A stretch of DNA of 64,000 bases from positions 62,001-126,000 of the IMG/VR virus record IMGVR_UViG_3300028840_002431; one strand, given 5' to 3'. The translations under genes and the position numbers were made by a program. Below, piece after piece: positions 1-64,000 of this stretch. Numbering within the stretch: the stretch's first letter is position 1; each line of letters starts with the position of its first letter. The notes beneath the pieces are model-generated. The model was given only the letters and a program-made list of their open reading frames with translations, did not search any database and had not been told where the DNA came from.

Positions 1-510
1 CTCCATGTTGGACCCAACCAACTCCACGAGATCTTCCGGCTCTGTGGCGGGACCCCTGTTGGCGTTGCCATCCGTGAAGAGAATGACCCTTAGGATGACC
101 TCCGACGACAGGTCCGCCTCTTGGGCAAGTTCAAAACCCTTGAGAAGCGCGTCGGCAATGTTGGTGGACCCTCTCGTCTGAAGATCGCTAACCTTACGTT
201 TCAGATCCTCCTTGGCTTCGGCGGTACAAGGTACGGGCCTTGAGATCACCTGGGCAGATTCGGAGAAGTCGATCAGGCCGCAGTAATCGTTCGGTGAGAG
301 GTGCTCGATCAACTTGGTCAGCGAGCGTTTCGCGTAGACGAGCTTTGACCCCATCATAGAGCCGGACACGTCCACGAGCGGTATGATGCACAACCGGGGT
401 CGCTTGTCTTCGACCGACACCGACGGTGCTGACAGCCCTAGGACAAGGTGGGCTTCGTTTTCCAGGTCAAACTGGACTTTATCAAATGTGAGTTTCGCAC
501 TAATTTCCAT
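1..510 (-). CDS. vWA domain protein (YfbK-like), runs off the window edge
   Basis: Hand translation from ATG at 510 (RBS GGAGG): MEISAKLTFDKV...RPRLCIIPLVDVSGSMMGSKL...GSTNIADAL...RVILFTDGNAN. MIDAS DxSxS, T and D motifs present. Confidence 0.85.
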   Translation of the reverse strand, partial: MEISAKLTFDKVQFDLENEAHLVLGLSAPSVSVEDKRPRLCIIPLVDVSGSMMGSKLVYAKRSLTKLIEHLSPNDYCGLIDFSESAQVISRPVPCTAEAKEDLKRKVSDLQTRGSTNIADALLKGFELAQEADLSSEVILRVILFTDGNANRGPATEPEDLVELVGSNME

Positions 511-694
511 GGCTTTGGTCCTCCCGTAGCCGTCTGGCCTAGCAACTTCCCCTGGTGCGGGCCTGGACTGACCCCAAAACCAAAGGACCGCTAAGCGGTC
601 ACAGAACGTCCACCGCCTTTCCAAACCTCGGATTTTCCTTAGGCGCGATCAGCGGCACGAGAGACCCAACCCGGAGGCGCGGCCTCACGCTTAC

Positions 695-723
695 CATGAT
701 ATACACCGGAAAAGGGAAGTCAA
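695..723 (-). promoter_or_regulatory. sigma70-like promoter for the vWA gene
   Basis: Minus strand TTGACT-N16-TATCAT about 190 nt upstream of the ATG. Confidence 0.45.
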
Positions 724-753
724 GTTCTTATTTGTGCCGGTGTAAGATCCAAG

Positions 754-1065
754 ATGAGCCTCCCGGATAAATTCTTCGCTGGGTTCCCGGATGAAACTCA
801 GGCTTCAAGATCCACGGTCCTCGACTACATCTACGACACCTTGGACGATTGGATGTTGGAAGGGAACGGGACCGCCGTTGACGAGGTGCTCGACCGAGTA
901 GATGTGGACTCTTGCGAACTCGTGTACCTGATCGGGTACCTCACGATCACGGGACAATGGAAACATAAGCTGACCAAACGGGACGAGTTCTACAACCGGG
1001 TAAGGAGCAGAGTCTTGCAGGAGGAACCAGAACGAGTCATTCCCCTCCTGCAAGGACTACGCTAA
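754..1065 (+). CDS. hypothetical protein
   Basis: 103-aa ORF preceded by GGTGTA-N9-ATG motif. Confidence 0.7.
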   Translation: MSLPDKFFAGFPDETQASRSTVLDYIYDTLDDWMLEGNGTAVDEVLDRVDVDSCELVYLIGYLTITGQWKHKLTKRDEFYNRVRSRVLQEEPERVIPLLQGLR

Positions 1066-1220
1066 TCCGACAGTTGAGCCTGAATCTCGGCCTTAGCTCG
1101 ACGACGAACCCGCGTTTCGATAGCCTTTTCAGCGGCGTTCGGAGCACGCTTCGGGGCATGACCATGACGGACAACCCAAGACTTGCGCCCACCCGCCTTA
1201 CGATATGATCCGTTCCTCAT
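1062..1220 (-). CDS. small basic hypothetical protein (MRNGSYRK...)
   Basis: Internal ATG of the 1062..1358 ORF, Arg/Lys-rich. Confidence 0.45.
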   Translation of the reverse strand: MRNGSYRKAGGRKSWVVRHGHAPKRAPNAAEKAIETRVRRRAKAEIQAQLSD

Positions 1221-1294
1221 GTTTGGTCTACCGCTGGGGTCCCAAAAACCTAAATAAAACGCCCACGAACCTAAGCTCGTGGGCGTTTGAGGGT

Positions 1295-1834
1295 TTATCC
1301 AGCCGCCAACATGTGCCGGGGCGTGCCTCCCAGATAGAAGGACCACTCCTCCGGACACATCTCGATCGGAATCGCTGGCATGGGAAGCGGTAGAGACTTG
1401 GGCCTGTACGGTTTCCTAAGCAACCTCATCTTGGCTTGCCTGGGAGTACGACCGGCCTTACGGGCATTACAGGCGTAGCACGCCGTGACAATGTTGATCC
1501 AGTTAGTCTTACCGCCCTGGTTCCTCGGGGTCACGTGATCGTAGTTCAACTCACGACGCGGAAGCCGATTCCCACAGTACTGGCAGGTGAAGTTGTCACG
1601 AGTCAGAACGTTGATCCGCGAGAACTTGACACCCTTCTTGTGGGTCGGGATTTTGGACGTAAGTCTAGCTACGGACGGAATCTGGTAGGTCACACTCGGA
1701 GACGACACGGTCTCGTCGTAAGACTCCAAGACCTCGATCTCTCCCATGTAGAGCCGACAGATAGCGTCCTGCCAAGGAACGATTCGGTGTGGTTGCATCC
1801 ACGGGGTCAGTAATAGTGTATGGAACTCAGACAT
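1295..1834 (-). CDS. HNH endonuclease (McrA/HNH_5-like)
   Basis: FSRINVLTRDNFTCQYCG, DHVTP..QGG..NWINIVTACYACN motifs. Confidence 0.9.
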   Translation of the reverse strand: MSEFHTLLLTPWMQPHRIVPWQDAICRLYMGEIEVLESYDETVSSPSVTYQIPSVARLTSKIPTHKKGVKFSRINVLTRDNFTCQYCGNRLPRRELNYDHVTPRNQGGKTNWINIVTACYACNARKAGRTPRQAKMRLLRKPYRPKSLPLPMPAIPIEMCPEEWSFYLGGTPRHMLAAG

Positions 1835-2058
1835 TGTCCTAACGCCTCATCAGCGCCTCCTTGTTAAGGTTATTCTCTGGGCCTCTCACACCCGCTAATC
1901 TTTATCAGACATCTTTACGACGATCTCATCATGGACCAACTGAGCCAGATGGGAGAAGATCTCTACAACGTCGCAGTGCCTGAAAGCGTCTTCTAACTCG
2001 TCCAACTGTGTCATGAACAGTTTTTCTATTTCCTCTTTGGTCATCATTCACCTAATCG

Positions 2059-2148
2059 TGCTCGGGGTAAGAGTCGAACTTACAAGCCTCCCGGCCAGCA
2101 AAGCCCTATAGCGACTTCGCCTGTGTCTACCTATTCCACCACCCGAGC
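2059..2148 (-). tRNA. tRNA-Leu-like RNA with 9-bp anticodon stem (loop GCTATAG)
   Basis: Acceptor GCTCGGG/CCCGAGC, Leu-type D arm, long variable arm, GTTCGAC T loop, extended anticodon stem. Confidence 0.7.
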
Positions 2149-2643
2149 AGGAAATCGACGGCCAACCCACGAGCCAAAAAGGCCCGCCTTACGAGTCTTC
2201 CGAATGGCCGGGGCAATACGCAGCCATGCGTCATAAGGCATTGACCCCCGAATGGTATTACATCTTATGCAAGCTGGGACCACATTATCAACGGTGTGTC
2301 CTTTACTATTATCGATACGATCCAAGCTCATTCTAATCGACGCCTCTCCGCAATAGCTACAACCTTTGGAAATCGACTCTGCGATAAACTCCTTTGTGAG
2401 ATCGTTGGCTCTCCCTTTCTTACGATCGACGGCTCTAGTGTCACTGTAGATCGCTTGTGCTGGATTGTTCTTACGATACTGACTACGTTGAACATTCAAT
2501 TTGTCCTTGTGCCGCTGCCAGTAAACTTTACCATAACAAGCTGTGCAGATTCGCCGTCGGTAAGGGGAATTGCGCCTTAACGGTCTGAACTTCCCGATAG
2601 GCTTAGTTTTGTGACAATGCTTACACTTCCGCTCTTCTGGCAT
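2131..2643 (-). CDS. HNH-type homing endonuclease
   Basis: N-terminal CxxC pairs, CSYCG, LDRIDNSKGHTVDNVVPACIRCN. Confidence 0.85.
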   Translation of the reverse strand: MPEERKCKHCHKTKPIGKFRPLRRNSPYRRRICTACYGKVYWQRHKDKLNVQRSQYRKNNPAQAIYSDTRAVDRKKGRANDLTKEFIAESISKGCSYCGEASIRMSLDRIDNSKGHTVDNVVPACIRCNTIRGSMPYDAWLRIAPAIRKTRKAGLFGSWVGRRFPARVVE

Positions 2644-2699
2644 GGTGTTATAATGCCATGCTCGTCATAGCGAGCAAGAGCTATTACACCTCGAAGCTC

Positions 2700-2972
2700 T
2701 TAATTCAAAGATGAATCACGGAGAGCTACAACATCAGCTTTTCGTACGGCCCGGACCAAACCTTGAGCGTTGAGTTCCAGAGCCTTTGAGGGCAATCTGA
2801 CAGCCTTCTCCGTGCAACTTCGGCCCCAGCCGGGGGTGAGTGCGTTGTGTCCCAGGCGATCCCATGAACGCCGACCGCAATGAAGACACACGTAAACGTG
2901 GTCAGGCCCATGCGGTCTCCGTATCTCTAACGCGCCTTTTTCACAGTGTTCCAAATGCGCTCTCCAATACAC
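2700..2972 (-). CDS. hypothetical Cys-containing protein
   Basis: 90-aa ORF with CLHCG. Confidence 0.5.
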   Translation of the reverse strand: MYWRAHLEHCEKGALEIRRPHGPDHVYVCLHCGRRSWDRLGHNALTPGWGRSCTEKAVRLPSKALELNAQGLVRAVRKADVVALRDSSLN

Positions 2973-3078
2973 CCCTCCAACAAGGACATTACGTTTTCCT
3001 CAAACCTCGTTTCACGTGAAACTTTGTCTCCGTACCTCCTTATATTACACCGAAAAAATCAACTCAAGAAAAATAATT

Positions 3079-3152
3079 TGGCTCGGGCGCAGGGATTCGA
3101 ACCCCGATACTCGGCACCAAAAACCGATGTCCTGCCATTAGACGACGCCCGA
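3079..3152 (-). tRNA. tRNA-Gln(TTG)
   Basis: Full cloverleaf, loop TTTTGGT, CCA encoded. Confidence 0.92.
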
Positions 3153-3401
3153 TCACACTGCGATCAATACCGCCAACTTCTTAGGAGCACGATAGAATGT
3201 AAGAATATCTCCTCCCGAAACACCCGCCAACGCACCCTCAACCAAAGCCCGAAGACGGTACACCCCGTTGGTCTCCGTCTTTTCTAGGACAGCCGACCAC
3301 TGTCCGTAAGGGTGCCCTTCTTCATCTGTAGGCAACCGAACCGTCCCCTGAACCCGTTCAGGGAGAGGCTCGGCCAACTCTTTCACCACAACGAAAGCCA
3401 C
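3153..3401 (-). CDS. hypothetical protein
   Basis: 82-aa ORF, GGTGTA-N9-GTG motif. Confidence 0.6.
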   Translation of the reverse strand: MAFVVVKELAEPLPERVQGTVRLPTDEEGHPYGQWSAVLEKTETNGVYRLRALVEGALAGVSGGDILTFYRAPKKLAVLIAV

Positions 3402-3417
3402 GCCTTAGATTACACCA

Positions 3418-3493
3418 TGGTGGAGCCAGGGGGAATTGAACCCCCGACCTCGTGACTGCCAGTCACGCGCTCTCCCAACTGAGCTATGGCCCC
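3418..3493 (-). tRNA. tRNA-Ala(GGC)
   Basis: Canonical cloverleaf, G3-U70, CCA. Confidence 0.95.
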
Positions 3494-3499
3494 TTGGAT

Positions 3500-3892
3500 T
3501 CAGGACGCGGTAATATCGACCTGCCACTCGTCCTTGGCTTTGTCGTATTGTGCGTGGCCGTACATGTCTATTGCACTGTCCAACCACTTGGAGACTCGCT
3601 CCGCTCCCTCGCGTTCTCCGAATTCAATCAGCTTTACTGTGTTCTCCGGACGATCCTTGAGGTACAGCATCCCCTCGATTCTAACACCGTCAGACCCGTG
3701 ATAATACTTACTCAAGTAAGATCGTCTCAGGTCGATATCAAGGCCGACCGACTTTAGGTAGGGGACTGTGGATTTCAACAAGTTATCAAGATCTCGCCGC
3801 TCGGCCTCGGCGTGTGCGTCAATAATGTCCCTCCACTTGGCGTAGAGGTCCATCTTGGCAGCGGTCTTCTTGCGGCGATCGTAGTTGTACAT
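3500..3892 (-). CDS. hypothetical protein, MYxYDRR N-terminal tag
   Basis: Starts MYNYDRR, coupled to upstream ORF. Confidence 0.75.
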   Translation of the reverse strand: MYNYDRRKKTAAKMDLYAKWRDIIDAHAEAERRDLDNLLKSTVPYLKSVGLDIDLRRSYLSKYYHGSDGVRIEGMLYLKDRPENTVKLIEFGEREGAERVSKWLDSAIDMYGHAQYDKAKDEWQVDITAS

Positions 3893-4185
3893 TACGTGGC
3901 CCGGCGTTTGATAACTTCGAATAGATTGGAAGCATCGACCATCGCGTTAAGCGTCTCACGTCGGAGTTCCGCGAACGTCCGTGAGAGTTGCTCTCCTTCA
4001 CGTACCTCACGCGGCTCCAGGGCTTCCAGCCGTTCCAGGTTGCCGAACAGATCTTCAAAAGTACCGTAAGCCTTGTAAACGTCTACCCGGTCAAGTTCCC
4101 TGAAAGCCTTCGTGAGCGGCTTGGTGAACGTCCAGGAGGGTAAAGGCTCTAGCTGGAGCGCAAGACGGCGGTCGTAGCTGTACAT
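3892..4185 (-). CDS. hypothetical protein, MYxYDRR N-terminal tag
   Basis: Starts MYSYDRR. Confidence 0.75.
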   Translation of the reverse strand: MYSYDRRLALQLEPLPSWTFTKPLTKAFRELDRVDVYKAYGTFEDLFGNLERLEALEPREVREGEQLSRTFAELRRETLNAMVDASNLFEVIKRRAT

Positions 4186-4221
4186 ACCAACCGCTGCCTA
4201 CAAAATGATGCTGAAAAGTTA

Positions 4222-4347
4222 GAGAGCGTTCGAGACGAGAAGCAGGATGTTTGCGATGGGAATCGAACCCACTACTTTCTGTGTGTAAAACAGACGCTCT
4301 ACCCTAAATGAGCTACGCTTGTATGCTTTCTCCGATTGATCGCTCTC
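4222..4347 (-). ncRNA. tRNA-chimeric RNA copy 1: D, anticodon (TAC) and T arms with the conserved stem domain replacing the acceptor stem
   Basis: Terminal stem GAGAGCG/CGCTCTC, CAATC..GCATACAAGC, TAGCTCA..GGTAGAGC, GGTTCGATTCC, ..CTGC..TCTCG. Confidence 0.85.
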
Positions 4348-4486
4348 GGTGGCAGACGTTGGACTCGAACCAACAATTTTGCTTGTGAGCACAGAAGTAT
4401 TGTTCTCTCGCGAGAACGAGTGTTAGGTGCTGATTGCGTACAAACCTACGTTATGATCGTAAGCGGGCCACCCGGCCCAGTCTGCC
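4348..4486 (-). ncRNA. tRNA-chimeric RNA copy 2: tRNA body (loop ATCATAA) with conserved domain in the variable region
   Basis: Acceptor GGCAGAC/GTCTGCC, insert CAGCAC..ACTCG TTCTC GCGA GAGAA CAAT..GTGCT CACAAGC, T arm GTTGG TTCGAGT CCAAC. Confidence 0.85.
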
Positions 4487-4495
4487 TAAAATCTT

Positions 4496-4635
4496 CCCGC
4501 ACCCGAGTCATGAACCTGTTTGATTGCTCGTTTTCTAGACGAGTGCCTAACCACTAGGCTATTTCCAATAGTTTTGGTTTGGAAAACAGGATTCGAACCT
4601 GTGTATGCATGTAAGATTCACCTGTTGGGTACGGG
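4496..4635 (-). ncRNA. tRNA-chimeric RNA copy 3: circularly permuted tRNA (T, acceptor, D, anticodon AGA) closed by the conserved domain
   Basis: CCCGTACC CAAC..TCT TACATGC, T arm, TTTCCAA-ACCAAAACTA-TTGGAAA, D arm, CTCGT CTAGAAA ACGAG, CAGG..ACTCG GGTGCGGG. Confidence 0.85.
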
Positions 4636-4636
4636 T

Positions 4637-4777
4637 TGGAGGGGCTATCGGGAGTCGAACCCTAAAACGCTTGTGAGGACCAGAAATATGGCTCCTTGCA
4701 GAGCCGAGAATCGATCCTGGGTTTTTGGTTTTTCCTCTTCGATAGAAAGGTGACGGACCGTCCGTCTGTATAGCCCC
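4637..4777 (-). ncRNA. tRNA-chimeric RNA copy 4: tRNA body (anticodon ATC) with conserved domain in the variable region, CCA end
   Basis: Acceptor GGGGCTAT/ATAGCCCC-TCCA, insert CAGGATC..TCTCG GCTCT GCAA GGAGC CATA..GGTCCT CACAAGC. Confidence 0.85.
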
Positions 4778-4785
4778 TTATTAGT

Positions 4786-4886
4786 GGAGTGTACCCGAGT
4801 TCTAAACCTGTTGGTTACTGCGGTGGGCGGCTTCTTTGCCGCCCGGTTTAATCGTCGTGTAAGGTATAGGTATTGGGTACGTCCCC
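4786..4886 (-). ncRNA. conserved-domain RNA copy 5 (no tRNA body, GC hairpin instead)
   Basis: GTACC CAATA..ACCT TACACG..GGGCGGC/GCCGCCC hairpin..CAGGT..ACTCG GGTAC. Confidence 0.75.
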
Positions 4887-4911
4887 TAAGATACTGATCC
4901 AAACGGTGTTG

Positions 4912-5481
4912 TCAAGTAATAATTACACCGCCTGGGCTGATTTCATAACCGATTTTCTTGCCGTCCTTGAGGAACGCCTGAGCCGACCGGGCCAGAAGGG
5001 CAGAGACCACAGCGATGAAGGGCAGATGCTCACCGTCCTCGCAAGTGGCGGCCCCGGCTGCCCCGTCGTCGATGACGAAATTCTCGGTCCAGACCACCCG
5101 GCCGAAAGCTCCGTCGGCGGCCAGCGCTCCGTGGAGACACGGGATCTCGGCCTCCTTGGCGAAACCCTGGACCACGCGCCGAGACTCTGGGTTGTCCAGG
5201 CAGTCGATGACCAGATCGGCACCGCCCAGAAGCTCCTTCTCGTTGTCGGCCGTCAGTTTGTGCGGGACCATGTTGAGCTTGATCCCGAATAGGAACTGCA
5301 TTGCCTGGGCCAGGGACTGCGTCTTGTTCTTGCCGACGCCCGCCTTGCCATGGAACTGGCTCAACGTGTTCTTTTGCTCCACCCGGTCGAAATCGACGAC
5401 CTTCATGGTCGCCTCGTTCCGTAGGAACAGTATCAAATGTGAGCCTAGAGCACCGGCACCTATGATCGTGATGTTCTTCAT
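4912..5481 (-). CDS. ThiF/MoeB/E1-family adenylyltransferase
   Basis: IIGAGALGS, DFDRVEQKN, GKNK, DLVIDCLD. Candidate catalytic Cys in ATCED. Confidence 0.9.
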   Translation of the reverse strand: MKNITIIGAGALGSHLILFLRNEATMKVVDFDRVEQKNTLSQFHGKAGVGKNKTQSLAQAMQFLFGIKLNMVPHKLTADNEKELLGGADLVIDCLDNPESRRVVQGFAKEAEIPCLHGALAADGAFGRVVWTENFVIDDGAAGAATCEDGEHLPFIAVVSALLARSAQAFLKDGKKIGYEISPGGVIIT

Positions 5482-5511
5482 ACCCCTGTGTACGGTTGGC
5501 TGTTGAAAGAC

Positions 5512-5949
5512 CTAAGCATTTTCTTCTTGCCAGAGGGTTTTTAGCCGGTCCCGCTCCTTGGCTATGAAAGCAGCGATCTCTCTGGCATCACCCTGTTCAA
5601 AGCGACTAAGAGGCTCCCGTAGGAACTTGTAAAGGGCCTCTTCGTCTTCTTCTTCGGGCACCTTCTCTCGATCGAAGTCGTAATAGTAATAATGAGGGGC
5701 TTTGGTCAGAACCTGGGCCATCCAGTAGATCACGGCGTAGGCGTACGTCCGTTCACCGAAACTGATCCAGGACTTGTAGTCGAACCCGACGGGCCACTTC
5801 ACCTTCTCGGAATACGCCATGTCCGTGGTCAGCCAAAGCGCCGACGCCTCCGGAAGGGGAGTCATGTACTTGAAGTGTTGTTCCAGAAAGTCGAACATCC
5901 GCTTCTGGTCTTTTTGGCTCCTGGCAGCAACGTAGATTGAGTAGCCCAT
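5512..5949 (-). CDS. hypothetical protein
   Basis: Likely start ATG 5949 coupled to upstream stop. Confidence 0.65.
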   Translation of the reverse strand: MGYSIYVAARSQKDQKRMFDFLEQHFKYMTPLPEASALWLTTDMAYSEKVKWPVGFDYKSWISFGERTYAYAVIYWMAQVLTKAPHYYYYDFDREKVPEEEDEEALYKFLREPLSRFEQGDAREIAAFIAKERDRLKTLWQEENA

Positions 5950-6209
5950 TATGGTCCCGACACACCTGTTCCTTTCTTCTTGTCCCACTTACGAAACTCG
6001 TTCCAGGAGTCGAAGTGGCGTCTCGTCACACCCTTGAAATACTTCCACATATCACTCGCTTTGAACTTGAACGGGCCGCTGACAGCGGCAGCACAATAAC
6101 CACCGGAACAGGTGTATTCCCACTCGCCGGTCTCTTTATTCTCGACACTGCCGAATGTGTCGCCCCCGCAAACGGGACACGAAAACTCTGTCCTGTGTTG
6201 AGTGATCAT
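5949..6209 (-). CDS. small zinc-ribbon-like protein
   Basis: CPVCGG..CSGGYC, overlapping start/stop. Confidence 0.6.
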   Translation of the reverse strand: MITQHRTEFSCPVCGGDTFGSVENKETGEWEYTCSGGYCAAAVSGPFKFKASDMWKYFKGVTRRHFDSWNEFRKWDKKKGTGVSGP

Positions 6210-6409
6210 GGTCTCCGACGATACCCCAGCGACTCCTGGGTGTGTGGTGTTAGCTCCAGGGCGATCTCGAAACTGGTACTAGAATGGGAAGAAGCGACTA
6301 CAGCCACCTCAGGAGGGTTGGCCAGCTTCTTGGCTTGGTCGATGGCCTGAACAAGTTCGCGAACGGTTTGCTCCGTAATCTGAACAGTTGCGCCCTTCAG
6401 GGTAGTCAT
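6206..6409 (-). CDS. hypothetical protein
   Basis: ATGA overlaps at both ends. Confidence 0.5.
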   Translation of the reverse strand: MTTLKGATVQITEQTVRELVQAIDQAKKLANPPEVAVVASSHSSTSFEIALELTPHTQESLGYRRRP

Positions 6410-6792
6410 AGCTTCTGCCACTCCGGGAACGGTCTTTCTTCCGACCGGTCCCACCAACGGTAGCGGTAGCCCTGGAAGCCCCGAATCTTCTGGTCGATCG
6501 TGACAGCTACGGCGTCACCACCTCGAACCAGGGCAAAGCTGTCCTTGAAGTAGACGGGAACGTTCGTGTCGTAGCATACGGGGTCGTCGTCTATCCGTAT
6601 CAACGGCGAGTATCCGATAAGGTGGCCGCTGTAGACCACATAAACACGGTCGCCGGGTTGCAGCTTCTTCGGCGGGCTGCCCCCCATGAACCAACCCCAC
6701 TCCGTGCCGCTCCATTTGGCCCCGGCCGGGTCGCCCTCTGCAATCCAGCGCTTGAGTCCGAAAGACTTGGGCAACGTGACTACAATGTCCAT
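6406..6792 (-). CDS. possible EVE/ASCH (PUA-like) domain protein
   Basis: KLQPGDRVYVVYSGHLIGY resembles the EVE/ASCH core. Confidence 0.45.
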   Translation of the reverse strand: MDIVVTLPKSFGLKRWIAEGDPAGAKWSGTEWGWFMGGSPPKKLQPGDRVYVVYSGHLIGYSPLIRIDDDPVCYDTNVPVYFKDSFALVRGGDAVAVTIDQKIRGFQGYRYRWWDRSEERPFPEWQKL

Positions 6793-7028
6793 CAGGCCGT
6801 TCTTTCGCGTAAAAGCTCCACGACCGCTTCGGCCTGATCCGGCGACAGTCCCTCAGGCCACAGTTCATCAAGCCTGAGCCATTCCCGCAAGACGTTTTTC
6901 TCGTCCTTCGAGATAACTATCTTCGTTTCCTGGGAACCCTCTTCTCTTGTCAGGACGAGGTCGCCACTGGATTTTTCGATACGCGCCAAAAGCCGGTTCC
7001 CCGGCTCACCTATAACAAACGAGGCCAT
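6792..7028 (-). CDS. hypothetical protein
   Basis: ATG 7028 after GGAG RBS. Confidence 0.55.
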   Translation of the reverse strand: MASFVIGEPGNRLLARIEKSSGDLVLTREEGSQETKIVISKDEKNVLREWLRLDELWPEGLSPDQAEAVVELLRERTA

Positions 7029-7030
7029 CT

Positions 7031-7249
7031 TTACTCCTTCAGCCCTTCGAGCAACCAGCGAAGATCCCGTAGATCCGAGTCGTCTACCATTAGCTCGAAC
7101 ACCTCGTCGGGGTCCGGCAAGACCCCCGCGAAGCAAATCCTGTGTTCTATGGAAGGTTCCGGCAGATGCCCGACACACGCATTGTCGCTCAACCGCTTGA
7201 ACCGACAATCCGTGTGCGGACACCAACCAGGACGTTCCTGACCCGCCAT
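7031..7249 (-). CDS. small Cys/His-rich hypothetical protein
   Basis: WCPHTDC..C.GH..H..C, in operon. Confidence 0.55.
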   Translation of the reverse strand: MAGQERPGWCPHTDCRFKRLSDNACVGHLPEPSIEHRICFAGVLPDPDEVFELMVDDSDLRDLRWLLEGLKE

Positions 7250-7253
7250 CGGC

Positions 7254-7520
7254 TCAAACCCCGAAGGGCGTCTTCGGCCGAAGCTGAATCAGGTTGTAGG
7301 GACGTGCGTCGGTTGCGTTGAACCGATCCACGACGTAGTTACCCAGGTCGGGTGCCTGAGCCGGGATACCGGGAATGTCCCCGCCACGGATGGCTTCGGA
7401 GACCCACCCCTTCACGTCGTCGTCAGACGCAGCGAAGAGAACCGGGTCCGGAAGGTCCCCGTTCTGACCCCCGTAGGTGATGTTGACGCGAGCGTCGTTT
7501 TCGTTGATGTTGTCAGCCAT
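7254..7520 (-). CDS. ubiquitin-like (beta-grasp) protein
   Basis: 88 aa, strand-strand-helix pattern, C-terminal strand LIQLRP then KTPFG-V, adjacent to JAB and in operon with E1. Confidence 0.7.
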   Translation of the reverse strand: MADNINENDARVNITYGGQNGDLPDPVLFAASDDDVKGWVSEAIRGGDIPGIPAQAPDLGNYVVDRFNATDARPYNLIQLRPKTPFGV

Positions 7521-7917
7521 GCTGCACCTCTCTTTCTAGCTCGTACCTCGATTCCTTTCGAAGTCTTGGTAGCCATATCGGCTGGTAATATTTGTTGAGA
7601 TTGACGCGGTAGTCGTATTTGTCCGGGCCTTGCCAGACGATGTGAACGAGATGGGTGGAACTCGTGATCCACCAGATTATCCTCCGACCGAGAGCCGTCT
7701 CCACGCCGTTGAAGGTCGTAACGTCCTCGTAAGAGGGACCCGGCACCCCGGAGCCGGGGTGGCTGTGAGCAAATCCTAACACCCTGTCCCGGTTGTCCCA
7801 GATCACGTCCCAGAGCGTTCGGCTGTCTGGAAGGTAGGCCACGGACCGGTCCGTCGGGATATGCCAGAACAGTGGCTTTCCCTCACGATCGACTAGAACT
7901 CCAGCTTCCACAGTCAT
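7513..7917 (-). CDS. JAB/JAMM (MPN+) metallopeptidase
   Basis: N-terminal E (VEAG) and HSHP..PSYED JAMM motif. Confidence 0.85.
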   Translation of the reverse strand: MTVEAGVLVDREGKPLFWHIPTDRSVAYLPDSRTLWDVIWDNRDRVLGFAHSHPGSGVPGPSYEDVTTFNGVETALGRRIIWWITSSTHLVHIVWQGPDKYDYRVNLNKYYQPIWLPRLRKESRYELEREVQHG

Positions 7918-7926
7918 TTCAATACC

Positions 7927-8868
7927 TTAGACGTGCCTGTAAACCACGAGTTGTCCCGTTCGCTCCGCTTCCAGGATAACGGACGGTAGGCTCTCAAGGG
8001 TCAGTAGGTCGTCTCCCTTCTCTCCGGTGTCATGATCTGTTAAACACACCCCAGAATCGATAATCCTAAGAGTTTTCTTGTCGCACGTACATTCGAACCG
8101 CCGCCGCTTGAGCCGGTACTTAACGATCATCTCGTTCTTGCGGTGCCCGGCACGTTGATCCAGAAGCACAGCCCCGCCTACCGCTAAAGCGGCCTTTGCG
8201 GCCTCCTCGAAGTCCAGGAGAGCCATTTCCCGACGGCCAGCGCCGTCTCCCAGCTTCTCGACGATCTCGCGTCTACGGGCCTCCTTTTGACGCTCCTCTT
8301 CTTCCCGCTGGCGCTTTTCGGCAAGCTCCCGCCGACGCTTCTCTGCCTCCTTCCGTTGGAAGATCTCCATCCGGAAAGCGGCATCCAGGGCCGGGGAAAC
8401 ATCCTTGATGTCGGCCACGGAATCCTTGCCGTCCAGGTACGCCGTCAGAACGTCCATCTCCGGACCCAGCGGCATCTCTTGTTGCATGAAAAAGAGCGGG
8501 CCGTCCTCACACATACGCCCGGCAGAGACGTACACGAACCGGTCCAGAAACGGCTCGATCAGGTGGACGCGCTCCGCGTTGGCCACGATATCCGCGATCT
8601 TCGGCTCAACTCGAACGTCACGCGGGACCAGCCTGTCTCCGACCAAATAACCCATGACCTTACCCATGAGCAGATCAGTGTCAGAATCGTCGGCCTGTCG
8701 GAGAACACGCGCCCGCCGACCGTTCAGGGAGAAGACTACCCAACCGTGCTCATCCGGCAAACGGCCGTCGATGGTCCACTGTCGTGAACCCGACCGGAGA
8801 GACCTACCCCCGACCCATGGCGAAACCAGGGTTTCATCCTTAGTCTGTAGTAGGTCTCTCCAAGTCAT
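7927..8868 (-). CDS. coiled-coil protein with putative divergent E2 (UBC-like) C-terminal domain
   Basis: RIIDSGVCL followed by LTLESLPSVI resembles E2 GxICL plus following helix, and sits beside JAB and Ubl. Confidence 0.5.
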   Translation of the reverse strand: MTWRDLLQTKDETLVSPWVGGRSLRSGSRQWTIDGRLPDEHGWVVFSLNGRRARVLRQADDSDTDLLMGKVMGYLVGDRLVPRDVRVEPKIADIVANAERVHLIEPFLDRFVYVSAGRMCEDGPLFFMQQEMPLGPEMDVLTAYLDGKDSVADIKDVSPALDAAFRMEIFQRKEAEKRRRELAEKRQREEEERQKEARRREIVEKLGDGAGRREMALLDFEEAAKAALAVGGAVLLDQRAGHRKNEMIVKYRLKRRRFECTCDKKTLRIIDSGVCLTDHDTGEKGDDLLTLESLPSVILEAERTGQLVVYRHV

Positions 8869-8899
8869 GGTTCAACTATTACACCGGTTAGAGTTAGAA

Positions 8900-10783
8900 T
8901 CAAGCTGCCCAAGCGGGCTTGGTCAGCAACTCAGTGTTGAGGATGAGATCGACCAGCGATACTCTGGGAGCCGCCGCCTTTCTGGACGCCTTGCCCACCG
9001 GAGTAGCCGCGATCAGGTCTCTGATGGTGCGGGGAATCGCGTACGGGTCCGCGAAGATCCCCTCGTCGATCATGAAGCACGGGATACCGAGATTGGCCGC
9101 CGTGTCCTGGACCGCCGTGTAGCCGCGAGTGCCGCCTACCTTGAGGAACCCGAAAGCAACCGGGTTGAGGCCGGAAGACCTCACGGAATCGGAGAAGTCG
9201 TACGCCTCTTCGTCGCCCACGAAGATGAAGATCACGTCTTCATCGTCCTCAGGCTTGAAGGACTGGAGTACCCTGACGCCCGCTCCGTAATCGGTGCCGC
9301 CGCCCGCCCTGAAACCACGGAAAGCTTGCTCGACACCAGCCGACGAGTTCTGCTTGATCTTCACAACACGACCGGAGGTGTTGAACACCGACACGTGAGT
9401 CCGCTCCAGGGGGAACCCCTGTAGGAACTGGGTCAGGTACCGCTTAGCCGTCGGAATGGCCTTGTGCATGGAGGACGAAACGTCCACACAGAAGTAGATT
9501 CTCTGGCTATTGAGCACCTCTGCGACGGCCTTCTTGACAGCGTTGTCGGCCGCCTCCGACAGCTTCTCCTGGGTCTTCTTGGACTTGACACGCTGGGCGA
9601 TGTTGGCCGCCCGCATGTCTTCGGCCTCCTTGACCGCCGTCTCCCACCGAACCCGGATGTCCTGGACATCCAACAGTCCAAGCTCTTCCAGAGTCGGGGT
9701 CGCGATGATCAGGTCCTTGTTGGACAGGGACCCGACCTCGATGGCAGCCGCCATGACAGCCCTGGTCACACCGTCCTTGGGCAGAAGACCCACGACCCGC
9801 TTCCAGTTCGGCCGGTCCTGGGTGATCTTCTCGCAGATCTGCTCTTCGGTCAGACCCTCCCAGGATTCCGCCGCCTTGACCTCCTGGCCGATGGCGATGC
9901 TCCGGTGCCCCTCCTTGGACTGCGCTTGCTTCCAACGAAGGGTCTCGAAGAACTTGCCGGTGTTCGGCTTGTATCCGACCTTACGGGCCAGATCCATCAC
10001 CGTACGCCGGAAGCCCGCGTTGACCAGACCTTCCAGCATCTTGGGGTTCTCTTCCCGGTACCGTAGCCACTTCTCCACGGCCTTGGGCCAACGACCCAGG
10101 AACGGCTTACGAGCGGACTTACCGAAACCGAGATCCCGGTTGATCTTGGCGACGGCCGGTAGGCTCAGAACATCGTGGACCCTCATGAGCAACTTCGGGT
10201 TGAAGCTGACCTTGCCGTCCTTGCCCTTGGTGGTGATCAGGAACATGGCCTCGCCAACGTCACGGTAGTCCTCGTCGAGGAACGCGACCTTGCCCTTGTC
10301 CAGGACCGGATCACCCTTACGGGTTTGAACGAGCATGAAGGCTGCCAGGATGACCTTGAGGTCCCGGTGCTCCTGGCCGTATGCGTAGGAGGCCCACTTG
10401 GCCGCGAACTCGTTATCGAGATTCCAGACTTCCGCGACCTGCTTGTAGACCCACTCAACAACGTCCGGGTACAACCCGGCCGGTTGGTACTTGCCTACAA
10501 CCCGACGACCGTCCCGAACACGCCCGTCATTGCTGAGCTTGCCCAGCTTGACCTTGGTGCTCTTGCGGCCGACCTTACGCAATTCGTAAACGATCTTGTC
10601 GCCGTTCTCCTCTACGTGAGTGACCGGCAACCACTTAGAACCCACGACCGATCCGGTGTCGGTAACTGCGATACCAGCACGGTTGTGGACAGCATGGCCC
10701 GAGTGAGAGAGGACCGTCTGTAGGATTCTCTCAGCCGGTCCGAGATTCTCGTTTTGCATGTTATCCATCCGATCTGCCCGCAC
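8900..10783 (-). CDS. Ro60/TROVE-like protein: long basic helical region plus C-terminal vWA
   Basis: vWA motifs CVDVSSSM, GGGTDY, FIFVGDEE are clear. The TROVE assignment is inferred from architecture and segments KAVEKWL and DLARKVGYKP. Real start may be ATG 10768 or 10759. Confidence 0.65.
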   Translation of the reverse strand: MRADRMDNMQNENLGPAERILQTVLSHSGHAVHNRAGIAVTDTGSVVGSKWLPVTHVEENGDKIVYELRKVGRKSTKVKLGKLSNDGRVRDGRRVVGKYQPAGLYPDVVEWVYKQVAEVWNLDNEFAAKWASYAYGQEHRDLKVILAAFMLVQTRKGDPVLDKGKVAFLDEDYRDVGEAMFLITTKGKDGKVSFNPKLLMRVHDVLSLPAVAKINRDLGFGKSARKPFLGRWPKAVEKWLRYREENPKMLEGLVNAGFRRTVMDLARKVGYKPNTGKFFETLRWKQAQSKEGHRSIAIGQEVKAAESWEGLTEEQICEKITQDRPNWKRVVGLLPKDGVTRAVMAAAIEVGSLSNKDLIIATPTLEELGLLDVQDIRVRWETAVKEAEDMRAANIAQRVKSKKTQEKLSEAADNAVKKAVAEVLNSQRIYFCVDVSSSMHKAIPTAKRYLTQFLQGFPLERTHVSVFNTSGRVVKIKQNSSAGVEQAFRGFRAGGGTDYGAGVRVLQSFKPEDDEDVIFIFVGDEEAYDFSDSVRSSGLNPVAFGFLKVGGTRGYTAVQDTAANLGIPCFMIDEGIFADPYAIPRTIRDLIAATPVGKASRKAAAPRVSLVDLILNTELLTKPAWAA

Positions 10784-10903
10784 ATTTGAGGGCGGGTTTC
10801 CTCTTGGTGTACTATTACACCGCCTCGCGAAATCAGTTTTGCCGTATTCTGACTGTTACACCGGTAAATCTGATTCCTAAAGATTTATTTTAACTCTCTG
10901 GGT

Positions 10904-11209
10904 ATGGACGCTGAAAAAGTCATGACCCGGTACCTGGAGAAGACGGGCCTGGAGTTAGATTCTGACACCCGTGTGGGATTTAAGTACTCGCCAAAAGAGT
11001 CAAAAAAGTCCAAGGTTGAGCGAGTCATGCGGCTCATCAGAGACAAGACAGGTATTGGCCGTAAGGTTGCGGAGGACATTGCCAACGCGATCGTCAGGGG
11101 ACGAGATGTAGTTCGGCTGACCTTCCAGAAGAAATGGCCTATGGTCGAAGGTGTGATAGAAGGTCCCCGTGGAACCTTACCCCTGGAAGAGGCTCAGGCG
11201 ACACTATAA
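10904..11209 (+). CDS. hypothetical protein (VxxRY tag)
   Basis: MDAEKVMTRYL, coupled ORF trio. Confidence 0.7.
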   Translation: MDAEKVMTRYLEKTGLELDSDTRVGFKYSPKESKKSKVERVMRLIRDKTGIGRKVAEDIANAIVRGRDVVRLTFQKKWPMVEGVIEGPRGTLPLEEAQATL

Positions 11210-11520
11210 TGGATCACTTACGCTGGAAGACCGGATACTCTGGGTATGACGAGGAGTTCCTAGATGAACTGGTTGACGACAAAGAGTTAAGAAAGGCGAT
11301 CAGCGACTTTCTCAAAGGGATCACCTCAGAGGGCCAGAAGCTCAACAAGCTCATGGAACGGCGTATAAAACACCTTGCGGACAACATGACCGATTGGGAC
11401 AAAGTCCCCACCAAAGACGTGGTCCGCTACCTCCGACAGTACATGAAGCACGAGTTCGGGGAAGACGACCTTGCGAAAGCCCTGGCAAAGGGCATTATTA
11501 CCGGGGAAGGCTTCTTCTGA
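11209..11520 (+). CDS. hypothetical protein (MDHxRWK tag)
   Basis: TAATG coupling, MDHLRWKTG. Confidence 0.7.
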   Translation: MDHLRWKTGYSGYDEEFLDELVDDKELRKAISDFLKGITSEGQKLNKLMERRIKHLADNMTDWDKVPTKDVVRYLRQYMKHEFGEDDLAKALAKGIITGEGFF

Positions 11521-11825
11521 TGCCCAAGAGCGAACAGGTTGTAGAACGATTCCTAACAGCCGCCCCAAAGAGCGTCAGTATCGAGGACATCAGGGACTTC
11601 ATCAAAAAAGAGAGAACCTGGATGGATCTCGAAGAAGAGGATGACAAGTCCCTGTTGTATACAACGAGAGATCACGGGGACATGGAGAACGACGAGCCGG
11701 GCCGGGAAGACCTGAACCACGCAAAAGCCTTGGGCAGGGCTGTCCTTAGAGAGTTCGGTCGCGCCGTCAAGGTCGAACTCGACTACATAGACGAGTGGAC
11801 CCAACTCACAATCGAACTACGCTAG
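11520..11825 (+). CDS. hypothetical protein (VxxRF tag)
   Basis: TGATG coupling, MPKSEQVVERFLTAA. Confidence 0.7.
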   Translation: MPKSEQVVERFLTAAPKSVSIEDIRDFIKKERTWMDLEEEDDKSLLYTTRDHGDMENDEPGREDLNHAKALGRAVLREFGRAVKVELDYIDEWTQLTIELR

Positions 11826-11836
11826 GTGTTAGAACC

Positions 11837-11912
11837 GGTCGGCCCGGTGGGAGTTGAACCCACGGTCTTTCGATTATCGGTCGAATGCTTTGGCCAACTA
11901 AGCTACGGGCCG
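11837..11912 (-). tRNA. tRNA-Ile(GAT), C33
   Basis: Cloverleaf, loop CCGATAA. Confidence 0.9.
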
Positions 11913-12493
11913 GTAATAAAGTCTAGCCACTCAGACACCTGATCTAACTCGTCGAGGGTTTGCCCTCCCTCATCTAACCAGGATCTATAAACCAAACGTA
12001 ACTGTGAGGCGGCCTCTGCCAGGACATCCGGCTTCGGTCGCGGTATCTTCTTCGGAGGCGGTCCAGGGAGCCGGTCCGTAACGTCCCACTCAATGACCAT
12101 CCGCCCTGTAATCTTACAACTCCGGGTACCCGTCTCGTATATCAGACCACGTGCTCTCAACTCCGATAGCCGGGTACGGGTGTTCCAGTTGATGCCTTGC
12201 TTGCCTTCGGACTTCAGGTCCTCGTCGATCGAGATGAAACACTCCGTGCCTGTCATCGGGCCTTTGTCGTAGAGCTTGGCGTAAATGCGCTGACAGGAGC
12301 GATTAACTGTCCCGTCCTCCATGACCGCCTCGTAGGCCAGGGCGCTCGTGAGCCGCCCATGAGTTGGTTGTTGGACGGGCCGTCGGACAGGTTCCGGAGC
12401 TTTGACGGGCGCTGGTTCGATGGAAGGAGACTCAAGATCCTCTGGCTCCAGGCACCAGGAACAACCCGCCCCGCCACACATCTCGCATTCCAT
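11903..12493 (-). CDS. winged-HTH protein
   Basis: GPMTGTE..RTRLSELRARGLIYETGTR. Confidence 0.65.
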   Translation of the reverse strand: MECEMCGGAGCSWCLEPEDLESPSIEPAPVKAPEPVRRPVQQPTHGRLTSALAYEAVMEDGTVNRSCQRIYAKLYDKGPMTGTECFISIDEDLKSEGKQGINWNTRTRLSELRARGLIYETGTRSCKITGRMVIEWDVTDRLPGPPPKKIPRPKPDVLAEAASQLRLVYRSWLDEGGQTLDELDQVSEWLDFITGP

Positions 12494-12548
12494 AACGATT
12501 TTTACACCATGTCGCCTTGTAATCGTTTGTTAGTTTGGGCTTTGTAAC

Positions 12549-12893
12549 GTGGACCACTCGATCTGGAAGACCGGGGCAATGAACCCCCCAGAGCTTCACC
12601 GCTTTCTGCAAGAAGCCCTGCTTAGCTACTGCCGCCTAGTTGTCAAAGAACTGGCCAAGCTGTCGGGGTGGAAGTTCCACGAGTCAAACTGGAAGGCTGT
12701 TCTCGTCATCGATCCTGACCCCGGCGCGAAGCGGGAGATCATGGTCACGGCGCACCAGGACACCCCACTCAAGTCAAGCCTCTCGGCCTATTTGGAGGCT
12801 CCCGGTGACGCCCAAGACTCGTTTACCCTCAAAGCCGTGTCGCCCCGTAAGGACGCCAAAGTAATCTGGGAATACTTCTCCCAGAACTTCTAG
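12549..12893 (+). CDS. hypothetical protein (MDHxxWK tag)
   Basis: MDHSIWKTG. Confidence 0.7.
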   Translation: MDHSIWKTGAMNPPELHRFLQEALLSYCRLVVKELAKLSGWKFHESNWKAVLVIDPDPGAKREIMVTAHQDTPLKSSLSAYLEAPGDAQDSFTLKAVSPRKDAKVIWEYFSQNF

Positions 12894-12895
12894 CT

Positions 12896-12969
12896 TGGTG
12901 CGCGTAGAGAGATTCGAACTCCCATGACTCGCTGATCGGGCGAGCGCCTTGCCATTAGACGATACGCGC
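12896..12969 (-). tRNA. atypical tRNA (loop CCGATCA, nominal GAT)
   Basis: Acceptor GCGCGTA/TACGCGC-ACCA, normal D and T arms, C33 and C37. Confidence 0.75.
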
Positions 12970-13085
12970 ACTAGGCCCCTGTGAGGCTCATTTGCCGACC
13001 GGAGTCTCCCTGAGAGGGGGAGCTTTTGACCGACCGGTTTTTGCCTCACGGCTTCTCATATCACCACCGGGGCACAGTGGTAGCC

Positions 13086-13172
13086 GGTGTCAGCGAGAGG
13101 AATCGAACCTCCACGGGATTGCTCCCACCAGATCCTTAGTCTGGCGCGTCTGCCTAGTTCCGCCACGCTGAC
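13086..13172 (-). tRNA. tRNA-Leu(AAG)
   Basis: Type II cloverleaf, loop CTAAGGA. Confidence 0.9.
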
Positions 13173-13197
13173 ATTCTTCTGATAAGCTAACAGTTAC

Positions 13198-14394
13198 GTG
13201 GACTCACGCTGGAAAACCTCGTCCGCCCTCCCTACCGAGATAAGGGAGCACCCCTTACTTAAGGCCGCTTCTAACAAGACGGCCACGTGGTGGAGAGGCG
13301 AATCCTTCCCCGACCTTGGTACCCATTTCGACAAGGGGCCAGCCACGTGGGCGGGCCTTGGACTTCTACGAAAGGCCCTCGAAGGAGGGGAACCCGTCCG
13401 GCAAGCCACCTGGGAAGGGAACCTGATTGTCCCCCACAAGGACTTGATCGAAGCCACGAAGAAGATACTGAATGTTCGGCCTCTGTACCTCACGGACTTT
13501 GGCAATAACAACGGTGTCGTACTTCTGGGTTCCGAGGACACCTGGGTCAATATCCGGCAAAGCGAGAGGGGCCAGACAGCGGATGTCCAAATCGTTACAT
13601 CCAGCCTTGAAGACGCCCTCAAGTCCGAAAAGCTCTTCAACGCTTGCATCCAGCCGGACGACCCCCGGAAGGGGTTAGTGTTTGCGCTGACCAAGTGCAT
13701 GACCGGGTACAGCCTTACCCGACTCGGTACTGCGGGCACACCGTTAGAAAGGGGTAACTACACGGACGCGGTCCTTGCTGACTATGACCACGTCGTCGCG
13801 GACCTCAAGACTCCAGGCCCGTGTGGAAGGCTGATTATATTTTCAGGATCTCCCGGCACCGGAAAGACTTTCCTGGTCCGCGCCCTTCTGACAGAGGTTC
13901 CCAACGCCGCCTTCGTCCTCATTCCTCCTCAGATGGTGAGCGACCTTGGTGCTCCGGAACTGTTGCCCGCTCTCCTCAACGCCAAGAACGAGATCAACGG
14001 CCCCATCATTCTCATCCTCGAAGACGGAGACAAGGCTCTCGTCAAGCGTAAGGATGGGGACATGAACACCATCTCGTCCCTTCTGAACCTGGGGGACGGT
14101 ATCCTGGGGTCCATCATGGACATCCGGATTCTCGCCACCACGAACGCCGAGACCCTGGAGATGGACCCGGCCACCCGCCGTAAGGGGAGGCTTTGCCGTC
14201 ACATACAAATCGATGCGTTGCCAGCCGAACAAGGCTCACAGATTGTCCAACGGCTCACCAACAATCCTTACACATTCAAGGGCGATACGGTCCTTGCCGA
14301 CGTGTACAGCGCCGCCCGTGAAAAGGGTTGGAAGCCAGCGGAAGTTGTGCCGCCCCGGCCAGAGGCGCGTCCCGAAATAATCGGTGTGTTATAG
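13198..14394 (+). CDS. AAA+ ATPase
   Basis: Walker A GSPGTGKT, Walker B LILEDGD, LLNLGDG, ATTN, DPA..RKGR. Confidence 0.9.
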   Translation: MDSRWKTSSALPTEIREHPLLKAASNKTATWWRGESFPDLGTHFDKGPATWAGLGLLRKALEGGEPVRQATWEGNLIVPHKDLIEATKKILNVRPLYLTDFGNNNGVVLLGSEDTWVNIRQSERGQTADVQIVTSSLEDALKSEKLFNACIQPDDPRKGLVFALTKCMTGYSLTRLGTAGTPLERGNYTDAVLADYDHVVADLKTPGPCGRLIIFSGSPGTGKTFLVRALLTEVPNAAFVLIPPQMVSDLGAPELLPALLNAKNEINGPIILILEDGDKALVKRKDGDMNTISSLLNLGDGILGSIMDIRILATTNAETLEMDPATRRKGRLCRHIQIDALPAEQGSQIVQRLTNNPYTFKGDTVLADVYSAAREKGWKPAEVVPPRPEARPEIIGVL

Positions 14395-14400
14395 AACGTT

Positions 14401-14451
14401 GTCAGTCTGTTACACGGTGAAGACTGGGTTCGACTCCCAGCGGTCGCCCCA
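14401..14451 (+). pseudogene. tRNA 3'-half relic on the plus strand
   Basis: CTGGG TTCGACT CCCAG CGGTCGC C CCA with no matching 5' half. Confidence 0.55.
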
Positions 14452-14465
14452 TGAGTGACCCCACC

Positions 14466-14887
14466 CTAAATTCCAGTGTATTGCCCCCGCGCATATGTCC
14501 TGATCCTATGACAACAAGCGCACACAACGTCGCACTTTTTCGTTTCCTCTAAAATCTCTTCCATGCTTCTGTTGTAGACCAAGCTGCTTATAGTGCCCGT
14601 TTTTTCGTTTTCCTCTCTGTGATCAAAATCCATTGCGATCGGTGGGAAAGAGTTTCCACAGTCCGCGCACGGTTTGTCTTTTAATTTGTCCACCAACGCT
14701 CTAACCCTATCTCTATGTCTAGCTGCTTTGTCTACATAATACTGCCTATTCTCCTCGTAGTGTTTTTTTAGATACGCCCGGTGGCACTTCTTACACGACT
14801 GATGACGGCCGTCTTTCTTAGCTCGATTTTAGAAAATTGCTCTGTGTCTTTCCGCTCCCCACACACCGTGCATCTCTTGGTCGTCAT
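14466..14887 (-). pseudogene. frameshifted HNH endonuclease
   Basis: MTTKRCTVCG.. frame breaks near 14830, then continues as SCKKCH..CADCG..FDHR..KCDVVCACCHRIRT. Span is 422 nt, one base short of in-frame. Confidence 0.75.
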
Positions 14888-14920
14888 ACTACGAACCATA
14901 ACACAGATCCGTATCAATAG

Positions 14921-14991
14921 CTCGGGCGGATGGAATTGAACCACCGTCTCTAGGGCCAGAACCTAGCGTACTACCATTGTACGACGCCCGA
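14921..14991 (-). tRNA. tRNA-Gln(CTG)
   Basis: Cloverleaf, loop TTCTGGC. Confidence 0.9.
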
Positions 14992-14997
14992 ATATCT

Positions 14998-15071
14998 TGG
15001 CACGGGTGGCTGGAATCGAACCAACGTTAACCGGGTCAAAGCCGGTCGCTCTGCCATTGAGCTACACCCGT
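14998..15071 (-). tRNA. tRNA-Gln(TTG), second copy
   Basis: Cloverleaf, loop CTTTGAC, CCA. Confidence 0.85.
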
Positions 15072-15072
15072 A

Positions 15073-15160
15073 TGGCGGAGAGCAGAGGAGTCGAACCCCA
15101 CACCCGTGAAGGTGCCCATTGGTTAGCAACCAAGTTCCGCGCCACGCGAATTTACTCTCC
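15073..15160 (-). tRNA. tRNA-Ser(GCT), 8/4 fold
   Basis: GGAGAGTA/TGCTCTCC 8-bp acceptor, 4-bp T stem, long variable arm, G73. Confidence 0.9.
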
Positions 15161-15186
15161 AAAAGATTTGATAAGACTACAGAGGC

Positions 15187-15579
15187 ATGGAAAAGATAGC
15201 CTCACCCAAAGAGCTTGCCGCTGAACTCCAACGGATTCTGGCCTACACGGAAACCGCCGAACCCAGCCGTGAGAAAATAGCCGCCGACCTGAAGGCTCTG
15301 GCCAACAGGGTGGCTTTCCCAGCCCGTAGAACCAAAGGCCCTTCGTTCGGCCAAGAGGGGTGGGAACCAAAATATGACAAGAGCCTCCGGAGAAAATACC
15401 AGAGGGCCATGCGAGGAGTTGACGCCTATCTCGAAAAAGCTCGTGAACTAGCCATCGAGATGGGTTTCCCGCCCGACGAAAAAGAGGGGCAGGATATGAA
15501 TCCAGCCGGGGCGCTTTGGGAAGCAATGGGAAAGGCCCACCGTACCTACAAGTGTAACATCTACTGGATGATCGATTAG
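15187..15579 (+). CDS. hypothetical protein
   Basis: 130-aa ORF filling the gap between two tRNAs. Confidence 0.7.
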   Translation: MEKIASPKELAAELQRILAYTETAEPSREKIAADLKALANRVAFPARRTKGPSFGQEGWEPKYDKSLRRKYQRAMRGVDAYLEKARELAIEMGFPPDEKEGQDMNPAGALWEAMGKAHRTYKCNIYWMID

Positions 15580-15664
15580 GCGGAGAGCAGAGGAGTCGAA
15601 CCCCAGGCCCGAAGGCTCGCACAGATTTCAAGTCTGGCCCCACACCGTTGCAGGTTTACTCTCC
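15579..15664 (-). tRNA. tRNA-Ser(TGA), 8/4 fold
   Basis: Loop CTTGAAA, 8-bp acceptor. Confidence 0.9.
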
Positions 15665-16309
15665 ATGTATAGTTACGATCGACGGTTCGCCAAATACATC
15701 GTTGAAACACGTTCACGTAAGCCTGGGATCAACGACGATGGTACCGTCACTGTGCTCCACGGAACCTCAACCATCAACGCCGCCCTGATTCGTGAACAGG
15801 GATTCAAACCCTTTGACGCCATGGACGTGGCGACCGTGGTGGCCGAAGCGTACGGCCTTAAGCCTCGTGATATCTACGACAGTGTTTACTTCGAGTTCCC
15901 TAGAGGGCGTCGGGATGTCAACAAGGTGTTTTTCACATCGTCTCCTGAGACCGCACAAGTACACGGAGTCCCCGAATCAATCCAGGACGCCCTGACCGCT
16001 GTATGGGCCGCGAAACACCCAGAATGGTCGCAGCAAGACGCCGCTACAAGAGACGACGTGAGAAAACGAGAGAAGCACAGGAAAGAGTGGATCAGAAAAG
16101 AAGCACAGAGGTTTGGAAAGCCGGAAACCCTCGCCGTCACGTTGCCGTGGGAAGTAGTGGGAGACAACGCCTTTGGGAAGAAGCTAAGTCTCGAACGGTA
16201 CCTGGAAATCGTTGGCGGCCCGCAAGACTGGGACGACCTCTTACACAACTTCTCACTCCCGATATCGGCGTTGCGGGGCACCACCGTCAAGATAGCCCCT
16301 TACCGTTAG
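15665..16309 (+). CDS. putative ADP-ribosyltransferase-fold protein with MYSYDRR tag
   Basis: VLHGTS..I..QGF and VFFTS motifs. Confidence 0.55.
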   Translation: MYSYDRRFAKYIVETRSRKPGINDDGTVTVLHGTSTINAALIREQGFKPFDAMDVATVVAEAYGLKPRDIYDSVYFEFPRGRRDVNKVFFTSSPETAQVHGVPESIQDALTAVWAAKHPEWSQQDAATRDDVRKREKHRKEWIRKEAQRFGKPETLAVTLPWEVVGDNAFGKKLSLERYLEIVGGPQDWDDLLHNFSLPISALRGTTVKIAPYR

Positions 16310-16393
16310 CGGAAGACAGAGGATTCGAACCCCACACCTTTCGGTGCCCACTGATTTCGAGTCAGGGCCGATACCGATACCGGATTGTCTTCC
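16310..16393 (-). tRNA. tRNA-Ser(CGA), 8/4 fold
   Basis: GGAAGACA/TGTCTTCC, loop CTCGAAA. Confidence 0.9.
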
Positions 16394-16394
16394 C

Positions 16395-16469
16395 TGGTAG
16401 GCACGGGCAGAGTTGAACTGCCAACCCCTACCGTGTCAAGGTAGTGCTCTTCCGTTGAGCTACGTGCCT
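16395..16469 (-). tRNA. tRNA-Val(GAC)
   Basis: Canonical cloverleaf, CCA. Confidence 0.93.
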
Positions 16470-16470
16470 A

Positions 16471-16542
16471 TGGTCGCAACGAGGGGAATTGAACCCCTGC
16501 GAACCGGCGTATGAAACCGTCCTCCCTCCATGGGTCGTTGCG
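16471..16542 (-). tRNA. atypical tRNA(CAT), Met or Ile2
   Basis: CGCAACG/CGTTGCG-ACCA, reduced D arm, loop TTCATAC. Confidence 0.75.
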
Positions 16543-16549
16543 AAGAACC

Positions 16550-16843
16550 CTATGCTTTCCAACGGCCTTGACCGCCAGCGAGCCGTGTGACGGAAGAAGC
16601 ATGTATTTCCGCGATCATTTCCGAGACTTTGTTGGCAACTTTGTCCGGTAAGGAGGGGAACTGATAGTTTCCCTCTGGCTCCTTGCCGAAGGGTACGGAG
16701 ACATTCAACTGATGAGTGAGTACACGCTTCGGAGTTTCTTCGGAAACACTTATGATGTAGTCGTTGGAATCACGTACTCGTTGCGGCGAGCGTGACACTT
16801 TGACTTTGAAGTTGACCCTAACGGAAGCCTTCAAAGAATCCAT
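16550..16843 (-). CDS. hypothetical protein
   Basis: Likely start MDSLK at 16843. Confidence 0.6.
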   Translation of the reverse strand: MDSLKASVRVNFKVKVSRSPQRVRDSNDYIISVSEETPKRVLTHQLNVSVPFGKEPEGNYQFPSLPDKVANKVSEMIAEIHASSVTRLAGGQGRWKA

Positions 16844-16866
16844 ACCAACGGCGGAATAACAAAAAC

Positions 16867-17073
16867 TTAGTAAATGTCCCACCAGATGGTGGGCGGGTGC
16901 CGGTCTTGGATATCGTCGTACCGCCCGTGGGCCATCAATTCTCGAACCTTGGCCCGGTGCTTCTGCCAGTAAGCTTTCCGGTACGGGATAAGAGACGGAG
17001 GTGTCCGCCGCCAGCCTTTGCCTTCTTTTCTAGGGTTATGCTTAGCGAGTTTACGCCTATAATTTCGGTGCAT
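16867..17073 (-). CDS. small basic hypothetical protein
   Basis: GGAGG RBS, 68 aa. Confidence 0.65.
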   Translation of the reverse strand: MHRNYRRKLAKHNPRKEGKGWRRTPPSLIPYRKAYWQKHRAKVRELMAHGRYDDIQDRHPPTIWWDIY

Positions 17074-17144
17074 TCGTCCTCCAACAGGTCATCACTAATG
17101 ACCTGTTGGGGGCTTCTGGCTCCAAATCCTCATAGGGTTCTCCG

Positions 17145-17459
17145 TCAAAATGCAGACAACACAAGGTGAATTAAACTGATAACTGTAAGAATGATGGCTG
17201 TCAAGAACAGCCAACTGTTCCCGTCTCTGCGCCAGCGCATGGCACACGCGCTACCGAACTCGTGATCAACCATCTGTTTGCGGACCACCATGACCACCGA
17301 CCCATCCTTACGGAGATCGGTTCTAGGTTCAGGGGCTATCGGGACGACATCAATCTGCCGCCAACAATACGAACACGTGATCTTGAAAGTCTCCCCCTCA
17401 AGATCCTTACGGTAGCCACCGCCGATCCACCCTGAGCCACGGCACTTCATACCGTACAT
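17145..17459 (-). CDS. hypothetical membrane-anchored protein
   Basis: C-terminal hydrophobic helix, GGTGTA motif at the start. Confidence 0.6.
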   Translation of the reverse strand: MYGMKCRGSGWIGGGYRKDLEGETFKITCSYCWRQIDVVPIAPEPRTDLRKDGSVVMVVRKQMVDHEFGSACAMRWRRDGNSWLFLTAIILTVISLIHLVLSAF

Positions 17460-17470
17460 TACACCAAACT

Positions 17471-17547
17471 TGGACTCGGAGGCCGGACTCTAACCGACTG
17501 GGTTGTCAATCCCTGACAAGGGACCCACTATTCAACTTAGCTCCGAG
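17471..17547 (-). ncRNA. aberrant tRNA-like RNA
   Basis: CTCGGAG/CTCCGAG-TCCA acceptor, T arm with TTAGAGT loop, elongated bulged middle arm with 5-nt loop. Confidence 0.65.
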
Positions 17548-17548
17548 A

Positions 17549-17623
17549 TGGCACCCCTGAAGAGAGTCGAACTCCCATCTTCCGGTCCGTAGCCGGACGC
17601 TCTGTCCGTTGAGCTACAGGGGC
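17549..17623 (-). tRNA. tRNA-Arg(ACG)
   Basis: Cloverleaf, loop CTACGGA. Confidence 0.93.
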
Positions 17624-17629
17624 TTGTAG

Positions 17630-17701
17630 CGTCCCCAGGAGGAATCGAACTTCCATCTTCGGTTCCGGAGACCGACGCTCTGTCCGTTGAGCTATGGGGA
17701 C
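17630..17701 (-). tRNA. tRNA-Arg(CCG)
   Basis: Cloverleaf, loop CTCCGGA. Confidence 0.92.
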
Positions 17702-17706
17702 TTGGT

Positions 17707-17781
17707 TGGCAGGGGCACTGGGAATCGAACCCAGATCAATGGCTTAGAAGGCCACCGCATTGTCCATTATGCTATGCCCCC
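17707..17781 (-). tRNA. tRNA-Arg(TCT)
   Basis: Cloverleaf, loop CTTCTAA. Confidence 0.92.
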
Positions 17782-17782
17782 A

Positions 17783-17856
17783 TGGAGTCGCGGGTGGGAG
17801 TCGAACCCGAACCTCACCGGGGTTGCAACCCGGCACCATCCCAGATGGACCGCGAC
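17783..17856 (-). tRNA. tRNA-Cys(GCA)
   Basis: Loop TTGCAAC, U73, CCA, atypical D arm. Confidence 0.85.
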
Positions 17857-17864
17857 AAAGGGTG

Positions 17865-18299
17865 CTAATCTAAAAAGTTCTCTAGAAGCGACTCAAGGTC
17901 GTCGAGTTCGAGGCGTCTCAAGGCCAGCCGGAAGTAGAAGGCTCCTGGGTCTCGTTCTAACTCCCGTTGAAGACCCTGGATGGCCTTCACGTGCCTGAGC
18001 AGTTCCTGGGCCTTGGGCTTCGTGGCTTGGATGGCCCGGCTCTGGTGTTGTATGTTTTCCCAGTCTCTCAGGTGCCTACGAAGGCTGGCCGCGAGGTGGT
18101 CGGGCTTCTTCATGTAGTAGGCCAACTCGCTCTTACGAGGCTTCTTGACGACCCCCATGTCCTTGAACAACTTCCGGTAGAGGGGAAGCGCCCTGTCCAT
18201 GTCCCTTTGGATGACGATATCGACTAACTCATCGATCCGCCTCTCCAGGTCGGCTTTGGTGGCCTCGAATGCTACGCGCCTGTCGTACCCATAGCCCAT
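17865..18299 (-). CDS. hypothetical protein (YDRR tag)
   Basis: Likely start MGYGYDRRVA. Confidence 0.7.
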   Translation of the reverse strand: MGYGYDRRVAFEATKADLERRIDELVDIVIQRDMDRALPLYRKLFKDMGVVKKPRKSELAYYMKKPDHLAASLRRHLRDWENIQHQSRAIQATKPKAQELLRHVKAIQGLQRELERDPGAFYFRLALRRLELDDLESLLENFLD

Positions 18300-18330
18300 G
18301 CCTACCGTTATTACCAAAAGAACACCGACT

Positions 18331-18681
18331 TTACTGACCCCCGCAGTAGCCCTGTTTTTGCTCTTTACAGGTTCGGGCCTTGGCGATCAGCCAATCGATA
18401 TGACCCTTTATCCTCCCGATCGTCTCGTCCCACTCTTCGTCCTTCCGCTCGTTTTGTCTTTTCTTACAATCATCGAGCATCCGGCTCCAGTTATTAATGG
18501 CCGATCGGGTCTCTGCATGGGCCTCTTCGATCTCTTTTTCGGCCGCTTGCCGCGCTACCTGGGCCTTGTTGTGGAGGTGGTAAATCGTACCGGTTTCCAG
18601 CATCACAAGGAGGGCCAGCGCCACGATAATTACGTTCTTCCAGTGCATCCACGTAATTACACCGTCGGTAGCTGGCATCAT
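18331..18681 (-). CDS. membrane-anchored coiled-coil protein
   Basis: N-terminal TM helix followed by coiled coil. Confidence 0.6.
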   Translation of the reverse strand: MMPATDGVITWMHWKNVIIVALALLVMLETGTIYHLHNKAQVARQAAEKEIEEAHAETRSAINNWSRMLDDCKKRQNERKDEEWDETIGRIKGHIDWLIAKARTCKEQKQGYCGGQ

Positions 18682-18701
18682 ACCCCTAGATCATACCCGC
18701 G

Positions 18702-18776
18702 TGGAGCGAGCGATGGGAGTCGAACCCACTTGGTGCTGCTTGGAAGGCAGCCGCCTGACCGTTAGGCTACGCTCGC
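18702..18776 (-). tRNA. tRNA-Gly(TCC)
   Basis: Cloverleaf, U73, CCA. Confidence 0.93.
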
Positions 18777-18777
18777 A

Positions 18778-18866
18778 TGGCGGAAGCAGGAGGATTCGAA
18801 CCCCATACCCGTGAAGGTACCCACTGATTTCCAGTCAGGGCCGACACCAATGCCGGTTCTACTTCC
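18778..18866 (-). tRNA. tRNA-Ser(GGA), 8/4 fold
   Basis: GGAAGTAG/CTGCTTCC, loop CTGGAAA. Confidence 0.9.
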
Positions 18867-19040
18867 CCGTGTTAGTATTTCCCCCTCAACGAGGGAAACC
18901 AGAAAGCCGCCCGTCGAATCGCTTCTAACATCTTACCTTCTGGTTTGACGACCTTTGCCCCAAGCGCTTTGGCCACCGCTTCCGGATCTATCTTAGGGGC
19001 TTTGGGACCCGTGTCTTTGACTTTCTTCATTCTAACCTCC

Positions 19041-19115
19041 TGGTAGGCCGTATGAGAGTCGAACTCATGTCGCTCGCTTATAGGGCGAGTGCTCTGGCCA
19101 CTGAGCTAACGGCCC
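19041..19115 (-). tRNA. tRNA-Ile(TAT), C33
   Basis: Cloverleaf, loop CCTATAA, CCA. Confidence 0.88.
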
Positions 19116-19130
19116 GGTGTAGGGAACAGC

Positions 19131-19412
19131 ATGTCCAAAAAGAAGCTCAAAGAAGGCACGTTGGAGATTTGCAACCTGCCCGACTTCTCCGAAATCCTTG
19201 GTTGTTTCACGCCGGGCGAAGAGGACGAGCACACCCACTTGGGAAACGTGCTCCAACGGATAACAGCCTGTGGCCGTTCTGTCGGAGACATGATGCCTTT
19301 CAGCCGGGACGTGGTCATCGACTGCCCTGACTGCGTGGCGGAGCTAACCCACCGGGGAAACGACCGAAAAGCCGCTAATCAGCCTTTCGGTGTCGTCACA
19401 CACAAGGAGTAG
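19131..19412 (+). CDS. hypothetical protein
   Basis: GGTGTA-N9-ATG, His/Cys cluster. Confidence 0.65.
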   Translation: MSKKKLKEGTLEICNLPDFSEILGCFTPGEEDEHTHLGNVLQRITACGRSVGDMMPFSRDVVIDCPDCVAELTHRGNDRKAANQPFGVVTHKE

Positions 19413-19484
19413 AGCCTACACCTGGAATCGAACCAGGATCTCTCCCGTACCAGGGGAGTGCATTGGCCATTGTGCTATGTAGGC
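19413..19484 (-). tRNA. tRNA-Thr(GGT)
   Basis: Cloverleaf, loop CTGGTAC. Confidence 0.92.
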
Positions 19485-19488
19485 GAAT

Positions 19489-19740
19489 TCAGGGACGCAG
19501 CCCAAGCAGGGATAGCGCCTCGTCCTCGTTCAACCAACCCCGCTGGCAACAAAAGCGGCCAGTGTCCGCGTCCAGAATAACGTGCTGTGCAGCGTCCACC
19601 ATGGCTACGCCGACCCTCCAAAAACTCCACCGTCCGTAGTTATTGTGAGAGCAATTGAGCTTTTCGTCGCGTACTGCCTGTACCAACTGACAGAACTCTT
19701 CTAGCGTCGGCTCCCAAGCTTCACGTCTTTGACAGGGCAT
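19489..19740 (-). CDS. hypothetical protein
   Basis: GGTGTA-N9-ATG. Confidence 0.6.
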   Translation of the reverse strand: MPCQRREAWEPTLEEFCQLVQAVRDEKLNCSHNNYGRWSFWRVGVAMVDAAQHVILDADTGRFCCQRGWLNEDEALSLLGLRP

Positions 19741-19757
19741 GTTCTAGATTACACCGA

Positions 19758-19845
19758 TGGTGCGAGAGGCGGGAATCGAACCCGCACGACCTCTCGGCCA
19801 GAAGATTTTAAGTCTCCCGCGTCTGCCTAGTTCCGCCACTCTCGC
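19758..19845 (-). tRNA. tRNA-Leu(TAA)
   Basis: Type II cloverleaf, CCA. Confidence 0.94.
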
Positions 19846-19871
19846 AAATGGTTTTGTGTGATTATATAAAC

Positions 19872-20138
19872 ATGGACCACGACCGCTGGAAAGATAAGTC
19901 AGCCGCCCCGAAGCCAAGCGTAGAGCAAGCCGGTAAGGACGCCTTCAAACAACTGGACGAGGCCATCAATCATATAGAAAAGGCCATCCCCCTCTTTACC
20001 GGCGCGAGAGACTACCTATCCGGCTGGTCCCACACCTTCCGGGAAATGCACAGAGACGTGGACCGCCTTGTAGGCGACGCGGAAGAGATAGAGCGCGACG
20101 CGAACAAGATCCGCATGGACCTCTGGAAATACCGTTAG
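19872..20138 (+). CDS. hypothetical protein (MDHxRWK tag)
   Basis: Likely start MDHDRWK. Confidence 0.7.
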   Translation: MDHDRWKDKSAAPKPSVEQAGKDAFKQLDEAINHIEKAIPLFTGARDYLSGWSHTFREMHRDVDRLVGDAEEIERDANKIRMDLWKYR

Positions 20139-20139
20139 G

Positions 20140-20463
20140 ATGGTTGAAGCCACCGTAGTTGCCGACCGGTACGCCGCCGCTAAGGTCAAGAAAATCAAGG
20201 ACCAGGGGTGGGATATTACCGTCCCGGTCATCCAGGGGGCCGCTGCCGTCGATGGTGCTGTGGAAGTGTACGCCGAAAAAGACGGGGTAAAGCTGAAACT
20301 CCGCTACTGGTTCGAGCGGTATACCCGCCGTGTCTTTCTCAAGGCCGAAGGCGTCTTCAATGTGGCCATGCCTCGACAGAACCTCGAACGACAAATCCCG
20401 TCCGCCTTCAAGAAAATGATCCGACGCCACGTCCTGAGGCACATCGACAAGCTACCCAGATAG
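20140..20463 (+). CDS. hypothetical protein (VxxRYAAA tag)
   Basis: MVEATVVADRYAAA. Confidence 0.7.
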   Translation: MVEATVVADRYAAAKVKKIKDQGWDITVPVIQGAAAVDGAVEVYAEKDGVKLKLRYWFERYTRRVFLKAEGVFNVAMPRQNLERQIPSAFKKMIRRHVLRHIDKLPR

Positions 20464-20546
20464 TGCGAGAAGAGGGACTCGAACCCTCACGCCCTCTCGG
20501 ACACCTGATTTTGAGTCAGGCGCGTCTGCCATTCCGCCACTCTCGC
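20464..20546 (-). tRNA. tRNA-Leu(CAA)
   Basis: Type II cloverleaf. Confidence 0.94.
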
Positions 20547-20583
20547 AAAATAATACTGAAAAGACTTATACGGAGATATAGAT

Positions 20584-20835
20584 ATGGACCCAAGAAAAGC
20601 CTTTGAGCAAGCTCTTACAGCCTCCAAACCTCTGGCCGAAGCCTTCGAGGAACTTGACCGGGCCTCAGACCACGCCAATGGCCTACAACTGGCGCTCGTT
20701 AATGCTCGCCGCGTTATGAAAATGGAAGAGATTGACCGGAACGAGATAAGAGAGATCGAAAAGCTCACGCGCACCGCCGAGACCCTTCTGAGTGATGTAA
20801 ACGACTTTAGATACAAGTTGAAGATGAAGTATTAA
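20584..20835 (+). CDS. hypothetical protein (PRKAFE tag)
   Basis: MDPRKAFEQAL, shared with 32367..32672. Confidence 0.7.
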   Translation: MDPRKAFEQALTASKPLAEAFEELDRASDHANGLQLALVNARRVMKMEEIDRNEIREIEKLTRTAETLLSDVNDFRYKLKMKY

Positions 20836-21274
20836 CACACTCACATTCCGCCAACACAGCGACGGCTACAAACCTTCCGTGGTAGGCAAATGACTCTTGA
20901 CCCCCTGGCATCCTAGAGGCCAGCAATCGAGCCTCTGTGTCCCGTTTGCCTATTGCCGTTATGGACCCAGCGGTCCAGGCGTGCGCGAAGTCATCGTTCG
21001 TCTCCACGCATACCTGAACCGTCTGACGCTTCCAATGAACCGCCACTTTATCCGCCCATCCTTGTACCTCGAATAATACGGGGATGAACACCGCCGACGG
21101 GTCGAGCCTTTTACATGCCTTGTAGGCTGCTTCTTTACAGGCCCATAACCCCCACCGAATGTGCCTGGACTCGATCAGTTGTTTCTCGGCTCTTGTAAAG
21201 ATTCGAGAGTCGGAACGAGGATGCACTCGAAACGTTCTGGGGTCTCTCAGGTCTACGATGTCGTTACCGACCAT
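20807..21274 (-). CDS. 4'-phosphopantetheinyl transferase
   Basis: VGNDIVD and WACKEAAYKA motifs. Confidence 0.88.
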   Translation of the reverse strand: MVGNDIVDLRDPRTFRVHPRSDSRIFTRAEKQLIESRHIRWGLWACKEAAYKACKRLDPSAVFIPVLFEVQGWADKVAVHWKRQTVQVCVETNDDFAHAWTAGSITAIGKRDTEARLLASRMPGGQESFAYHGRFVAVAVLAECECVNTSSSTCI

Positions 21275-21518
21275 CGAGCTTGGCCGCAATCATGTCGATA
21301 ACGTGATGCATGTGCTTGAAAGTGACAACCTCTTCGTCCGTCAACTCGATCCCAAACTCATCCTCGAATTCCATAGAGGCGTCTACCATGTGGGAGGAAT
21401 CGACCCCAAGCTCCTTTTTTAAATGTTGTTCGGGCGTCGCTGTTGGCATGGCTTCCGGCTCGTCCGAGTAAGGAGTAAGAATCTCGACCACCTTCTGTAA
21501 AATTTCATCCTTGCTCAT
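21264..21518 (-). CDS. acyl carrier protein
   Basis: ELGVDS, MEFEDEFGIEL, ATGA overlap with KS. Confidence 0.92.
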   Translation of the reverse strand: MSKDEILQKVVEILTPYSDEPEAMPTATPEQHLKKELGVDSSHMVDASMEFEDEFGIELTDEEVVTFKHMHHVIDMIAAKLDGR

Positions 21519-22774
21519 CACTTCTCCCATTTGCGTAACACAATCACGCTGTTCACATCACCGAAGCCGAAGTTTGCTTTGAGTGCAATGTAGAGAGGCT
21601 TCTCCTCCGTTTGGTGGGGGACACGTTGATCCTCAATTTCGGGGATAGGATCTTCACAGTTTATCGAAGGGTGTATGAAATCGCCTCTCAACATGAGACA
21701 ACAAGCGGCGACCTCGATTCCTCCCGCTGCCTGAAGCGTGTGACCCAAGAGAGACTTCGTTGAATGTATGTAAGGGAGGTCGGAGTCCCCGTAAACCTCT
21801 CGCCAACACCGTACTTCCAGGGCGTCTGCCATCGTGCCAGTCAGATGGCCGTTTATGAAGCTGACATCGAGAGGTCTGATTTTCGCGTTGACGAGAGCCT
21901 TTCGTATACAACGCTGGACGGCGTTCAGGTTTGGGGCCGTCATGCTGCCGCCCTCCCGTTGCGCCCCGCAGTTCGTGTGGTGTCCTAACACTTCGGCGTA
22001 GATTCGAGCACCTCTACGTTCCGCGCTTTCGAGTCTTTCGAGCACCACAACACCAGCCCCGCCGCTGGGCACGAGGCCGGTTGCCGACTTGCTCATAGGG
22101 CGGCTCGCTTTATGAGGCTCGTCCTTGTAGCCTTTCGCTGTCACACGTACAGCGTCCAGGGCCGCCCAGGCGTAGGGTCCGCTGCCTTCGGCCCCGCCGC
22201 ACACCATCCTGTCGGCGTAGCCGTGTTGGATATGCCTCACACCATCCAGGATGGCCGCCAGCCCGGTAGCGCTCGTGGAACTGGCAGCGATTACCTTGTT
22301 CCCCAAACCTAGAAACTCAGCGGTACGGGCCACAATGCCTTCTGACAAGGTCCGGTGAACATGCTTTGCACCCAGCCTACGCACGTTGCCTGAGACAACG
22401 GCCGGGGACAAATCTTCCGCCAAAGCGCGATGTCCGGCATGGCTCCCTGAGCCGATTACGGCTCCTGAGTCCCAGTCAGGAGGCCCCTCTCCCAAAGGCG
22501 GGACCTCAAGCCCGGCGTCTTCCCATGCCTTGACCGCAGCGATACAACCATAACGGTTGACATCGTCCATGTAGGCCAACCGGTTTTTTGGGAAGTAGAC
22601 TTCCGCCAACGTGTCCGTGGCCTCCGGGATACCCGCCACTTGGCACCGGAAGTTTTCCAAATCTTCGTGATAGGCGATTCCGGACCGACCCTCCCGCAGA
22701 TTCTTTTCGAACTCGCCTAAAGTGTTACCAAGGGCGGTAACAACACCCAGCCCGGTGATCACGACCCTTTCCAT
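21518..22774 (-). CDS. FabF-like ketosynthase with active-site Cys replaced by Ser
   Basis: RVVITGLG, SSTSATG (normally xxACxxG), INGHLTGT, KSLLGH, NFGFG. Confidence 0.9.
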   Translation of the reverse strand: MERVVITGLGVVTALGNTLGEFEKNLREGRSGIAYHEDLENFRCQVAGIPEATDTLAEVYFPKNRLAYMDDVNRYGCIAAVKAWEDAGLEVPPLGEGPPDWDSGAVIGSGSHAGHRALAEDLSPAVVSGNVRRLGAKHVHRTLSEGIVARTAEFLGLGNKVIAASSTSATGLAAILDGVRHIQHGYADRMVCGGAEGSGPYAWAALDAVRVTAKGYKDEPHKASRPMSKSATGLVPSGGAGVVVLERLESAERRGARIYAEVLGHHTNCGAQREGGSMTAPNLNAVQRCIRKALVNAKIRPLDVSFINGHLTGTMADALEVRCWREVYGDSDLPYIHSTKSLLGHTLQAAGGIEVAACCLMLRGDFIHPSINCEDPIPEIEDQRVPHQTEEKPLYIALKANFGFGDVNSVIVLRKWEK

Positions 22775-22783
22775 GTCGCGGTT

Positions 22784-23368
22784 CTACACCGAATTATATG
22801 GTTCTTTACCTGACCACTGAGCCAATGTGATTTTGGACCGCCAAACGCCACCAATATGGGCGGCGATACTTCGCGGCGGCTGGTCCAGTGTGGCTCTTTC
22901 GTAAGTGACCATCAGCGACTCACCGGCCCACACAGGCGCGAGAGTATGCAGGTTTCTGAGCCACTGGCACGTTCGTACCAACAAGATGGATTGTGTTCTC
23001 AAGGCACCATGGTCGTCTGAGGGCAACGTCTTATAGTTGTCCATGGCGTAAGCTTCTTGTTCGTCGATCACCTTACGAGGCGTTGCCGCTCTCAGAGTAT
23101 GATGCCTGATCATTGCTTCGGATGCTGGCGTAGGAAAGAGGTCTCTAACAGAGTCCAAGAACATGGCTTTGGCTCCGTCCGGGTTACACAGGGAGAACAC
23201 GTGGAGCCAGTATTGAGGAAACCGGCGATTCAGGTTGTACCACTCCGCCATGGTATCGACGCTGGGCTTCTCGACGAGCGTAACCCCATGCTCGCACCAG
23301 TAAGCGTCCGGCCCCTCCGCCCGTAGCGTTTTGAGCCTGTCAAGAAGCTCAGTGACCTGTGGTTCCAC
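22784..23368 (-). CDS. hypothetical protein
   Basis: 194-aa ORF contiguous with neighbours. Confidence 0.6.
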   Translation of the reverse strand: MEPQVTELLDRLKTLRAEGPDAYWCEHGVTLVEKPSVDTMAEWYNLNRRFPQYWLHVFSLCNPDGAKAMFLDSVRDLFPTPASEAMIRHHTLRAATPRKVIDEQEAYAMDNYKTLPSDDHGALRTQSILLVRTCQWLRNLHTLAPVWAGESLMVTYERATLDQPPRSIAAHIGGVWRSKITLAQWSGKEPYNSV

Positions 23369-23370
23369 GT

Positions 23371-24030
23371 TTAGATAGGACCGCTGGGCTGGTACTCTAT
23401 GATGGACATCTCGCAGAAGAGATCCACGGTGGCCGCTCCAGAACTCTGCGATTGGACTTCAATCTCAATGTTACCGCCCTTCCCCTTGTTCTTCGTTATG
23501 GAAATACGATAACCGTCCATCTCTTCGTAGTAGGTGGCTGTAGCGGTCAAAGTGGAAACGCCAACGCTCATACGACCCATCGCACCGCCGCTTTTATAAC
23601 AGGGGTAGTATGAAGGGCCATCGGGGGGAAGCATCGTTATTTGATACTTCATTGCCCAGATGCACGGATCATTGGCAAACACGTACGATAGAACGACGAG
23701 CGGTCCCTTGGAGAAACCTGGAATGACGTTGGTAACTCTGTCGATTTTCAGGATCGACGGGGCAGCGTCAAGGGTGGTCTGATCGGTAATTGAATCGAGG
23801 GAAACCCCAATGTCGATCGGCGCTCCACCACCTGCGATCGAGCCGCCGCTCGTGATTTGGATCTCGTTACCGGCGTCGTCCTGGGTGAATAATTCGGCTA
23901 TCCCGCTTACGTCCTTGGCGTACAACCTGTGGATGTTTGCCAAGACTCCCGGTGTGGCCTGTTCGGAAAGGTCTACCGGAACAGCCTCCTGACCGATAAC
24001 GGTTCCTATTTCAGATTTCTTGACACCCAT
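23371..24030 (-). CDS. putative virion fibre/decoration protein
   Basis: Shares LYAKDVSGIAELF..GNEIQITSGGSIA module with 46485..47951. Confidence 0.6.
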   Translation of the reverse strand: MGVKKSEIGTVIGQEAVPVDLSEQATPGVLANIHRLYAKDVSGIAELFTQDDAGNEIQITSGGSIAGGGAPIDIGVSLDSITDQTTLDAAPSILKIDRVTNVIPGFSKGPLVVLSYVFANDPCIWAMKYQITMLPPDGPSYYPCYKSGGAMGRMSVGVSTLTATATYYEEMDGYRISITKNKGKGGNIEIEVQSQSSGAATVDLFCEMSIIEYQPSGPI

Positions 24031-24089
24031 TGCTGCTCCATTTCTCTACAATGTGAGATATGAACACGCGGATTTACAAAACAATAAAC

Positions 24090-24175
24090 GGTGCTGGGGA
24101 CAGGAGTCGAACCTGCACGGTCTCTCGACCACTGGAGTCTGAGTCCAGCGCGGCTGCCTATTACGCCACCCCAGC
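24090..24175 (-). tRNA. tRNA-Leu(CAG)
   Basis: Type II cloverleaf, loop CTCAGAC. Confidence 0.92.
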
Positions 24176-24178
24176 ATG

Positions 24179-24248
24179 TTTCCTAGTAGGCCACATCCAT
24201 TGGGTACCCTGAGTAGGATTCGAACCTACGTGGAACGCTACTAGGAAA
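24179..24248 (-). ncRNA. small T-arm RNA closed by an 11-bp terminal stem
   Basis: TTTCCTAGTAG/CTACTAGGAAA, CCAC/GTGG, GTAGG TTCGAAT CCTAC. Confidence 0.65.
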
Positions 24249-24325
24249 TGGTACGGGGAGCCGGGGTCGAACCGACGACTTCCTCCTTGTAAGAGAGGCA
24301 CTCTGGCCAACTGAGTTATCCCCGC
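24249..24325 (-). tRNA. tRNA-Val(TAC)
   Basis: Cloverleaf, CCA. Confidence 0.93.
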
Positions 24326-24358
24326 ATAAACTTATCGTCTCGGTGTATCAAAGCCGGT

Positions 24359-24541
24359 ATGGAACACCACGAGATGTTAAACCTGTTTGCCGAAATCTCG
24401 GTTCTGGCCGATGAGAGGGTAGGCACCCTTTCGAAAGAACAGAGACTGCGAAAGATCATGGAGATCTGCGCTCAAGCCGGGATAGGGGTACCAGCTTGTA
24501 TAGGAGCTACGGGACCCGCCTACCCGCCCGAAAGGAGCTAA
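24359..24541 (+). CDS. small hypothetical protein
   Basis: GGTGTA-N11-ATG, abuts psd. Confidence 0.5.
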   Translation: MEHHEMLNLFAEISVLADERVGTLSKEQRLRKIMEICAQAGIGVPACIGATGPAYPPERS

Positions 24542-24542
24542 C

Positions 24543-25619
24543 ATGTCAGATCAACCGACCGTCATCGCCCTGAAAGAGCTTCTCAAGAAACACGAAGGCT
24601 GGAAGGCCCTGTTAGAAGACTCCATCTCAGAGGCCAAGAAAGAGGCCGTGAGGGGTGGGATTCGGGACGCCGACAAGTTCCCAGAAGGCTTGGAAGGCAA
24701 ACACGGTTATTATCACTACCTGAACGAGATGGTCCAGTGGTGCCCCAGAGAAGACTACGACAAGGAGTGCTTCTACATGCTGGCCAAGTTCTACTGGCTG
24801 TTAGACCAGCCGTCTGGCCGGAAGCTCCAAGAGTCGGACGAGTTCAATACCTGGATGCGTAACTTTGCCGACGACTGGGGAAGCTACCTGAACACAACCG
24901 ACTCGGCCAAGTACATCCAGACCTTTATTGACGACCCGGCCTTCAATGCATGGCAGTACATGAAGAACCCGTCGGGCTGGCTCACCTTCAACCAGTTCTT
25001 CGGCCGGGAAATCAGCCAGGGCCTACGTCCCGTGGCCGGTATGAAGAACGACGACATTATCACATCCCCGGCCGACTCCGTCTTCAAGGAGAAGTTCCAC
25101 ATCACCGACGATGACGAGATCATCATAAAGCTCACCCACCGGTACAAGATCATCGACCTGTTGGAGGACAGTCCCTTCAAGGAGGACTTCCGGGGTGGCC
25201 TCTTCATGCATTCGTTCCTGGGTCCGAACGACTACCACCGGTTCCGTGCTCCCGTGGCCGGGACCGTCCTTGAGTGCCGGGCCATCCAACAGAACGTCTA
25301 TCTGGATGTGCAAATCCGGGACGGACATTTCACCGCTCCGGACGGGGGTGGGTACGAGTTCACCCAGACCCGTGGGCTGATCATCTTCGACTCGCCCGTT
25401 GGCCTAGTGGCCGTTCTGCCGATCGGCATGGCTCAGGTCTCGTCCGTGAACATGACCGCCGTGGAAGGGGCCTATCTCCAGAAGGGTGAGGAGTTCGGCT
25501 ACTTCTTGTTTGGCGGCTCCGACATTATCATGCTCTTCCAGGCCGACAGCGGGGTCGAGATCACCTGTGCGCCGGGCATCCACTACAACTGTGGGATGTG
25601 CGTGGGAGAGGTGCTCTAG
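24543..25619 (+). CDS. psd: phosphatidylserine decarboxylase family proenzyme
   Basis: TFNQFFGR, SPAD, FLGPNDYHRFRAP, KGEEFGYFLFGGSD self-cleavage motif. Confidence 0.92.
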   Translation: MSDQPTVIALKELLKKHEGWKALLEDSISEAKKEAVRGGIRDADKFPEGLEGKHGYYHYLNEMVQWCPREDYDKECFYMLAKFYWLLDQPSGRKLQESDEFNTWMRNFADDWGSYLNTTDSAKYIQTFIDDPAFNAWQYMKNPSGWLTFNQFFGREISQGLRPVAGMKNDDIITSPADSVFKEKFHITDDDEIIIKLTHRYKIIDLLEDSPFKEDFRGGLFMHSFLGPNDYHRFRAPVAGTVLECRAIQQNVYLDVQIRDGHFTAPDGGGYEFTQTRGLIIFDSPVGLVAVLPIGMAQVSSVNMTAVEGAYLQKGEEFGYFLFGGSDIIMLFQADSGVEITCAPGIHYNCGMCVGEVL

Positions 25620-25909
25620 CGTTTCCGCCAGCCGCCGTTCGCTCTAGACCGCCAATACTGAATCCAGTTAGTGCTACAGGTCTTGCACCGGTATAGCGAA
25701 GCATCTCGTATAGGTCGTCTGTCCCGCTCCAGGAGTCCCTTACAGTCAGGGCACTCGTACCCCCCGTCTGTCTTGGTGGGCTGTTCTTCGGACCCGTACA
25801 AGCCAGCGTGGAGACGCCGACCCGGAGGGTGTTCGAGAGCCTCGAAAAGCCGGTTTGACGCTTTCGCTACAGCGTCAGGATCGCTGAGTAATTTTGGTTT
25901 GTCGGACAT
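25616..25909 (-). CDS. zinc-ribbon hypothetical protein
   Basis: CPDC..CKTC, start MSDKPK (the longer ORF overlaps tmRNA). Confidence 0.6.
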   Translation of the reverse strand: MSDKPKLLSDPDAVAKASNRLFEALEHPPGRRLHAGLYGSEEQPTKTDGGYECPDCKGLLERDRRPIRDASLYRCKTCSTNWIQYWRSRANGGWRKR

Positions 25910-26025
25910 GGGTATAATTGATTGGCCTTGAAACGCACAATCTGGCCTGATCGGGACCAGCACGGGTGCCCTGTGCATCTTCACCCTACCCGGCACCGAA
26001 TAGGGTACGTGTTCCAGGGCCAATC

Positions 26026-26405
26026 GGTGGAGTCGGCGGGAATCGAACCCGCGTCCGAAAGTGCTACTAATTACCACCTCTACGTGTGTAGCTCCATTTC
26101 GTGTCTTTGACAGGAACACCACCGGAGCGGGCAAAACCTGGGGGCGGCCTCACGGCTGCCACTTCCACCACTGGTCTAAACAACCTTGATTGAGGACGAC
26201 CAGAGACTGCGCCTCAACTGCACCGGCTAATCGTCGCCCCATCCAAAGACGCCGGATTCTCTGGCGGGACGCCCTAGGCCGCGATGGCCAGGGGTGCTGC
26301 GTTATCGTTCGCAGTTATGTTTGAGCGGCTTGATAACCCGGCCAGCCGATCAACCGGGACACGCAGTAGTAAATTCCACACCTCCGTCGAAACCTTTACG
26401 ACCCC
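26026..26405 (-). ncRNA. ssrA: tmRNA, one-piece, tag ANDNAAPLAIAA (26274..26312)
   Basis: 5' GGGGTCGTAAAGGTTTCGAC, 3' GGACGCGGGTTCGATTCCCGCCGACTCCACC, G3-U70, resume context ATAACT GCG. Confidence 0.96.
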
Positions 26406-26436
26406 ATATGGGACAACCTATATTACACCTCCCACA

Positions 26437-26557
26437 AGTTTTGTCATTTCGTCATTCCAACATTTCCACACTCAATGAAATAAGGCTCGAACCTTGGAAA
26501 CAATGGAATGACAAAACTCCGACCAATCTAATTTTCGCGTGACACAATGACAAAACT
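26437..26557 (-). ncRNA. AT-rich inverted-repeat RNA with T-loop hairpin
   Basis: AGTTTTGTCATT versus two AATGACAAAACT copies, GTCATTCCA/TGGAATGAC, AAGGTTCGAGCCTT. Confidence 0.5.
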
Positions 26558-26560
26558 CAG

Positions 26561-26632
26561 TGGAGAGGACGGGAATCGAACCCGCCAAAAGTTCCGTGCG
26601 AGGGAACCCCGACCCCATGTCTGTTCCTCCCC
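26561..26632 (-). tRNA. tRNA-Ala(CGC), atypical D arm
   Basis: G3-U70, loop CTCGCAC. Confidence 0.82.
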
Positions 26633-26639
26633 TAATTTG

Positions 26640-26710
26640 TGGAGAGTAGGGGAATCGAACCCCTCGCATCCGGCTTGCAAGGCCAGACCGACCCCTTGTC
26701 TGTACTCCCC
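26640..26710 (-). tRNA. tRNA-Ala(TGC), atypical D arm
   Basis: G3-U70, loop CTTGCAA. Confidence 0.82.
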
Positions 26711-27279
26711 TAAAACTCCTCTATCGGGGTTTCGTTGTAATGCTTCTTATTCTGAATCTGGATGGCCCCAGAAATTTTTTGCCCTGGCAGTTCAAGAGGC
26801 CCCGGCTTATACGTCAGGCCGATAGTAGGGAGCCAGAGCCTAAGAGCCTCCTCGCAAAGTCCTTCGTACGTTAGTATTTCCAAGTGCGCGTCCGTGGACC
26901 TGATGTCTTGTATGTTTCGAGCGATGGTCGCTGTCCTATGGAAAAGGAACTCTTGTTGGTTCCTCCTCATACTACGAAGATTGGCAACGGGTTCTCTTAC
27001 CATGACGATACACACGACTTGTCCGTACCCTTTGCCTTTCAAGGCGGCCACCCAAGAGTCCAAGTCTTGGTGGAAGATGCATACGTAAGGCCCCTTTGCG
27101 TCAGGGATGTCTTCTACAGTTCCCGGTTGATTGGCACTGCCTTCTCCAGCACAACCGCAACGCACCAAGATGGAAGCGAGGAGGCGGTTCCCACTACATA
27201 TAGGCCCGCATACCACGTAAGCTGTGTTGTTCTCCAAAAGCTCTCTCCTAACCAACCGCTTCCGCGATCCACTCGCCAA
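26710..27279 (-). CDS. sulfotransferase-like protein
   Basis: VCGPICSGNRLLASIL and VMVREP..S motifs, LTYEGL. Confidence 0.55.
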   Translation of the reverse strand: MASGSRKRLVRRELLENNTAYVVCGPICSGNRLLASILVRCGCAGEGSANQPGTVEDIPDAKGPYVCIFHQDLDSWVAALKGKGYGQVVCIVMVREPVANLRSMRRNQQEFLFHRTATIARNIQDIRSTDAHLEILTYEGLCEEALRLWLPTIGLTYKPGPLELPGQKISGAIQIQNKKHYNETPIEEF

Positions 27280-27514
27280 GCTGTGCCCGGCGTTCTAACT
27301 CTCTGGTTGTCTTGCTCAGAATCACACGAGCCGTTCTACGCTGTTTCCAGGTTAGGCCACCGGCCCGTGCCCACCACTCGGGAGTCTCTTTCGTAAAGCC
27401 TCGCTCCCAAGGTGTTAGAGTTAACTCTTCGAACAGACGGTGCCTGGAGATCAGGATCATGGCCCGACACAGGCCGCCGTCATCTAACTTCAATATCTCA
27501 GGGTGGTGCGCCAT
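27248..27514 (-). CDS. hypothetical protein
   Basis: GGTGTA-N11-ATG. Confidence 0.6.
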   Translation of the reverse strand: MAHHPEILKLDDGGLCRAMILISRHRLFEELTLTPWERGFTKETPEWWARAGGLTWKQRRTARVILSKTTRELERRAQLGEWIAEAVG

Positions 27515-27639
27515 CCCCTCAATATTACACCGGAAATCGTCAAAACGCTAGTGCGAAAATTCGCCGTTTTGACACTCAAAACCGGCGCTATTGCGCCACC
27601 CATGTGTAATGAATTCAAGCCGATAGGGCTTGTAAATGG

Positions 27640-27885
27640 TCAACGCATGAACAACCCACTGCGACTGTCCCGAAACTGGTTGACTCTTTTAACCGCCTTT
27701 AGAAGGTTCTTGGCGTCGTGGAGAACATCCTCCGAGAGACCCTGTACCGGGTCCCACTTCCCGTCCGAATCGCCCATCAAAGTCTCGTCCAGTTCCGCCA
27801 AGTTGCTCTTGAGGGACCGCATGGCCTTGAGAATAGCACCCTGTAGGCGTGGGATGGACGCCGTCCGACGGTCGTAGGAGTACAT
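27640..27885 (-). CDS. hypothetical protein (MYSYDRR tag)
   Basis: MYSYDRRTA. Confidence 0.72.
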   Translation of the reverse strand: MYSYDRRTASIPRLQGAILKAMRSLKSNLAELDETLMGDSDGKWDPVQGLSEDVLHDAKNLLKAVKRVNQFRDSRSGLFMR

Positions 27886-27910
27886 GCTTTAGTGTCAACA
27901 TAAGAAGATT

Positions 27911-27985
27911 TGGCGGGGATGACGAGGATCGAACTCGCCTCACCGGATCGACAATCCGGCCGCTTCACCAGATGCGTACATCCCC
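27911..27985 (-). tRNA. tRNA-Asp(GTC)
   Basis: Cloverleaf, G73, CCA. Confidence 0.92.
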
Positions 27986-27990
27986 TTGGT

Positions 27991-28563
27991 TTACTTTCGG
28001 TTCGGCCGCCCACGACCTTTATTCAGAGCCTTATAAGTGGGCGTCAAAGCATGGCAGTTAGGGCATATCAATCTAAGATTCTCTTCAGTGTTGTTTTTAT
28101 GGTCTCCGTCCACATGATCGACCTCAAGAGGTATCTTCTGACCCATCCACGTCTTTCGGCCACAACTCGCACATCTGTACTCTCTAGTCCGTAACAGATA
28201 CCGGCGAATATTGGCTGAATTTTTGATATCTTCTAGTTTCTTCCGCCGACTGGAAAGATGTACCCCCTCGTCGATACAGTCTCTACAATACTTGTTCTTA
28301 CCCGACGGCTTGCCGCACGCAGCGCAATATCTCGGGTCCTTAATTACCCGGTGCCTCGTGAAGTTGACGTATTTACCCGCGCAGGAATGGTTACAAAATT
28401 TGCCATAGCGTTTCTCGTAAGGCAGAGGCTCCCCGCACAATTTACATTTAGGGGCAGCTTGTTCGTGTTTGCGTACGGCTTCGTCGTGCCTTTTTTGACG
28501 GCACTTGTCTAAGACTTTGCTAACCTTCGCGTAACCTTTCTTTCCCGCCGCGCTATGATCCAT
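27991..28563 (-). CDS. HNH endonuclease
   Basis: LEVDHVDGDHKNNTEENLRLICPNCH, several Zn motifs. Confidence 0.9.
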   Translation of the reverse strand: MDHSAAGKKGYAKVSKVLDKCRQKRHDEAVRKHEQAAPKCKLCGEPLPYEKRYGKFCNHSCAGKYVNFTRHRVIKDPRYCAACGKPSGKNKYCRDCIDEGVHLSSRRKKLEDIKNSANIRRYLLRTREYRCASCGRKTWMGQKIPLEVDHVDGDHKNNTEENLRLICPNCHALTPTYKALNKGRGRPNRK

Positions 28564-28636
28564 GGAGCCGGTAGAGGGAATCGAACCCTCGTATCCTGTT
28601 TACAAGACAAGTGTTCTGCCATTGAACTATACCGGC
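28563..28636 (-). tRNA. tRNA-Thr(TGT)
   Basis: Cloverleaf, CCA. Confidence 0.93.
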
Positions 28637-28655
28637 ATTCTCGTCACAATGTTAG

Positions 28656-28739
28656 TACCGGGAACAGGAATCGAACCTGCACGCCCTTTCGAGCACCAGA
28701 TCCTAAATCTGGCGTGTCTACCAGTTCCACCACCCCGGC
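28656..28739 (-). tRNA. tRNA-Leu(TAG)
   Basis: Type II cloverleaf, loop TTTAGGA. Confidence 0.93.
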
Positions 28740-28745
28740 ATAAAT

Positions 28746-29135
28746 TTATCGAGTTCTACGTTCGCGCTCTCGTTCCCACTGCTTGAACAGGCGCTCCCCC
28801 TGTTTGAGACCGTTCTTCAAATCCCGCTCACCGCTTCGAATTCGAATCTCTTTCTCACGCCGTCCGAACGACCCCTCGTAGTCGGCACCCTCGCTATAGT
28901 TGAGAGTAAGCTTTGCCGTCCCGTCTTCTAACAAGGAGTCCACGTTATCCAATGTAGCCGTTATATGGGACTCGTCTCCGTGCGACCCTTGCTTGGAATA
29001 ATACATGATCCAGTAGCCGTCGTAGCTGGCTTCCCAAAACGAGCCACCAATTTTCATCAGTTCTTCGACCTTGTTCAGACGCTCTCGCGTATCTCCGGTC
29101 GCGAACCGTGCGGCTATCCGTGTTGCCTTGGTCAT
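28746..29135 (-). CDS. hypothetical protein (RIAARFA tag)
   Basis: MTKATRIAARFA. Confidence 0.7.
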   Translation of the reverse strand: MTKATRIAARFATGDTRERLNKVEELMKIGGSFWEASYDGYWIMYYSKQGSHGDESHITATLDNVDSLLEDGTAKLTLNYSEGADYEGSFGRREKEIRIRSGERDLKNGLKQGERLFKQWERERERRTR

Positions 29136-29166
29136 ACCAACCTAGGCTAACAAGAGATTCTCTACT

Positions 29167-29241
29167 TGGGTTGACCGACGGGACTCGAACCCGCTCCTCC
29201 TGACCCACAATCAGGTGCTCTGCCAGTTGAGCTTCGGCCAA
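29167..29241 (-). tRNA. tRNA-His(GTG), no encoded G-1
   Basis: Loop TTGTGGG, C73, CCA. Confidence 0.88.
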
Positions 29242-29259
29242 AGGCTTGGTCTTACGACC

Positions 29260-29334
29260 GGGCCTCCTGACGGGAATCGAACCCGCTAATACCTGACCCA
29301 CAATCAGGCCGCTATCCATTTGCGTTCAGAAGGC
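29260..29334 (-). tRNA. tRNA-His(GTG) with G-1
   Basis: G-1:C73, loop TTGTGGG. Confidence 0.88.
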
Positions 29335-29338
29335 ATAG

Positions 29339-29482
29339 CCCCCGCTCCCGGAGTTGAACCGGATTTGCATGTAAGAACCGCTGGATGCCTCCCGTGAAGG
29401 AGGCGAGTGAACAATCCTGAAGAGCATTTTTGCTCCAGCTTTAGCAGTGCTGGCGGGGGAACCACACCCCCAGTAAGCGGGG
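29339..29482 (-). ncRNA. tRNA-chimeric RNA copy 6: Ser(GCT)-like body with conserved domain in the variable region
   Basis: CCCCGCTT/GAGCGGGG, CAGGATTG..ACTCG CCTCC TTCACG GGAGG CATCC..CGGTTCT TACATGC. Confidence 0.82.
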
Positions 29483-29489
29483 AAAGAGA

Positions 29490-29685
29490 AGGCAGACGAC
29501 GAGTCAATGAACCCGTAGGCGGGCATCTTCATCGGGACCCCAGGAACCACACTCCGGTCTAAGACCGGCACAGGCACTCTGTGTTTCCTCTCGGGAACTC
29601 GCCCCGCACAGTGCCGTACGAGGCACGCATCCTGAGGGGATGAGATGAAACAGGACCCGAAAACGGGCATCTTCGTCGTTTGCCC
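29490..29685 (-). ncRNA. multi-branched structured RNA of unknown family
   Basis: Terminal stem GGGCAAACGACGA/TCGTCGTCTGCCT, two GAAGATGCCCG-N4-CGGGT modules, nested stems. Confidence 0.65.
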
Positions 29686-29689
29686 TCTC

Positions 29690-29824
29690 TGGCGGGGCTT
29701 TGGGGAGTCGAACCCCAAAGAACGTGTAGACGTAACAAGGTTGCGTCCCTTTGTGTCAGATGCCTCTGACAGAGATGCGAGTATCGTGCGTCGAACAGTT
29801 TGGCGGCCTCCCGCCAAAAGCCCC
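29690..29824 (-). ncRNA. tRNA-chimeric RNA copy 7: conserved domain replaces the anticodon arm
   Basis: GGGGCTT/AAGCCCC-GCCA, GACG..ACTCG..CAACC..CGTC TACACG, T arm TGGGG TTCGACT CCCCA. Confidence 0.75.
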
Positions 29825-29831
29825 TAAGTCA

Positions 29832-29980
29832 GTCCGCGTTCGAGTCGATCGACCTGTTTAGCGTTTGCTTGTTCCGTAGACAAGTGCCTGTACCAATTCG
29901 GCTATATTCCCGATGTGGAAATAGTGGGACTCGAACCCACATAACGTATGCATGTAAGATCGTTCTGGATGAACGCGGAT
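29832..29980 (-). ncRNA. tRNA-chimeric RNA copy 8: circularly permuted tRNA (T, acceptor, D, anticodon ACG)
   Basis: TCCGCGTT CATCC..GATCT TACATGC, T arm, TATTTCC-ACATC-GGGAATA, D arm, CTTGT CTACGGA ACAAG, CAGGTCG..ACTCG AACGCGGA. Confidence 0.87.
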
Positions 29981-30136
29981 TGGTCGGGACCCTAGGATTC
30001 GAACCTAGATTGCTTGTAAGCGCCGTGGAGGTGTTTCCTACTTTTAGGGAGCTATCCCATATAAGAAACGAGTTACAGTGCTGGTCAGTATTGCTTCTGA
30101 TTTACGTTCAGAATGGATGCCATCTCCATGGTCCCG
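29981..30136 (-). ncRNA. tRNA-chimeric RNA copy 9: tRNA body (loop ACGTAAA) with conserved domain in the variable region, CCA
   Basis: CGGGACC/GGTCCCG-ACCA, CAGCAC..ACTCG TTTC..GAAA CACC..GCGCT TACAAGC. Confidence 0.82.
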
Positions 30137-30232
30137 ATATGCCGATCCTGTTAGGTGCCCGAAGACCCCGACCGTTTCAACGGTATGCACCGTCGAACGT
30201 TGTTGTCCGGGACCGGCGTCGGACGACAACGT

Positions 30233-30306
30233 TGGTGCGGGTAGGGAGAATCGAACTCCCGTATCGTGCTTGGCAAGCACGCATTCTACCTCTGAATTAT
30301 ACCCGC
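30233..30306 (-). tRNA. tRNA-Gly(GCC), A73
   Basis: Cloverleaf, loop TTGCCAA, CCA. Confidence 0.9.
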
Positions 30307-30379
30307 ATGGCCTCGTTTTTCACCCCAGCGGCGAGGCCCCCGCTGAACCAAACCCCGCCTTAAGAAGACGGACATAAGG

Positions 30380-30457
30380 TGGTCGGGATGGCCGGATTTG
30401 AACCGGCGACCCCCTGTCCCCCAGACAGGTGCCCTTGCCAGACTGGGCCACATCCCG
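30380..30457 (-). tRNA. tRNA-Pro(GGG)
   Basis: Cloverleaf, CCA. Confidence 0.94.
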
Positions 30458-30458
30458 A

Positions 30459-30534
30459 TGGTGGCTGGGGTGGGAATCGAACCCACTACGCCCTGATTTT
30501 CAGTCAGGCGCTCTACCTTTTGAGCTACCCAGCC
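30459..30534 (-). tRNA. tRNA-Phe(GAA)
   Basis: Cloverleaf, CCA. Confidence 0.94.
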
Positions 30535-30538
30535 GTAG

Positions 30539-30609
30539 TGACCCTACGGAGAATCGAACTCCGATCTGTGGAATGAAAGCCCACGGTTCTGCCATTAAAC
30601 TATAGGGCC
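30539..30609 (-). tRNA. tRNA-Glu(TTC)
   Basis: Loop CTTTCAT. Confidence 0.88.
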
Positions 30610-30612
30610 GAT

Positions 30613-30688
30613 TGGTACCCCTGACCGGACTTGAACCGGTGTTTGCGGCGTGAGAGGCCGCTGTCCTGGCCAACTAGACGACAGGGGC
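30613..30688 (-). tRNA. tRNA-Glu(CTC)
   Basis: Loop CTCTCAC, CCA. Confidence 0.93.
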
Positions 30689-30693
30689 AAACA

Positions 30694-30768
30694 GGAGCCT
30701 ACGACCGGGATCGAACCGGCCATTTCCTCATTACGAAAGAGGCGTCCCACCATTGAGACTTCGTAGGC
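30694..30768 (-). tRNA. tRNA-Thr(CGT)
   Basis: Loop TTCGTAA. Confidence 0.88.
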
Positions 30769-30770
30769 GC

Positions 30771-30841
30771 GGCGGGCCAGTAGGGAATCGAACCCCATCC
30801 TCCGGATTTGGAATCCGGTTGGCTTCCATAGCCCCTGACCC
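30771..30841 (-). tRNA. tRNA-Trp(CCA)
   Basis: Loop TTCCAAA, G73. Confidence 0.86.
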
Positions 30842-30845
30842 GTAA

Positions 30846-30970
30846 GAACGTTCGAGTTGCTTGAGCAGATTGGTTAGCAAAATGGGATTCGAACCCATGC
30901 CTTTCCGGTTGATAGCCAGATGTCCTTCCACTGGACGATTCGCTTGTATGCTCTGACAGATTGAACGCCC
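30846..30970 (-). ncRNA. tRNA-chimeric RNA copy 10: D, anticodon (ATC) and T arms, conserved domain replaces the acceptor stem
   Basis: GGGCGTT CAATC..GAGCA TACAAGC, tRNA arms, CTGCTC..ACTCG AACGTTC. Confidence 0.87.
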
Positions 30971-30971
30971 T

Positions 30972-31015
30972 TGGCGGTAAGCGAAGGAATCGAACCTTCA
31001 TTGACCATCCTTACC
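30972..31015 (-). ncRNA. tRNA minihelix-like element (acceptor and T arm only)
   Basis: GGTAAG..GAAGG TTCGATT CCTTC G CTTACC G CCA. Confidence 0.55.
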
Positions 31016-31357
31016 TTCGTCGTCTCTCAAGTGGTCCCACAGCGTCGGCCTTTCTCCGACCTCCACAGGCGTCGGCTCTGGGTCTGGCAGTGGCTTCGGG
31101 GTTTGAGCCTCCCACGCTAAATAAGGAGGGGGTATGATCGGCGCTGACGTGTCCGGAGGCACCGTCGAGAGAACCACATAACAAATGGTCCCGTCCGGCC
31201 CCTTCACACAAAGGTGGTGTTGCTCGTCCACGAAGATCTGCAACCCATTGCCCTGGAAGTTGTCTATATCAAACCTACCCACGGCGGTGATCGCAGCCGG
31301 TTGTTCGTCGGGAGGAATGTTACGATCAACCACACGATCGCGATCGTCATTAGGCAT
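30998..31357 (-). CDS. hypothetical protein
   Basis: GGTGTA-N10-ATG, Pro-rich tail, LWDHL end similar to LWDYL in 43775..44359. Confidence 0.7.
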   Translation of the reverse strand: MPNDDRDRVVDRNIPPDEQPAAITAVGRFDIDNFQGNGLQIFVDEQHHLCVKGPDGTICYVVLSTVPPDTSAPIIPPPYLAWEAQTPKPLPDPEPTPVEVGERPTLWDHLRDDEGKDGQ

Positions 31358-31375
31358 GGCCCGATCCTACACCGA

Positions 31376-31450
31376 TGGCTCCAGGGGAGGGAGTCGAACC
31401 CACGATGTACCGGTTAACAGCCGGTTGCCTTACCACTTGGCTACCCTGGA
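31376..31450 (-). tRNA. tRNA-Asn(GTT)
   Basis: Cloverleaf, CCA. Confidence 0.93.
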
Positions 31451-31495
31451 AAAAGAAGGGTGAGGAACCTTTTTGGGCCAAAAGGCCCTCACCCC
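31451..31495 (-). terminator. intrinsic terminator-like hairpin inside the tRNA array
   Basis: GGGGTGAGG..CCTCACCCT followed by TCTTTT. Confidence 0.5.
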
Positions 31496-31562
31496 GTGAA
31501 TCCGATTACTGCCGCTCGACCCGAAGATCGCACGACCGCAACCGTCTCACCGAAATCATCAA

Positions 31563-31575
31563 TTTTCAAAGAACA
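31563..31575 (-). promoter_or_regulatory. boxA-like antitermination site
   Basis: TGTTCTTTGAAAA matches rrn boxA form. Confidence 0.7.
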
Positions 31576-31591
31576 ACGTCAACGCTTCTAC

Positions 31592-31666
31592 GGTGGGTGC
31601 AAAAGGACTCGAACCTTTTCAGACCAGCTTAAGAGGCTGGTGCCCGTCCAGTCGGGCGCTGCACCC
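31592..31666 (-). tRNA. tRNA-Lys(CTT)
   Basis: Loop CTCTTAA. Confidence 0.88.
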
Positions 31667-31673
31667 TATCTAT

Positions 31674-31748
31674 TGGTAGGGTCGGTGGGAATCGAACCCA
31701 CAACCGTCGGGTTAAAAGCCCGCTGCTCTACCGTTGAGCCACGACCCC
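31674..31748 (-). tRNA. tRNA-Lys(TTT)
   Basis: Loop CTTTTAA, CCA. Confidence 0.93.
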
Positions 31749-31807
31749 ATAGTCGGGTTGCGGACTTTCGTTTTATTCGGCTCTTCATCGTTCTATCCTC
31801 TCTTTCT

Positions 31808-31896
31808 TGGTGGAGCGTGGTTGGAGTCGAACCACACACCCCGAAGGGAACGGGTTTACAGCCCGTCAGCTTCTACCGGAAGCCTAATCACGCTCC
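31808..31896 (-). tRNA. tRNA-Tyr(GTA), 8-bp acceptor
   Basis: GGAGCGTG/CACGCTCC-ACCA, loop CTGTAAA, variable arm. Confidence 0.85.
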
Positions 31897-31967
31897 ATGA
31901 GTTCGTGCGCGTGGAGCGTAAATAAGATTCGTGTAATGGTTTTCGTAACATTGTGAAAATTCTCCTT

Positions 31968-32041
31968 AAACGCCAAAGGCCACCTGGGTTTCCCTAGGCG
32001 GCCTTAGATCTCTCTCACGAGTAATAACTAATGGCCGCCTA
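31968..32041 (-). promoter_or_regulatory. attenuator: antiterminator strand (32033-32041) competing with terminator hairpin (31976-32005)
   Basis: TAGGCGGCC is complementary to GGCCGCCTA, the left arm of AAGGCCGCCTAGGGAAACCCAGGTGGCCTTTGGCGTTT. Confidence 0.7.
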
Positions 32042-32191
32042 TGTATCCACCTCCAAATTCTGGCGACTAATAAATTCGGAGGCGGGCATATGGGTCGTGA
32101 CGCAACCGAGATATGCGGCTCCCAGGACGCACCACGACGCCGCAAGTTTCGCTTGCTTGGCGCGTATTGATAATGTGGTCCGGGAAGTCAT
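32039..32191 (-). CDS. leader peptide (50 aa, all 20 amino acids)
   Basis: MTSRTTLSIRAKQAKLAASWCVLGAAYLGCVTTHMPASEFISRQNLEVDT*, stop codon overlaps the antiterminator strand. Confidence 0.6.
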   Translation of the reverse strand: MTSRTTLSIRAKQAKLAASWCVLGAAYLGCVTTHMPASEFISRQNLEVDT

Positions 32192-32366
32192 TGTCTTAAC
32201 TCACTGGTTACTCGTACAAGATATAAGTACACCTTGATGGGGTGTCTGGCAAGAGAAATCGACGGCCTTATGTTCTTTTTTATTCAGACCCGCGAAATAC
32301 CCAATGGTTATCGCTAGATGGCGTCAAGGACGCCTTGAGGCCGGTACATCCTTATATAGTAGGCCG

Positions 32367-32672
32367 TTACCTCGATAGCCGTTTGATGCTTTCCCGAACA
32401 GCTTCTCTAACTGCCTGGAGCAAGTAGATAGGCTTGGGGGTGGGCCGTAGTGGATCGCCGTTCGCATCGACATAGATGTCCAGACTCTCGCCAGTGTTGG
32501 ACTTGATCATCACCAAGTATTGATCCACCTCAAGCGGGCCGTTCCGTCTGTACGCGCCGAAGGAGTAGTCAGGGATGACCGTGACATCCAACTTGACGGA
32601 GAACTTATCTCGCTTGACGGGGGCGGCCTCTTTGGACAACGCCTCTTCAAAAGCCTTACGTGGTTTACCCAT
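32367..32672 (-). CDS. hypothetical protein (PRKAFE tag)
   Basis: GGAGG RBS, MGKPRKAFEEAL. Confidence 0.7.
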   Translation of the reverse strand: MGKPRKAFEEALSKEAAPVKRDKFSVKLDVTVIPDYSFGAYRRNGPLEVDQYLVMIKSNTGESLDIYVDANGDPLRPTPKPIYLLQAVREAVRESIKRLSR

Positions 32673-32681
32673 CTACGCCTC

Positions 32682-33716
32682 CTAAGTCACCGTGGCGTTG
32701 GCGGTCACGCTCGAATCGCCGTCCATAGTTGAGACGCCATCGTAAGCGACTTCAGCGTCCGCGCCCACAGTGGAGTCACCGGCCATGGTCGGAGCATCAC
32801 CGTACTTCACGGTGGCCCCAGCCGCAACGCTGGAAGCACCAGCCATGGTGGAACTCTCTTCATCGTATATGTCGATGTCCATCGCCGTGGACGAGTCGCC
32901 AGCCATGGTCGAAATCGCGTCAAAGACTACGGACCCGTCCGCACCGACGGTGGAGTCACCGGCCATAGTCGTGTCACCACCCAACACCAGACTGATGTCA
33001 GCGCCGACGGTGGACTCGCCCGGCATATTGGCGTTGCCCTGATGGATCTCTTCTTCTTCGACCACGGCTCCGGGGACGACCTCGAATGTTACAAGCCCGC
33101 CTACCTGGACCTTACCCACAGTGCCTGTGAACTCGGTGAGTCCCAGCCCACTCAAAGTGGTCCCAACATATAACACCGTGGGCGTGAACGGGTCCCACGA
33201 GGCCACGTCTGGATACCAGACCGCAACGTTATTGTTAAATTGGAAAGCCGCCTGATCGTCAGCGTAAACAAGATGATCGGCGTCCCACGCGAACTGGATC
33301 TCGATAGGAGTTCCTTCCAGGATGGGAGGCCCCATCACACCGCTCTTGCCTACAGAGAACCCCATATTGTCCACAATGATGCCGTAAGGGACGTTGTTGG
33401 GGTCCAAAGCCACTCCTAACAGCCGGGTTGGAGGGCTGCCGTCCGTGGTGGCCACCCCCAGAAAAGCCACGGCCTGATTACCACCGGGCGGCCCAGCGGT
33501 GCAGTTGATCCGCATGGTCCCCCGTCGGCCGGTAAGCCTGTACCCTCGTGGGCCAGCTAGTGAGTGTTGACCCACACCACGGGCCATGACAGAGCCACCG
33601 GGCAACTGTTGGGCGACAACGACGCCCCCATAAGTTCCCGGTCCCCCTCTCGGGGTGACTACGCTTACATCCATGATGTAGCCAGCGGGCGAAAGGATGG
33701 AAAATCCGTCTTGCAT
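32682..33716 (-). CDS. putative structural protein, beta-rich with C-terminal ~19-aa repeats
   Basis: About six copies of (S/T)TMAGDS(T/S)VGAD. Confidence 0.7.
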   Translation of the reverse strand: MQDGFSILSPAGYIMDVSVVTPRGGPGTYGGVVVAQQLPGGSVMARGVGQHSLAGPRGYRLTGRRGTMRINCTAGPPGGNQAVAFLGVATTDGSPPTRLLGVALDPNNVPYGIIVDNMGFSVGKSGVMGPPILEGTPIEIQFAWDADHLVYADDQAAFQFNNNVAVWYPDVASWDPFTPTVLYVGTTLSGLGLTEFTGTVGKVQVGGLVTFEVVPGAVVEEEEIHQGNANMPGESTVGADISLVLGGDTTMAGDSTVGADGSVVFDAISTMAGDSSTAMDIDIYDEESSTMAGASSVAAGATVKYGDAPTMAGDSTVGADAEVAYDGVSTMDGDSSVTANATVT

Positions 33717-33756
33717 AACTACTCTTTTCCAAAAGAACTTTTGCGGTTACGTAAGC

Positions 33757-34374
33757 ATGGCCCCTGTGTTCACCGAAGATGTCCAGCAATTGCTCCGTCA
33801 GGCGTCTGACGCCCCCGTGAGCCAGACTTTTAGCTGTGACGTATTCGACGACCCTGAATGGAACGATTTTGTAGAGTTATGGGCACCTCGTATCCATAAA
33901 TTCGTGGAACACGCTCTCGGACCGTACGGGACAGAGCCTAAACCCAATATTCTCAAGGTTAGCGACGGATTCCACTCGTCCGGGGCAAACGCCAGTTTCA
34001 ACATCGTGACAGGGCAAATCAGGCTGGCTAACACCCTAGGAGGCAAGCCGGGCGTACTCTTAGAAAAACTAACTCACGAGATGATTCACGGCTCCCTGTC
34101 CAAATTCCCAGAAGGCGATCCGTTCTATGAGGAGGGTTGGGTCGATTACACTGTCTGGGTCATGGCGCACGCCCCGTGCTGGGAACCTTACAACGAGGAC
34201 ATGCTCGCGGCGGCTTCTAACAACATCAAAGTGCGTCGAGAACGAGCCATGAAAACCAACAGCGATTATGACCGTAAGCGCTGGACGGGCGGCTTCTACG
34301 CCTCCGTGGCCTTCGGCTCCCATATCGTGGCCATGCTCCGAATGAAGAAAGAAGAGGACAATTTAGTATGGTAG
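33757..34374 (+). CDS. zincin-like metallopeptidase
   Basis: LTHEMIHG followed by EEG. Confidence 0.75.
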   Translation: MAPVFTEDVQQLLRQASDAPVSQTFSCDVFDDPEWNDFVELWAPRIHKFVEHALGPYGTEPKPNILKVSDGFHSSGANASFNIVTGQIRLANTLGGKPGVLLEKLTHEMIHGSLSKFPEGDPFYEEGWVDYTVWVMAHAPCWEPYNEDMLAAASNNIKVRRERAMKTNSDYDRKRWTGGFYASVAFGSHIVAMLRMKKEEDNLVW

Positions 34375-34799
34375 ATCCTGACAAAGTCGTCACCCGCTAC
34401 GCTGCCGCCAAGACTAACGATCCCGATCGGGTTAGAAAGCAGATCGACCGGGAGGCAGATAAGGCTCTCCGCGAGGTCGCCAAGGAGTTAGACTGGAAAC
34501 TCAAAAAGACCGGTTGGGGCAGAGACGGCGACGAGTGGGAAGCACATCTGAAGGATCTCGACTTCACCTGTAAGATATTCATTTTCATGATCGAAGAGGA
34601 CGACGACGAGTTTCAATACTCGTTTATGACAGAGATGCGCGGCCAGCGAAGAGAAAAGGCCAGGGCCGTGCAATATGTCTTGCAGAAGAAGCTCAAGGAG
34701 GGAGACGTTTGGGAGGACCCCGACAAATTCCTCCGGTTCATAAAATACGAATTGGCGGACGCCTTTATCGAAGCCTCGGAAGCGTCTGAGTACGATTAA
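34368..34799 (+). CDS. hypothetical protein (VxxRYAAA tag)
   Basis: MVDPDKVVTRYAAA. Confidence 0.7.
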   Translation: MVDPDKVVTRYAAAKTNDPDRVRKQIDREADKALREVAKELDWKLKKTGWGRDGDEWEAHLKDLDFTCKIFIFMIEEDDDEFQYSFMTEMRGQRREKARAVQYVLQKKLKEGDVWEDPDKFLRFIKYELADAFIEASEASEYD

Positions 34800-35332
34800 G
34801 CCCCGTCGGCCAACTCGGCCAACTCGAAGGGTGTCATCTGGGCCGAGAAAACTGTTTCGCTTCCGTCGGGCTTGGCGTCACACCCGGCCAGGAAAGCCCT
34901 CCATTGCCGGTCCGGTGGTTCGAATCCTAACACCCCAGCCCTGTAGACCCACACCCTGACCACGGGTATTGTGACTTTTGCGAACAGGTAGGCCAGCTTT
35001 CTTCTGTCAATGAGGGTACCCAGGAGAACCCCCTGGTACTCGACCAGCACCTCCCCGGACGGGATCAAAGCCAGGGGCGGAGTCCCGGCCCATTCCTTGA
35101 TCCTCGTCAAATCTAGCTCGGTTGGGTCGGCGGCCGGTTGCGTCAGCATCTCTTCCAGGTCCTCGTGGTACTCCTTACTCGCCTTGGCCCCCGCCGTTTT
35201 TACAGCCAAGAGTACGTGACCGTCCGTAGCCACAGACCATGTGGTACGACCCAACTTGAGAGAAAACGGGAGCGCGTGCCACCTCTCCGTACCCATCGAA
35301 AAACGCATAAGCTGTGAAAGTAAAGCACTCAT
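34796..35332 (-). CDS. hypothetical protein
   Basis: 178 aa, VATDGH resembles sliding-clamp-like segments. Confidence 0.6.
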   Translation of the reverse strand: MSALLSQLMRFSMGTERWHALPFSLKLGRTTWSVATDGHVLLAVKTAGAKASKEYHEDLEEMLTQPAADPTELDLTRIKEWAGTPPLALIPSGEVLVEYQGVLLGTLIDRRKLAYLFAKVTIPVVRVWVYRAGVLGFEPPDRQWRAFLAGCDAKPDGSETVFSAQMTPFELAELADGA

Positions 35333-35359
35333 TTGAAATTGTTATATGGAGGAGTAATT

Positions 35360-35548
35360 ATGGACCCGACCGAATCTCTTAACATCATACTCAACGGCTT
35401 GGAAGCGCTACAAGATCACCCGGACGACCAGGATCTGAAATCGGACATAGCCGGGCATCTTACGAATCTAGCCGAATGGTTGGCCAGGGGAGGCGCGGGA
35501 CCCGACGCCGAAGAGGCGTTCAGGAAAGCAGGGTATGTCCAGGGTTAG
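35360..35548 (+). CDS. small hypothetical protein
   Basis: GGAG RBS, MDPTESL..LAEWLARGG. Confidence 0.6.
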   Translation: MDPTESLNIILNGLEALQDHPDDQDLKSDIAGHLTNLAEWLARGGAGPDAEEAFRKAGYVQG

Positions 35549-35940
35549 GTGTGGGGTAACGTCTTGATTTCCGATATCTCGTCCGTCAACTGTATCTGGT
35601 AGGGCGTGCTACCGACCAGCCTACTCAATATATCCCTCCGTTCTCGGATCTCCTGTGTGACAATGGCCTCTGTTAGCTTTCCCTTCTTGGAAAGTTCGCG
35701 CAATGTCTCGATCGATAACATATTAGACTCCTCTACGATCATGCGGGCCGCGAGTTTCTGACGCTCGAAAACCTCTCCCAGACGTAACCGGCCGATTTCC
35801 TCAATCTCCCCGGACAATATAGAAGGATATAACCCGCCTACCATTTGCTTCATCAGTTCTATGCGTTCCTGGATTTCGCCGTCAGCAACATCGATTAGCT
35901 CCTGAGTGCCAAGCTCGCGCAACTTCTCAATGGTCCTCAC
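35545..35940 (-). CDS. hypothetical protein with internal duplication
   Basis: IEKLRELG..EIQER repeated as IETLRELS..EIRER. Confidence 0.6.
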   Translation of the reverse strand: MRTIEKLRELGTQELIDVADGEIQERIELMKQMVGGLYPSILSGEIEEIGRLRLGEVFERQKLAARMIVEESNMLSIETLRELSKKGKLTEAIVTQEIRERRDILSRLVGSTPYQIQLTDEISEIKTLPHT

Positions 35941-36656
35941 CGTTCCTCCTGAGGCAATTCTTCCACGAGGCGCATAACTTCTTGTGCAACTTCTAACTCC
36001 CGGAGCCTTTCCCGGAGCTTAGGTGAGTGGGCTTGGATCGCTGGCATGGGGCCTTCTGACTCCAACCCCCACGCATCCCAGCCCCTGTATTGGAACCGGG
36101 CAAACAATTCGATACGAGGGATGTCTCCGAACAACTCCTCGATACGTTCCCTGGCCTCCGGAGGCTTCTCGGAATGCCGGGGCGGCCTAGGGGCGAAGAT
36201 CAGTTGTCCCTGGCTCTCCGTTTCGAGAGGCAACGTCCGCCCCTTTGCCTCAGTGGACCCTATAATAACCAACTCCGACTCTTCGGGAGGCTCCGTCGAA
36301 CCAACGATTACCAGTTCCGTTGTCGGCTTGACGAAGGAGGGTCTGACCCCCTGTCCTTTAATTATACGCCCGTCCTTCGTGGTCTTGATCCAGATGTAAC
36401 CAATACCACGATAGAAGAAGTCCCACATCCGCAGTAGGTCCACGGCTTCGTCCAGCTTGGGGCCGGTCGCCCACATGAAGATAACACCAGGAGGATCGAT
36501 AAGGCTGTGAACCGGGAGCTTCACAAGCTCGTCGAAGGGCATCATATTGAAGTGCTTGCCCGCCGCCTGATCCTTGTCCGGGTCTCCATAGTAATCCCAC
36601 GGAGGGTCCAGGTATATGAGCTTATAACGCCCGGCGAGCGACGCGAGTTCAATCAT
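35937..36656 (-). CDS. MT-A70 family adenine methyltransferase
   Basis: LIYLDPPW, HSEKP, RIELFAR, GWDAWG. Confidence 0.92.
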   Translation of the reverse strand: MIELASLAGRYKLIYLDPPWDYYGDPDKDQAAGKHFNMMPFDELVKLPVHSLIDPPGVIFMWATGPKLDEAVDLLRMWDFFYRGIGYIWIKTTKDGRIIKGQGVRPSFVKPTTELVIVGSTEPPEESELVIIGSTEAKGRTLPLETESQGQLIFAPRPPRHSEKPPEARERIEELFGDIPRIELFARFQYRGWDAWGLESEGPMPAIQAHSPKLRERLRELEVAQEVMRLVEELPQEER

Positions 36657-38142
36657 CTTGTTCCAAGTCGAACATCAATTCAAAAGCCTCTCGCTGAGAG
36701 GCTTCGTCGGCTTTGGTTTCCAGTTCCGGCTTCAAGGCCAACAAGCGTTTCCTCGCCAGCGCATGAGATTCTGGGTCCTTCTCGATACCTATGAAGTTAC
36801 ACCTAGAAGCGATGGCCGCCGCACACGTTGTCCCGGTTCCGCAGTAAGGGTCCAACACAACACCATCTACAGGGGTCACGAGTTTGACAAGCCACTCCAT
36901 GAGCTTCAACGGCTTCATGGTCGGGTGTTTGTTGTCTTCGTCGCCGGGCAACCATCCCCCACGCTCGCGTTTATTCACCTTAGCCGCGTACAGGAACGGC
37001 TCCTCAGGCTGGAACTGGCCGAAGTAATGAGGAGAGTCGGATTTCTGACGCTCCAACGCCTTGGCAGGGCACCCCTCCGCACACCTGTAGATAGGAAGCT
37101 CCTCCATGCCTTCGACGTCGCCGCGATGCTCAGAACTGTACGGATGCCCCGCTCCATCTCCAAACGGCTTCATGCCATCGTCAAAGCGGTTGATAACCGG
37201 AGCCTGTACTTTCTTATACCCTACGATCTTACAGCCGTCCGCATGTGTGACAACAAGGTTGGATGGCCAGCGCCCCTGATCCGTAAACGTAGCCCCAGTG
37301 CCGCGCCTGTAACCGGACCCGCCTTGTCCAACTCCCCACCCCTTTCCGTTTCTTACAGTACGAACTCCAGCCGTCGCTTGTCTTCGTCCGCTTGTTATTC
37401 TAGTGGCATCTATGTTGTATGCTCCGGTGCCGTGCGCCAATACATTGGAAGCCACCGTTGATTCTTCCAAAGGTTTCCGAAAAACGAGTATAGGCTCCCA
37501 CGATGGCTTGAGTGCCGTACCCCAACCCTCCCACGCCCATGCTTCTTTCGTCGCAGGGACTGTGATTGGAGCCTTGGACCAATCCATACGGTCACGCTCG
37601 TCGTGTCGCCCTTCTATCTCCCTCCAATTCTCGCTGATGGCGGCCGACGTACGCTTCTTCCCGTCGTATCTACCCCTAGGATCGTAGGTGCCCACCACCT
37701 GTCGTTTGGCCCCGGCCTCCTCATCGATGGCTTTTGATATATTACGGGACTTGGGGAAGCCTTGTCCGTAGACCCATTGCAGAACCGTACAGGCGAATTG
37801 CGAGGCCACTGTGTCCCGGTTCTCGAACCCAGCGGCTCTGATCCCCAAGGAGATGAGGTCAGAAGTCCGGGTCCCGCCAAAACTCAACAGGTGGCCGCCC
37901 GGTTTCAACACCCGGAAACACTCTTTCCACACGGAAACAGACGGGATGTGCCAGTCCCGGCCCATGAAATCCCCACCCGTATCGAGGTCGGAGTCTCCTG
38001 AGAGATAGGCTATAATCTCGTCGATTCCCGGTTCCCGGTCGCCAAGACCGTAAGGAGGATCGGTGACAATAGAGTCCACGGAAGCGTCCGGCAGCGTCCG
38101 GAGAACCTCTAGACACGTCCCCAGTAGAATCGAGTTCAACAC
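36649..38142 (-). CDS. N4/N6 DNA methyltransferase (beta class)
   Basis: VTDPPYG, HPTMKP, VLDPYCGTGTT. Confidence 0.93.
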   Translation of the reverse strand: MLNSILLGTCLEVLRTLPDASVDSIVTDPPYGLGDREPGIDEIIAYLSGDSDLDTGGDFMGRDWHIPSVSVWKECFRVLKPGGHLLSFGGTRTSDLISLGIRAAGFENRDTVASQFACTVLQWVYGQGFPKSRNISKAIDEEAGAKRQVVGTYDPRGRYDGKKRTSAAISENWREIEGRHDERDRMDWSKAPITVPATKEAWAWEGWGTALKPSWEPILVFRKPLEESTVASNVLAHGTGAYNIDATRITSGRRQATAGVRTVRNGKGWGVGQGGSGYRRGTGATFTDQGRWPSNLVVTHADGCKIVGYKKVQAPVINRFDDGMKPFGDGAGHPYSSEHRGDVEGMEELPIYRCAEGCPAKALERQKSDSPHYFGQFQPEEPFLYAAKVNKRERGGWLPGDEDNKHPTMKPLKLMEWLVKLVTPVDGVVLDPYCGTGTTCAAAIASRCNFIGIEKDPESHALARKRLLALKPELETKADEASQREAFELMFDLEQDD

Positions 38143-38151
38143 TCGACCAGA

Positions 38152-38970
38152 CTACACTGAAATCGGAAAGTCCTTGAAGCTTTTCTGCAACAGGGCGTTG
38201 ATCTTGGGCTTGTAGGTCATACCCCAGGACGCCTCTGTCAAGGGCTTGCCTTGCCGTGTGTAAGGGTCCGTCAGCTTGGACTCTATACCACGAGCAACGT
38301 CACCTATAATCTCACGGTCCGAATAACCCTCGATCAGAGATAGCTTTATGTAGAGAAGAGCGTCCGGATGGATGGCCTTCAATCTGGACTTGAGTCGGGG
38401 TAGTTGCCGCATGAGTTCTCGTTCGGCCGTCTCTTCATCGAACACCGGTATCTCGTGTCGGCGCTCCTGCCCCTGGCTGAAATAAACATCGCTGGTTTCC
38501 TTCTTCTTCCGAATGTAATTCTTGGTGTTCCACTCCAGCTTGTTCATCACGTACCGCTCGGCACTCCTGCGGGAGTATGATTCCTTCAAGGCGTCAGAAC
38601 CGCCGCCTAAGAAGTCCACCAGAAAATCGAGCATGACTTGTTCAGTCACCTGGGGTCCCTGGTGGAACTTGGACATGAGCTTCCGAAAAACCGACTTGCC
38701 ATACTCGCGCCCGTACCCACGTGGCAGGTAATTCGCGATCGGTTTCCGGGTAGCATCGAACTCAGAGGCTGGCTCCCCGTTGATATCAGGCATCCCATCC
38801 GTGATACCGTGGGCCAAGAATTCCCCGTAGATGGTCTTCCCAAACGCCTCTGTGGTGCTGACGGCCATACGAGAGAAGAAGTCTGCCAGCCGTACCGAAA
38901 AGGGCAAGGAGGCCCAGATCTGGCGGCGTAACGACCCCGAAGCCTGGATCAGGTGAGCAACTCGGTTCAT
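38152..38970 (-). CDS. putative divergent sigma-factor-like protein
   Basis: RYVMNKLEWNTKNYIRKK (region 2-like), LSLIEGYSDREI (region 4-like). Confidence 0.45.
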   Translation of the reverse strand: MNRVAHLIQASGSLRRQIWASLPFSVRLADFFSRMAVSTTEAFGKTIYGEFLAHGITDGMPDINGEPASEFDATRKPIANYLPRGYGREYGKSVFRKLMSKFHQGPQVTEQVMLDFLVDFLGGGSDALKESYSRRSAERYVMNKLEWNTKNYIRKKKETSDVYFSQGQERRHEIPVFDEETAERELMRQLPRLKSRLKAIHPDALLYIKLSLIEGYSDREIIGDVARGIESKLTDPYTRQGKPLTEASWGMTYKPKINALLQKSFKDFPISV

Positions 38971-38997
38971 CTCACCCGAAGCATACTAACAAAAGAA

Positions 38998-39957
38998 CTA
39001 ACTAAATTCGCGGGCTAACGGTCGCACCGTATCGATTACCGACTTACAGACCTTGGGCGGAAGCTCGGTATTTCTAAGGGCTTGCATAAGGGAAGCCCCG
39101 TTCTCCAACGACGTGAAGACCTTTGATTCGGTCTCCTTCACAGGCTTACAACCTTCCAGGCCGACCATGTGCTCGTGCAAGGTGTTAGAAAGCATCTGAC
39201 GAGCCTCGTCAAGGGCGATCATGGTGTCAGCGTTTGCCGACTTATCGGGAAGGGTTGACTCCCAAGCCGGTGCCTCCTCGTTACGCTTGTAAGCCGGGGG
39301 CGTGTACGGACGTTCCTTGTGCCGTCGCTCCTGGGTCCGACAGAAATTCGCGTAATGGTTCAAAACAGCCATAACCAGATAATTCTGGAACTGGGCCTTG
39401 GTCGGCTTCACCTCCGGGAACTTGAGATAACCCTCAGGACGACTTTCTCCTACAACAACTCCGTCCTGGACATCACGGCCCATCTTCCGAAAGGTTTTCT
39501 CTTCCAGAGTCAGTCGAATCACATCCTCGAAAGCGACCAGCGCGGTCTTAGCGTTGTAGCCAAACAGGCCCTGGACCTGGAATTCCATCAAGTTGATCGG
39601 AGTGGGCATCCAGTGGCCCCTCTTCCGGGGACCCGGCTTACGGGTCCCGTCCTTTCGCTTCCGTGGTTGGCCTTTGTGGTAGGACCACATAGCCGATTCC
39701 CACTGTTGCCAGGAAACCCCCAGGAAATCACAGGCTTGCGTAGCCGATAAAACCTTCGGGGTCTGGCGTTGTATTTTTGCCTCGAATCGGAGAAGGAGCC
39801 GGGCTTCTATCAGCTTCATCCAGATGTACGAATGCAAGTCCTCGAAGTTTCTCTCGATCTTGTTTGCCTTGAGAAGCACCGAATAGATAAGGCGTCCGTA
39901 CTGCCGTTCCAACTCATCGTAATTCTTGGGTATAACTGACACGTGTGACGATGGCAT
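38998..39957 (-). CDS. putative divergent sigma-factor-like protein with insertion
   Basis: YDELERQYGRLIY..FEDLHSYIWMKL and FQNYLVMAVLNHYANFCR resemble ECF regions 2.1-2.4. Confidence 0.55.
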   Translation of the reverse strand: MPSSHVSVIPKNYDELERQYGRLIYSVLLKANKIERNFEDLHSYIWMKLIEARLLLRFEAKIQRQTPKVLSATQACDFLGVSWQQWESAMWSYHKGQPRKRKDGTRKPGPRKRGHWMPTPINLMEFQVQGLFGYNAKTALVAFEDVIRLTLEEKTFRKMGRDVQDGVVVGESRPEGYLKFPEVKPTKAQFQNYLVMAVLNHYANFCRTQERRHKERPYTPPAYKRNEEAPAWESTLPDKSANADTMIALDEARQMLSNTLHEHMVGLEGCKPVKETESKVFTSLENGASLMQALRNTELPPKVCKSVIDTVRPLAREFS

Positions 39958-40562
39958 CAGTGGGGTCCCCGGTATATGGCTCGCTAGAAACGAGGTAAAG
40001 GTTTAAACAATTGAAATGTAGCGGTGAATCAGTAGGACTACCTCAGGCGTTGGTTAGTCGTCAATAAATAAAATCGGTTGGTACACGATTTTTTGTGGTT
40101 AGATAGGAAAAATAAATTGATACGTTTTAATCTGTCTATGAATTCTTGTGTGACTTTGGTTGGTTAAAGGTTAAACAGCTTTTTGGGTTTAGGTTTTAGT
40201 TTTCGGTTTATTGGAGTCTCTGGTTTCAGTCCGTCATCGACGATGTCGATGGGAAGATCTTTTAGCTCAACTCGATCTTCTCGTTACCTACTTCGCTGGA
40301 TACTGGACTGGAAAGAGTTGATTTCCCTAAGTATCCCTCCGCCGACCACCCTTCCGTCTGCAACCCACTTCTACCGGTGACGAAAAGACGATCGGAGCAT
40401 CCAACCTCTGATAGGTTGGCCAGAGCAGTTGGCCTTGTTCACCCTCCTAGGCTGCCTTAAGAGAGCGCCCTGCAAAGCAGGTATGGGGGCCTGAGGACGC
40501 CAAACCCATGCGGGTCAAACGGTTATACACCACGTTCCTGTCCGGTGGTGTAAAAAGGAAAC

Positions 40563-40877
40563 ATGGGAAACACTTTTTTCGTGCTGACCGACCTCTCCGA
40601 CTTCCGCGTCCAGGTTGGCGACTACGATTTCCTCCGGATAGGAGACAAGATAAGTCTGCGTTTTCGGCTGGAAAGAATGCACGACGGCCGTAGAGAAATG
40701 GCCGACGTAGACGGCGAGTTCCGTGTAGCGGCCGTGCAGATCGCCCACGGTCCAACAGGGTCCCGGCAGATCGCCCAGATCGCCGCTATCAACAAGCCCC
40801 CGTTCTGGAAAGCTATCAAGCTTTTGCCGCCCCGCGTTCTCCCCCCGGCACGCTTTCCCCCAACAGAAGTGAAGTAG
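40563..40877 (+). CDS. hypothetical protein
   Basis: GGTGTA-N10-ATG. Confidence 0.65.
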   Translation: MGNTFFVLTDLSDFRVQVGDYDFLRIGDKISLRFRLERMHDGRREMADVDGEFRVAAVQIAHGPTGSRQIAQIAAINKPPFWKAIKLLPPRVLPPARFPPTEVK

Positions 40878-41177
40878 CTCTATATGTTGGGCGTCCGTCC
40901 ACCGGCTCTCCACGACAGGCTGTGCCTTCCGCGACGAGGGTGTCTACAGCGAAGGCCAGATTTGCTTTGACCGGGTCCTCGTGAAACCACTCAACGTGAA
41001 GTCGGCCGGTGGCGGTGATGACCTTGTTCTCTCGCAGCCGTCGATAAATCGTCCGGCAGAACTCCCGGTTCAGTCCGGTGGCCTTCGCGATCTTGTCGGC
41101 GTTGGTGGTCTGGCAGTAGAACATGGCCAGCATCGCCCGGCCGACCACTCTCCCGTCCCCAACGATCCGTAAATCGT

Positions 41178-41648
41178 TTAGAGTTTGTTCAATCTCTCGT
41201 TCAGACTTGAGATCAATTCGAGGTATTTGCGGACGACGTTTTCGGCCGTCTTTTCGGTTCGCCATCTTCTGAACGGACTCGGCTCGGGCACCTTGGGCAA
41301 TTTCAGAGGCGGGACGGGCGGCACAGGCTTGGGCGGCACAGGCGGTTTCTCTGGTACCGGGGGGCGGATGGGCGCTGGCGGCGGGTCCACTGGAATCCTG
41401 GCCCTCTCTGGCTTCTGAGGGTACCGTGGCGGCTTCGGCTTCCCCCTCCATTGAGGTTCGCCCACCTCGTTCGGGCGGAGCTTCTGGAAGCGTTCTGGCT
41501 GTTCCTTGAGCGTTTCCGGCAGGACGTAGACGGTCCGACCCGTCTCCCGGTTCTTCACGGGGATCTCTTCGGCCCAGCGAGCCAGGACACGGTGAAGAAG
41601 ATCGCTCACCCTTACGTGAATCCATAAGAAGATGCTACACCGGGCCAC
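41178..41648 (-). CDS. proline-rich hypothetical protein
   Basis: PPVP repeats, RVLARWA and VVRKYL tags, start probably later. Confidence 0.6.
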   Translation of the reverse strand: MARCSIFLWIHVRVSDLLHRVLARWAEEIPVKNRETGRTVYVLPETLKEQPERFQKLRPNEVGEPQWRGKPKPPRYPQKPERARIPVDPPPAPIRPPVPEKPPVPPKPVPPVPPLKLPKVPEPSPFRRWRTEKTAENVVRKYLELISSLNERLNKL

Positions 41649-41650
41649 TT

Positions 41651-41686
41651 AAAAGGCAAACGGTCCTCATACTCGGAGGACCGTTT
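41651..41686 (-). terminator. intrinsic terminator
   Basis: AAACGGTCCTC/GAGGACCGTTT then GCCTTTT. Confidence 0.65.
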
Positions 41687-41886
41687 ACGCACACTGTATG
41701 ATTTGGTTGGCCCTTTCTCGGGTGACGCTCCTCACAGAAAGGGCGGTTCGCTCTCGTAGCGGTCGATGACAATGTTCGCAGTGTGCGCGACAGCCGTATC
41801 TCGCTCGACGGTCCCCGGAGGAAAGATACAAACCAATATCAGCGGTGCCGGTACTGGTTCGATCGTCATTGGGGTGAAGAGCATCA

Positions 41887-43296
41887 TTAGTTCAGTTTGG
41901 CCTCGGTCTCGCCAGAAGCAGTCTCGCTGGCGCTTCGAGCGGCCGGGAAAGACCTAGCCTTTCTTGTGCGCCATGTCCGGACCCTGGCCGACCGGAGGTG
42001 GGCCACGATCTTACTCCAGATCTTGGCCATATTACTGGCGTGGTCGTAACTCCGATGGGAAACCTCTTCCACCAGGACTTCGAGCGCCTTGTCGCGGTCA
42101 GCGAGAATTCGTCTGGCGACGAAAACCTGATCCTTGTCGCTCTTGTACATCCCGCACTTTGCCTCAGACCGAAAATCCACTATGCGGATGTCGTCGGGGC
42201 TGAGCCGATCCACCCGGTCGATGAGAAAGACCGCGCTATCCAGATTGGCCTTTTCCTCGGGTTCGAGGTCGGCCCACGAGTAGAAATTCACGGCCTCGTT
42301 CTGGAGCGCCTTCTTGATGTCGTACAGGTCGCCCATCTCGTCGTCGAGAATGGCCTTGAGAGGTTTGTTCGTGACCAGAACGCTCTTCTTGCCCAGCGTC
42401 TCGACCTCCTGGCCGTCCAGAACGGTCTCGACCGCGATCGCGTCTTCCCCGTGGTCGGCCTTGAACTTGGCCACAACCTGCTCTTTGAGCTTGTCGTCCA
42501 GTTGGCTCGCTCCCCAGCTATCCAGGCCAGACAGGTCCCGGTGCTCCCCTTGGAGAGCCTCCATGAACGGAGCGATTAGCTCTTCCCGCTCGGCTGTGGA
42601 GTGTTGCCAGATCATCCGGGTTCGCCAGTGGAGATCGTGCCGCATGACCATCTTCCGGTCCCGATCCACCTGGACATCCTTGTCCAGATCGTAGCCGAAC
42701 CGGATCTCCGGATCGTGCTCCACGAAAATCCCCTTCACGAAGATCTTCCCGGCGTACTCATTGTCCAGCAACAGAGCACCGTAGCTCGTGTTGATCCGAA
42801 GACGATCCTCTTTCTTCTTGAGGAACAAGAAGCACGCCTTCTTCTCTTCCCACCACTCCTTGTCGATGTTGCCGATCTCGACCTGAACACGCTCGACCGG
42901 CTTACGACCCTTGTCGATCCGGAACGTGAGCACGTCGGCCTTGAACTTCTCGGAGTGCTCGATCCGGGGCGTCCACACCTCCGAACCCGATCGGATCTTG
43001 ACGGTGTGCCCGGCACGCAACAGGGCCAAGGTGCCGTCCTTCAACCCCTCTCCGAACTTGCCCCGGAGTTCATCGTTGTCGGCCTTGGTGGTATGGCCGT
43101 ATAACAACGCCTCGTACGGAAGCGTGGTCCCCTTGTTCTCGATCACCAGCGTCTGAGCGTCGGCCCGATAACGCACGGTCAGCGGGGCATCGAATTCGTC
43201 GGCGGCGTCTGCCGCGTTTTGTAACAACTCCCGAACCCCTTCAAAGGTTCTCCAGTCCGGTAGGTGGTTGCTCTTGATGGATAGCTCAATTTTCAT
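41887..43296 (-). CDS. GHKL (HSP90/MORC-like) ATPase domain protein
   Basis: RELLQNAAD, GKFGEGLK, strong RBS, degenerate EEVSH near the C-terminus. Confidence 0.8.
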   Translation of the reverse strand: MKIELSIKSNHLPDWRTFEGVRELLQNAADAADEFDAPLTVRYRADAQTLVIENKGTTLPYEALLYGHTTKADNDELRGKFGEGLKDGTLALLRAGHTVKIRSGSEVWTPRIEHSEKFKADVLTFRIDKGRKPVERVQVEIGNIDKEWWEEKKACFLFLKKKEDRLRINTSYGALLLDNEYAGKIFVKGIFVEHDPEIRFGYDLDKDVQVDRDRKMVMRHDLHWRTRMIWQHSTAEREELIAPFMEALQGEHRDLSGLDSWGASQLDDKLKEQVVAKFKADHGEDAIAVETVLDGQEVETLGKKSVLVTNKPLKAILDDEMGDLYDIKKALQNEAVNFYSWADLEPEEKANLDSAVFLIDRVDRLSPDDIRIVDFRSEAKCGMYKSDKDQVFVARRILADRDKALEVLVEEVSHRSYDHASNMAKIWSKIVAHLRSARVRTWRTRKARSFPAARSASETASGETEAKLN

Positions 43297-43368
43297 CCCT
43301 GACCTCCTCCTACTGTTACACCGGACCCTGGATAATTCAAAAGTTATTTTTAAAAAAGCCTAACTGTC

Positions 43369-43857
43369 ATGACCATAGATGCAGATCAGATACATAACGA
43401 CCTCTGGCAGGGGTCAGCCCCGCCTACCGGAACCCATGTAAAAGACGCTGGTTTTACCGCACTCGTCCTGTGCGCCGACGGGTACCAACCCCCAGCTTCT
43501 GAGTTCCCAGGCGTCCAGGTTATCCACGCTCCTAACACCGACGACCCGACTGTACCGCCCAGGAGAGCCGACCTGAACCGGGCCTTACAAGCCGCTGGCC
43601 AAGCAGCCGAAATCTTAGAACAAGGTGGGAAAGTGCTCGTCACGTGCCGGATGGGGATCAATCGGTCCAGTCTTGTGACGGCCCTCACCCTTCACAAACT
43701 GACAGGTATGTCCGGCTTGGAGGCTTGTGAACGGATAATGTCAAAGCGTTTGGCCCTGACCAACCCTCAGTTCCTCAAGTGTCTTTCTCGGATTCCGGCT
43801 CGTCTGGATCTTGAAGGTAATCCCACAATAAGCCGCGTCGTTTCGACTCGTCCCTAG
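43369..43857 (+). CDS. dual-specificity protein phosphatase
   Basis: VLVTCRMGINRS (CX5R). Confidence 0.9.
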   Translation: MTIDADQIHNDLWQGSAPPTGTHVKDAGFTALVLCADGYQPPASEFPGVQVIHAPNTDDPTVPPRRADLNRALQAAGQAAEILEQGGKVLVTCRMGINRSSLVTALTLHKLTGMSGLEACERIMSKRLALTNPQFLKCLSRIPARLDLEGNPTISRVVSTRP

Positions 43858-44359
43858 GTTCCATCACTTCCCGAAGAACCGTCAGCGCCTTACCGGCCGC
43901 CTTCTCTGTCATACCTTGGGATACGATGGTGATGCCCGTCTCGGAGGGAGCTAACACCACGCCCTTGGGAACACCCTTTTCTTCCAACCTTTTGATGGCA
44001 CACTCGGCGGTACGTATGACCTGCCTTGCCCGTGCCTCTTCTTGCCGGGCTTTGGCCTCGATGTCCAAACACTTGACAATGTGGTTGATGATCTTGTCTA
44101 CCGGTAGGAGGCCCGCCTTGTTCTGCCGAAACCGTTTGATTTCCGTATGCTCGGTTTTCACCCGGAAAACGTGGATCATGCTCCCCATGACCTGGAGATC
44201 AAGGCGGACCTTGTCCCTACCGATATTAACAACAATCGAGTCGCGGCGAGAAGTGTCAAAAGGACCTAACTGCTCCTGCGTTCTATACATACGTCTGGTT
44301 CGACGCTGAACACCGTCCAGAATCTCCTGTTGCAGTTTAACAGGGTCCACCATCACCAT
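43775..44359 (-). CDS. hypothetical protein
   Basis: 194 aa, coupled to the phosphoesterase. Confidence 0.65.
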   Translation of the reverse strand: MVMVDPVKLQQEILDGVQRRTRRMYRTQEQLGPFDTSRRDSIVVNIGRDKVRLDLQVMGSMIHVFRVKTEHTEIKRFRQNKAGLLPVDKIINHIVKCLDIEAKARQEEARARQVIRTAECAIKRLEEKGVPKGVVLAPSETGITIVSQGMTEKAAGKALTVLREVMEPRDESKRRGLLWDYLQDPDEPESEKDT

Positions 44360-45204
44360 CAGTCGTCACCGATGCACACCTTGTTAAAATACACCTTCTT
44401 CGGGTACACCTGGACGAACTCTGGGTCAGTTGGAAGCGACTGAGGCAAGACCATCGCGGTGAGCGGACCACCGTACGCGCACCCGGTGTCGATGCCGTAG
44501 CAACAGCCACCAGGAAACCGGTCGATACGAGGATTTTTAAAGTCGGCTACGGCGTGCCCGTAGATGACACTCTCCGGACCCTTCCATAGCTCGGTCCAGT
44601 AGACCATCCCGATGGCAGCGTCATCCAGAGTGGCCTCCCGTGTGAAAGCCGGGAGAAGCCGGGACGGACAACTGTCGAAGAATTTCTTAGGTAGTGACGT
44701 GAACGCCCGACGAGGAGTTCTTGACCCCTTCTTCCAACCGACGAACTTCCCCGTCTCGTCCACAAACCGAACCCGTAGAACGCCCTTCTTCTGATCCTCG
44801 AAGGAGAACATCGGCTCCAGGCCGCCATGGACCACGACCATACCGTTCTCAAGGTTCAGGGTCATCGGGAGATTGGCCATCCACTCCATCTCCTCGTCGG
44901 TGAAGGCCGCATTCTCGGCGGCCCGCTCCGGAGGAAACGGACGCATGGGATTCTTTTTACCGGTGATTTTACGGACCGCCTCGTGCTTCCGCCACCGGAT
45001 GTGCTTCTCCTCATGGTTCCCCATGACGACGGTAGCGCCGCACTCTCTGGCGAAGCGTACACATCCGACGGAGTCAGGTCCCCGATCCACGAGGTCCCCA
45101 ACCGAGACGAGCCTGTCCCTCCCTTTGGAAAAGGACAGTAATTTCAGTAGCTCACGGAACTCATCGAGGCAACCGTGAACGTCGCCTATGACAATCGTAC
45201 GCAT
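44359..45204 (-). CDS. metallophosphoesterase (ApaH/PrpA/Pnkp-like)
   Basis: GDVHG, GDLVDRG, GNHE, VHGG, YGH, IDTGC. Confidence 0.93.
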   Translation of the reverse strand: MRTIVIGDVHGCLDEFRELLKLLSFSKGRDRLVSVGDLVDRGPDSVGCVRFARECGATVVMGNHEEKHIRWRKHEAVRKITGKKNPMRPFPPERAAENAAFTDEEMEWMANLPMTLNLENGMVVVHGGLEPMFSFEDQKKGVLRVRFVDETGKFVGWKKGSRTPRRAFTSLPKKFFDSCPSRLLPAFTREATLDDAAIGMVYWTELWKGPESVIYGHAVADFKNPRIDRFPGGCCYGIDTGCAYGGPLTAMVLPQSLPTDPEFVQVYPKKVYFNKVCIGDD

Positions 45205-45250
45205 ATCTGTACTACGCCGGGCGGGTGTAAAACCAAAAGATTAAAGCACC

Positions 45251-45907
45251 TTATGGGATCGGTGCAACTTTGGGCGGCCTCAGGGAATAAAGAACCTCTT
45301 CGGCTTCGTGGTTGGCGACCGCCTTCCGCACCTTCTCAGGGACATCCTTACCATTCGAGATAGCCCAACGCACTAAGTTCGTATGAGCCTTGAGGAACGT
45401 CCCCACCGCCATAATATTAATGTGCTGGGTGGAGATGTCCAAAACTCTAGGAGTCTCCCGGAACCACTGCTCTACGAGCCTCGTAGCCAAACCTTGTCTT
45501 CGGTACCCGTCACGAACAATGATCTCATGCCAATGGCGAGTCATGTTGCCGGGAATTACATAAGAGCCAATGATCAAGGCCCCATCAAACACAATGACCC
45601 CGGCTCTATTATCCCCCGTCAACGGGATCTCTGGGCATCGATCGTGAATCGGGAAGATGCTCACCGCTTTCGAGGTGTCCGAAACCCCAAGCTGATAAGT
45701 GTAGGGGGTCCCCTCAAGAGGGCGTTTAGGCCCCTTAAAAGGAACCGTCGGTAACGAGACCACATTAGGAACAGCACGCCTCAGTACAAAACAAGCGTAA
45801 AGTTCTCTTGGGGTTAACGTCCAACGATAGGCTATCTCAGACGCCAACGGAGCCTCGCCGCTGTAGCAGACGGCGGCGACTCCGGGCTGGCGCTCCCTCA
45901 CGGGCAT
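45251..45907 (-). CDS. GNAT acetyltransferase (paralog 1, true start uncertain)
   Basis: VRDGYRRQGLAT. Confidence 0.7.
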   Translation of the reverse strand: MPVRERQPGVAAVCYSGEAPLASEIAYRWTLTPRELYACFVLRRAVPNVVSLPTVPFKGPKRPLEGTPYTYQLGVSDTSKAVSIFPIHDRCPEIPLTGDNRAGVIVFDGALIIGSYVIPGNMTRHWHEIIVRDGYRRQGLATRLVEQWFRETPRVLDISTQHINIMAVGTFLKAHTNLVRWAISNGKDVPEKVRKAVANHEAEEVLYSLRPPKVAPIP

Positions 45908-46472
45908 TCAGTTTCGCCATAATCTCCTGGGCTTCCGTTCCGGCAGCCACCGCATCCCTGACGTTTTGCGGGACAGGCTTTCCGGCAGCAACAGCCCAGG
46001 TTACAACATTGGAATGCGCCCTGATGAAAGTCTTACACGCCATGAAATTGATAGGTTGTTGGGTCGTATCGACAACGCCGGGGACCTCTTTTTGCCACTG
46101 CTCGATCAGCTTCGTACCCAACCCTTGTTGGCGGAACTCTTCCCGAACAATGATTTGCCTTACACCAGGGCCAACGTTACCTGAGATTATATAGGACGCG
46201 ATAACGAAGTGTCCCTTGTAGATAATGACACCCGCTCTTCTATCACCCGAGAGCGGGATGTTTGGGTACTCCGCATGAATCGGCGCTATGTCCGATGCCA
46301 CAGAAGTATCAGAAACAGCGCACTGATACATGTAAGGTGTTCCCTCAAGAGGTCGCTTGGGACACGCGAAGGGAATCGTCGCCAATGCTGCGCGAGCCGT
46401 TGTGCTATGCACTGGCCTGAAACAGGCGTAAAGTTCTTTTGGGGTTAACGTCCAACGGTATGCTAGGGGCAT
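45837..46472 (-). CDS. GNAT acetyltransferase (paralog 2)
   Basis: VREEFRQQGLGT, similar along its length to paralog 1. Confidence 0.75.
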   Translation of the reverse strand: MPLAYRWTLTPKELYACFRPVHSTTARAALATIPFACPKRPLEGTPYMYQCAVSDTSVASDIAPIHAEYPNIPLSGDRRAGVIIYKGHFVIASYIISGNVGPGVRQIIVREEFRQQGLGTKLIEQWQKEVPGVVDTTQQPINFMACKTFIRAHSNVVTWAVAAGKPVPQNVRDAVAAGTEAQEIMAKLNAREGAPARSRRRLLQRRGSVGV

Positions 46473-46484
46473 CGATACGTCTCC

Positions 46485-47951
46485 TTAGGACGGGCCGGGC
46501 GGCTCAGGGAGGAACCCGGCGTCAATGGCAAGCGGTATCGGCAACGCAAAACCAAGGGAGGAGTCTAGCAGCCAAGTGCCCACACCATCGGAAATCAACC
46601 TAAGAGGCTCATAAGTTGACCACACAACGGCAGTCTCACCCGCCCCCAAATCTGGTGAGACAGCGTCTCCCGGCGCTGGCTGCACAACGACTACAGCACC
46701 GGAAGTACCCGTCTTCTTCTTGGCTTTCTTGGACAGGTAGTTAAGAAACGTTATGGCTTTCGTAGCGCTTTCGGGTGTGATCGGGGGTAGAGTCAGAATA
46801 ACATAACCAGAAGTCGGACTATCGAGTCTGGGCGACCGCCCCGCCACCATGTCATAGAAGTCAACATCAACACGAACCGGCCCCCAACTCGCGTAGTCTT
46901 GCGTGTTATACAGAAGCCAAGACTGAGGGTCAGTGCCCATCACGACGCTCTCGGACTTCGGGTGATTCAAGATCCACGTCGTTCCAAAATATGTGACACC
47001 ACTACTCACAGCCACCGCTATGCCACCCGGTTGGACCGCCCCCTCTTCAAAGGGCGATGGGCGTGTCCAAGCCCCCGTCGCCACGGTCCAGACCCCATTT
47101 TCTATGGGGTCCGTCTGAGCCGAGAGAAGAACAACATCGTCCGCAGCAAGCACCTGACCGTCTATAGTGCTCCCCTCCCCGGAAAGAGATGCAACGTTGG
47201 CCACGGCAACAACGTCGGCGGAGTCAACCGCTGGCGGTGCCGACTCGATAACAATAACCCAATTCTGTGGATCATCGCCAACAGTTATAGGGACACCAGA
47301 CGGGTTCCAGAAAGCCCAGCGTTGAGTTACCTCCGGTGGCCCCGGATCTGTCTCCATCTCGACTATGGCATCCTGAATCGCAGCGCCGGTATCAGCATCG
47401 GGAGCGCGGGTCCAGGCCCCCGACGCAACGATATAGATACCATTTGCTATTTGATCCTCCGTTTGGCTTAACGCACAAGCGCGAAGAACGCGATCACCAG
47501 CCGAAACCACGACGCCTTCTTTGTCCCCCTCACCGGAAAGGTCCGTTGTAGAATCGATAAGAACCTGGACAACGTCAACGAGCGTTGGAACGGTGCTCGT
47601 GGCATCATACAACTCGCCCGGCGTATCGTCCTTCCACTTCATAGTCGCTGTGACGGCCGCTAAACTGCCACCGCTCGTGATTTGGACCTCTTGCCCGAAG
47701 TCGTTTATCGCGAAAAGCTCGGACACACCTCCAACGTTCTTCGAGTAGACCTTCGCAGAACCAGCGGTAGGGTCAGGAGCGTCCGGGAGAACGTTGTATT
47801 GACTGGGACCTCCCGCTGACGTGGCGGGAGTTATCACACCATCGGAGTCTTTGAGGGAAGGATTACCGTTCTCATCCACGAAGAATGTAAGGTGTGAGGG
47901 AGGTGGGGTTGGAACTCCATCACCGGGTCTCTTTTTCAATGCTATCGACAT
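46485..47951 (-). CDS. tail fibre/decoration protein
   Basis: Two copies of the GDRVL..QT..NG(I/V)(Y/W)..GAWTR phage fibre module. Confidence 0.75.
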   Translation of the reverse strand: MSIALKKRPGDGVPTPPPSHLTFFVDENGNPSLKDSDGVITPATSAGGPSQYNVLPDAPDPTAGSAKVYSKNVGGVSELFAINDFGQEVQITSGGSLAAVTATMKWKDDTPGELYDATSTVPTLVDVVQVLIDSTTDLSGEGDKEGVVVSAGDRVLRACALSQTEDQIANGIYIVASGAWTRAPDADTGAAIQDAIVEMETDPGPPEVTQRWAFWNPSGVPITVGDDPQNWVIVIESAPPAVDSADVVAVANVASLSGEGSTIDGQVLAADDVVLLSAQTDPIENGVWTVATGAWTRPSPFEEGAVQPGGIAVAVSSGVTYFGTTWILNHPKSESVVMGTDPQSWLLYNTQDYASWGPVRVDVDFYDMVAGRSPRLDSPTSGYVILTLPPITPESATKAITFLNYLSKKAKKKTGTSGAVVVVQPAPGDAVSPDLGAGETAVVWSTYEPLRLISDGVGTWLLDSSLGFALPIPLAIDAGFLPEPPGPS

Positions 47952-47963
47952 ACAAGACTCCCT

Positions 47964-48647
47964 CTAGATCTGTTCCGGCTCAATGTAGTGGTAATGTAGA
48001 ACGGCCACCCAGGTGTCAGGAGTCTCCCCAAACGGAGTGCATACGACCCTGAATTTGACGCCGAAAAACCGGCCACCCAACGGGCCAGCGTTAACTGTTG
48101 GCATGATCCATGACGGTGCTTGGTCTATCGAGCCTTGGCCAGCCGGTGCCACCACTATAGGAAACACTGTGCCACCAGATCCTACATTCTTGACCTCGAC
48201 GAACCGGCCGTCGTCAGGCGGTAAGGCTGTCGGTAGTTGCACGATCAGCCCCGGCCCTGCGGTGCTATCACATATAACAGTCTCGCCCAGCGTGGCCGGG
48301 TATCCAGCGGGGTGTGTGGCCACCGTAACGGGAACCGGAGTAAGAACAAGACTCTGTTCACTCCCTGGTACACCGCCACCTGCGGGACCTGTCGGCCCAG
48401 TCGCTCCCGGACTACCGGGAGATCCCGCTGGCCCTTGCGCCCCCGTCGGACCCGTAGGTCCCGGAGGGCCGCCCGTCGCGCCTGTTGGTCCTTGAGGTCC
48501 TGTCGGCCCAGTCGCCCCCACCGGCACAACACCGCCACCAGGGGTCTTGAACGCGGGGTTCCCACTTGGGTCAACAAAAAAAGCCACGTGTGCCGGATCA
48601 GGCGTCGGCACTCCAGCGGCAGGTCTCTTTCTTAGTAGTATGGCCAT
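47964..48647 (-). CDS. collagen-like fibre protein
   Basis: G-X-Y triplets GATGPTGPQGPT. Confidence 0.8.
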   Translation of the reverse strand: MAILLRKRPAAGVPTPDPAHVAFFVDPSGNPAFKTPGGGVVPVGATGPTGPQGPTGATGGPPGPTGPTGAQGPAGSPGSPGATGPTGPAGGGVPGSEQSLVLTPVPVTVATHPAGYPATLGETVICDSTAGPGLIVQLPTALPPDDGRFVEVKNVGSGGTVFPIVVAPAGQGSIDQAPSWIMPTVNAGPLGGRFFGVKFRVVCTPFGETPDTWVAVLHYHYIEPEQI

Positions 48648-48650
48648 ACT

Positions 48651-49223
48651 TTACCCGAGTTGCATCCAGTTTGCGCCGTCCGAACGAAGGATGATCCATT
48701 CGTAGTCCGTGTTGAGAACCGCACTCGCGGCACCGTCTATGGTCTCAATACCGGCCGTATTCACCGTACACGCGAAAGTAGCCGCCGAAACCAGCTTGAC
48801 CCATATCTCCCGGTCGGTGTTCCCGACCGCCGTGGGCAAGTTGACGGCGATAGCCGCTCCCGCCACATTCACCCTGACGAGTTCGCCTATCGACGCCGCG
48901 TAGGTAGGGCCGACTTGAACGGCTGTTTGGGCGACTGGAGAGCCGACGAGCAGCACAGCGCCCGGTGCCTTCCAAGTGGCCGCCGCTGGGGAGTCGGCTG
49001 TTAGAATACTTCCAAGCACGGGAGGCGCTGAAGCCGAAACATCAACGGGCGCTCCCGTTGTGGCCAACTCATCTGCCGTCCCGACACCGGACGGACGGAC
49101 CGTGCCAGCGTCGTCCTTTGTCTTTAAAATATCGTCAGCACTGTCAACAAACAGGCGTAGTTGATCTGTTTGCGGAAGCGGAACGCTGGCAGCGCTCTGT
49201 TTCTTGATAGTGATCATACCCAT
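48651..49223 (-). CDS. fibre/decoration protein
   Basis: VNLPTA..ETIDG..LRSDGANW domain shared with neighbours. Confidence 0.75.
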   Translation of the reverse strand: MGMITIKKQSAASVPLPQTDQLRLFVDSADDILKTKDDAGTVRPSGVGTADELATTGAPVDVSASAPPVLGSILTADSPAAATWKAPGAVLLVGSPVAQTAVQVGPTYAASIGELVRVNVAGAAIAVNLPTAVGNTDREIWVKLVSAATFACTVNTAGIETIDGAASAVLNTDYEWIILRSDGANWMQLG

Positions 49224-49267
49224 AATTCAATAGCCTCCAAAGACTCCGCTCGATGAATAACTTATCG

Positions 49268-50503
49268 CTATCCGTGTTCCACGACCTTCCCGGTCACACG
49301 CCAGTCGATGCTTTCGCCAGCGTCTCCGGTAACTTGAATAAGAATAGTGGGGCCACCGCCAGGAGCGGTAAGCGTTACATCCCAAGCAGCGGCTCCCGCG
49401 TCTTGGAAAGGCCCGTTGAAGAAATTAATGTCCTTGATTGTTACGGTTGCCGCCCCGGCTGCCCTGTGGGCAACAGCCGCGATCATGAAGAGAGCCGTGT
49501 CAGTGTTGGCGTTAGATTGGGCCTCTACCAGTATATCGAGGGCGATGATCCGGTTGTCAGACGCCGTTGTGTAAGAATAGATCGTGGTCGGAGCCGCAGT
49601 CGTCGTTATAACGGTATCGTCCACGAACGTTTGACCAGGGAGCGAGCTTTCCAGAGCCGCTATGATGTCAAAACCGTCATAAGGAGTGATGTCGATGATA
49701 TCGCCATCAACCACCAAAGTTCCGTCAACAACCATCGATGACGTGTAGCCCATCTGGTCGTTCTCTTGGACAACACGCCGAGAACGAGTAGGAACGTACA
49801 GGATCGAGAAATTGTCCTCCGTGCGGCCCGGTGTGGCGTTCCCCTCCGATACCAAGTCGCCGCCGTCCCCAATGATTACGTCATCGACGTAAACCATGTC
49901 CTGCTTCTCAGGAATAAGCTGTTCGTCGGTTACTTCGGCCAGCGTATAACCACCGCCTCCGCCCTCTCCTGAAATAACCGTAAAGAGCAAAGGCGTAGTG
50001 TTAAGAGTGATCGGCGCGGCGGACGCCAGAATGTACAGTTTCGAGTTTGTGGTGGCACCTTCCGGACCAGTCCCAACGACCATTCCAGGGCTTATCTGCG
50101 CGGAGTTCGCCATGTCCCCACGACGCTCCAGAATGAAGGGTAAGGACCCGCTGCCGAGTTGGGTGATAGTCCAAACCCCGTTATCCGCGTCAGCCGCCCC
50201 GTTGAGGAACAGAAACGAATCATTGAGATCCGGCGTCACACCATCTATGGCCGGGATAAGCCCAAAGGCATCAGCCGTGATGATATTACCTACACGAGTG
50301 TAAGCCGGAAGCGCCGCAGCCGACCCCATTCTAACAGCGTCTTTCCAGTCCTGGACGCCAGCCACCGGATAGACCGCGCCGAGATGATCCTTGAGCTTGA
50401 GAAGCCCGTCAGCTTGGTCTTTGAATAAACGGGCTTTTCCAGCGGCGGACGCTACCGGAATCGAGGTGGCAACTTCTTCTGTGAATTGGATGTTGGAAGC
50501 CAT
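49268..50503 (-). CDS. tail fibre-like structural protein
   Basis: DWKDAVR..IDGVT..NGVW module. Confidence 0.72.
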   Translation of the reverse strand: MASNIQFTEEVATSIPVASAAGKARLFKDQADGLLKLKDHLGAVYPVAGVQDWKDAVRMGSAAALPAYTRVGNIITADAFGLIPAIDGVTPDLNDSFLFLNGAADADNGVWTITQLGSGSLPFILERRGDMANSAQISPGMVVGTGPEGATTNSKLYILASAAPITLNTTPLLFTVISGEGGGGGYTLAEVTDEQLIPEKQDMVYVDDVIIGDGGDLVSEGNATPGRTEDNFSILYVPTRSRRVVQENDQMGYTSSMVVDGTLVVDGDIIDITPYDGFDIIAALESSLPGQTFVDDTVITTTAAPTTIYSYTTASDNRIIALDILVEAQSNANTDTALFMIAAVAHRAAGAATVTIKDINFFNGPFQDAGAAAWDVTLTAPGGGPTILIQVTGDAGESIDWRVTGKVVEHG

Positions 50504-50507
50504 CTAT

Positions 50508-51095
50508 TCAAATCTCCAAAAGTATTAGTTCACCGACTGCGTCCAATTCCCCTTCGAGGTTGACACCACCAACAACGATCATCTGTTGGTACTGGGGGAT
50601 GGTTACAATGTCCCCAGCGGGAACCGTTTCGTAACTGAAGTTATCGACCCCGCCCCCTCCGCCTCCCGCACGGATAAGAGGGTTCAACTTCGTGGACCAA
50701 CCGTAATCTGTGTCCCCCTCGCGAGTCTCCGTAACAAATCCGACACGGGTGCTAAAAGCCGTGAGGGAGAAAAGGCCGAACGTGATCTCTATGGGTCCGC
50801 CCGTGCCCGTGACCCAACTCTTGAAACCTAACGCCCGCCCAGTTGCTGCGGGAAACACACACGTGACGACGGTCGTCGGAGTCGTAACTAAGTGTGTGCC
50901 AGGGTTGACATCGGTGAGAGGCGGAGCGGTGGATAGCTCATCGGTTCCGAAGATTTGAAGATACCATTCAACAACGCTTGTTGCGTCCTGTAGCTTGATA
51001 CTAATCGTATTGCCCGGAGTTACATCCACTCCGTCCGTGGTCGGAACGAAAGGACCAACTCCATCTTGAACTAGGCATACAGGGGAAAGAGGCAT
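50508..51095 (-). CDS. putative structural protein
   Basis: C-terminal DNFSY..TIPQYQQMIV..LEGEL module also repeated in 49268..50503. Confidence 0.65.
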   Translation of the reverse strand: MPLSPVCLVQDGVGPFVPTTDGVDVTPGNTISIKLQDATSVVEWYLQIFGTDELSTAPPLTDVNPGTHLVTTPTTVVTCVFPAATGRALGFKSWVTGTGGPIEITFGLFSLTAFSTRVGFVTETREGDTDYGWSTKLNPLIRAGGGGGGVDNFSYETVPAGDIVTIPQYQQMIVVGGVNLEGELDAVGELILLEI

Positions 51096-51202
51096 TTCAC
51101 TCCAAGCGGACCGATAGATAAAAAACGGGTTATGCGAGCCTTTCCACAAGTTGCCGTTACATAAGGAAAAATTTACGGGCCTCTCATGGTGTAAGAAGGA
51201 AA

Positions 51203-51778
51203 ATGGTCTACCCCGACTCCGAATTCATCAAACACGGTGAGTCCCTCATCACACCGTTTGACCCGAAACGAGTTCAGCCAGCCAGCTATGATCTGAGCCT
51301 GTATGAAGAACTGCTCGTCCCGAAGCCCGTAGGCCCGACCGGGACCCGACCCGTCAACCGCGTGGTAGATCTACGCGAGGACAACCCTAAGAAACTCATA
51401 GAGTCTGTTAAAATAAAGGATCGGTACGAACTTATCCCAGGAGCCTGTGTCCTGGGTTCGACCGTGGAGACAGTCCATTGTCCTACAAACGCCGCCGCGA
51501 GAGTCGAAGGCAAGTCCAGTTTGGGACGGCTTTTCTTAGCGGTACACGTTACGGCCGGATTCATCGATCCCGGCTTCAACGGCCAAGTGACCTTAGAGAT
51601 CGTCAATCACGGACCCTGGACAGTGGTCCTTTGGACTGGGATGCCGATCGCCCAAATCAACTTTTCAACGCTTCTTTACACTTGCGACAGACCTTACGGG
51701 TCCCCGGTGTTGGACAGCCACTACCAGGGACAACGAGGGCCAACTGCCGCTGCGGGAGAACGGAGTAAGAAACGGTGA
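51203..51778 (+). CDS. dcd: dCTP deaminase
   Basis: QPASYDL, EGKSSLGR, AGFIDPGF.G.VTLE, YQGQ. Confidence 0.95.
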   Translation: MVYPDSEFIKHGESLITPFDPKRVQPASYDLSLYEELLVPKPVGPTGTRPVNRVVDLREDNPKKLIESVKIKDRYELIPGACVLGSTVETVHCPTNAAARVEGKSSLGRLFLAVHVTAGFIDPGFNGQVTLEIVNHGPWTVVLWTGMPIAQINFSTLLYTCDRPYGSPVLDSHYQGQRGPTAAAGERSKKR

Positions 51779-52053
51779 GCGCAGTCTTAGAATTACCTTG
51801 CAAGAAATGTGGAAAGTCAACATCACACCAATATCAGGAATCTCCGGGTAGAGACCCCTCCTGGAATTGTGTGACCTGCGACCACAATGTGGAACCAAGG
51901 TTCGTACAACAGTTGATCGACTCCTCCGAAGATTGGAAGACGAGAGCTTTGCGAGCCGAAGGGCACCTCGAAACGAATCAAAAGGCGAAAGCCCGTGGCC
52001 GGGCGTGGGGCGGCAAAGCGCCAGACCGCTTCATGCGTTACAGATTTCGTTAA
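51775..52053 (+). CDS. zinc-ribbon hypothetical protein
   Basis: CKKC..CVTC, GTGA overlap. Confidence 0.6.
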   Translation: MSAVLELPCKKCGKSTSHQYQESPGRDPSWNCVTCDHNVEPRFVQQLIDSSEDWKTRALRAEGHLETNQKAKARGRAWGGKAPDRFMRYRFR

Positions 52054-52460
52054 CGCCGGTCGTAAGTGGGGGCCGTCGTGTGGGCCGACATCGTACGTCG
52101 CGCCCTCAGGTAGGTGCCAAGCTGATTCAAGGACGGTAACGGCATCTCTGGGGTCAGTTCCCCCGGCTCGATGAACACGAGCTTCTCAAAATCGCTTTTC
52201 AGCTTGGAAACAGGTACCTTGGCCACAGCCGCCTCCAAAACCGGTACCACGTTTTCGTCCAAGACAATCGGGTTGTTCCTGACCCACTCCAACGGGTACC
52301 AATCAAGGTTGTCTTTATCGAAGCGTCCGACCCAGTACCCGTCTGTCACGAGCCAATCACCACGACGGACCCTGGCCCGTTGACCCCCTTTTGGGCCAGT
52401 CAGGTTTTTGTCCCTCACCACAATATAAAAGCCTGAACGCATGTTTTTGGTTTTTGACAA
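52050..52460 (-). CDS. hypothetical protein
   Basis: 136-aa ORF ending TYDRR. Confidence 0.6.
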   Translation of the reverse strand: MSKTKNMRSGFYIVVRDKNLTGPKGGQRARVRRGDWLVTDGYWVGRFDKDNLDWYPLEWVRNNPIVLDENVVPVLEAAVAKVPVSKLKSDFEKLVFIEPGELTPEMPLPSLNQLGTYLRARRTMSAHTTAPTYDRR

Positions 52461-52487
52461 AAGGAATGTTTAGGTAGCTGGGGGTGT

Positions 52488-52874
52488 ATGTGTAAGCCCT
52501 ATATGGAAGACTTTTTCGAACTGGAAAGACGCGCCCGAGAGGCGGCCGACCAAAAAGTACAACCGCGACAAGCCGCCCTGAAAGTAGGCGACTTCTTCGT
52601 CCGTCAAGCCCACGGGTTGACGGTTTACAGCGAAGTTCTGGACGCAGCCGCCCTTATTCTTGACGGGCGTGCGGTCGAGGACCTCACCGAAGAAGAACGA
52701 GAAGAGTACGAGGGTGTGCGTGACTCGTACAAGGAGATGGAAAATTATCGCTTCACTCGCTCGTACAGCCGCGTCTGTCCCAAAGGTGAGCTAGGTGACG
52801 TTCACGTGTCCACGGTATCTCGTGTGATCTCGCGTGAAGAATTCCGTGCCGCTCAGAAAAACGAGTGGGCATAG
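52488..52874 (+). CDS. hypothetical protein
   Basis: 128-aa ORF. Confidence 0.65.
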   Translation: MCKPYMEDFFELERRAREAADQKVQPRQAALKVGDFFVRQAHGLTVYSEVLDAAALILDGRAVEDLTEEEREEYEGVRDSYKEMENYRFTRSYSRVCPKGELGDVHVSTVSRVISREEFRAAQKNEWA

Positions 52875-52905
52875 ATCAAATAAGTTCTTTTGCGAACACT
52901 AAGGC

Positions 52906-53241
52906 ATGTTAGTGGATCTCTCTAATTATCCATCGACGAAAAAAGGGGTTGAGGCTCTTGTACAAGACCTAACCCCTACCATCGCTGATCTATGGAAAAT
53001 AGAACGGGAAGATCACACGGATGATCTGGTAGCGATCATCGACGCCCACACCAATCGAGTTTCTCTGAAAGCGCGGACCGAAGTCCATAAGCAACTTAAG
53101 AAGTTTAATCCGAATGTAGACATCCTTAAGCGCATCGAGAAGCCCGCGTCGAAGCCGAACGGCACCGTGCGAATCTGGACCATCATTGGGTTCTCCAATG
53201 GTAAGGTTTGCGCCCTTCCGATGGTGTTAGCTCGAAGCTAG
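52906..53241 (+). CDS. hypothetical protein
   Basis: 111-aa ORF. Confidence 0.6.
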   Translation: MLVDLSNYPSTKKGVEALVQDLTPTIADLWKIEREDHTDDLVAIIDAHTNRVSLKARTEVHKQLKKFNPNVDILKRIEKPASKPNGTVRIWTIIGFSNGKVCALPMVLARS

Positions 53242-53832
53242 GACCGGTGGGCGTAGGCCCCATTCAGCACTAGGATGGTTTCGAATCACGTCCAAGTAAA
53301 ACTCGCGCCCCTCCTCGCACGGGATGATCCACGGACTGACATCAACCAACAGTGCGTGGTTGACGAGTAGCACCCGTCCGACCTTCCCGTTGTACAACTC
53401 GTAAGGATGTATGTTCTCGAACTCGCTGTGTAACGACCAGAGTTCGTTCACTTTCCAATTCAGGGTGACAGACTTCTTGGTTCGCAGAGCGTTGATCGTC
53501 CTTTGGACGGAACGATTCCAGGCCCACATACAATACGGAACATGCTGGGCCTCCAATATAGGGTTGAGTCCAATTTTGACATTACGCTTACGGAGCTTCT
53601 CAGCTAAAGGGTGGTCCCGCAATAACAGCCTGTGCGTGGCGTGCGGTAATGCGAACCGGCTCTCGGCCGCCATCCGGATAGCATAGATAACAGCCTCCCG
53701 GTGCCCGTCGTAAACGAGAGTCCCAGGCTCGCTTGGACCCGGTTGCGGATCAATCATATTCGACTCCACAATGAAGTCGTGGACCCAATCCTTGGTCAAC
53801 TCGGCCTGATAGAGTAGTTCTGACTCTTCCAC
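53227..53832 (-). CDS. Fic-domain protein (degenerate motif)
   Basis: IHPYELYNGKVGR versus HPFxxGNGRxxR, ESNMID. Confidence 0.82.
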   Translation of the reverse strand: MEESELLYQAELTKDWVHDFIVESNMIDPQPGPSEPGTLVYDGHREAVIYAIRMAAESRFALPHATHRLLLRDHPLAEKLRKRNVKIGLNPILEAQHVPYCMWAWNRSVQRTINALRTKKSVTLNWKVNELWSLHSEFENIHPYELYNGKVGRVLLVNHALLVDVSPWIIPCEEGREFYLDVIRNHPSAEWGLRPPVLASS

Positions 53833-53833
53833 A

Positions 53834-54127
53834 CTACCTCGGTTTTATAATCTTCCGTGGCGTTGTATCCCGTTTAGCCACTTGCATGAGGTGGCGAATC
53901 TCTCGTTCCTGGGTTTTTGTAGGCCCCCGGACAGTCAGTTGCGTAAGAGGTGTAGACCAGCCGTAATAACGTGCCTCTGACTTCAAACCCTCTTCCAGTA
54001 TCCATTGTAGATAGGTCTGGTACCCTATCTCGTGGTAGGCCGCGCCTTGTCGTAACGCTTTGAGCACGTCAGGCTTGAGCCTTATTTTAACGTGTACCCT
54101 GGAAGCCGGTTTACGTTTTGACGCCAT
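53834..54127 (-). CDS. BrnA/CopG-like ribbon-helix-helix protein
   Basis: VKIRLKPDVL..GYQTYLQWIL, GGTGTA-N9-ATG at 54127. Confidence 0.7.
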   Translation of the reverse strand: MASKRKPASRVHVKIRLKPDVLKALRQGAAYHEIGYQTYLQWILEEGLKSEARYYGWSTPLTQLTVRGPTKTQEREIRHLMQVAKRDTTPRKIIKPR

Positions 54128-54752
54128 GGACGACTCTACACCGCTGTTAGAAACAATGGAATACGGACAGCTTACTGTTGAAACCTTGGACGACGTGACC
54201 CCTCGATTGAGAGAGTTCACCGTCGATCTTATCAAGCGGCTCCGCGCCTGTGAAATCGATGTGGAGACAACGACAGTTTACCTATTAAACTCCACGGACC
54301 ATCCAATCGAAGTACCGTCCTCAGGGGACGGCGTTCCTATTGAGATGAATTTTGACGCGACGCTGCCGGTCTGGGCACCAGAACCCAGAGCGAGACTTCA
54401 AGCCAGTTTTAATCACGGGAGACGTTACTACTTCGTAGAACGGGGCAAGAAGGCCAGTAACGCCAAGTTCGCCATGGCCAGGGTGTTAAAACGCTTTCTC
54501 ACAGAGATCAAGATAGAGGAACGTAAGCGGCGACTGGCAGTAGAAAAAGAAGAGAAAGCCGTCCAAGCAGCGCAGCGTTTCAAGGTCATGGCGGAAGAGC
54601 TTGGAATCCCCATGGCCGGGGACCCACCCCAGATTAAGAAGGGGAACGTCCAGGTATCGTGCCAGCCTCAAAAATCGACCGAAGTGCGCCTCTCCATAAG
54701 TATTCCCCACGCCCAAGCCGTTGAAATCATTACTAAATACATGAAAGAATAG
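54126..54752 (+). CDS. hypothetical protein (start uncertain)
   Basis: Long ORF divergent from the RHH gene. Confidence 0.6.
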   Translation: MDDSTPLLETMEYGQLTVETLDDVTPRLREFTVDLIKRLRACEIDVETTTVYLLNSTDHPIEVPSSGDGVPIEMNFDATLPVWAPEPRARLQASFNHGRRYYFVERGKKASNAKFAMARVLKRFLTEIKIEERKRRLAVEKEEKAVQAAQRFKVMAEELGIPMAGDPPQIKKGNVQVSCQPQKSTEVRLSISIPHAQAVEIITKYMKE

Positions 54753-54821
54753 ATTCCGCCTTAGGTTAATTACCGCCGCTGTGTAATTCCGGGTAGGAGA
54801 GAAGTTTTATGTTGGAGGCTT

Positions 54822-55370
54822 ATGGCGGAAAAGAAAGCTGAACAGGTGGCCTTGTTGGACCTGGATGGTTCGCTGGCCGACTTCGACGCCCGCATGAAGG
54901 AGAAGCTGTTGGAGTTGCAATCGCCGGGTGAACCCACGGGTTCATCTGACTGGATAAGCGCCCGCAGAGATCTCATCAAACGACAACCTGGGTTCTGGAT
55001 GTCCCTGGCTCCCATTCCCTTCGGTATCAGCCTCTACCATCTGTTGGGAGAACTGGGCTACACCCGGATGATCCTGACAAAAGGTCCGAGAACCAACACG
55101 GGTGCGTGGGCCGAAAAAGTGGCGTGGTGTCTTGAGCATGTCCCCGAAGCCGACATCACGATCACTCAAGACAAGGGCCTTGTCTACGGCAAGGTGCTCT
55201 ACGATGACTGGGTGCCGTACATTACCCGGTGGTTAGAATGGCGTCCGAGAGGCAAGGTGCTCATGCTCGACGCGGCCCACAACAGCGAATTTGAACACCC
55301 AAACGTGCTGCGTTGCTATCGAGACCCCCTCGAAACACAACGAAGCGAGATCCTGGAGTTTCTGAGGTGA
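54822..55370 (+). CDS. HAD-family 5'(3')-deoxyribonucleotidase-like
   Basis: LDLDGSLADF, K..W, DK..LYDD. Confidence 0.85.
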   Translation: MAEKKAEQVALLDLDGSLADFDARMKEKLLELQSPGEPTGSSDWISARRDLIKRQPGFWMSLAPIPFGISLYHLLGELGYTRMILTKGPRTNTGAWAEKVAWCLEHVPEADITITQDKGLVYGKVLYDDWVPYITRWLEWRPRGKVLMLDAAHNSEFEHPNVLRCYRDPLETQRSEILEFLR

Positions 55371-55373
55371 GTT

Positions 55374-55736
55374 ATGAACGCAAACAAGGACCCCGCCGAA
55401 AGGCGCGAACACCAATTCCCGTTGGGATCGTTGGTCAAAGTCAAGGTGGATTTGACGCAACGGAATACGGACGACAACATCAAAATCAATCTCGTCGGGG
55501 ACTGCCAGCTATACATCGTCGGCCACCTCTTCGACAGTTCTGGTGAACCCTTCTACATGGTCTCCGACCTGCCTGTGGCCTACCCGGTGGACGAAGACTC
55601 TCAAAGCTGGTCCCGGCTAACATTCAGTTCCATGGCCACAGTCCTGGAGTATTTCTTCGAGGACGAGGTGGAACTTCTCGACAAGAAACCTCGTACCCTC
55701 TGTCCGACCTTGCACAACTGGCTCGAAAAGGAGTAA
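55374..55736 (+). CDS. hypothetical protein
   Basis: GAGGTG RBS. Confidence 0.65.
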   Translation: MNANKDPAERREHQFPLGSLVKVKVDLTQRNTDDNIKINLVGDCQLYIVGHLFDSSGEPFYMVSDLPVAYPVDEDSQSWSRLTFSSMATVLEYFFEDEVELLDKKPRTLCPTLHNWLEKE

Positions 55737-55739
55737 CAC

Positions 55740-56279
55740 ATGGGACTATCCGTTTACGTAAGAACCTATATCGCCGTGGAAGCGTCTCTGTCATCGTTTT
55801 TCACGGACACAGGGGAACGAACCGCCATCTGCACCCGGTACGAGTGTCACGAGGTCAGCGAGACCGCGAAGTTCTGCGAGCATTGCGGAGCAGCGGTAGG
55901 GCAAAAGGCCACAATGAAACCCACAGAAGCTTTCGCGGCTTTCTGTGAAAAGGCCGGGGCCACCCCAGAGAGCGCCTTCGAGCAACTGAAAGATGGTGAT
56001 TGGGAGTGGTCTAACGACGAGGGAGAGAGCCACCCGGTCGGCTGGTACGCCGTCAATCCGGTGGAAGATTCCGAGAGCCGGGGAGAACGGCTCATGGCTC
56101 TGGGTGTCCGACTGGTGAACCACAACTTGGACGGGTGGGTCCGCGAAGCCAGGGTAGACGAACTATCCTACACAGCCAGCGACCTCACGAAGCTCTCCAG
56201 GATCGTCCTCGAACTGATGTCCGAGTTAAGGATCGACGGCACACCCAAGCTATATGTCCAGGGCTATATGTCCTACTAA
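55740..56279 (+). CDS. hypothetical protein with zinc ribbon
   Basis: AGGAG RBS, KFCEHCG. Confidence 0.65.
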   Translation: MGLSVYVRTYIAVEASLSSFFTDTGERTAICTRYECHEVSETAKFCEHCGAAVGQKATMKPTEAFAAFCEKAGATPESAFEQLKDGDWEWSNDEGESHPVGWYAVNPVEDSESRGERLMALGVRLVNHNLDGWVREARVDELSYTASDLTKLSRIVLELMSELRIDGTPKLYVQGYMSY

Positions 56280-58423
56280 CCTTCTGGCACTACCTCTAGG
56301 TCGTCGGGCTGGACTCTACTGACCCGCCTCCGGTCGCCCTCCTCCTCTTGTATCGTCAGACCCTTACTGGAGTGGTGGACGACCTTCCACAAAGTACCGG
56401 CAGCGTACCCTTCTTCTCCGGTGGTGGCGATTGCTCGAACGAGTCTCACCCGCTTGCCGAGAAATTTCTCATGCTGCTTCCGGCGTTCATAAGCTAAACG
56501 ACCCGCCCATGTGCTGGTCTTTGGGGCTGGTTCCGGTGGCTCCGGTACCTTGCGGTTCCCAGCATGATACTCTTCGGCTTCCAGCAACCACGGTGCCCAT
56601 TGTAGATACTCAGCGCGGGTACGTGGGTCTTCAAAGAACCGCCGAAAATCTCCCGGTGTGTAGGCGTCTACGTTGAACACTTGATCCTGGTCGATGGTCG
56701 CCGTTGTCCGGAACTTCTTGCCGTAGTTGTCGTAGGTCGTACCATCCCGGTGCCACGCATACACACACCGTTTTTTACGAGGCTCGTACTTCGCGACTCG
56801 TTCAAGCATGGCGGGGCCTGGATTGCCGTACTGGTTCCGACGCTTCTCGCCATGCTCTTCGTCAGCGAGCCAAGCCCTATGCTGGCCCACAGTCACAGAC
56901 CCCGTTTTGAGGCTCGCGTTCACCCGCTTGTGATACGCCGCGAAGTCTGGCTTCTCGCCTCCAACCAGGGCGCGGCTCGCGTCATAGACAAACTCCAAGG
57001 CTTGGCTGGAACCACCACGGGACCAGATCTTCCACGGAGGGTGGGGGTGCAAGACGGGCGACCGATCCAACAAGCCCTGAATGATGATACCGATCCGGTT
57101 ATATTGCCGCATCTCGTCAGCGATTTTCTTTTGGATGTCGTCGTAGTAGATGTTGTCCGTCTCAAACGGCTCGTAGTTACGGCTGGGGTCGTCGGACCAG
57201 AAATGCGGAAGCCAAGGCTCCCTTTCGTCGAAGTCCTCGCCCGCTGCTTTGGCGGCTTTCTTGCGGTCCCTCCAAGCCTTGTGCTTAGCCTTATGTTCTC
57301 TCTTGGCTGTCTTGTGCTCGGCTTCTTTACGTTTGTGTTCCTCGATAAGCCCCTGATACTGGTCATCGGTAATAATCTGATCGACTCTGCCCGCAAAGGT
57401 CTTCGCCCAAAGTTTGGTTCCCGCAGTCAACCAGTGGTGGTTGGTGTCTGGGAACAGTTGCTCACCAAACTCCAACTGAGTGTTCATGCGGTAAATCTTC
57501 TCGCCGTTCCGAATGTAGAGAAAGGTTAGCCTGTCAGCTTCCATTTCCGCGACGGCTCTAAAGAAATCGATGTACGAGTGGATTTCCCGGTACTTATCGT
57601 GCCGTCGGACTCGGAACGCCACGATGCAACGAGGGAAGGGTAGGATACGGTCGCGGTGTTCGGGTTGGGCGAGCCAGGAATCGAAAGCACGAAGATCTTT
57701 AAACTCCATACCCCCGGCTTGGTACTCAACAAGACACTCCTCGTCCATGTAGCACCGACGCTGCATGAGCCTGATCTTCTCAGTCATCTTGGCAGGTTCG
57801 CCGTCAACGATCAGTTCTACCTCCTCGGTCAAACCCGCGTATAGTTCCACATTGAAGATGCGATTCTCGATGAGGTCGAGCGCCCCTTTCATTTGCTTGA
57901 CCTGGGCACGCATCGGAAGGGTCTCGGCTTTCATCCATTTTGCGAGACTCCTGTTGGCGTCTTCGATCTCCTTGAACAGTTCCGGGAGTTCCTGGTCCTT
58001 AGCCTTAATAAGAGCGGTCTTATAGGCACCCACGTCCACGTTGGTGTCGAGCTTGGCCAGGGCGTGTCCCTCAGACTCGCCCGAAGGCAAAGCGGCGGAG
58101 GAGCCAACCCCAAGGCGAGCAGTCAACGCTTCGACCTCTGCCATGAGACGGCGGACTTCTTCTTTCTGTCCGTGGATGTTTTGTTGAATCACCCGCGAAG
58201 CATCTGGTTCCAGGCGGCACTCGGAATGGAATTGATCCACATGGACACGCACGGTCGAGCCGTCGATGCTGGTGATCTCTGTGTAGTTAGATCCCAGATG
58301 TGTGACGCACCCTAACCACTCTTCATCGTCGTCTGTAACCCAATACCACTGGGCCAGTTTTGCGTCGTCGTCAACAACGGTCTCAGCCGTCGAAGAGTTA
58401 TCTATCTTCTTGAGTTTGGTCAC
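56276..58423 (-). CDS. large hypothetical coiled-coil protein
   Basis: 715-aa ORF, no motif recognised. Confidence 0.8.
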   Translation of the reverse strand: MTKLKKIDNSSTAETVVDDDAKLAQWYWVTDDDEEWLGCVTHLGSNYTEITSIDGSTVRVHVDQFHSECRLEPDASRVIQQNIHGQKEEVRRLMAEVEALTARLGVGSSAALPSGESEGHALAKLDTNVDVGAYKTALIKAKDQELPELFKEIEDANRSLAKWMKAETLPMRAQVKQMKGALDLIENRIFNVELYAGLTEEVELIVDGEPAKMTEKIRLMQRRCYMDEECLVEYQAGGMEFKDLRAFDSWLAQPEHRDRILPFPRCIVAFRVRRHDKYREIHSYIDFFRAVAEMEADRLTFLYIRNGEKIYRMNTQLEFGEQLFPDTNHHWLTAGTKLWAKTFAGRVDQIITDDQYQGLIEEHKRKEAEHKTAKREHKAKHKAWRDRKKAAKAAGEDFDEREPWLPHFWSDDPSRNYEPFETDNIYYDDIQKKIADEMRQYNRIGIIIQGLLDRSPVLHPHPPWKIWSRGGSSQALEFVYDASRALVGGEKPDFAAYHKRVNASLKTGSVTVGQHRAWLADEEHGEKRRNQYGNPGPAMLERVAKYEPRKKRCVYAWHRDGTTYDNYGKKFRTTATIDQDQVFNVDAYTPGDFRRFFEDPRTRAEYLQWAPWLLEAEEYHAGNRKVPEPPEPAPKTSTWAGRLAYERRKQHEKFLGKRVRLVRAIATTGEEGYAAGTLWKVVHHSSKGLTIQEEEGDRRRVSRVQPDDLEVVPEG

Positions 58424-58655
58424 GGGGGCTTACCTATACTACGCCAGAAGCCCCAGGAATCTAAGAAAAATATTTTCCCTTTAGATTACCAGGACTTCCG
58501 GTGTACTACCTGGGATTAACACACCTGACGACCGCAAACAATCCTGGAATCAGGTTGACTTCGCAGGAACAGACCGGGACTAATAGAACTCTCAAACCAC
58601 GGCTACTAGAACGCTCAAATTTATATAATCTATTCCCTGCGCCATTTTCGTCAAT

Positions 58656-58684
58656 TTGACTTTTTATATTATCTATGCTACACT
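58656..58684 (+). promoter_or_regulatory. strong sigma70 promoter
   Basis: TTGACT-N17-TACACT with extended TG, in an AT-rich intergenic region. Confidence 0.75.
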
Positions 58685-58729
58685 TAAAAATAATGGAAGA
58701 TCAGATCACACTCAAATCGGAGGAGAAAG

Positions 58730-60217
58730 ATGACGAGACCTACGTTTGATGTTTCTAAGAAGGGGCTGGCGAAGACACTGACCAGACGCCCTATCGAGTT
58801 CGTCGTTCTGGAGTTAATTCAGAACGCCCTCGATGAAGACTCGACCCGTGTAGAGGTCGGAGTACACCCGGTCCCCGACAAGCGTGGCCTTTATACATTA
58901 CACGTCGAGGACGACAACCCGGAAGGGTTCAAAGACTTGAGCCACGCATACACACTCTTCGCGGAGTCGCTCAAAGGTTCCAATCCGGACCAGCGCGGGC
59001 GCTACAATCTCGGAGAGAAACTGGTCATCGCCGTGTGCCAGTATTCTTACATCCGGACCACGACCGGGACCGTAGAGTTCAAGGACGACCAACGGTTCCA
59101 TCGCCGCGAGCGTACCGAGAAAGGTTCCATCTTCCACGGCGAGATTCGGTTAAAGAAGGATGACTTGGCTCGCATCGAAGAAGCCGTGCGCCAGACCATC
59201 ATGCCGCCCGGTATCGAAATCTGGTTCAACGGTCGGATGAACGACGAGTGGCGACCCGAGAAAACGTTCGAAGCCACGCTGGCCACCGAGAAGACCGACG
59301 AAGAAGGCTACCTACGCCGGACCCGTCGGAAGACCAAGATCGAGGTCTACGAAGCCGACGGCGAAGCCCAACTTTACGAGATGGGTATCCCGGTCGTGGC
59401 CATTGACTGTGCGTGGCACATCAACGTCTGCCAAAAGGTCCCCCTCAACGTGGACCGGGACAACGTGACGCCCGCCTACATGAGGGAACTCCTCGCTCTC
59501 GTGCTCAACGAGATGCACGAGGAACTGGACGAGGACAACGCCAGGAGCGCCTGGGTTGACGAAGCCCTGGAGACCGGAGACATCAACAACGACGCCGTGG
59601 ACGCCGTCCTCACCGCCCGCTACGGAGAGAAACGAGTCGTTGCCGACCCCAGCGACCCGGAAGGCACGAAGCTCGCGGTGTCCAAAGGCTACAGTGTCAT
59701 CCAAGCCGGGTCCTTCAACAAAGCCCAGTGGGAAAACATCCGACAGAGCGGGGCCGTGCTCCCGGCCGGGAAAGTGACCCCCAGCCCCAAAGCTTGGTCC
59801 GACGACCCGGACGCGAAGATGGCCGACTACATCCCCGAAGACAAATGGTCGCCGGGCATGAAGCGGGTGGCCGTCTACGCCCGGAGACTCGCCTACCTCC
59901 TCATGGACGAGTCGAGCCTGACGGTTTCCTACGTCAGGGTGCCCAACAACTGGTCCGCCTGTTACGGACCGGGCGAGCTTACCTTCAACCTCCGGTGGCG
60001 GAGTAAGCAGTGGTTCGAGGACGCCCACTTCCATATCGAGGATCTGGACAGCCTACTCATCCACGAGTTCGGACACCACTACAGTTCGGACCATCTGAGC
60101 AAGGCGTACCACCGGGCGCTGTGCGACCTGGGAGCCAAGCTCAAGTCGCTGGCCATGTCCGGCAAGCTCCGAGAGCCGGTAAAGAAGCTGAAGCCCAAGA
60201 AAGAGAAGGCTGCCTAA
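58730..60217 (+). CDS. GHKL ATPase with C-terminal HExxH domain
   Basis: ELIQNALD, VEDDNPEG, GRYNLGEK, LIHEFGHH. Confidence 0.82.
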   Translation: MTRPTFDVSKKGLAKTLTRRPIEFVVLELIQNALDEDSTRVEVGVHPVPDKRGLYTLHVEDDNPEGFKDLSHAYTLFAESLKGSNPDQRGRYNLGEKLVIAVCQYSYIRTTTGTVEFKDDQRFHRRERTEKGSIFHGEIRLKKDDLARIEEAVRQTIMPPGIEIWFNGRMNDEWRPEKTFEATLATEKTDEEGYLRRTRRKTKIEVYEADGEAQLYEMGIPVVAIDCAWHINVCQKVPLNVDRDNVTPAYMRELLALVLNEMHEELDEDNARSAWVDEALETGDINNDAVDAVLTARYGEKRVVADPSDPEGTKLAVSKGYSVIQAGSFNKAQWENIRQSGAVLPAGKVTPSPKAWSDDPDAKMADYIPEDKWSPGMKRVAVYARRLAYLLMDESSLTVSYVRVPNNWSACYGPGELTFNLRWRSKQWFEDAHFHIEDLDSLLIHEFGHHYSSDHLSKAYHRALCDLGAKLKSLAMSGKLREPVKKLKPKKEKAA

Positions 60218-60392
60218 GTACGATTGTAGATGCTCTCCAGCTTCTTGAGTTGCTTGGCGGTGAGGTTCTGCCCTCTTTGAAGACGCTCCTCGATATTAAT
60301 CACGAAGTCCTCTTCCCACTCATCCAATTCGAAGTCCTCGTCTAACCGGAGGCAATCGTTGATGGCTCCTATCATATCCAGCGGCGTAGCCA

Positions 60393-60614
60393 TCAGTTGC
60401 TCTCCCGGTCTGGGAGGTCGAACAACTTGGAGAGGTCCTTCGTTATGTCCGCTTCCGTGCGCCCGTAGGTGATGACAGCCTGACCGTCCATCCTGAACGG
60501 CTGTAGGTCGATAACGATCTGCTTGCCCTGCCTCAGGAGTTCGAGGTTGGTTTCGGACAGACCCAGGATAACGACCGGCTTGCCTTCGTTGTTAGTGACG
60601 CCCAGTTTGATCAT
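60393..60614 (-). CDS. small hypothetical protein
   Basis: GGAGG RBS before MIKLG. Confidence 0.6.
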   Translation of the reverse strand: MIKLGVTNNEGKPVVILGLSETNLELLRQGKQIVIDLQPFRMDGQAVITYGRTEADITKDLSKLFDLPDRESN

Positions 60615-60993
60615 GCGAGCCAACCCTCCTGAAACAATCCAGTGGGCCGAGCACAAGACTTTGCCCACACACCGGACACGGGTCCCCGACCACAAGCCCG
60701 TCGTGCTTGCCGTGCTCCGGGCAGAAGACCTGGAACACAGCTTCGACTCTACCCCAACCGGGGACGCCGTTGTGTTCCTGGGTACCAGCCAACCCGTTGA
60801 GGACGCCTAACAAGCCGACGCCGAACTTACCCCCATCGGCTGCTACCTGGATTGTCGGGTGCTCAGCCAAGGCTTTGTTGCACGGGACTCTTGCCTCCGT
60901 CAGAGCGTAGACGGCTGCCGGGTCTGACTCCAACGCGCTGTTCATCACCTCGACGATGCGATCCGCTATCAGTTCATCAAGTTCTTTTTCCAT
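60592..60993 (-). CDS. hypothetical protein
   Basis: GGTGTA-N9-ATG. Confidence 0.7.
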   Translation of the reverse strand: MEKELDELIADRIVEVMNSALESDPAAVYALTEARVPCNKALAEHPTIQVAADGGKFGVGLLGVLNGLAGTQEHNGVPGWGRVEAVFQVFCPEHGKHDGLVVGDPCPVCGQSLVLGPLDCFRRVGSHDQTGRH

Positions 60994-61012
60994 GGCCTAC
61001 CTTACACCACCG

Positions 61013-61690
61013 TCACCGCTTCTCGAACCGATACCCGAAATACGCAATATCTTTAGCGTATCTCTTTTCCACAATCTCTCTCCGCTTCTCATTGTAGTAT
61101 TTACTGTAGTGTTCGTGGTCGGTCTTTAGTGTATGAGGAAGCGCTGTCTGAGGCAGTCCCAGATCCCGGCACACGCAATCAAAGTCTTCTTGGAGCCGCT
61201 CAAATTGAATAAACCGAAAGGGTGCCTCCACGCCCGGCTGTGTCACGAAGTCCAACACAGGGTCCAGCAATAACCCTTTCCCGGTACCTTGCTTCGGGAA
61301 CTGAGCTTCCGGTCTTCCATCTCTAGTTTCTATAATCCGGAACCAGTGGTCCAAGGACACACGCTCGTACACCTGACTATAATAAAAGTATCCGGAAACG
61401 ACACGATCCCACGGGTTACGAGCGGTAGCAAAAAAATAGAACCGTTTTAACGCTTTCGGGTCAAAAAGACGGGCAAAGTAATCCAGCCTCGCGTGTTTAA
61501 TATCGTCGCCAGAGATACGGACACACACATTATCGTTGTCGAAGTGTGGGTACGACGTTATAACCCCATCGGCGTAGGGAGTCAGAGCAACCTCTATGGA
61601 GTTCCCACCGGTTTTGGCCGGGTGTATAAATATAAAGTTGTGCTTGTAGGAAATCACCCCGCGTGCCTGAATATCTGGAACAGTCCACAC
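61013..61690 (-). CDS. sulfotransferase family 2 protein
   Basis: FIFIHPAKTGGNSI, RNPWDRVVSGYFY, FERLQEDF, DIAYFGY. Confidence 0.9.
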   Translation of the reverse strand: MWTVPDIQARGVISYKHNFIFIHPAKTGGNSIEVALTPYADGVITSYPHFDNDNVCVRISGDDIKHARLDYFARLFDPKALKRFYFFATARNPWDRVVSGYFYYSQVYERVSLDHWFRIIETRDGRPEAQFPKQGTGKGLLLDPVLDFVTQPGVEAPFRFIQFERLQEDFDCVCRDLGLPQTALPHTLKTDHEHYSKYYNEKRREIVEKRYAKDIAYFGYRFEKR

Positions 61691-61947
61691 CCTACTTGCG
61701 TGTAATACACCTTAAGCTTCTCGCCCTTCCAGTCATAATACTTGTCGAACGGTTCGTAGCGGACTGTGTCAGCATATAACTCTCTTCCGATAACCTTGCC
61801 TTCTTCGTCTCTTTTGTCTTTCCATCTCGTGCGAACAAAGACCAGTTTGCCCGTAGTGTTGGTATAACCCTTCTTTCCAAAAGACCTGAACACATAGGTC
61901 TTTCCAGCCCGGAGATCCTTGTACTGTTTGACTGGTACCTTCTTCAC
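61654..61947 (-). CDS. hypothetical protein
   Basis: 97-aa ORF. Confidence 0.55.
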   Translation of the reverse strand: MKKVPVKQYKDLRAGKTYVFRSFGKKGYTNTTGKLVFVRTRWKDKRDEEGKVIGRELYADTVRYEPFDKYYDWKGEKLKVYYTQVGCGLFQIFRHAG

Positions 61948-61983
61948 ACGGCGTAATACACCTTTTTTGGCGATCCTAGAACA

Positions 61984-62643
61984 ATGAACATCCTCACCTT
62001 ACGAGTTGCCGCGAGGTTCGCAGCCCGGAGCAGTTACCGGGTAGACCGGATGAGAGTCCGCAGGGCACTGAGAATCAATCACCCGGATGCTATAGAAGAC
62101 TCCAAGAAATACCACGGCGGCTACTCCGTAGCCCGTTTCGAGCACGTCCCCATATCCAAAATCAAACTGCCGCCAATCTGGAAACCCTCAAGAGCCGTCA
62201 GAATCAGAAAGGCGATTAAAGAGGGAAAGGCGTTACCGCCTATACACCTGGGACCCAATTACGAGATCTCCGACGGCATCCATAGAACCAATGTGTCTAA
62301 AGAGTTTGGCTTTACCCACGTCCCCGCCATTATCACAGAGTGGGTAGAGACCCCCGATGAAATCGAATTACCCGAGCCTGAGAAACCTCGATTGGATGTT
62401 GGAGACTGGGTCAAAACCCGCGAGAAGTGGGACGGACGGGAATACGGTTGGATCGAAGAACAACTCCTCTATGCTTTCGACAGAAGGGTAAAAAGATGGA
62501 AGTACGCTGTGGCCTTGGTCAAGCGTGGGGACGACTGGCCCGACATTCTGGACCTGAGAGACTCAGAATTTGATCCGGCGCGAGTACCCTCCTGGGTCAA
62601 GAAACATAGGCAGGACTGGATCAAGAAATACAAAGAGAGTTAG
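61984..62643 (+). CDS. ParB/Srx-like domain protein (RVAARFAA tag)
   Basis: LPPIHL..ISDGIHR..VPA. Confidence 0.7.
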   Translation: MNILTLRVAARFAARSSYRVDRMRVRRALRINHPDAIEDSKKYHGGYSVARFEHVPISKIKLPPIWKPSRAVRIRKAIKEGKALPPIHLGPNYEISDGIHRTNVSKEFGFTHVPAIITEWVETPDEIELPEPEKPRLDVGDWVKTREKWDGREYGWIEEQLLYAFDRRVKRWKYAVALVKRGDDWPDILDLRDSEFDPARVPSWVKKHRQDWIKKYKES

Positions 62644-62867
62644 TCCGGGTACTTACAGCCGTTCTTCTCCTGCCACTCCTCCATATCGTGAGCGAGCTTC
62701 AAAGCCTCGTCAATTTTCCGACCGTCGATTCCAAGGTTGGACGCACGGTCGGCCCAGTACCTGATGACTCTGGGGGCCAGCCTGTCTTTGCCCCTGAGGA
62801 CGAATACAGGTTCATCGTCGGCTACCCTGGAGAAACACCCGCGTTCGATTTCTTCTCGTTTGATCAT
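62640..62867 (-). CDS. small phage protein
   Basis: DEPVFVLRGKDRLAP..YW. Confidence 0.7.
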   Translation of the reverse strand: MIKREEIERGCFSRVADDEPVFVLRGKDRLAPRVIRYWADRASNLGIDGRKIDEALKLAHDMEEWQEKNGCKYPD

Positions 62868-62876
62868 AACGCCTTG

Positions 62877-63710
62877 CTACACCATCCTGTCTTCGTGTTT
62901 GGCAGACAATAGATTATACCCTCTGGGCACGCTGTGGTTAAGTTTTATGAGCACCTTGGCCCGCTGTTCCCAGGACTCGTCGCCCCTAGGGTCGTAGCCA
63001 CGTACCCTGGACATCCAGAGTCTTACGGTCGTCCCGTCGATTATCCTGAAAACCCAACCCCAATATGTCCGGCCGTCCGGAGCATCGAGGTTGTGTTTCA
63101 CAGGCTGGCTCCCCTCGTAGTACAGCCAGTCAGACCCTATGTGCGGCAACTTGGCCGAGCCAATAGCGGCGTTCACATTCGTCTTAATGTTTGTCTTGTT
63201 TGAGACCCCCACGCTAGTGACTACGAACAGGGTTGATTTGTTGACTGTGCTTCGCTTGAAAAAGAAGGGCTTGTGGTAATCCCAAACGCCCTGGACTCTC
63301 TCCACGTAATCGATCAGTTCCTTTTCCAGATCCGTCAGGGTGTCCGGAGCCTCGTCAAACAAGCCTCCCATACTGACATCGTCGTCCATCCACGAAAGGT
63401 CTTCGTCCGATTCCTCTGGCTCTGGTTTGGCGGAACCAGGGTTAACAAAATTCTTGGCCAGCATCCGGTACTCCGTGATCTGGTGTGCGGACGACATGTG
63501 TTGAAGATGGTCCAGAAGACCCTCTACCGTCTCTAGGTAGAAGGTGTCGGCCTTCTTCTCCGTGTCAAAACCCCCGGCTCGAATGTCTTCGTGCAGTGCC
63601 CTTAGCTGCCTCGACACACTGTCGGAACTGAGGTCCTTCCAACTGCACGCGAGCGCCTTTATTAATGTCTTGCCGTACCTCGACCTGGGTCCAGTGTTCT
63701 CCTTCGCCAT
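62877..63710 (-). CDS. hypothetical protein
   Basis: 277-aa ORF with GGAGG RBS. Confidence 0.7.
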   Translation of the reverse strand: MAKENTGPRSRYGKTLIKALACSWKDLSSDSVSRQLRALHEDIRAGGFDTEKKADTFYLETVEGLLDHLQHMSSAHQITEYRMLAKNFVNPGSAKPEPEESDEDLSWMDDDVSMGGLFDEAPDTLTDLEKELIDYVERVQGVWDYHKPFFFKRSTVNKSTLFVVTSVGVSNKTNIKTNVNAAIGSAKLPHIGSDWLYYEGSQPVKHNLDAPDGRTYWGWVFRIIDGTTVRLWMSRVRGYDPRGDESWEQRAKVLIKLNHSVPRGYNLLSAKHEDRMV

Positions 63711-64000
63711 TGCTTCCCTCCATTCACAGATTTCATCTTCGCTTTCATTTCGTTCTTCGCTTCTTCCACAACGTCCAAGCTACACCGCATAAGACGGCAA
63801 ACAGAAGCGCCCCTTGGACAGCTAGGAGCACCATGGCGGACATAACAAGTAATTCCATCTATTCTTTTGCCGCGTCTTCCGCTTTCAGGATGTCTAGCCA
63901 CCTCCGGATCTTGGCAAAATGCTCTTCGTCGCCTCCGTGCAACATTAGCTGAAACCTAAAACACAACTCAGCGAACCCGGCCCTTATGACGAACAGATAG

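Follow-up and report, generated by a model that had tools for sequence, protein, structure and literature searches.

Upstream of the tRNA gene block of a giant phage we found a 50-codon ORF that uses all 20 amino acids and whose stop codon opens one strand of a putative RNA switch. The same design was found in 16 other giant phages, suggesting that the phage probably reads its own translation speed to decide whether its tRNA genes are transcribed. The most likely interpretation, based on sequence comparison alone and without expression data, is a ribosome-mediated transcription attenuator that senses the supply of all charged tRNAs and gates the phage tRNA array.

A leader ORF with all 20 amino acids in front of the tRNA genes

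The region analysed (the window) is a 64,000-nucleotide stretch of the IMG/VR virus record IMGVR_UViG_3300028840_002431. All the features described are located on the minus strand. A candidate sigma-70-type promoter is formed by a -35 hexamer TTGCCA (32252-32247), a 17-nt spacer and a -10 hexamer TACTTA (32229-32224), with an A-rich tract upstream (about 32278-32262). It was not listed by a consensus promoter scan because the second hexamer lacks the final T, but homologous leaders carry clearer TTGACN-16/18-TAnnnT promoters at the same relative place, often after an A-rich tract. The leader ORF (32191..32039) runs from ATG to TAG and has 50 sense codons with 39 distinct codons, including TTA and ATA. 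Seven amino acids (D, F, H, N, P, W, Y) occur exactly once. The TAG opens the segment TAGGCGGCC (32041-32033, segment A), a perfect 9-nt complement of GGCCGCCTA (32003-31995), which is the left arm of the GAAA-loop hairpin GGCCGCCTAGGG-AAA-CCCAGGTGGCC (32003-31978). The hairpin is followed by the interrupted U tract TTTGGCGTTT (31977-31968) and lies 82 nt before tRNA-Tyr (GTA) (31812..31894), the first of 44 tRNA genes. This gene is followed by tRNA-Lys(TTT), tRNA-Lys(CTT), tRNA-Asn and about 40 more tRNA genes on the same strand. The initial annotation, which had described the promoter, the pan-codon ORF and the complementarity between the stop region and the hairpin, was correct in every detail, as was its caveat that the U tract is short, which holds across the family.

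All 20 amino acids together with at least 39 codons occur in 0.2% of random 50-codon frames, in none of 948 50-codon windows of the long ORFs of this phage and in 1 of 121 small ORFs of the window, which is this one. Taken alone, in a 64-kb window, this would be only suggestive. Actually, about 1% of the small ORFs (4 of 276) have all 20 amino acids, and simple scans flagged neither the promoter nor the terminator. However, the recurrence of the whole design in 16 independent and diverged genomes refutes a spurious ORF next to an ordinary hairpin.

Homologous leaders in other giant phages

A DNA similarity search of the region 31700-32700 against 50,697 phage records found nothing, and the flanking 101-aa and 344-aa proteins found only the same phage. 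A pattern built on the tail (GGCCTTTNGC..TTTNNGGAG) was too unspecific, with more than 120 unrelated terminator-plus-ribosome-site stretches, and a single metagenome scan with a tRNA-Tyr pattern gave only the same phage, a 253-kb phage without a leader and one short contig without a leader. However, through a conserved neighbouring protein and a hairpin pattern we found 16 homologous leaders in related phage contigs of 80-530 kb, each upstream of tRNA-Tyr/Lys/Lys. A covariance model scored exactly these 17 leaders at 73.8 bits or more in 850 kb of related loci, while the next best hit scored 37 bits.

The leader frame is open in 17/17 sequences, against 1/17 and 6/17 for the other two frames. 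Furthermore, conserved residues are encoded by different synonymous codons (Arg CGG/CGC/AGG/AGA, Ser TCN/AGC, Cys TGC/TGT, Val GTC/GTG), and in 45% of the identical-residue comparisons the codon differs, indicating that the ORF is translated, although translation itself has not been observed. Five of the ORFs were independently predicted by gene callers, and a search of 5.8 billion proteins with the peptide alignment returned only five of the family's own ORFs. On the other hand, the Shine-Dalgarno sequences before the leaders are weak or absent, although neighbouring genes have strong ones, and some 5' UTRs would be under 10 nt.

Interestingly, 16 of the 17 peptides (45-62 aa) contain all 20 amino acids and the exception lacks only Ile. 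The expected frequency is 0.4-6% per peptide from phage proteins or matched composition, and 1.5-4% even if 15-50% of the residues of an all-20 ancestor are kept. This composition is found in spite of peptide identities mostly of 15-40%, giving 15 clusters at 50% identity. Trp and Tyr are always single-copy. Synonymous codon diversity is also raised (Fisher p 3e-8), and when Lys is present twice both codons are used in 13/14 cases. The leader codons call on nearly every tRNA species that the phage encodes, 37/38 in the window and 35/39, 27/28, 31/32, 26/26 and 28/28 in other leaders for the tRNA species found in the available DNA, while same-length windows of phage genes reach about 73%.

One alternative is that the ORF encodes an ordinary small phage protein with its own, somewhat leaky, terminator, the tRNAs being made by constitutive read-through and the complementarity at the stop codon having no regulatory role. 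Some positions are indeed conserved, the hairpin is of a generic phage terminator type and small ORFs are common among phage tRNA genes. Actually, the related 253-kb phage has a 29-codon ORF, a strong terminator and then a separate promoter before tRNA-Tyr. We consider this unlikely. Peptide identity is only 10-52% except for one close pair, with no Pfam or other homologues found, and a folded micro-protein gives no reason for 16/17 members to keep all 20 amino acids and unusually diverse codons. It does not explain either why the best complement to the left arm of the terminator sits at the stop codon in 16/17, or why it covaries with that arm.

Alternative RNA structures around the stop codon

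In all 17 leaders the transcript truncated before the right arm of the hairpin folds 8-16 pairs between segment A and the left arm, while masking a ribosome footprint (stop-16..stop+13) gives the terminator. The shared strand, segment A' (31992..32005, AAGGCCGCCTAGGG), pairs either with A (antiterminator) or with A'' (terminator). The latter is the right arm CCCAGGTGGCC (31988-31978), which follows the AAA loop (31991-31989) in the region 31976..31991, plus TT that pairs with the AA before A'. The two states have similar energies. In the window the antiterminator was predicted at -23.6 and the terminator at -21.8 kcal/mol (z-scores -5.4 and -3.2). The core of segment A starts between -11 and +3 nt from the stop codon in all 17, and the best complement to the left arm lies at -12..+4 in 16/17. 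A small hairpin (CTC-GTGA-GAG, 32012..32021) inside the 29-nt spacer between A and A' can form in both conformations, and every homologue has a small hairpin of different sequence in a spacer of 27-35 nt.

Both alternative helices covary. The terminator helix is 89% paired over the 17 sequences, with 9 pairs changed on both sides, and 0/500 shuffles reached the observed values. C-to-U variants of A' in two of the homologues (L158 and L156) are matched by A in segment A but by G.U in A'', and in another (Rctr197k) all three strands change together. The pair count for the antiterminator (67% paired) is an underestimate, since MAFFT aligns segment A poorly where its offset from the stop differs, and we relied on the folds of the individual sequences. 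Pairing of the conserved tail with segment A or with the inner left arm is not conserved. Similarly, the minimum-energy fold of the full leader in the window pairs the GCGGC of A with a GCCGC inside the ORF, but the homologues show no conserved equivalent.

A further hairpin, P1 (32047..32085), lies inside the 3' part of the ORF (14 bp, -20.6 kcal/mol, z-score -5.2) and is conserved in the family with compensatory changes. Its 3' arm carries a Shine-Dalgarno-like GGAGG 8 nt before the stop codon, and a GGAGG/GAGG/GGAG motif lies 5-17 nt before the stop in 14/17. The strong structure of the leader RNA (z-score -5.5), the conservation of P1 next to the switch and perhaps a loose resemblance of the sequence around GGAGGTGGGTAC to the T-box motif could indicate a switch operated by an RNA-binding ligand or by tRNA itself, the ORF being translated for another reason or only incidentally. 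This possibility also seems remote. No Rfam family matched at gathering scores in the window, nor did any, T-box included, at E up to 10 in 31850-32400. Outside P1 and the switch the leader RNA sequence is not conserved, while the reading frame, the amino-acid repertoire and the stop position are, and a ligand pocket would not need a stop codon locked to segment A.

The stem of the terminator is strong in the family (-22 to -40 kcal/mol). However, the U tract is interrupted in every member (family consensus TTYnnnCGTTT followed by purines) and its first bases pair with the GAA before the stem, so intrinsic termination may be weak or factor-dependent. The distance from the hairpin to tRNA-Tyr is 21, 23 and about 35 nt in three phages (L148, L159 and Rctr197k), leaving no room for a promoter of their own, so that the tRNAs must be read through the hairpin. 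In the window (82 nt) a second promoter is not excluded.

A putative sensor of the charged tRNA supply

In the mechanism that we propose, host RNA polymerase starts at the promoter and transcribes the leader. If no ribosome is on the stop codon when A' emerges, segment A would pair with A', helped by the small spacer hairpin that brings both strands together, the terminator could not form and the polymerase would run on into tRNA-Tyr, tRNA-Lys and the rest. If the ribosome has kept pace and sits on the stop codon its footprint would cover A, and A' would pair with A'', ending a share of the transcripts. Because the leader holds every amino acid, and codons read by nearly every phage tRNA species, a severe shortage of any one charged tRNA would delay the ribosome and turn the array on, while ample supply, including that from the phage's own tRNAs, would turn it down, resulting in a homeostatic feedback loop. 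Termination at the hairpin, the role of the ribosome and the direction of control are inferred. At equilibrium the full-length RNA prefers the terminator in most members, and the default "on" state rests on folding order, which was not measured. The most speculative step is that P1, with its GGAGG 5-11 nt before the stop, pauses the polymerase or holds the ribosome at the stop.

The initial annotation had interpreted this region as an attenuator acting as a general tRNA-damage sensor. The attenuator interpretation is supported, since each of its sequence-level predictions that could be checked by comparison was fulfilled in the 16 further phages, but tRNA damage is only one possible trigger, and amino-acid starvation or feedback from the phage's own tRNAs fit equally well. 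In 11/17 leaders all 20 amino acids are found in codons far enough upstream that a stalled ribosome leaves A free, but in six leaders one or two amino-acid types (Asp, Gln, or Trp and Tyr) occur only in the last codons, where a stalled ribosome would still cover A. In addition, one codon per amino acid gives low sensitivity and only severe shortage would register. Some positions (MTTR, W-C-V, NPE) are conserved beyond what a pure requirement for all 20 amino acids needs, and the peptide or its RNA may carry further functions. The same architecture could instead report general translation activity (ribosome availability, host shut-off, coupling of transcription and translation), or the peptide could stall the ribosome through its own sequence. 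W-C-V, N-P-E and the GGAGG before the stop are conserved as residues are in arrest peptides such as TnaC and SecM (see also PMC10941005). We find this option improbable, since a general-activity sensor needs no particular composition, yet all 20 amino acids, both Lys codons and near-complete coverage of the phage tRNA species are maintained, and the C-terminal residues vary (T, G, P, Q, A, E), unlike known arrest motifs.

It is somewhat more likely than not that a lineage of giant phages carries a universal aminoacyl-tRNA supply sensor, in which a slowdown at any codon, caused by starvation, tRNA cleavage by host defence, host shut-off or demand outrunning supply late in infection, is converted into transcription of the phage tRNA array. 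This would be the first attenuator known to control tRNA genes and the first leader peptide selected for completeness of composition instead of enrichment of one residue. Leader-peptide attenuation has been the textbook example of a sensor for one or a few amino acids controlling their own biosynthesis, and here the input would become the whole charged-tRNA pool and the output tRNA genes. It would also provide the first regulatory logic for the large tRNA arrays of giant phages, the role of which (codon supplementation, replacement of degraded host tRNAs, evasion of tRNA-cleaving defences) is debated, and would make that debate testable, as the conditions that open the switch reveal what the tRNAs are for. 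The element, of about 260 nt, is compact and portable and should report translational stress at any codon, and all 20 amino acids in about 50 codons is a simple criterion to search for similar sensors elsewhere.

Comparison with known systems

The genes that would be controlled here are a near-complete phage tRNA set plus a tmRNA. tRNAs are known targets of bacterial immune systems and some phages carry replacement tRNAs (PMC12409363), but in our literature searches we found no regulatory sensor described for such arrays, and to our knowledge an expression control has not been described.

The leader-peptide attenuators of enterobacterial amino-acid operons (trp, his, leu, thr, ilv, pheA) share with this element a promoter-proximal short ORF, a stop codon placed just before or within the 5' strand of an antiterminator, mutually exclusive antiterminator and terminator helices with one common strand, about 70-75 nt from the stop codon to the termination point (inferred here) and a hairpin in the leader that could synchronise polymerase and ribosome. 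However, here there is no run of codons for one amino acid, every amino acid being present and many exactly once, the leader has 45-62 codons and not 14-32, and the controlled genes are phage tRNA genes and not biosynthetic enzymes. There is no conserved region-1-type partner that sequesters segment A, so an untranslated leader should read through, whereas in trp it terminates. The U tract is interrupted and no Rfam leader family matches.

T-box riboswitches are also transcription attenuators that respond to tRNA charging, with a terminator/antiterminator pair in a leader of similar length (about 200-300 nt), but they bind one specific uncharged tRNA directly, need no translation and control aminoacyl-tRNA synthetase, biosynthesis and transporter genes. 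Here there is a conserved ORF, apparently translated, and no specifier-loop architecture. In the pyrBI attenuator and in regulatory arrest peptides (TnaC, SecM, Erm leaders) the position of a ribosome on a leader ORF also decides downstream transcription or translation, and the leader length is similar (44 codons in pyrBI). However, in pyrBI the ribosome physically blocks the terminator hairpin and the signal is UTP-dependent polymerase pausing, while arrest peptides stall through a conserved peptide motif plus a small molecule. Here the stop lies 21-39 nt before the terminator, outside the range in which a terminating ribosome suppresses a terminator (PMC4824070), and the conserved property is composition. 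Finally, the hairpin GCCGCC-nn-GGGAAACC-nn-GGCGGC is the same one that ends ordinary genes in dozens of unrelated phage contigs, but those are followed by an unbroken T run and have no upstream complementary segment at the stop codon of a leader, while here the tail is TTYnnnCGTTT and a competing strand is conserved.

The tRNA array and its leader region

The window is part of a 416.5-kb phage contig, IMGVR_UViG_3300028840_002431, and carries 44 tRNA genes and a tmRNA gene, all on the minus strand. The uppermost of them is tRNA-Tyr at 31894-31812. The array could be larger than 44 genes, since further tRNA-like T-arm/acceptor sequences that ARAGORN did not call were found at 4253-4318 (an Rfam tRNA hit), 4349-4375, 4569-4671, 15074-15106, 15579-15611, 29689-29723 and 29915-30010, all on the minus strand, and these may be extra, split or degenerate tRNA genes. 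Some anticodons are unusual, namely the ATC of one tRNA-Asp (30871-30945, minus strand) and the AAG (A at position 34) of two tRNA-Leu (2058-2148 and 13086-13172, minus strand). The tmRNA (26025-26405, minus strand; Rfam 136 bits) is embedded in the tRNA array and encodes the tag peptide ANDNAAPLAIAA, while a related phage (locus L143) has one with the tag ANYNGFAQAA. Inside or next to the tRNA region there are also genes for a beta-ketoacyl synthase (21518-22774, minus strand; PF00109/PF02801), a 627-aa VWA-domain protein conserved across the clade and useful as a marker (8900-10783, minus strand) and an N6/N4 DNA methylase (36649-38142, minus strand).

The leader lies in the 472-nt gap between a 101-codon gene (32672-32367) and tRNA-Tyr. 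Reading the minus strand, we found the candidate promoter hexamers TTGCCA (32252-32247) and TACTTA (32229-32224) separated by 17 nt, followed by an ATG at 32191 that opens a 50-codon frame ending in TAG at 32041-32039. The stop codon opens the segment TAGGCGGCC (32041-32033), which is followed by a 29-nt spacer holding a 3-bp GTGA-loop hairpin, by the hairpin GGCCGCCTAGGG-AAA-CCCAGGTGGCC (32003-31978) and by the tail TTTGGCGTTT (31977-31968). The hand counts of the initial annotation, 20 amino-acid types and 39 codons with TTA and ATA among them, are right, and the 9-nt complementarity between the stop-codon segment and the left arm of the hairpin is perfect. Folding gave -23.6 kcal/mol for the stop-codon segment paired to the left arm, -21.8 for the hairpin and -20.6 for a further 14-bp hairpin (P1, 32085-32047) inside the end of the ORF. 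The whole leader is unusually structured (z -5.5). Simple scans flagged neither the promoter nor the terminator.

A family of seventeen leaders

On its own the ORF is a 0.2-0.8% event, and among the 276 ORFs of 40-65 codons in the window four have all 20 amino acids. The single case is therefore only suggestive, and whether it was more than chance had to be settled by comparison. Direct searches with the DNA and with the neighbouring proteins found only the same phage. One of these neighbours, the 344-aa protein encoded upstream of the leader (ORF 32682-33716, minus strand), has no Pfam match and no homologue outside this phage, and contains three to four direct DNA repeats of about 38 nt (32757-33034, with about 60-nt spacing between some copies) that encode a repeated MAGDSTVGAD-like peptide. 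The conserved 627-aa VWA-domain protein further down the array led first to the GenBank record KX853510 (Virus Rctr197k, 57% identity) and then, as a two-sequence profile, to 27 loci of related 13-497 kb contigs. Interestingly, wherever the head of the tRNA array was captured (tRNA-Tyr, Lys-TTT, Lys-CTT), a small ORF followed by the same kind of hairpin lay upstream. In the public record of Rctr197k neither a tRNA-Tyr-like gene at the head of the array (about 190212-190298, minus strand, also missed by ARAGORN) nor the 52-codon leader ORF (about 190382-190540, minus strand) is annotated.

A hairpin pattern then recovered more members. It also showed that the hairpin GCCGCC-nn-GGGAAACC-nn-GGCGGC is in itself a common phage terminator, which followed by T6-7 recurs after capsid-type and other ordinary genes in dozens of unrelated contigs (loci L164-L227). 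The family now has 17 distinct members. A covariance model built from them scores exactly these 17 at 73.8-117 bits in 850 kb of related DNA, while the next hit scores 37 bits, so that membership was not chosen by composition and there is one module per phage, at the array head. A different layout was seen in a 253-kb phage (Ga0265297_10000130, locus L135, 5150-5480, plus strand) with a closely similar tRNA-Tyr at the head of its array. Here a 29-codon ORF with a good Shine-Dalgarno site is followed by a strong terminator with a clean T run and then by a TTGACA promoter directly before the tRNA, with no all-20 leader and no competing strand.

Coding signature of the leader ORF

The leader frame has no internal stop in 17/17 members, while the +1 and +2 frames are open in 1/17 and 6/17. 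The peptides are poorly conserved, mostly with 15-40% identity, with one close pair at 91% and 15 clusters at 50% identity. Where a residue is conserved it is encoded by different codons: Arg by CGG, CGC, AGG and AGA, Ser by TCC, TCG, TCA and AGC, Cys by TGC/TGT, Val by GTC/GTG and Gly by GGA/GGT/GGC. Actually, in 45% of all identical-residue comparisons the codon differs, which is the signature of selection on the amino acid and not on the RNA. Shine-Dalgarno sequences are weak or missing, what counts against efficient initiation, although some leaders would be nearly leaderless mRNAs. Gene callers had independently predicted five of the ORFs, without any annotation. Taken together, the comparison indicates that the ORF is translated.

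Selection on the amino acid and codon composition

Sixteen of the 17 peptides (45-62 aa) contain all 20 amino acids and the seventeenth lacks only Ile. The probability per peptide is 0.4-3.9% in windows of the phages' own proteins, 0.6-6.5% for matched composition and at most 9-40% for a perfectly uniform composition. If 15-50% of the residues of an all-20 ancestor are kept and the rest redrawn, the probability is 1.5-4%. Leaving out the window, which was the discovery case, 15 of 16 remains far beyond any of these values. Trp and Tyr occur exactly once in every leader, and Asp, Asn, Phe, His, Cys and Ile usually occur once, which explains why those positions are the conserved ones.

Given the peptide, synonymous codon diversity is higher than the codon usage of the phage predicts (mean z 1.5, combined p 3e-8). 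When Lys occurs twice it uses AAA and AAG in 13 of 14 cases, and Glu uses both codons in 7 of 8. Codons are also rarer than in phage genes. Under standard wobble rules, the leader of the window calls on 37 of the 38 phage tRNA species in the window, more than any of about 2,500 same-length windows of phage genes (mean 27). The same holds in the other phages for which enough of the array was recovered, with 35/39, 27/28, 31/32, 20/21, 26/26, 16/16, 18/19, 20/22 and 28/28.

Conservation of the putative switch

Three versions of each leader were folded. The transcript cut before the right arm forms 8-16 pairs between the stop-codon zone and the left arm in all 17, and with 30 nt around the stop masked, as a ribosome would do, the GAAA-loop hairpin forms, also in all 17. 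The two states have similar energies (-22 to -40 against -24 to -39 kcal/mol), although at equilibrium the full-length RNA prefers the terminator in most members. When a 12-nt window was slid along each leader, the best complement to the left arm was found between -12 and +4 nt of the stop codon in 16 of 17, out of about 200 positions each. The core of the segment starts at +2/+3 in eleven leaders and at -5 to -11 in six, always within a ribosome footprint at the stop. The leaders end in TAG in 10 of 17 cases (TAA 5, TGA 2), and in most of these the G of TAG is already part of the antiterminator strand. The spacer always holds a small hairpin of unrelated sequence and ends in GAA, which pairs with the first bases of the tail.

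The terminator helix is 89% paired, with nine pairs changed on both sides, and none of 500 shuffles and none of the slid controls comes near. P1 plus the antiterminator also exceed all shuffles, although MAFFT misplaces the segment in some rows. The most telling cases are the three phages whose shared strand differs from GGCCGCC. In two of them (loci L158 and L156) a C-to-U change is matched by A in the stop-codon segment (a Watson-Crick pair) and only by a G.U wobble in the right arm, while in Rctr197k all three strands change together.

Transcription of the array head

The hairpin ends 21 nt (L148), 23 nt (L159) and about 35 nt (Rctr197k) before tRNA-Tyr in three of the phages. In these there is no room for a separate promoter, so the array head is transcribed from the leader promoter through the hairpin. 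In the others the distance is 70-200 nt, and 82 nt in the window. Within this stretch of the window (31895-31967, minus strand), AAGGAG is followed 10 nt later by an ATG opening a 31-codon frame (31951..31856) that runs into the tRNA, but this ORF is not conserved in the homologues. In addition, CGCTCCA (about 31916-31910) repeats the 3' acceptor strand of tRNA-Tyr and can pair with its 5' strand TGGAGCG. The promoters themselves are recognisable upstream of most of the 17 leaders (TTGACN, 16-18 nt, TAnnnT, often after an A-rich tract).

Possible mechanism and comparison with known attenuators

The observation of the initial annotation is confirmed. Its interpretation, that complete translation of the leader shuts the array off while stalling at any depleted or cleaved host tRNA switches it on, is supported by the comparative evidence, although the mechanism is still inferred. 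The interrupted U tract, the weak ribosome-binding sites, the low sensitivity expected from single codons and the equilibrium preference for the terminator are weak points of this reading, and in six leaders one or two amino acids occur only in the last few codons. P1 ends 5-11 nt before the stop in most leaders and its 3' arm carries GGAGG or GAGG there, and one might speculate that it pauses the polymerase until the ribosome arrives or holds the ribosome at the stop. The physiological signal could be tRNA cleavage by host defences (tRNAs are known immune targets, PMC12409363), starvation, late-infection demand or feedback from the phage's own tRNAs. The use of rare codons served by phage tRNAs (TTA, ATA) fits feedback.

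We found no description of a leader containing all amino acids, or of attenuation controlling tRNA genes, in phages or bacteria, although prior description cannot be fully excluded because the full texts searched did not include most subscription journals. No Rfam family matches, and the element is not a member of any Rfam leader family or of the T-box family. The stop lies 21-39 nt before the left arm of the terminator, beyond the distance at which a terminating ribosome itself suppresses a terminator (PMC4824070). The element would work like a leader-peptide attenuator and has the architecture of one, and its anatomy appears to be that of the trp/his class, with two differences. First, no conserved upstream partner sequesters the stop-codon segment, and an untranslated or stalled leader should therefore read through, while only timely arrival of the ribosome at the stop should terminate. 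Second, there is no run of regulatory codons, and the leader samples everything instead of one amino acid.

What the first reader, a model, noticed from the sequence alone, without database searches (positions are those of the whole stretch)
38152..39957. Two adjacent highly divergent sigma-factor-like genes
Seen: both carry ECF region-2-like patterns. The upstream one has a long insertion between the 2.2-like and 2.3-like segments, and the downstream one has a region-4-like EGYSDREI. Inference: phage sigma factors for the two promoter classes seen in this window.
Basis: inference. Interest (0 to 1): 0.6.

Follow-up and report, generated by a model that had tools for sequence, protein, structure and literature searches.

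The report
Two divergent phage sigma factors
Two neighbouring genes of a 416-kb uncultured phage encode very diverged sigma factors (one with a 130-residue domain inserted in its promoter-melting domain) that most likely redirect the host RNA polymerase to a phage-specific GGTGTA promoter placed so that transcripts start at the start codon.

Summary
Window 38998-39957(-) (P0002, 319 aa) and 38152-38970(-) (P0001, 272 aa) are real, conserved, adjacent genes in a 416,539-bp virus record.

- **P0001:** a family profile finds solved ECF sigma factors (SigH E 1.4e-7). The AlphaFold model (pLDDT 92) has a sigma-2 and a sigma-4 domain plus a conserved ~80-residue N-terminal extension.
- **P0002:** Its region 2.1/2.2 co-folds onto the E. 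coli beta' clamp helices (0.69 against a best control of 0.07).
- **Distribution:** both families occur only on metagenomic phage contigs, and the pair is syntenic in 8 of 8 IMG/VR loci (one is this phage itself).
- **RNA polymerase:** Pfam scans found no beta or beta' gene in the record.

The promoter part is only partly supported. GGTGTA is real: it is the top word upstream of genes, and 58 of 265 sites have a start codon exactly 15-17 nt downstream. It is conserved in five related phages. This predicts leaderless transcripts. Which sigma reads it, if either, is not shown, and no second promoter class was established.

Verdict: new, unusual variants of a known kind (phage-encoded ECF-like sigma factors).

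The parts
38998..39957 (-). P0002: upstream sigma-like gene, 319 aa plus stop. ECF-like sigma with an insertion inside domain 2.
   Evidence: ORF. 66 relatives, all metagenomic, on contigs up to 453 kb. AlphaFold pLDDT 85. Sigma-2 domains dominate the structural hits. Co-fold with the beta' clamp helices.
39799..39957 (-). P0002 residues 1-53: regions 2.1/2.2 of sigma domain 2, the predicted beta' clamp-helix contact.
   Evidence: Pfam Sigma70_r2 positions 3-38. The 70%-identical homologue P0005 scores 25.6 bits against a cut-off of 24. Interface residues 13-17 and 39-51.
39400..39798 (-). P0002 residues 54-186: insertion domain. A small alpha/beta domain with a helix-turn-helix-like stretch at 72-94, a basic loop, and an invariant WMPTPIN motif.
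   Evidence: Secondary structure and pLDDT about 80-97. Invariant M117, P118, P120 and N122. No known fold or family found. Weak phrog_668 'HTH DNA binding protein' hit, E 0.1.
39313..39399 (-). P0002 residues 187-215: regions 2.3/2.4 helix (FQNYLVMAVLNHYANFCRTQERRHKE).
   Evidence: Aligned to positions 134-200 of the P0001-family profile in all family members. TIGR02985 match at 187-260. Invariant F190, Y193, L194, N200, N204, R207 and R211.
39001..39231 (-). P0002 residues 243-319: C-terminal four-helix domain, possibly a diverged sigma-4.
   Evidence: Helices 243-264, 273-285, 290-296 and 301-318. Whole-sigma structural alignments reach residue 319. The profile alignment extends into the region-4 start in P0015, P0224 and L015_351. 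No Pfam region-4 hit in 51 members.
38152..38970 (-). P0001: downstream sigma gene, 272 aa plus stop. ECF-like sigma with an N-terminal extension.
   Evidence: ORF. 254 clusters at 50% identity. Profile to SigH at E 1.4e-7. AlphaFold pLDDT 92, pTM 0.79.
38731..38970 (-). P0001 residues 1-80: conserved N-terminal extension (three helices plus a loop) with no counterpart in ECF sigma factors.
   Evidence: Best-conserved part of the family. Helices 3-21, 24-35 and 37-53. Sigma-2 structural alignments start at residue 36-48 or 75.
38476..38730 (-). P0001 residues 81-165: sigma domain 2.
38155..38442 (-). P0001 residues 177-272: sigma domain 4, including EGYSDREI, with an extra loop of about 20 residues between the two helices of the helix-turn-helix.
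40035..40064 (-). TTGACG-N18-TAGTCC: sigma-70-like promoter candidate about 80-110 nt upstream of the P0002 start, conserved in related phages.
   Evidence: TTGAC followed by TAG/TAC at a similar spacing, read by eye in L001-L006; the alignment places it in L001-L004. TTGAC is not otherwise enriched in intergenic DNA. Function is inferred.
39979..39996 (-). Small hairpin in the predicted 5' leader of the sigma operon (CTCG-loop-CGAG).
   Evidence: Inverted repeats at the same place but with different sequences in L002 (7 bp) and L005 (5 bp), read by eye. Not tested statistically.
41636..41641 (-). GGTGTA site 16 nt before the start codon of the wHTH gene 40816-41625, the gene just upstream of the sigma operon.
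   Evidence: wHTH match PF24409, E 2.4e-4.
40547..40552 (+). GGTGTA site 16 nt before the start codon of a divergently transcribed small gene, 40563-40877(+).
   Evidence: A minus-strand GGTGTA site with a start 16-18 nt downstream lies at the equivalent place upstream of the sigma pair in L002-L008.
35937..38142 (-). Two DNA methyltransferase genes packed directly after P0001 (N6_N4_Mtase 36649-38142; MT-A70 35937-36656), probably in the same operon.
   Evidence: Pfam 9.6e-29 and 1.1e-22. 9-nt gap after P0001. A methylase also follows the pair in L008 and L015.

Best explanation
The two genes encode two distantly related group-4 (ECF-like) members of the sigma-70 family that occur only in a clade of huge phages.

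The phage record has no detectable multisubunit polymerase. The proteins are therefore expected to bind the host core RNA polymerase and give it phage promoter specificity. Region 2.2 would bind the beta' clamp helices, and domain 4 (where present) the beta flap.

They sit at the head of an operon with two DNA methylases, behind a conserved sigma-70-like TTGAC-N18-TAG element. This suggests early expression by the unmodified host enzyme.

The best candidate target is the phage's one strong promoter-like word, cGGTGTA(A/G)TA. It is a single element without a -35 partner. It is placed so that transcription would begin 6-7 nt after it, at the A of the start codon (leaderless mRNAs), or just before a Shine-Dalgarno sequence or the tmRNA.

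Shown here: sigma homology and fold for both proteins; the insertion in P0002; the conserved pairing; a predicted beta' contact for P0002; and the reality, specificity, spacing and clade-wide conservation of GGTGTA.

Inferred: use of the host polymerase, early timing, leaderless starts, and above all the link between either sigma and GGTGTA.
For: - **P0001 homology:** the family profile (141 sequences) finds SigH at 1.4e-7 over region 2 to the start of region 4, SigR at 1.7e-7 and SigL at 6.5e-6. Sigma70_r2 matches 16 of 141 members and Sigma70_r4_2 matches 4.
- **Polymerase contact:** co-fold of P0002 1-225 with E. coli beta' 225-345 gave ipSAE 0.69 against a best control of 0.07. That mark was reached by 51 of 78 solved complexes and 2 of 108 mismatched pairs. 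The three runs share at least 80% of contacts, and partner pLDDT is 54-56. The interface joins beta' 274-298 to P0002 residues 13-17 and 39-51, the canonical region 2.1/2.2 contact.
- **Synteny:** the pair is adjacent in 8 of 8 IMG/VR loci (one is this phage itself) and in a much more distant phage, L015.
- **No phage polymerase found:** no Pfam beta or beta' domain in the 416-kb record.
- **GGTGTA enrichment:** CGGTGTA is the top 7-mer upstream of genes, 56 sites against 8.5 expected.
- **GGTGTA spacing:** 58 of 265 sites have the start of a 60-codon-or-longer ORF at +15 to +17, against a 3.7% background. All 18 single-base variants sit at or near background, 0.00-0.09.
- **Signs of a transcription start:** a pyrimidine at -1 in 27 of 35 sites, and a Shine-Dalgarno core in only 6 of 58 spacers. 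The tmRNA gene, which is not translated from a start codon, is preceded by GGTGTAATAT 24 nt upstream.
- **Conservation of the motif:** GGTGTA-N9-10-ATG occurs 47, 39, 28, 22 and 8 times in five related phages. The reversed control gives 3, 7, 8, 0 and 0, and the off-register pattern gives 9, 8, 7, 3 and 1.
- **Precedent:** phiEco32 sigma gp36 uses a single element, tAATGTAtA, with starts 6-8 bp downstream, and lacks region-4 homology (PMC8948821).
Against: - Neither window protein reaches a curated family cut-off on its own: Sigma70_r2 14.1 bits against 24, and TIGR02937 19.5 against 42.9.
- The P0002 C-terminal domain has no region-4 family hit.
- The co-fold may reflect memory of solved sigma-beta' complexes. 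It used E. coli beta', and the host is unknown.
- The phage record is only 87% complete, and diverged phage polymerases can escape Pfam.
- No expression data exist: no RNA run holds the sequence.
- The link between sigma and GGTGTA is co-occurrence only. Many GGTGTA genes look early or middle (ExoV/Dda-like helicase, glycosyltransferase, small ORFs around the tRNAs), so a host sigma could read the motif.
- GGTGTA could act at the RNA level instead.
Confidence: 0.7

Rival explanations
1. The two proteins work as one unit, a two-subunit or cooperating sigma in the manner of SPO1 gp33/gp34, T4 gp55/gp33 or B. subtilis SigO-RsoA (examples named from general knowledge). They would then serve a single promoter class, not two separate specificities.
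For: The genes are strictly adjacent in the same order in 8 of 8 IMG/VR loci (one is this phage itself) and in the distant L015. Only one strong promoter-like motif exists in the genome. P0002 has a weak sigma-4 and P0001 has a good one.
Against: Each protein has its own complete sigma-2 domain, and each would need the same beta' clamp-helix site. A more distant P0001 relative, P0200 in L016, has no P0002-like gene immediately upstream. A co-fold of the two proteins was not run.
Confidence: 0.12
2. One or both proteins are sigma-derived decoys that occupy the host core polymerase, or displace the host sigma, to shut off host transcription without reading any promoter.
For: The P0002 insertion falls in the loop that reads the -10 element in ECF sigma factors (position; role of the loop from memory of the ECF literature). 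Its sigma-4 is doubtful. The conserved N-terminal extension of P0001 has no known role.
Against: The regions 2.3/2.4 helix is among the most conserved parts of P0002: F190, Y193, L194, N200, N204, R207 and R211 are invariant. P0001 keeps a complete sigma-4 helix-turn-helix. A phage without its own polymerase needs some way to read a motif as specific as GGTGTA.
Confidence: 0.08
3. Both proteins are sigma factors, but GGTGTA is not their promoter. It would be either read by a host sigma or an RNA-level signal (a processing site, or a translation signal for start codons 15-16 nt downstream). The sigma targets would then be other, weaker motifs that were not detected.
For: The motif precedes early or middle-looking genes and lies at a fixed distance from start codons, as a translation signal would. 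TA followed by a weak atat resembles a -10 hexamer. A rare second motif, wAGATCAGAT, precedes a few large genes.
Against: GGTG ends 11 nt before the start codon. That is too far for pairing with the CACC of the anti-Shine-Dalgarno sequence, and the TA does not fit the 16S tail (reasoned from the textbook 16S 3' end). The motif also precedes the tmRNA gene and Shine-Dalgarno-led genes. The pyrimidine at -1 and purine at +1 fit a transcription start. All six bases are essential, unlike host -10 hexamers. The sigma operon itself lacks the motif and uses a TTGAC-type element.
Confidence: 0.3
4. The genes encode ordinary helix-turn-helix regulators or unrelated helical proteins, and the sigma resemblance is chance.
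Against: The profile E-values reach 1.4e-7 against ECF sigma factors only. Tens of relatives hit Sigma70_r2. Sigma chains make up most of both structural hit lists. The co-fold interface is specific and canonical.
Confidence: 0.04

Closest known systems
Bacterial ECF (group 4) sigma factors, e.g. M. tuberculosis SigH, SigL, SigE and SigK, S. coelicolor SigR, E. coli sigmaE
   Same: Two-domain layout (sigma-2, short linker, sigma-4) without region 3. The profile matches over regions 2.1-2.4 and the EG.s..EI start of region 4. The sigma-2 and sigma-4 folds match. The predicted contact between region 2.2 and the beta' clamp helices matches.
   Different: Sequence identity is about 10-20%. P0001 adds a conserved extension of about 80 residues at the N-terminus and a loop of about 20 residues inside the region-4 helix-turn-helix. 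P0002 carries a domain of about 130 residues in the loop between regions 2.2 and 2.3/2.4. No anti-sigma gene was seen next to them. Both occur only in phages, with none found in 185,579 species genomes.
Phage phiEco32 sigma gp36 and its helper gp79 (PDB 9m7y; PMC12276001, PMC8948821)
   Same: A phage-encoded, highly diverged sigma that uses the host core enzyme. It has weak or absent region-4 homology. Its promoter is a single element with a TGTA core (tAATGTAtA here against GGTGTARTA), with starts 6-8 bp downstream. The gp36 chain appears among the structural matches of both models.
Sigma factors of 'group 2' jumbo phages that lack their own RNA polymerase (Iyer et al. 2021, PMC7824862)
   Same: The same strategy: a very large phage without polymerase genes encodes its own sigma factors to recruit the host enzyme.
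   Different: Those are described as minimal single-HTH versions or RpoD-like versions with a T4 gp33 orthologue. Here both are ECF-like, and neither has a relative among 50,697 GenBank phage records.
Two-gene phage sigma systems, from general knowledge: T4 gp55 with gp33, SPO1 gp28 then gp33/gp34
   Same: More than one sigma-like gene per phage, linked to temporal classes. The T4 late promoter is also a single -10-like element without a -35 partner.

Membership tests
Sigma-70 family, group 4 (ECF-like) | Sigma domain 2 (regions 2.1-2.4) | tested here: met
Sigma-70 family, group 4 (ECF-like) | Sigma domain 4 (regions 4.1-4.2 helix-turn-helix) | tested here: inconclusive
Sigma-70 family, group 4 (ECF-like) | No region 1.1 and no domain 3; only a short linker between domains 2 and 4 | tested here: met
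   P0001 has a low-confidence linker at about 162-178 between the domains. P0002 has a disordered stretch at about 216-242. Both carry extra parts that ECF sigma factors lack: the N-terminal extension in P0001 and the insertion in P0002.
Sigma-70 family, group 4 (ECF-like) | Score above the curated family cut-offs (Pfam Sigma70_r2 / r4_2, NCBIfam TIGR02937) | tested here: not met
   P0002: Sigma70_r2 14.1 bits (cut-off 24) and TIGR02937 19.5 bits (cut-off 42.9). P0001: no hit. Some relatives pass: P0005 scores 25.6 bits.
Sigma-70 family, group 4 (ECF-like) | Binds core RNA polymerase through region 2.2 and the beta' clamp helices | tested here: met
   Prediction only, and for P0002 only. ipSAE 0.69 against a best control of 0.07 (mark reached by 51 of 78 solved complexes and 2 of 108 mismatches). 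Runs share at least 80% of contacts and partner pLDDT is 54-56. Interface: beta' 274-298 with P0002 13-17 and 39-51. The pass may come from memory of solved complexes. P0001 was not tested.
Sigma-70 family, group 4 (ECF-like) | Confers promoter-specific initiation on the core enzyme | not testable with these tools
   This needs in vitro transcription or 5'-end mapping. No RNA run holds this sequence.
Sigma-70 family, group 4 (ECF-like) | Typical, not defining: co-transcribed anti-sigma factor and autoregulated bipartite promoter (AAC ... CGT type) | tested here: not met
   The neighbours are a wHTH protein and two DNA methylases, with no anti-sigma domain. Upstream lies a TTGAC-N18-TAG element, not an ECF-type promoter.
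phiEco32 gp36-like phage sigma factors | Detectable sequence or specific structural relationship to gp36 | tested here: not met
phiEco32 gp36-like phage sigma factors | Single-element promoter with starts 6-8 bp downstream | tested here: inconclusive
   A single element, GGTGTARTA, with start codons 6-7 nt after it, is present and conserved. Its use by these proteins and the true transcript starts are unmeasured.

The most novel reading that the evidence does not exclude
P0002 would represent a new architectural class of sigma factor. A folded, possibly DNA-binding (helix-turn-helix-like) domain of about 130 residues replaces the -10 specificity loop of sigma domain 2. It would read the invariant duplex hexamer GGTGTA directly, without any -35 contact. 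This would drive genome-wide leaderless transcription in a clade of 250-450-kb phages. P0001, with its own conserved N-terminal module, would serve a separate temporal class.
Probability: 0.2. Interest if true: 0.8.

Novelty: new variant of a known kind. Interest (0 to 1): 0.55.

Why it matters
Phage-encoded sigma factors are a known way to take over the host polymerase. These two families are not named as such in most records; only a few JGI entries are auto-labelled 'sigma24 family'. They have no relative in GenBank phage genomes or in bacterial genomes, yet the P0001 family alone spans 254 clusters at 50% identity.

Recognising them gives a concrete transcription model for a clade of uncultured 250-450-kb phages:
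- a host-type promoter drives the sigma operon;
- the sigma factors then act on a six-base, all-or-none promoter word;
- that word sits where transcripts would begin at the start codon.

This model predicts dozens of leaderless genes per genome. It also gives an annotation rule: GGTGTA-N9-10-ATG marks true gene starts.

The domain inserted where ECF sigma factors read the -10 element is an unusual feature. It could show how promoter specificity can be rebuilt, and it may offer orthogonal sigma-promoter pairs for synthetic biology.

Tried and rejected
- **tblastn against GenBank phages:** both proteins gave no match among 50,697 records.
- **Species genomes:** scans of 185,579 genomes with the P0002 and P0001 family alignments found no relative.
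- **Shallow profiles against the PDB:** the P0002 family (A1, A5) and the 13-sequence P0001 alignment (A2) gave only non-significant hits. P0001 needed the 141-sequence profile.
- **Foldseek:** the PDB search gave no match below E 1e-3 for either model, although sigma chains head both lists. The viral library and the ESM Atlas fold search gave nothing useful for P0002. The Atlas feature search on the insertion found no usable hit.
- **Profile comparison tool:** the protein comparison failed on A4 against A1. hhalign run in a script gave only weak links (E 4.8e-4, probability 32%).
- **Second promoter class:** word enrichment after masking GGTGTA found only AT-rich words. A dyad search (5-mer, N14-19, 4-mer) found nothing above a random-segment control. 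TTGAC is not enriched in intergenic DNA.
- **Expression data:** only three DNA metagenome runs (sediment and seawater) hold the sequence and none is RNA, so no reads were laid.
- **Which sigma goes with GGTGTA:** I looked for phages that carry only one of the two. Three scans with distant P0001 relatives and one with A2 found nothing new. L016, which has a P0001 relative but no partner gene next to it, is too short to judge.
- **GGTGTA as a Shine-Dalgarno variant:** rejected on spacing, on mismatch to the 16S tail, and because the motif also precedes the tmRNA gene.
- **GGTGTA as a methylase target:** rejected, because that would not explain a fixed distance to start codons.
Full report
**Where the finding lies.** The window is bases 62001-126000 of a 416,539-bp IMG/VR virus record that CheckV rates 87% complete. 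The window carries 44 tRNA genes and a tmRNA, so this is one of the 'huge' phages. It was assembled from sediment and seawater metagenomes. The finding covers two minus-strand ORFs. P0002 is 38998-39957 (319 aa, upstream). P0001 is 38152-38970 (272 aa, downstream). They are 27 nt apart, and a DNA methylase gene follows after 9 nt.

**Are the genes real?** Yes. P0002 has 66 relatives, down to 24% identity, in the 5.8-billion-protein collection. A profile of the P0001 family finds 254 clusters at 50% identity. All are metagenomic, many on contigs of 80-453 kb. Neither has a match among 50,697 GenBank phage records or in 185,579 species genomes. In all eight IMG/VR loci found with the P0002 family (one of which is this phage itself), the P0001 homologue follows immediately. 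The same holds in a much more distant phage, L015, where P0150 belongs to the P0001 family and the upstream 351-aa gene matches the P0002 profile at 4.5e-57. There, too, a DNA methylase follows.

**P0001 is an ECF-like sigma factor.**
- Alone it hits no family, and the 13-sequence profile found nothing.
- The 141-sequence profile finds only ECF sigma factors at significant E-values: SigH 1.4e-7, SigR 1.7e-7, a SigH/SigE chimera 4.2e-6, SigL 6.5e-6, and SigE and RpoE at 4e-4 to 4e-3.
- Sixteen of 141 members hit Pfam Sigma70_r2 and four hit Sigma70_r4_2.
- The AlphaFold model is confident (pLDDT 92, pTM 0.79).
- Two features lie outside the ECF plan. The first ~80 residues are the best-conserved part of the family. 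A loop of about 20 residues sits between the two helices of the region-4 helix-turn-helix.

**P0002 is a sigma factor with a split domain 2.**
- Its own hits are sub-threshold: Sigma70_r2 at E 0.042 for residues 18-53, and TIGR02937 at E 6e-4.
- However, 25 of 51 family members hit Sigma70_r2, and P0005 (70% identical) passes the curated cut-off.
- The P0001-family profile hits every one of the 52 P0002-family sequences in two collinear pieces. Profile positions 84-128 align to residues about 8-56, and profile positions 134-200 align to residues about 185-260. The two genes are therefore distant relatives of each other.
By the SigH alignment, that loop is the F-R-x-G-x-N-L-K loop. From my memory of the ECF literature, this loop forms the pocket for the flipped -10 base.
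- The insertion is well modelled. It has a strand-helix-turn-helix stretch (69-94), a basic loop, an invariant WMPTPIN motif and further strands. It matched no family or fold, and I could not fold it alone.
- The C-terminal four helices (243-318) may be a diverged sigma-4. Whole-sigma alignments extend to residue 319, and a few profile alignments reach the region-4 start. No member hits a region-4 family. I leave this open.

**Polymerase contact.** P0002 residues 1-225 were co-folded with E. coli beta' residues 225-345.
- The score was 0.69 in all three runs, against a best control of 0.07. That mark was reached by 51 of 78 solved complexes and 2 of 108 mismatched pairs.
- The runs share at least 80% of contacts, and the partner pLDDT is 54-56.
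- The interface joins beta' 274-298 (the clamp helices) to P0002 residues 13-17 and 39-51, which are the region 2.1/2.2 helices.
- This is the canonical sigma docking. Because such complexes are solved, the pass shows likeness and does not prove binding.
- Pfam models for the beta and beta' catalytic domains find nothing in the phage record, while all 14 control genomes respond. Use of the host enzyme is therefore the simplest reading. The record is incomplete, and very diverged phage polymerases could be missed.

**The promoter question.**
- *Enrichment.* GGTGTA occurs 52 times in the window against 21 expected. Genome-wide, CGGTGTA is the most enriched 7-mer in the 120 nt upstream of genes, with 56 sites against 8.5 expected.
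- *Spacing.* Of 265 sites, 35 have the start codon of a 60-codon-or-longer ORF exactly 15 nt from the first G, 18 at 16 nt and 5 at 17 nt. Other distances have about 1-5 each.
- *Specificity.* The association is 22% for GGTGTA and 0-9% for each of the 18 single-base variants, against a 3.7% background. All six bases therefore matter.
- *Consensus.* The extended consensus is cGGTGTA(A/G)TaTA. No -35-like element appears.
- *Signs of a transcription start.* In the +15 class the base before the start codon is a pyrimidine in 27 of 35 cases, and the start is A or G. Only 6 of 58 spacers hold a Shine-Dalgarno core, and 45 of 58 starts are ATG.
- *Other contexts.* The motif also precedes Shine-Dalgarno-led genes at a greater distance. 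The tmRNA gene has GGTGTAATAT 24 nt before its mature 5' end.
- *Reading.* Together these fit a single-element promoter whose start site falls 6-7 nt after a 9-10-nt element, giving leaderless mRNAs. They fit a ribosome-binding signal poorly: GGTG ends 11 nt from the ATG, and the TA does not fit the 16S tail.
- *Closest analogue.* The documented analogue is phage phiEco32. Its own sigma gp36, which lacks region-4 homology, reads the single element tAATGTAtA with starts 6-8 bp downstream (PMC8948821).
- *Conservation.* In five other phages that carry the pair, GGTGTA-N9-10-ATG occurs 47, 39, 28, 22 and 8 times. The reversed control gives 3, 7, 8, 0 and 0, and the off-register pattern gives 9, 8, 7, 3 and 1. 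The motif is also present in the distant L015.

**What is not shown.** Nothing links either protein to GGTGTA except co-occurrence in the clade. GGTGTA genes lie mostly at 60-311 kb. They include an ExoV/Dda-like helicase, a glycosyltransferase, many small ORFs and the tRNA region. The class therefore looks early or middle, and a host sigma cannot be excluded.

The sigma operon itself lacks GGTGTA. About 80-110 nt upstream it has TTGACG-N18-TAGTCC. The TTGAC and the TAG/TAC recur at similar spacing in L001-L006 by eye, and the alignment places them in L001-L004. A small hairpin with differing sequences follows. TTGAC is not otherwise enriched between genes. I read this as a host-type early promoter, by inference only.

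A second widespread promoter class was not found. The only candidate is wAGATCAGAT, with 7 sites of which 6 are intergenic. It lies in front of a few large genes, including window 58730-60217.

**Comparison with what is known, and novelty.** Jumbo phages without polymerase genes are known to encode sigma factors (PMC7824862). A few relatives of both proteins already carry an automatic 'sigma24 family' label at JGI. The kind is therefore known. Four things are new:
- two phage-only families at the edge of detectability;
- the domain inserted into sigma-2 of P0002;
- the conserved N-terminal module of P0001;
- the all-or-none GGTGTA word with leaderless geometry across a clade of 250-450-kb phages.

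I rate this a new variant of a known kind, of moderate interest. It would rise if the insertion proves to read the promoter.

**Limits.** No genetic code other than table 11 was needed. 

Noticed in passing
window 2058-31894 (minus strand): ARAGORN finds 44 tRNA and tmRNA calls, and Rfam confirms 36 tRNAs. The tRNAs cover nearly all amino acids and include unusual A34 anticodons: Asp-ATC at 30871-30945, Leu-AAG twice, and Arg-ACG. A complete tmRNA lies at 26025-26405 (136 bits) with tag ANDNAAPLAIAA. A second 'permuted tmRNA' call at 25655-26119 overlaps it and has no Rfam support, so it is probably an artefact.
   Followed up: partly
whole genome G000; in the window e.g. 19750, 22785, 12503, 51188(+), 61003: GGTGTA followed by a start codon exactly 15-16 nt later marks 58 genes. 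The base at -1 is a pyrimidine and there is almost never a Shine-Dalgarno sequence. This predicts large-scale leaderless expression and gives a rule for calling true start codons in this phage clade.
   Followed up: yes
related phage G002 (record of L003, 411,618 bp), e.g. 134083-134100, 141527-141544, 241443-241460: The identical 18-mer GGTGTAGTAATAGATATG recurs 11 times, with near-identical variants (…AAGT…, …AGTT…) more than ten times more. The whole stretch from the motif to the ATG is copied, as if a promoter-start cassette had spread through that genome.
   Followed up: no
window 58697-58706 (+); genome 14393, 391976, 394767, 394782, 410511: The motif wAGAT(C/T)AGAT occurs 7 times in 416 kb, 6 of them intergenic. 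It lies in front of large genes of unknown function, with two tandem copies before one gene. It is a candidate second regulatory or promoter motif. The genes have no PHROG function.
   Followed up: partly
window 39958-40562: An intergenic region of about 600 bp lies between the sigma operon and a divergent small gene at 40563-40877(+). It holds the conserved TTGAC-N18-TAG element, a leader hairpin, and a further GGTGTA at 40526-40531(-) followed by only a ~20-codon ORF. Parts of it are weakly conserved in L002, L004 and L005. No Rfam family matches.
   Followed up: partly
window 35937-38142 (minus strand): Two DNA methyltransferases (N6_N4_Mtase, 497 aa; MT-A70, 239 aa) are packed directly behind the sigma genes. 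A methylase also follows the sigma pair in L008 and L015, so sigma-sigma-methylase is a conserved early module.
   Followed up: partly
window 41887-43296 (minus strand): A 469-aa protein matches PHROG 6077 (unknown function, E 1.9e-61). Its N-terminal RELLQNAADA-type motif looks, by eye, like a GHKL/MORC-type ATPase. It is preceded by GGTGTA plus a strong Shine-Dalgarno sequence.
   Followed up: no
related record G004 (record of L006, 255,478 bp): IMG/VR classes this relative as a 'provirus'. If that is right, its flanks could name the host of the clade.
   Followed up: no
L001/L017 against G000: IMG/VR also holds a 173,051-bp record (UViG_3300017963_000197) that is 100% identical over the fetched loci. 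The same phage is therefore filed at least twice at different lengths.
   Followed up: no
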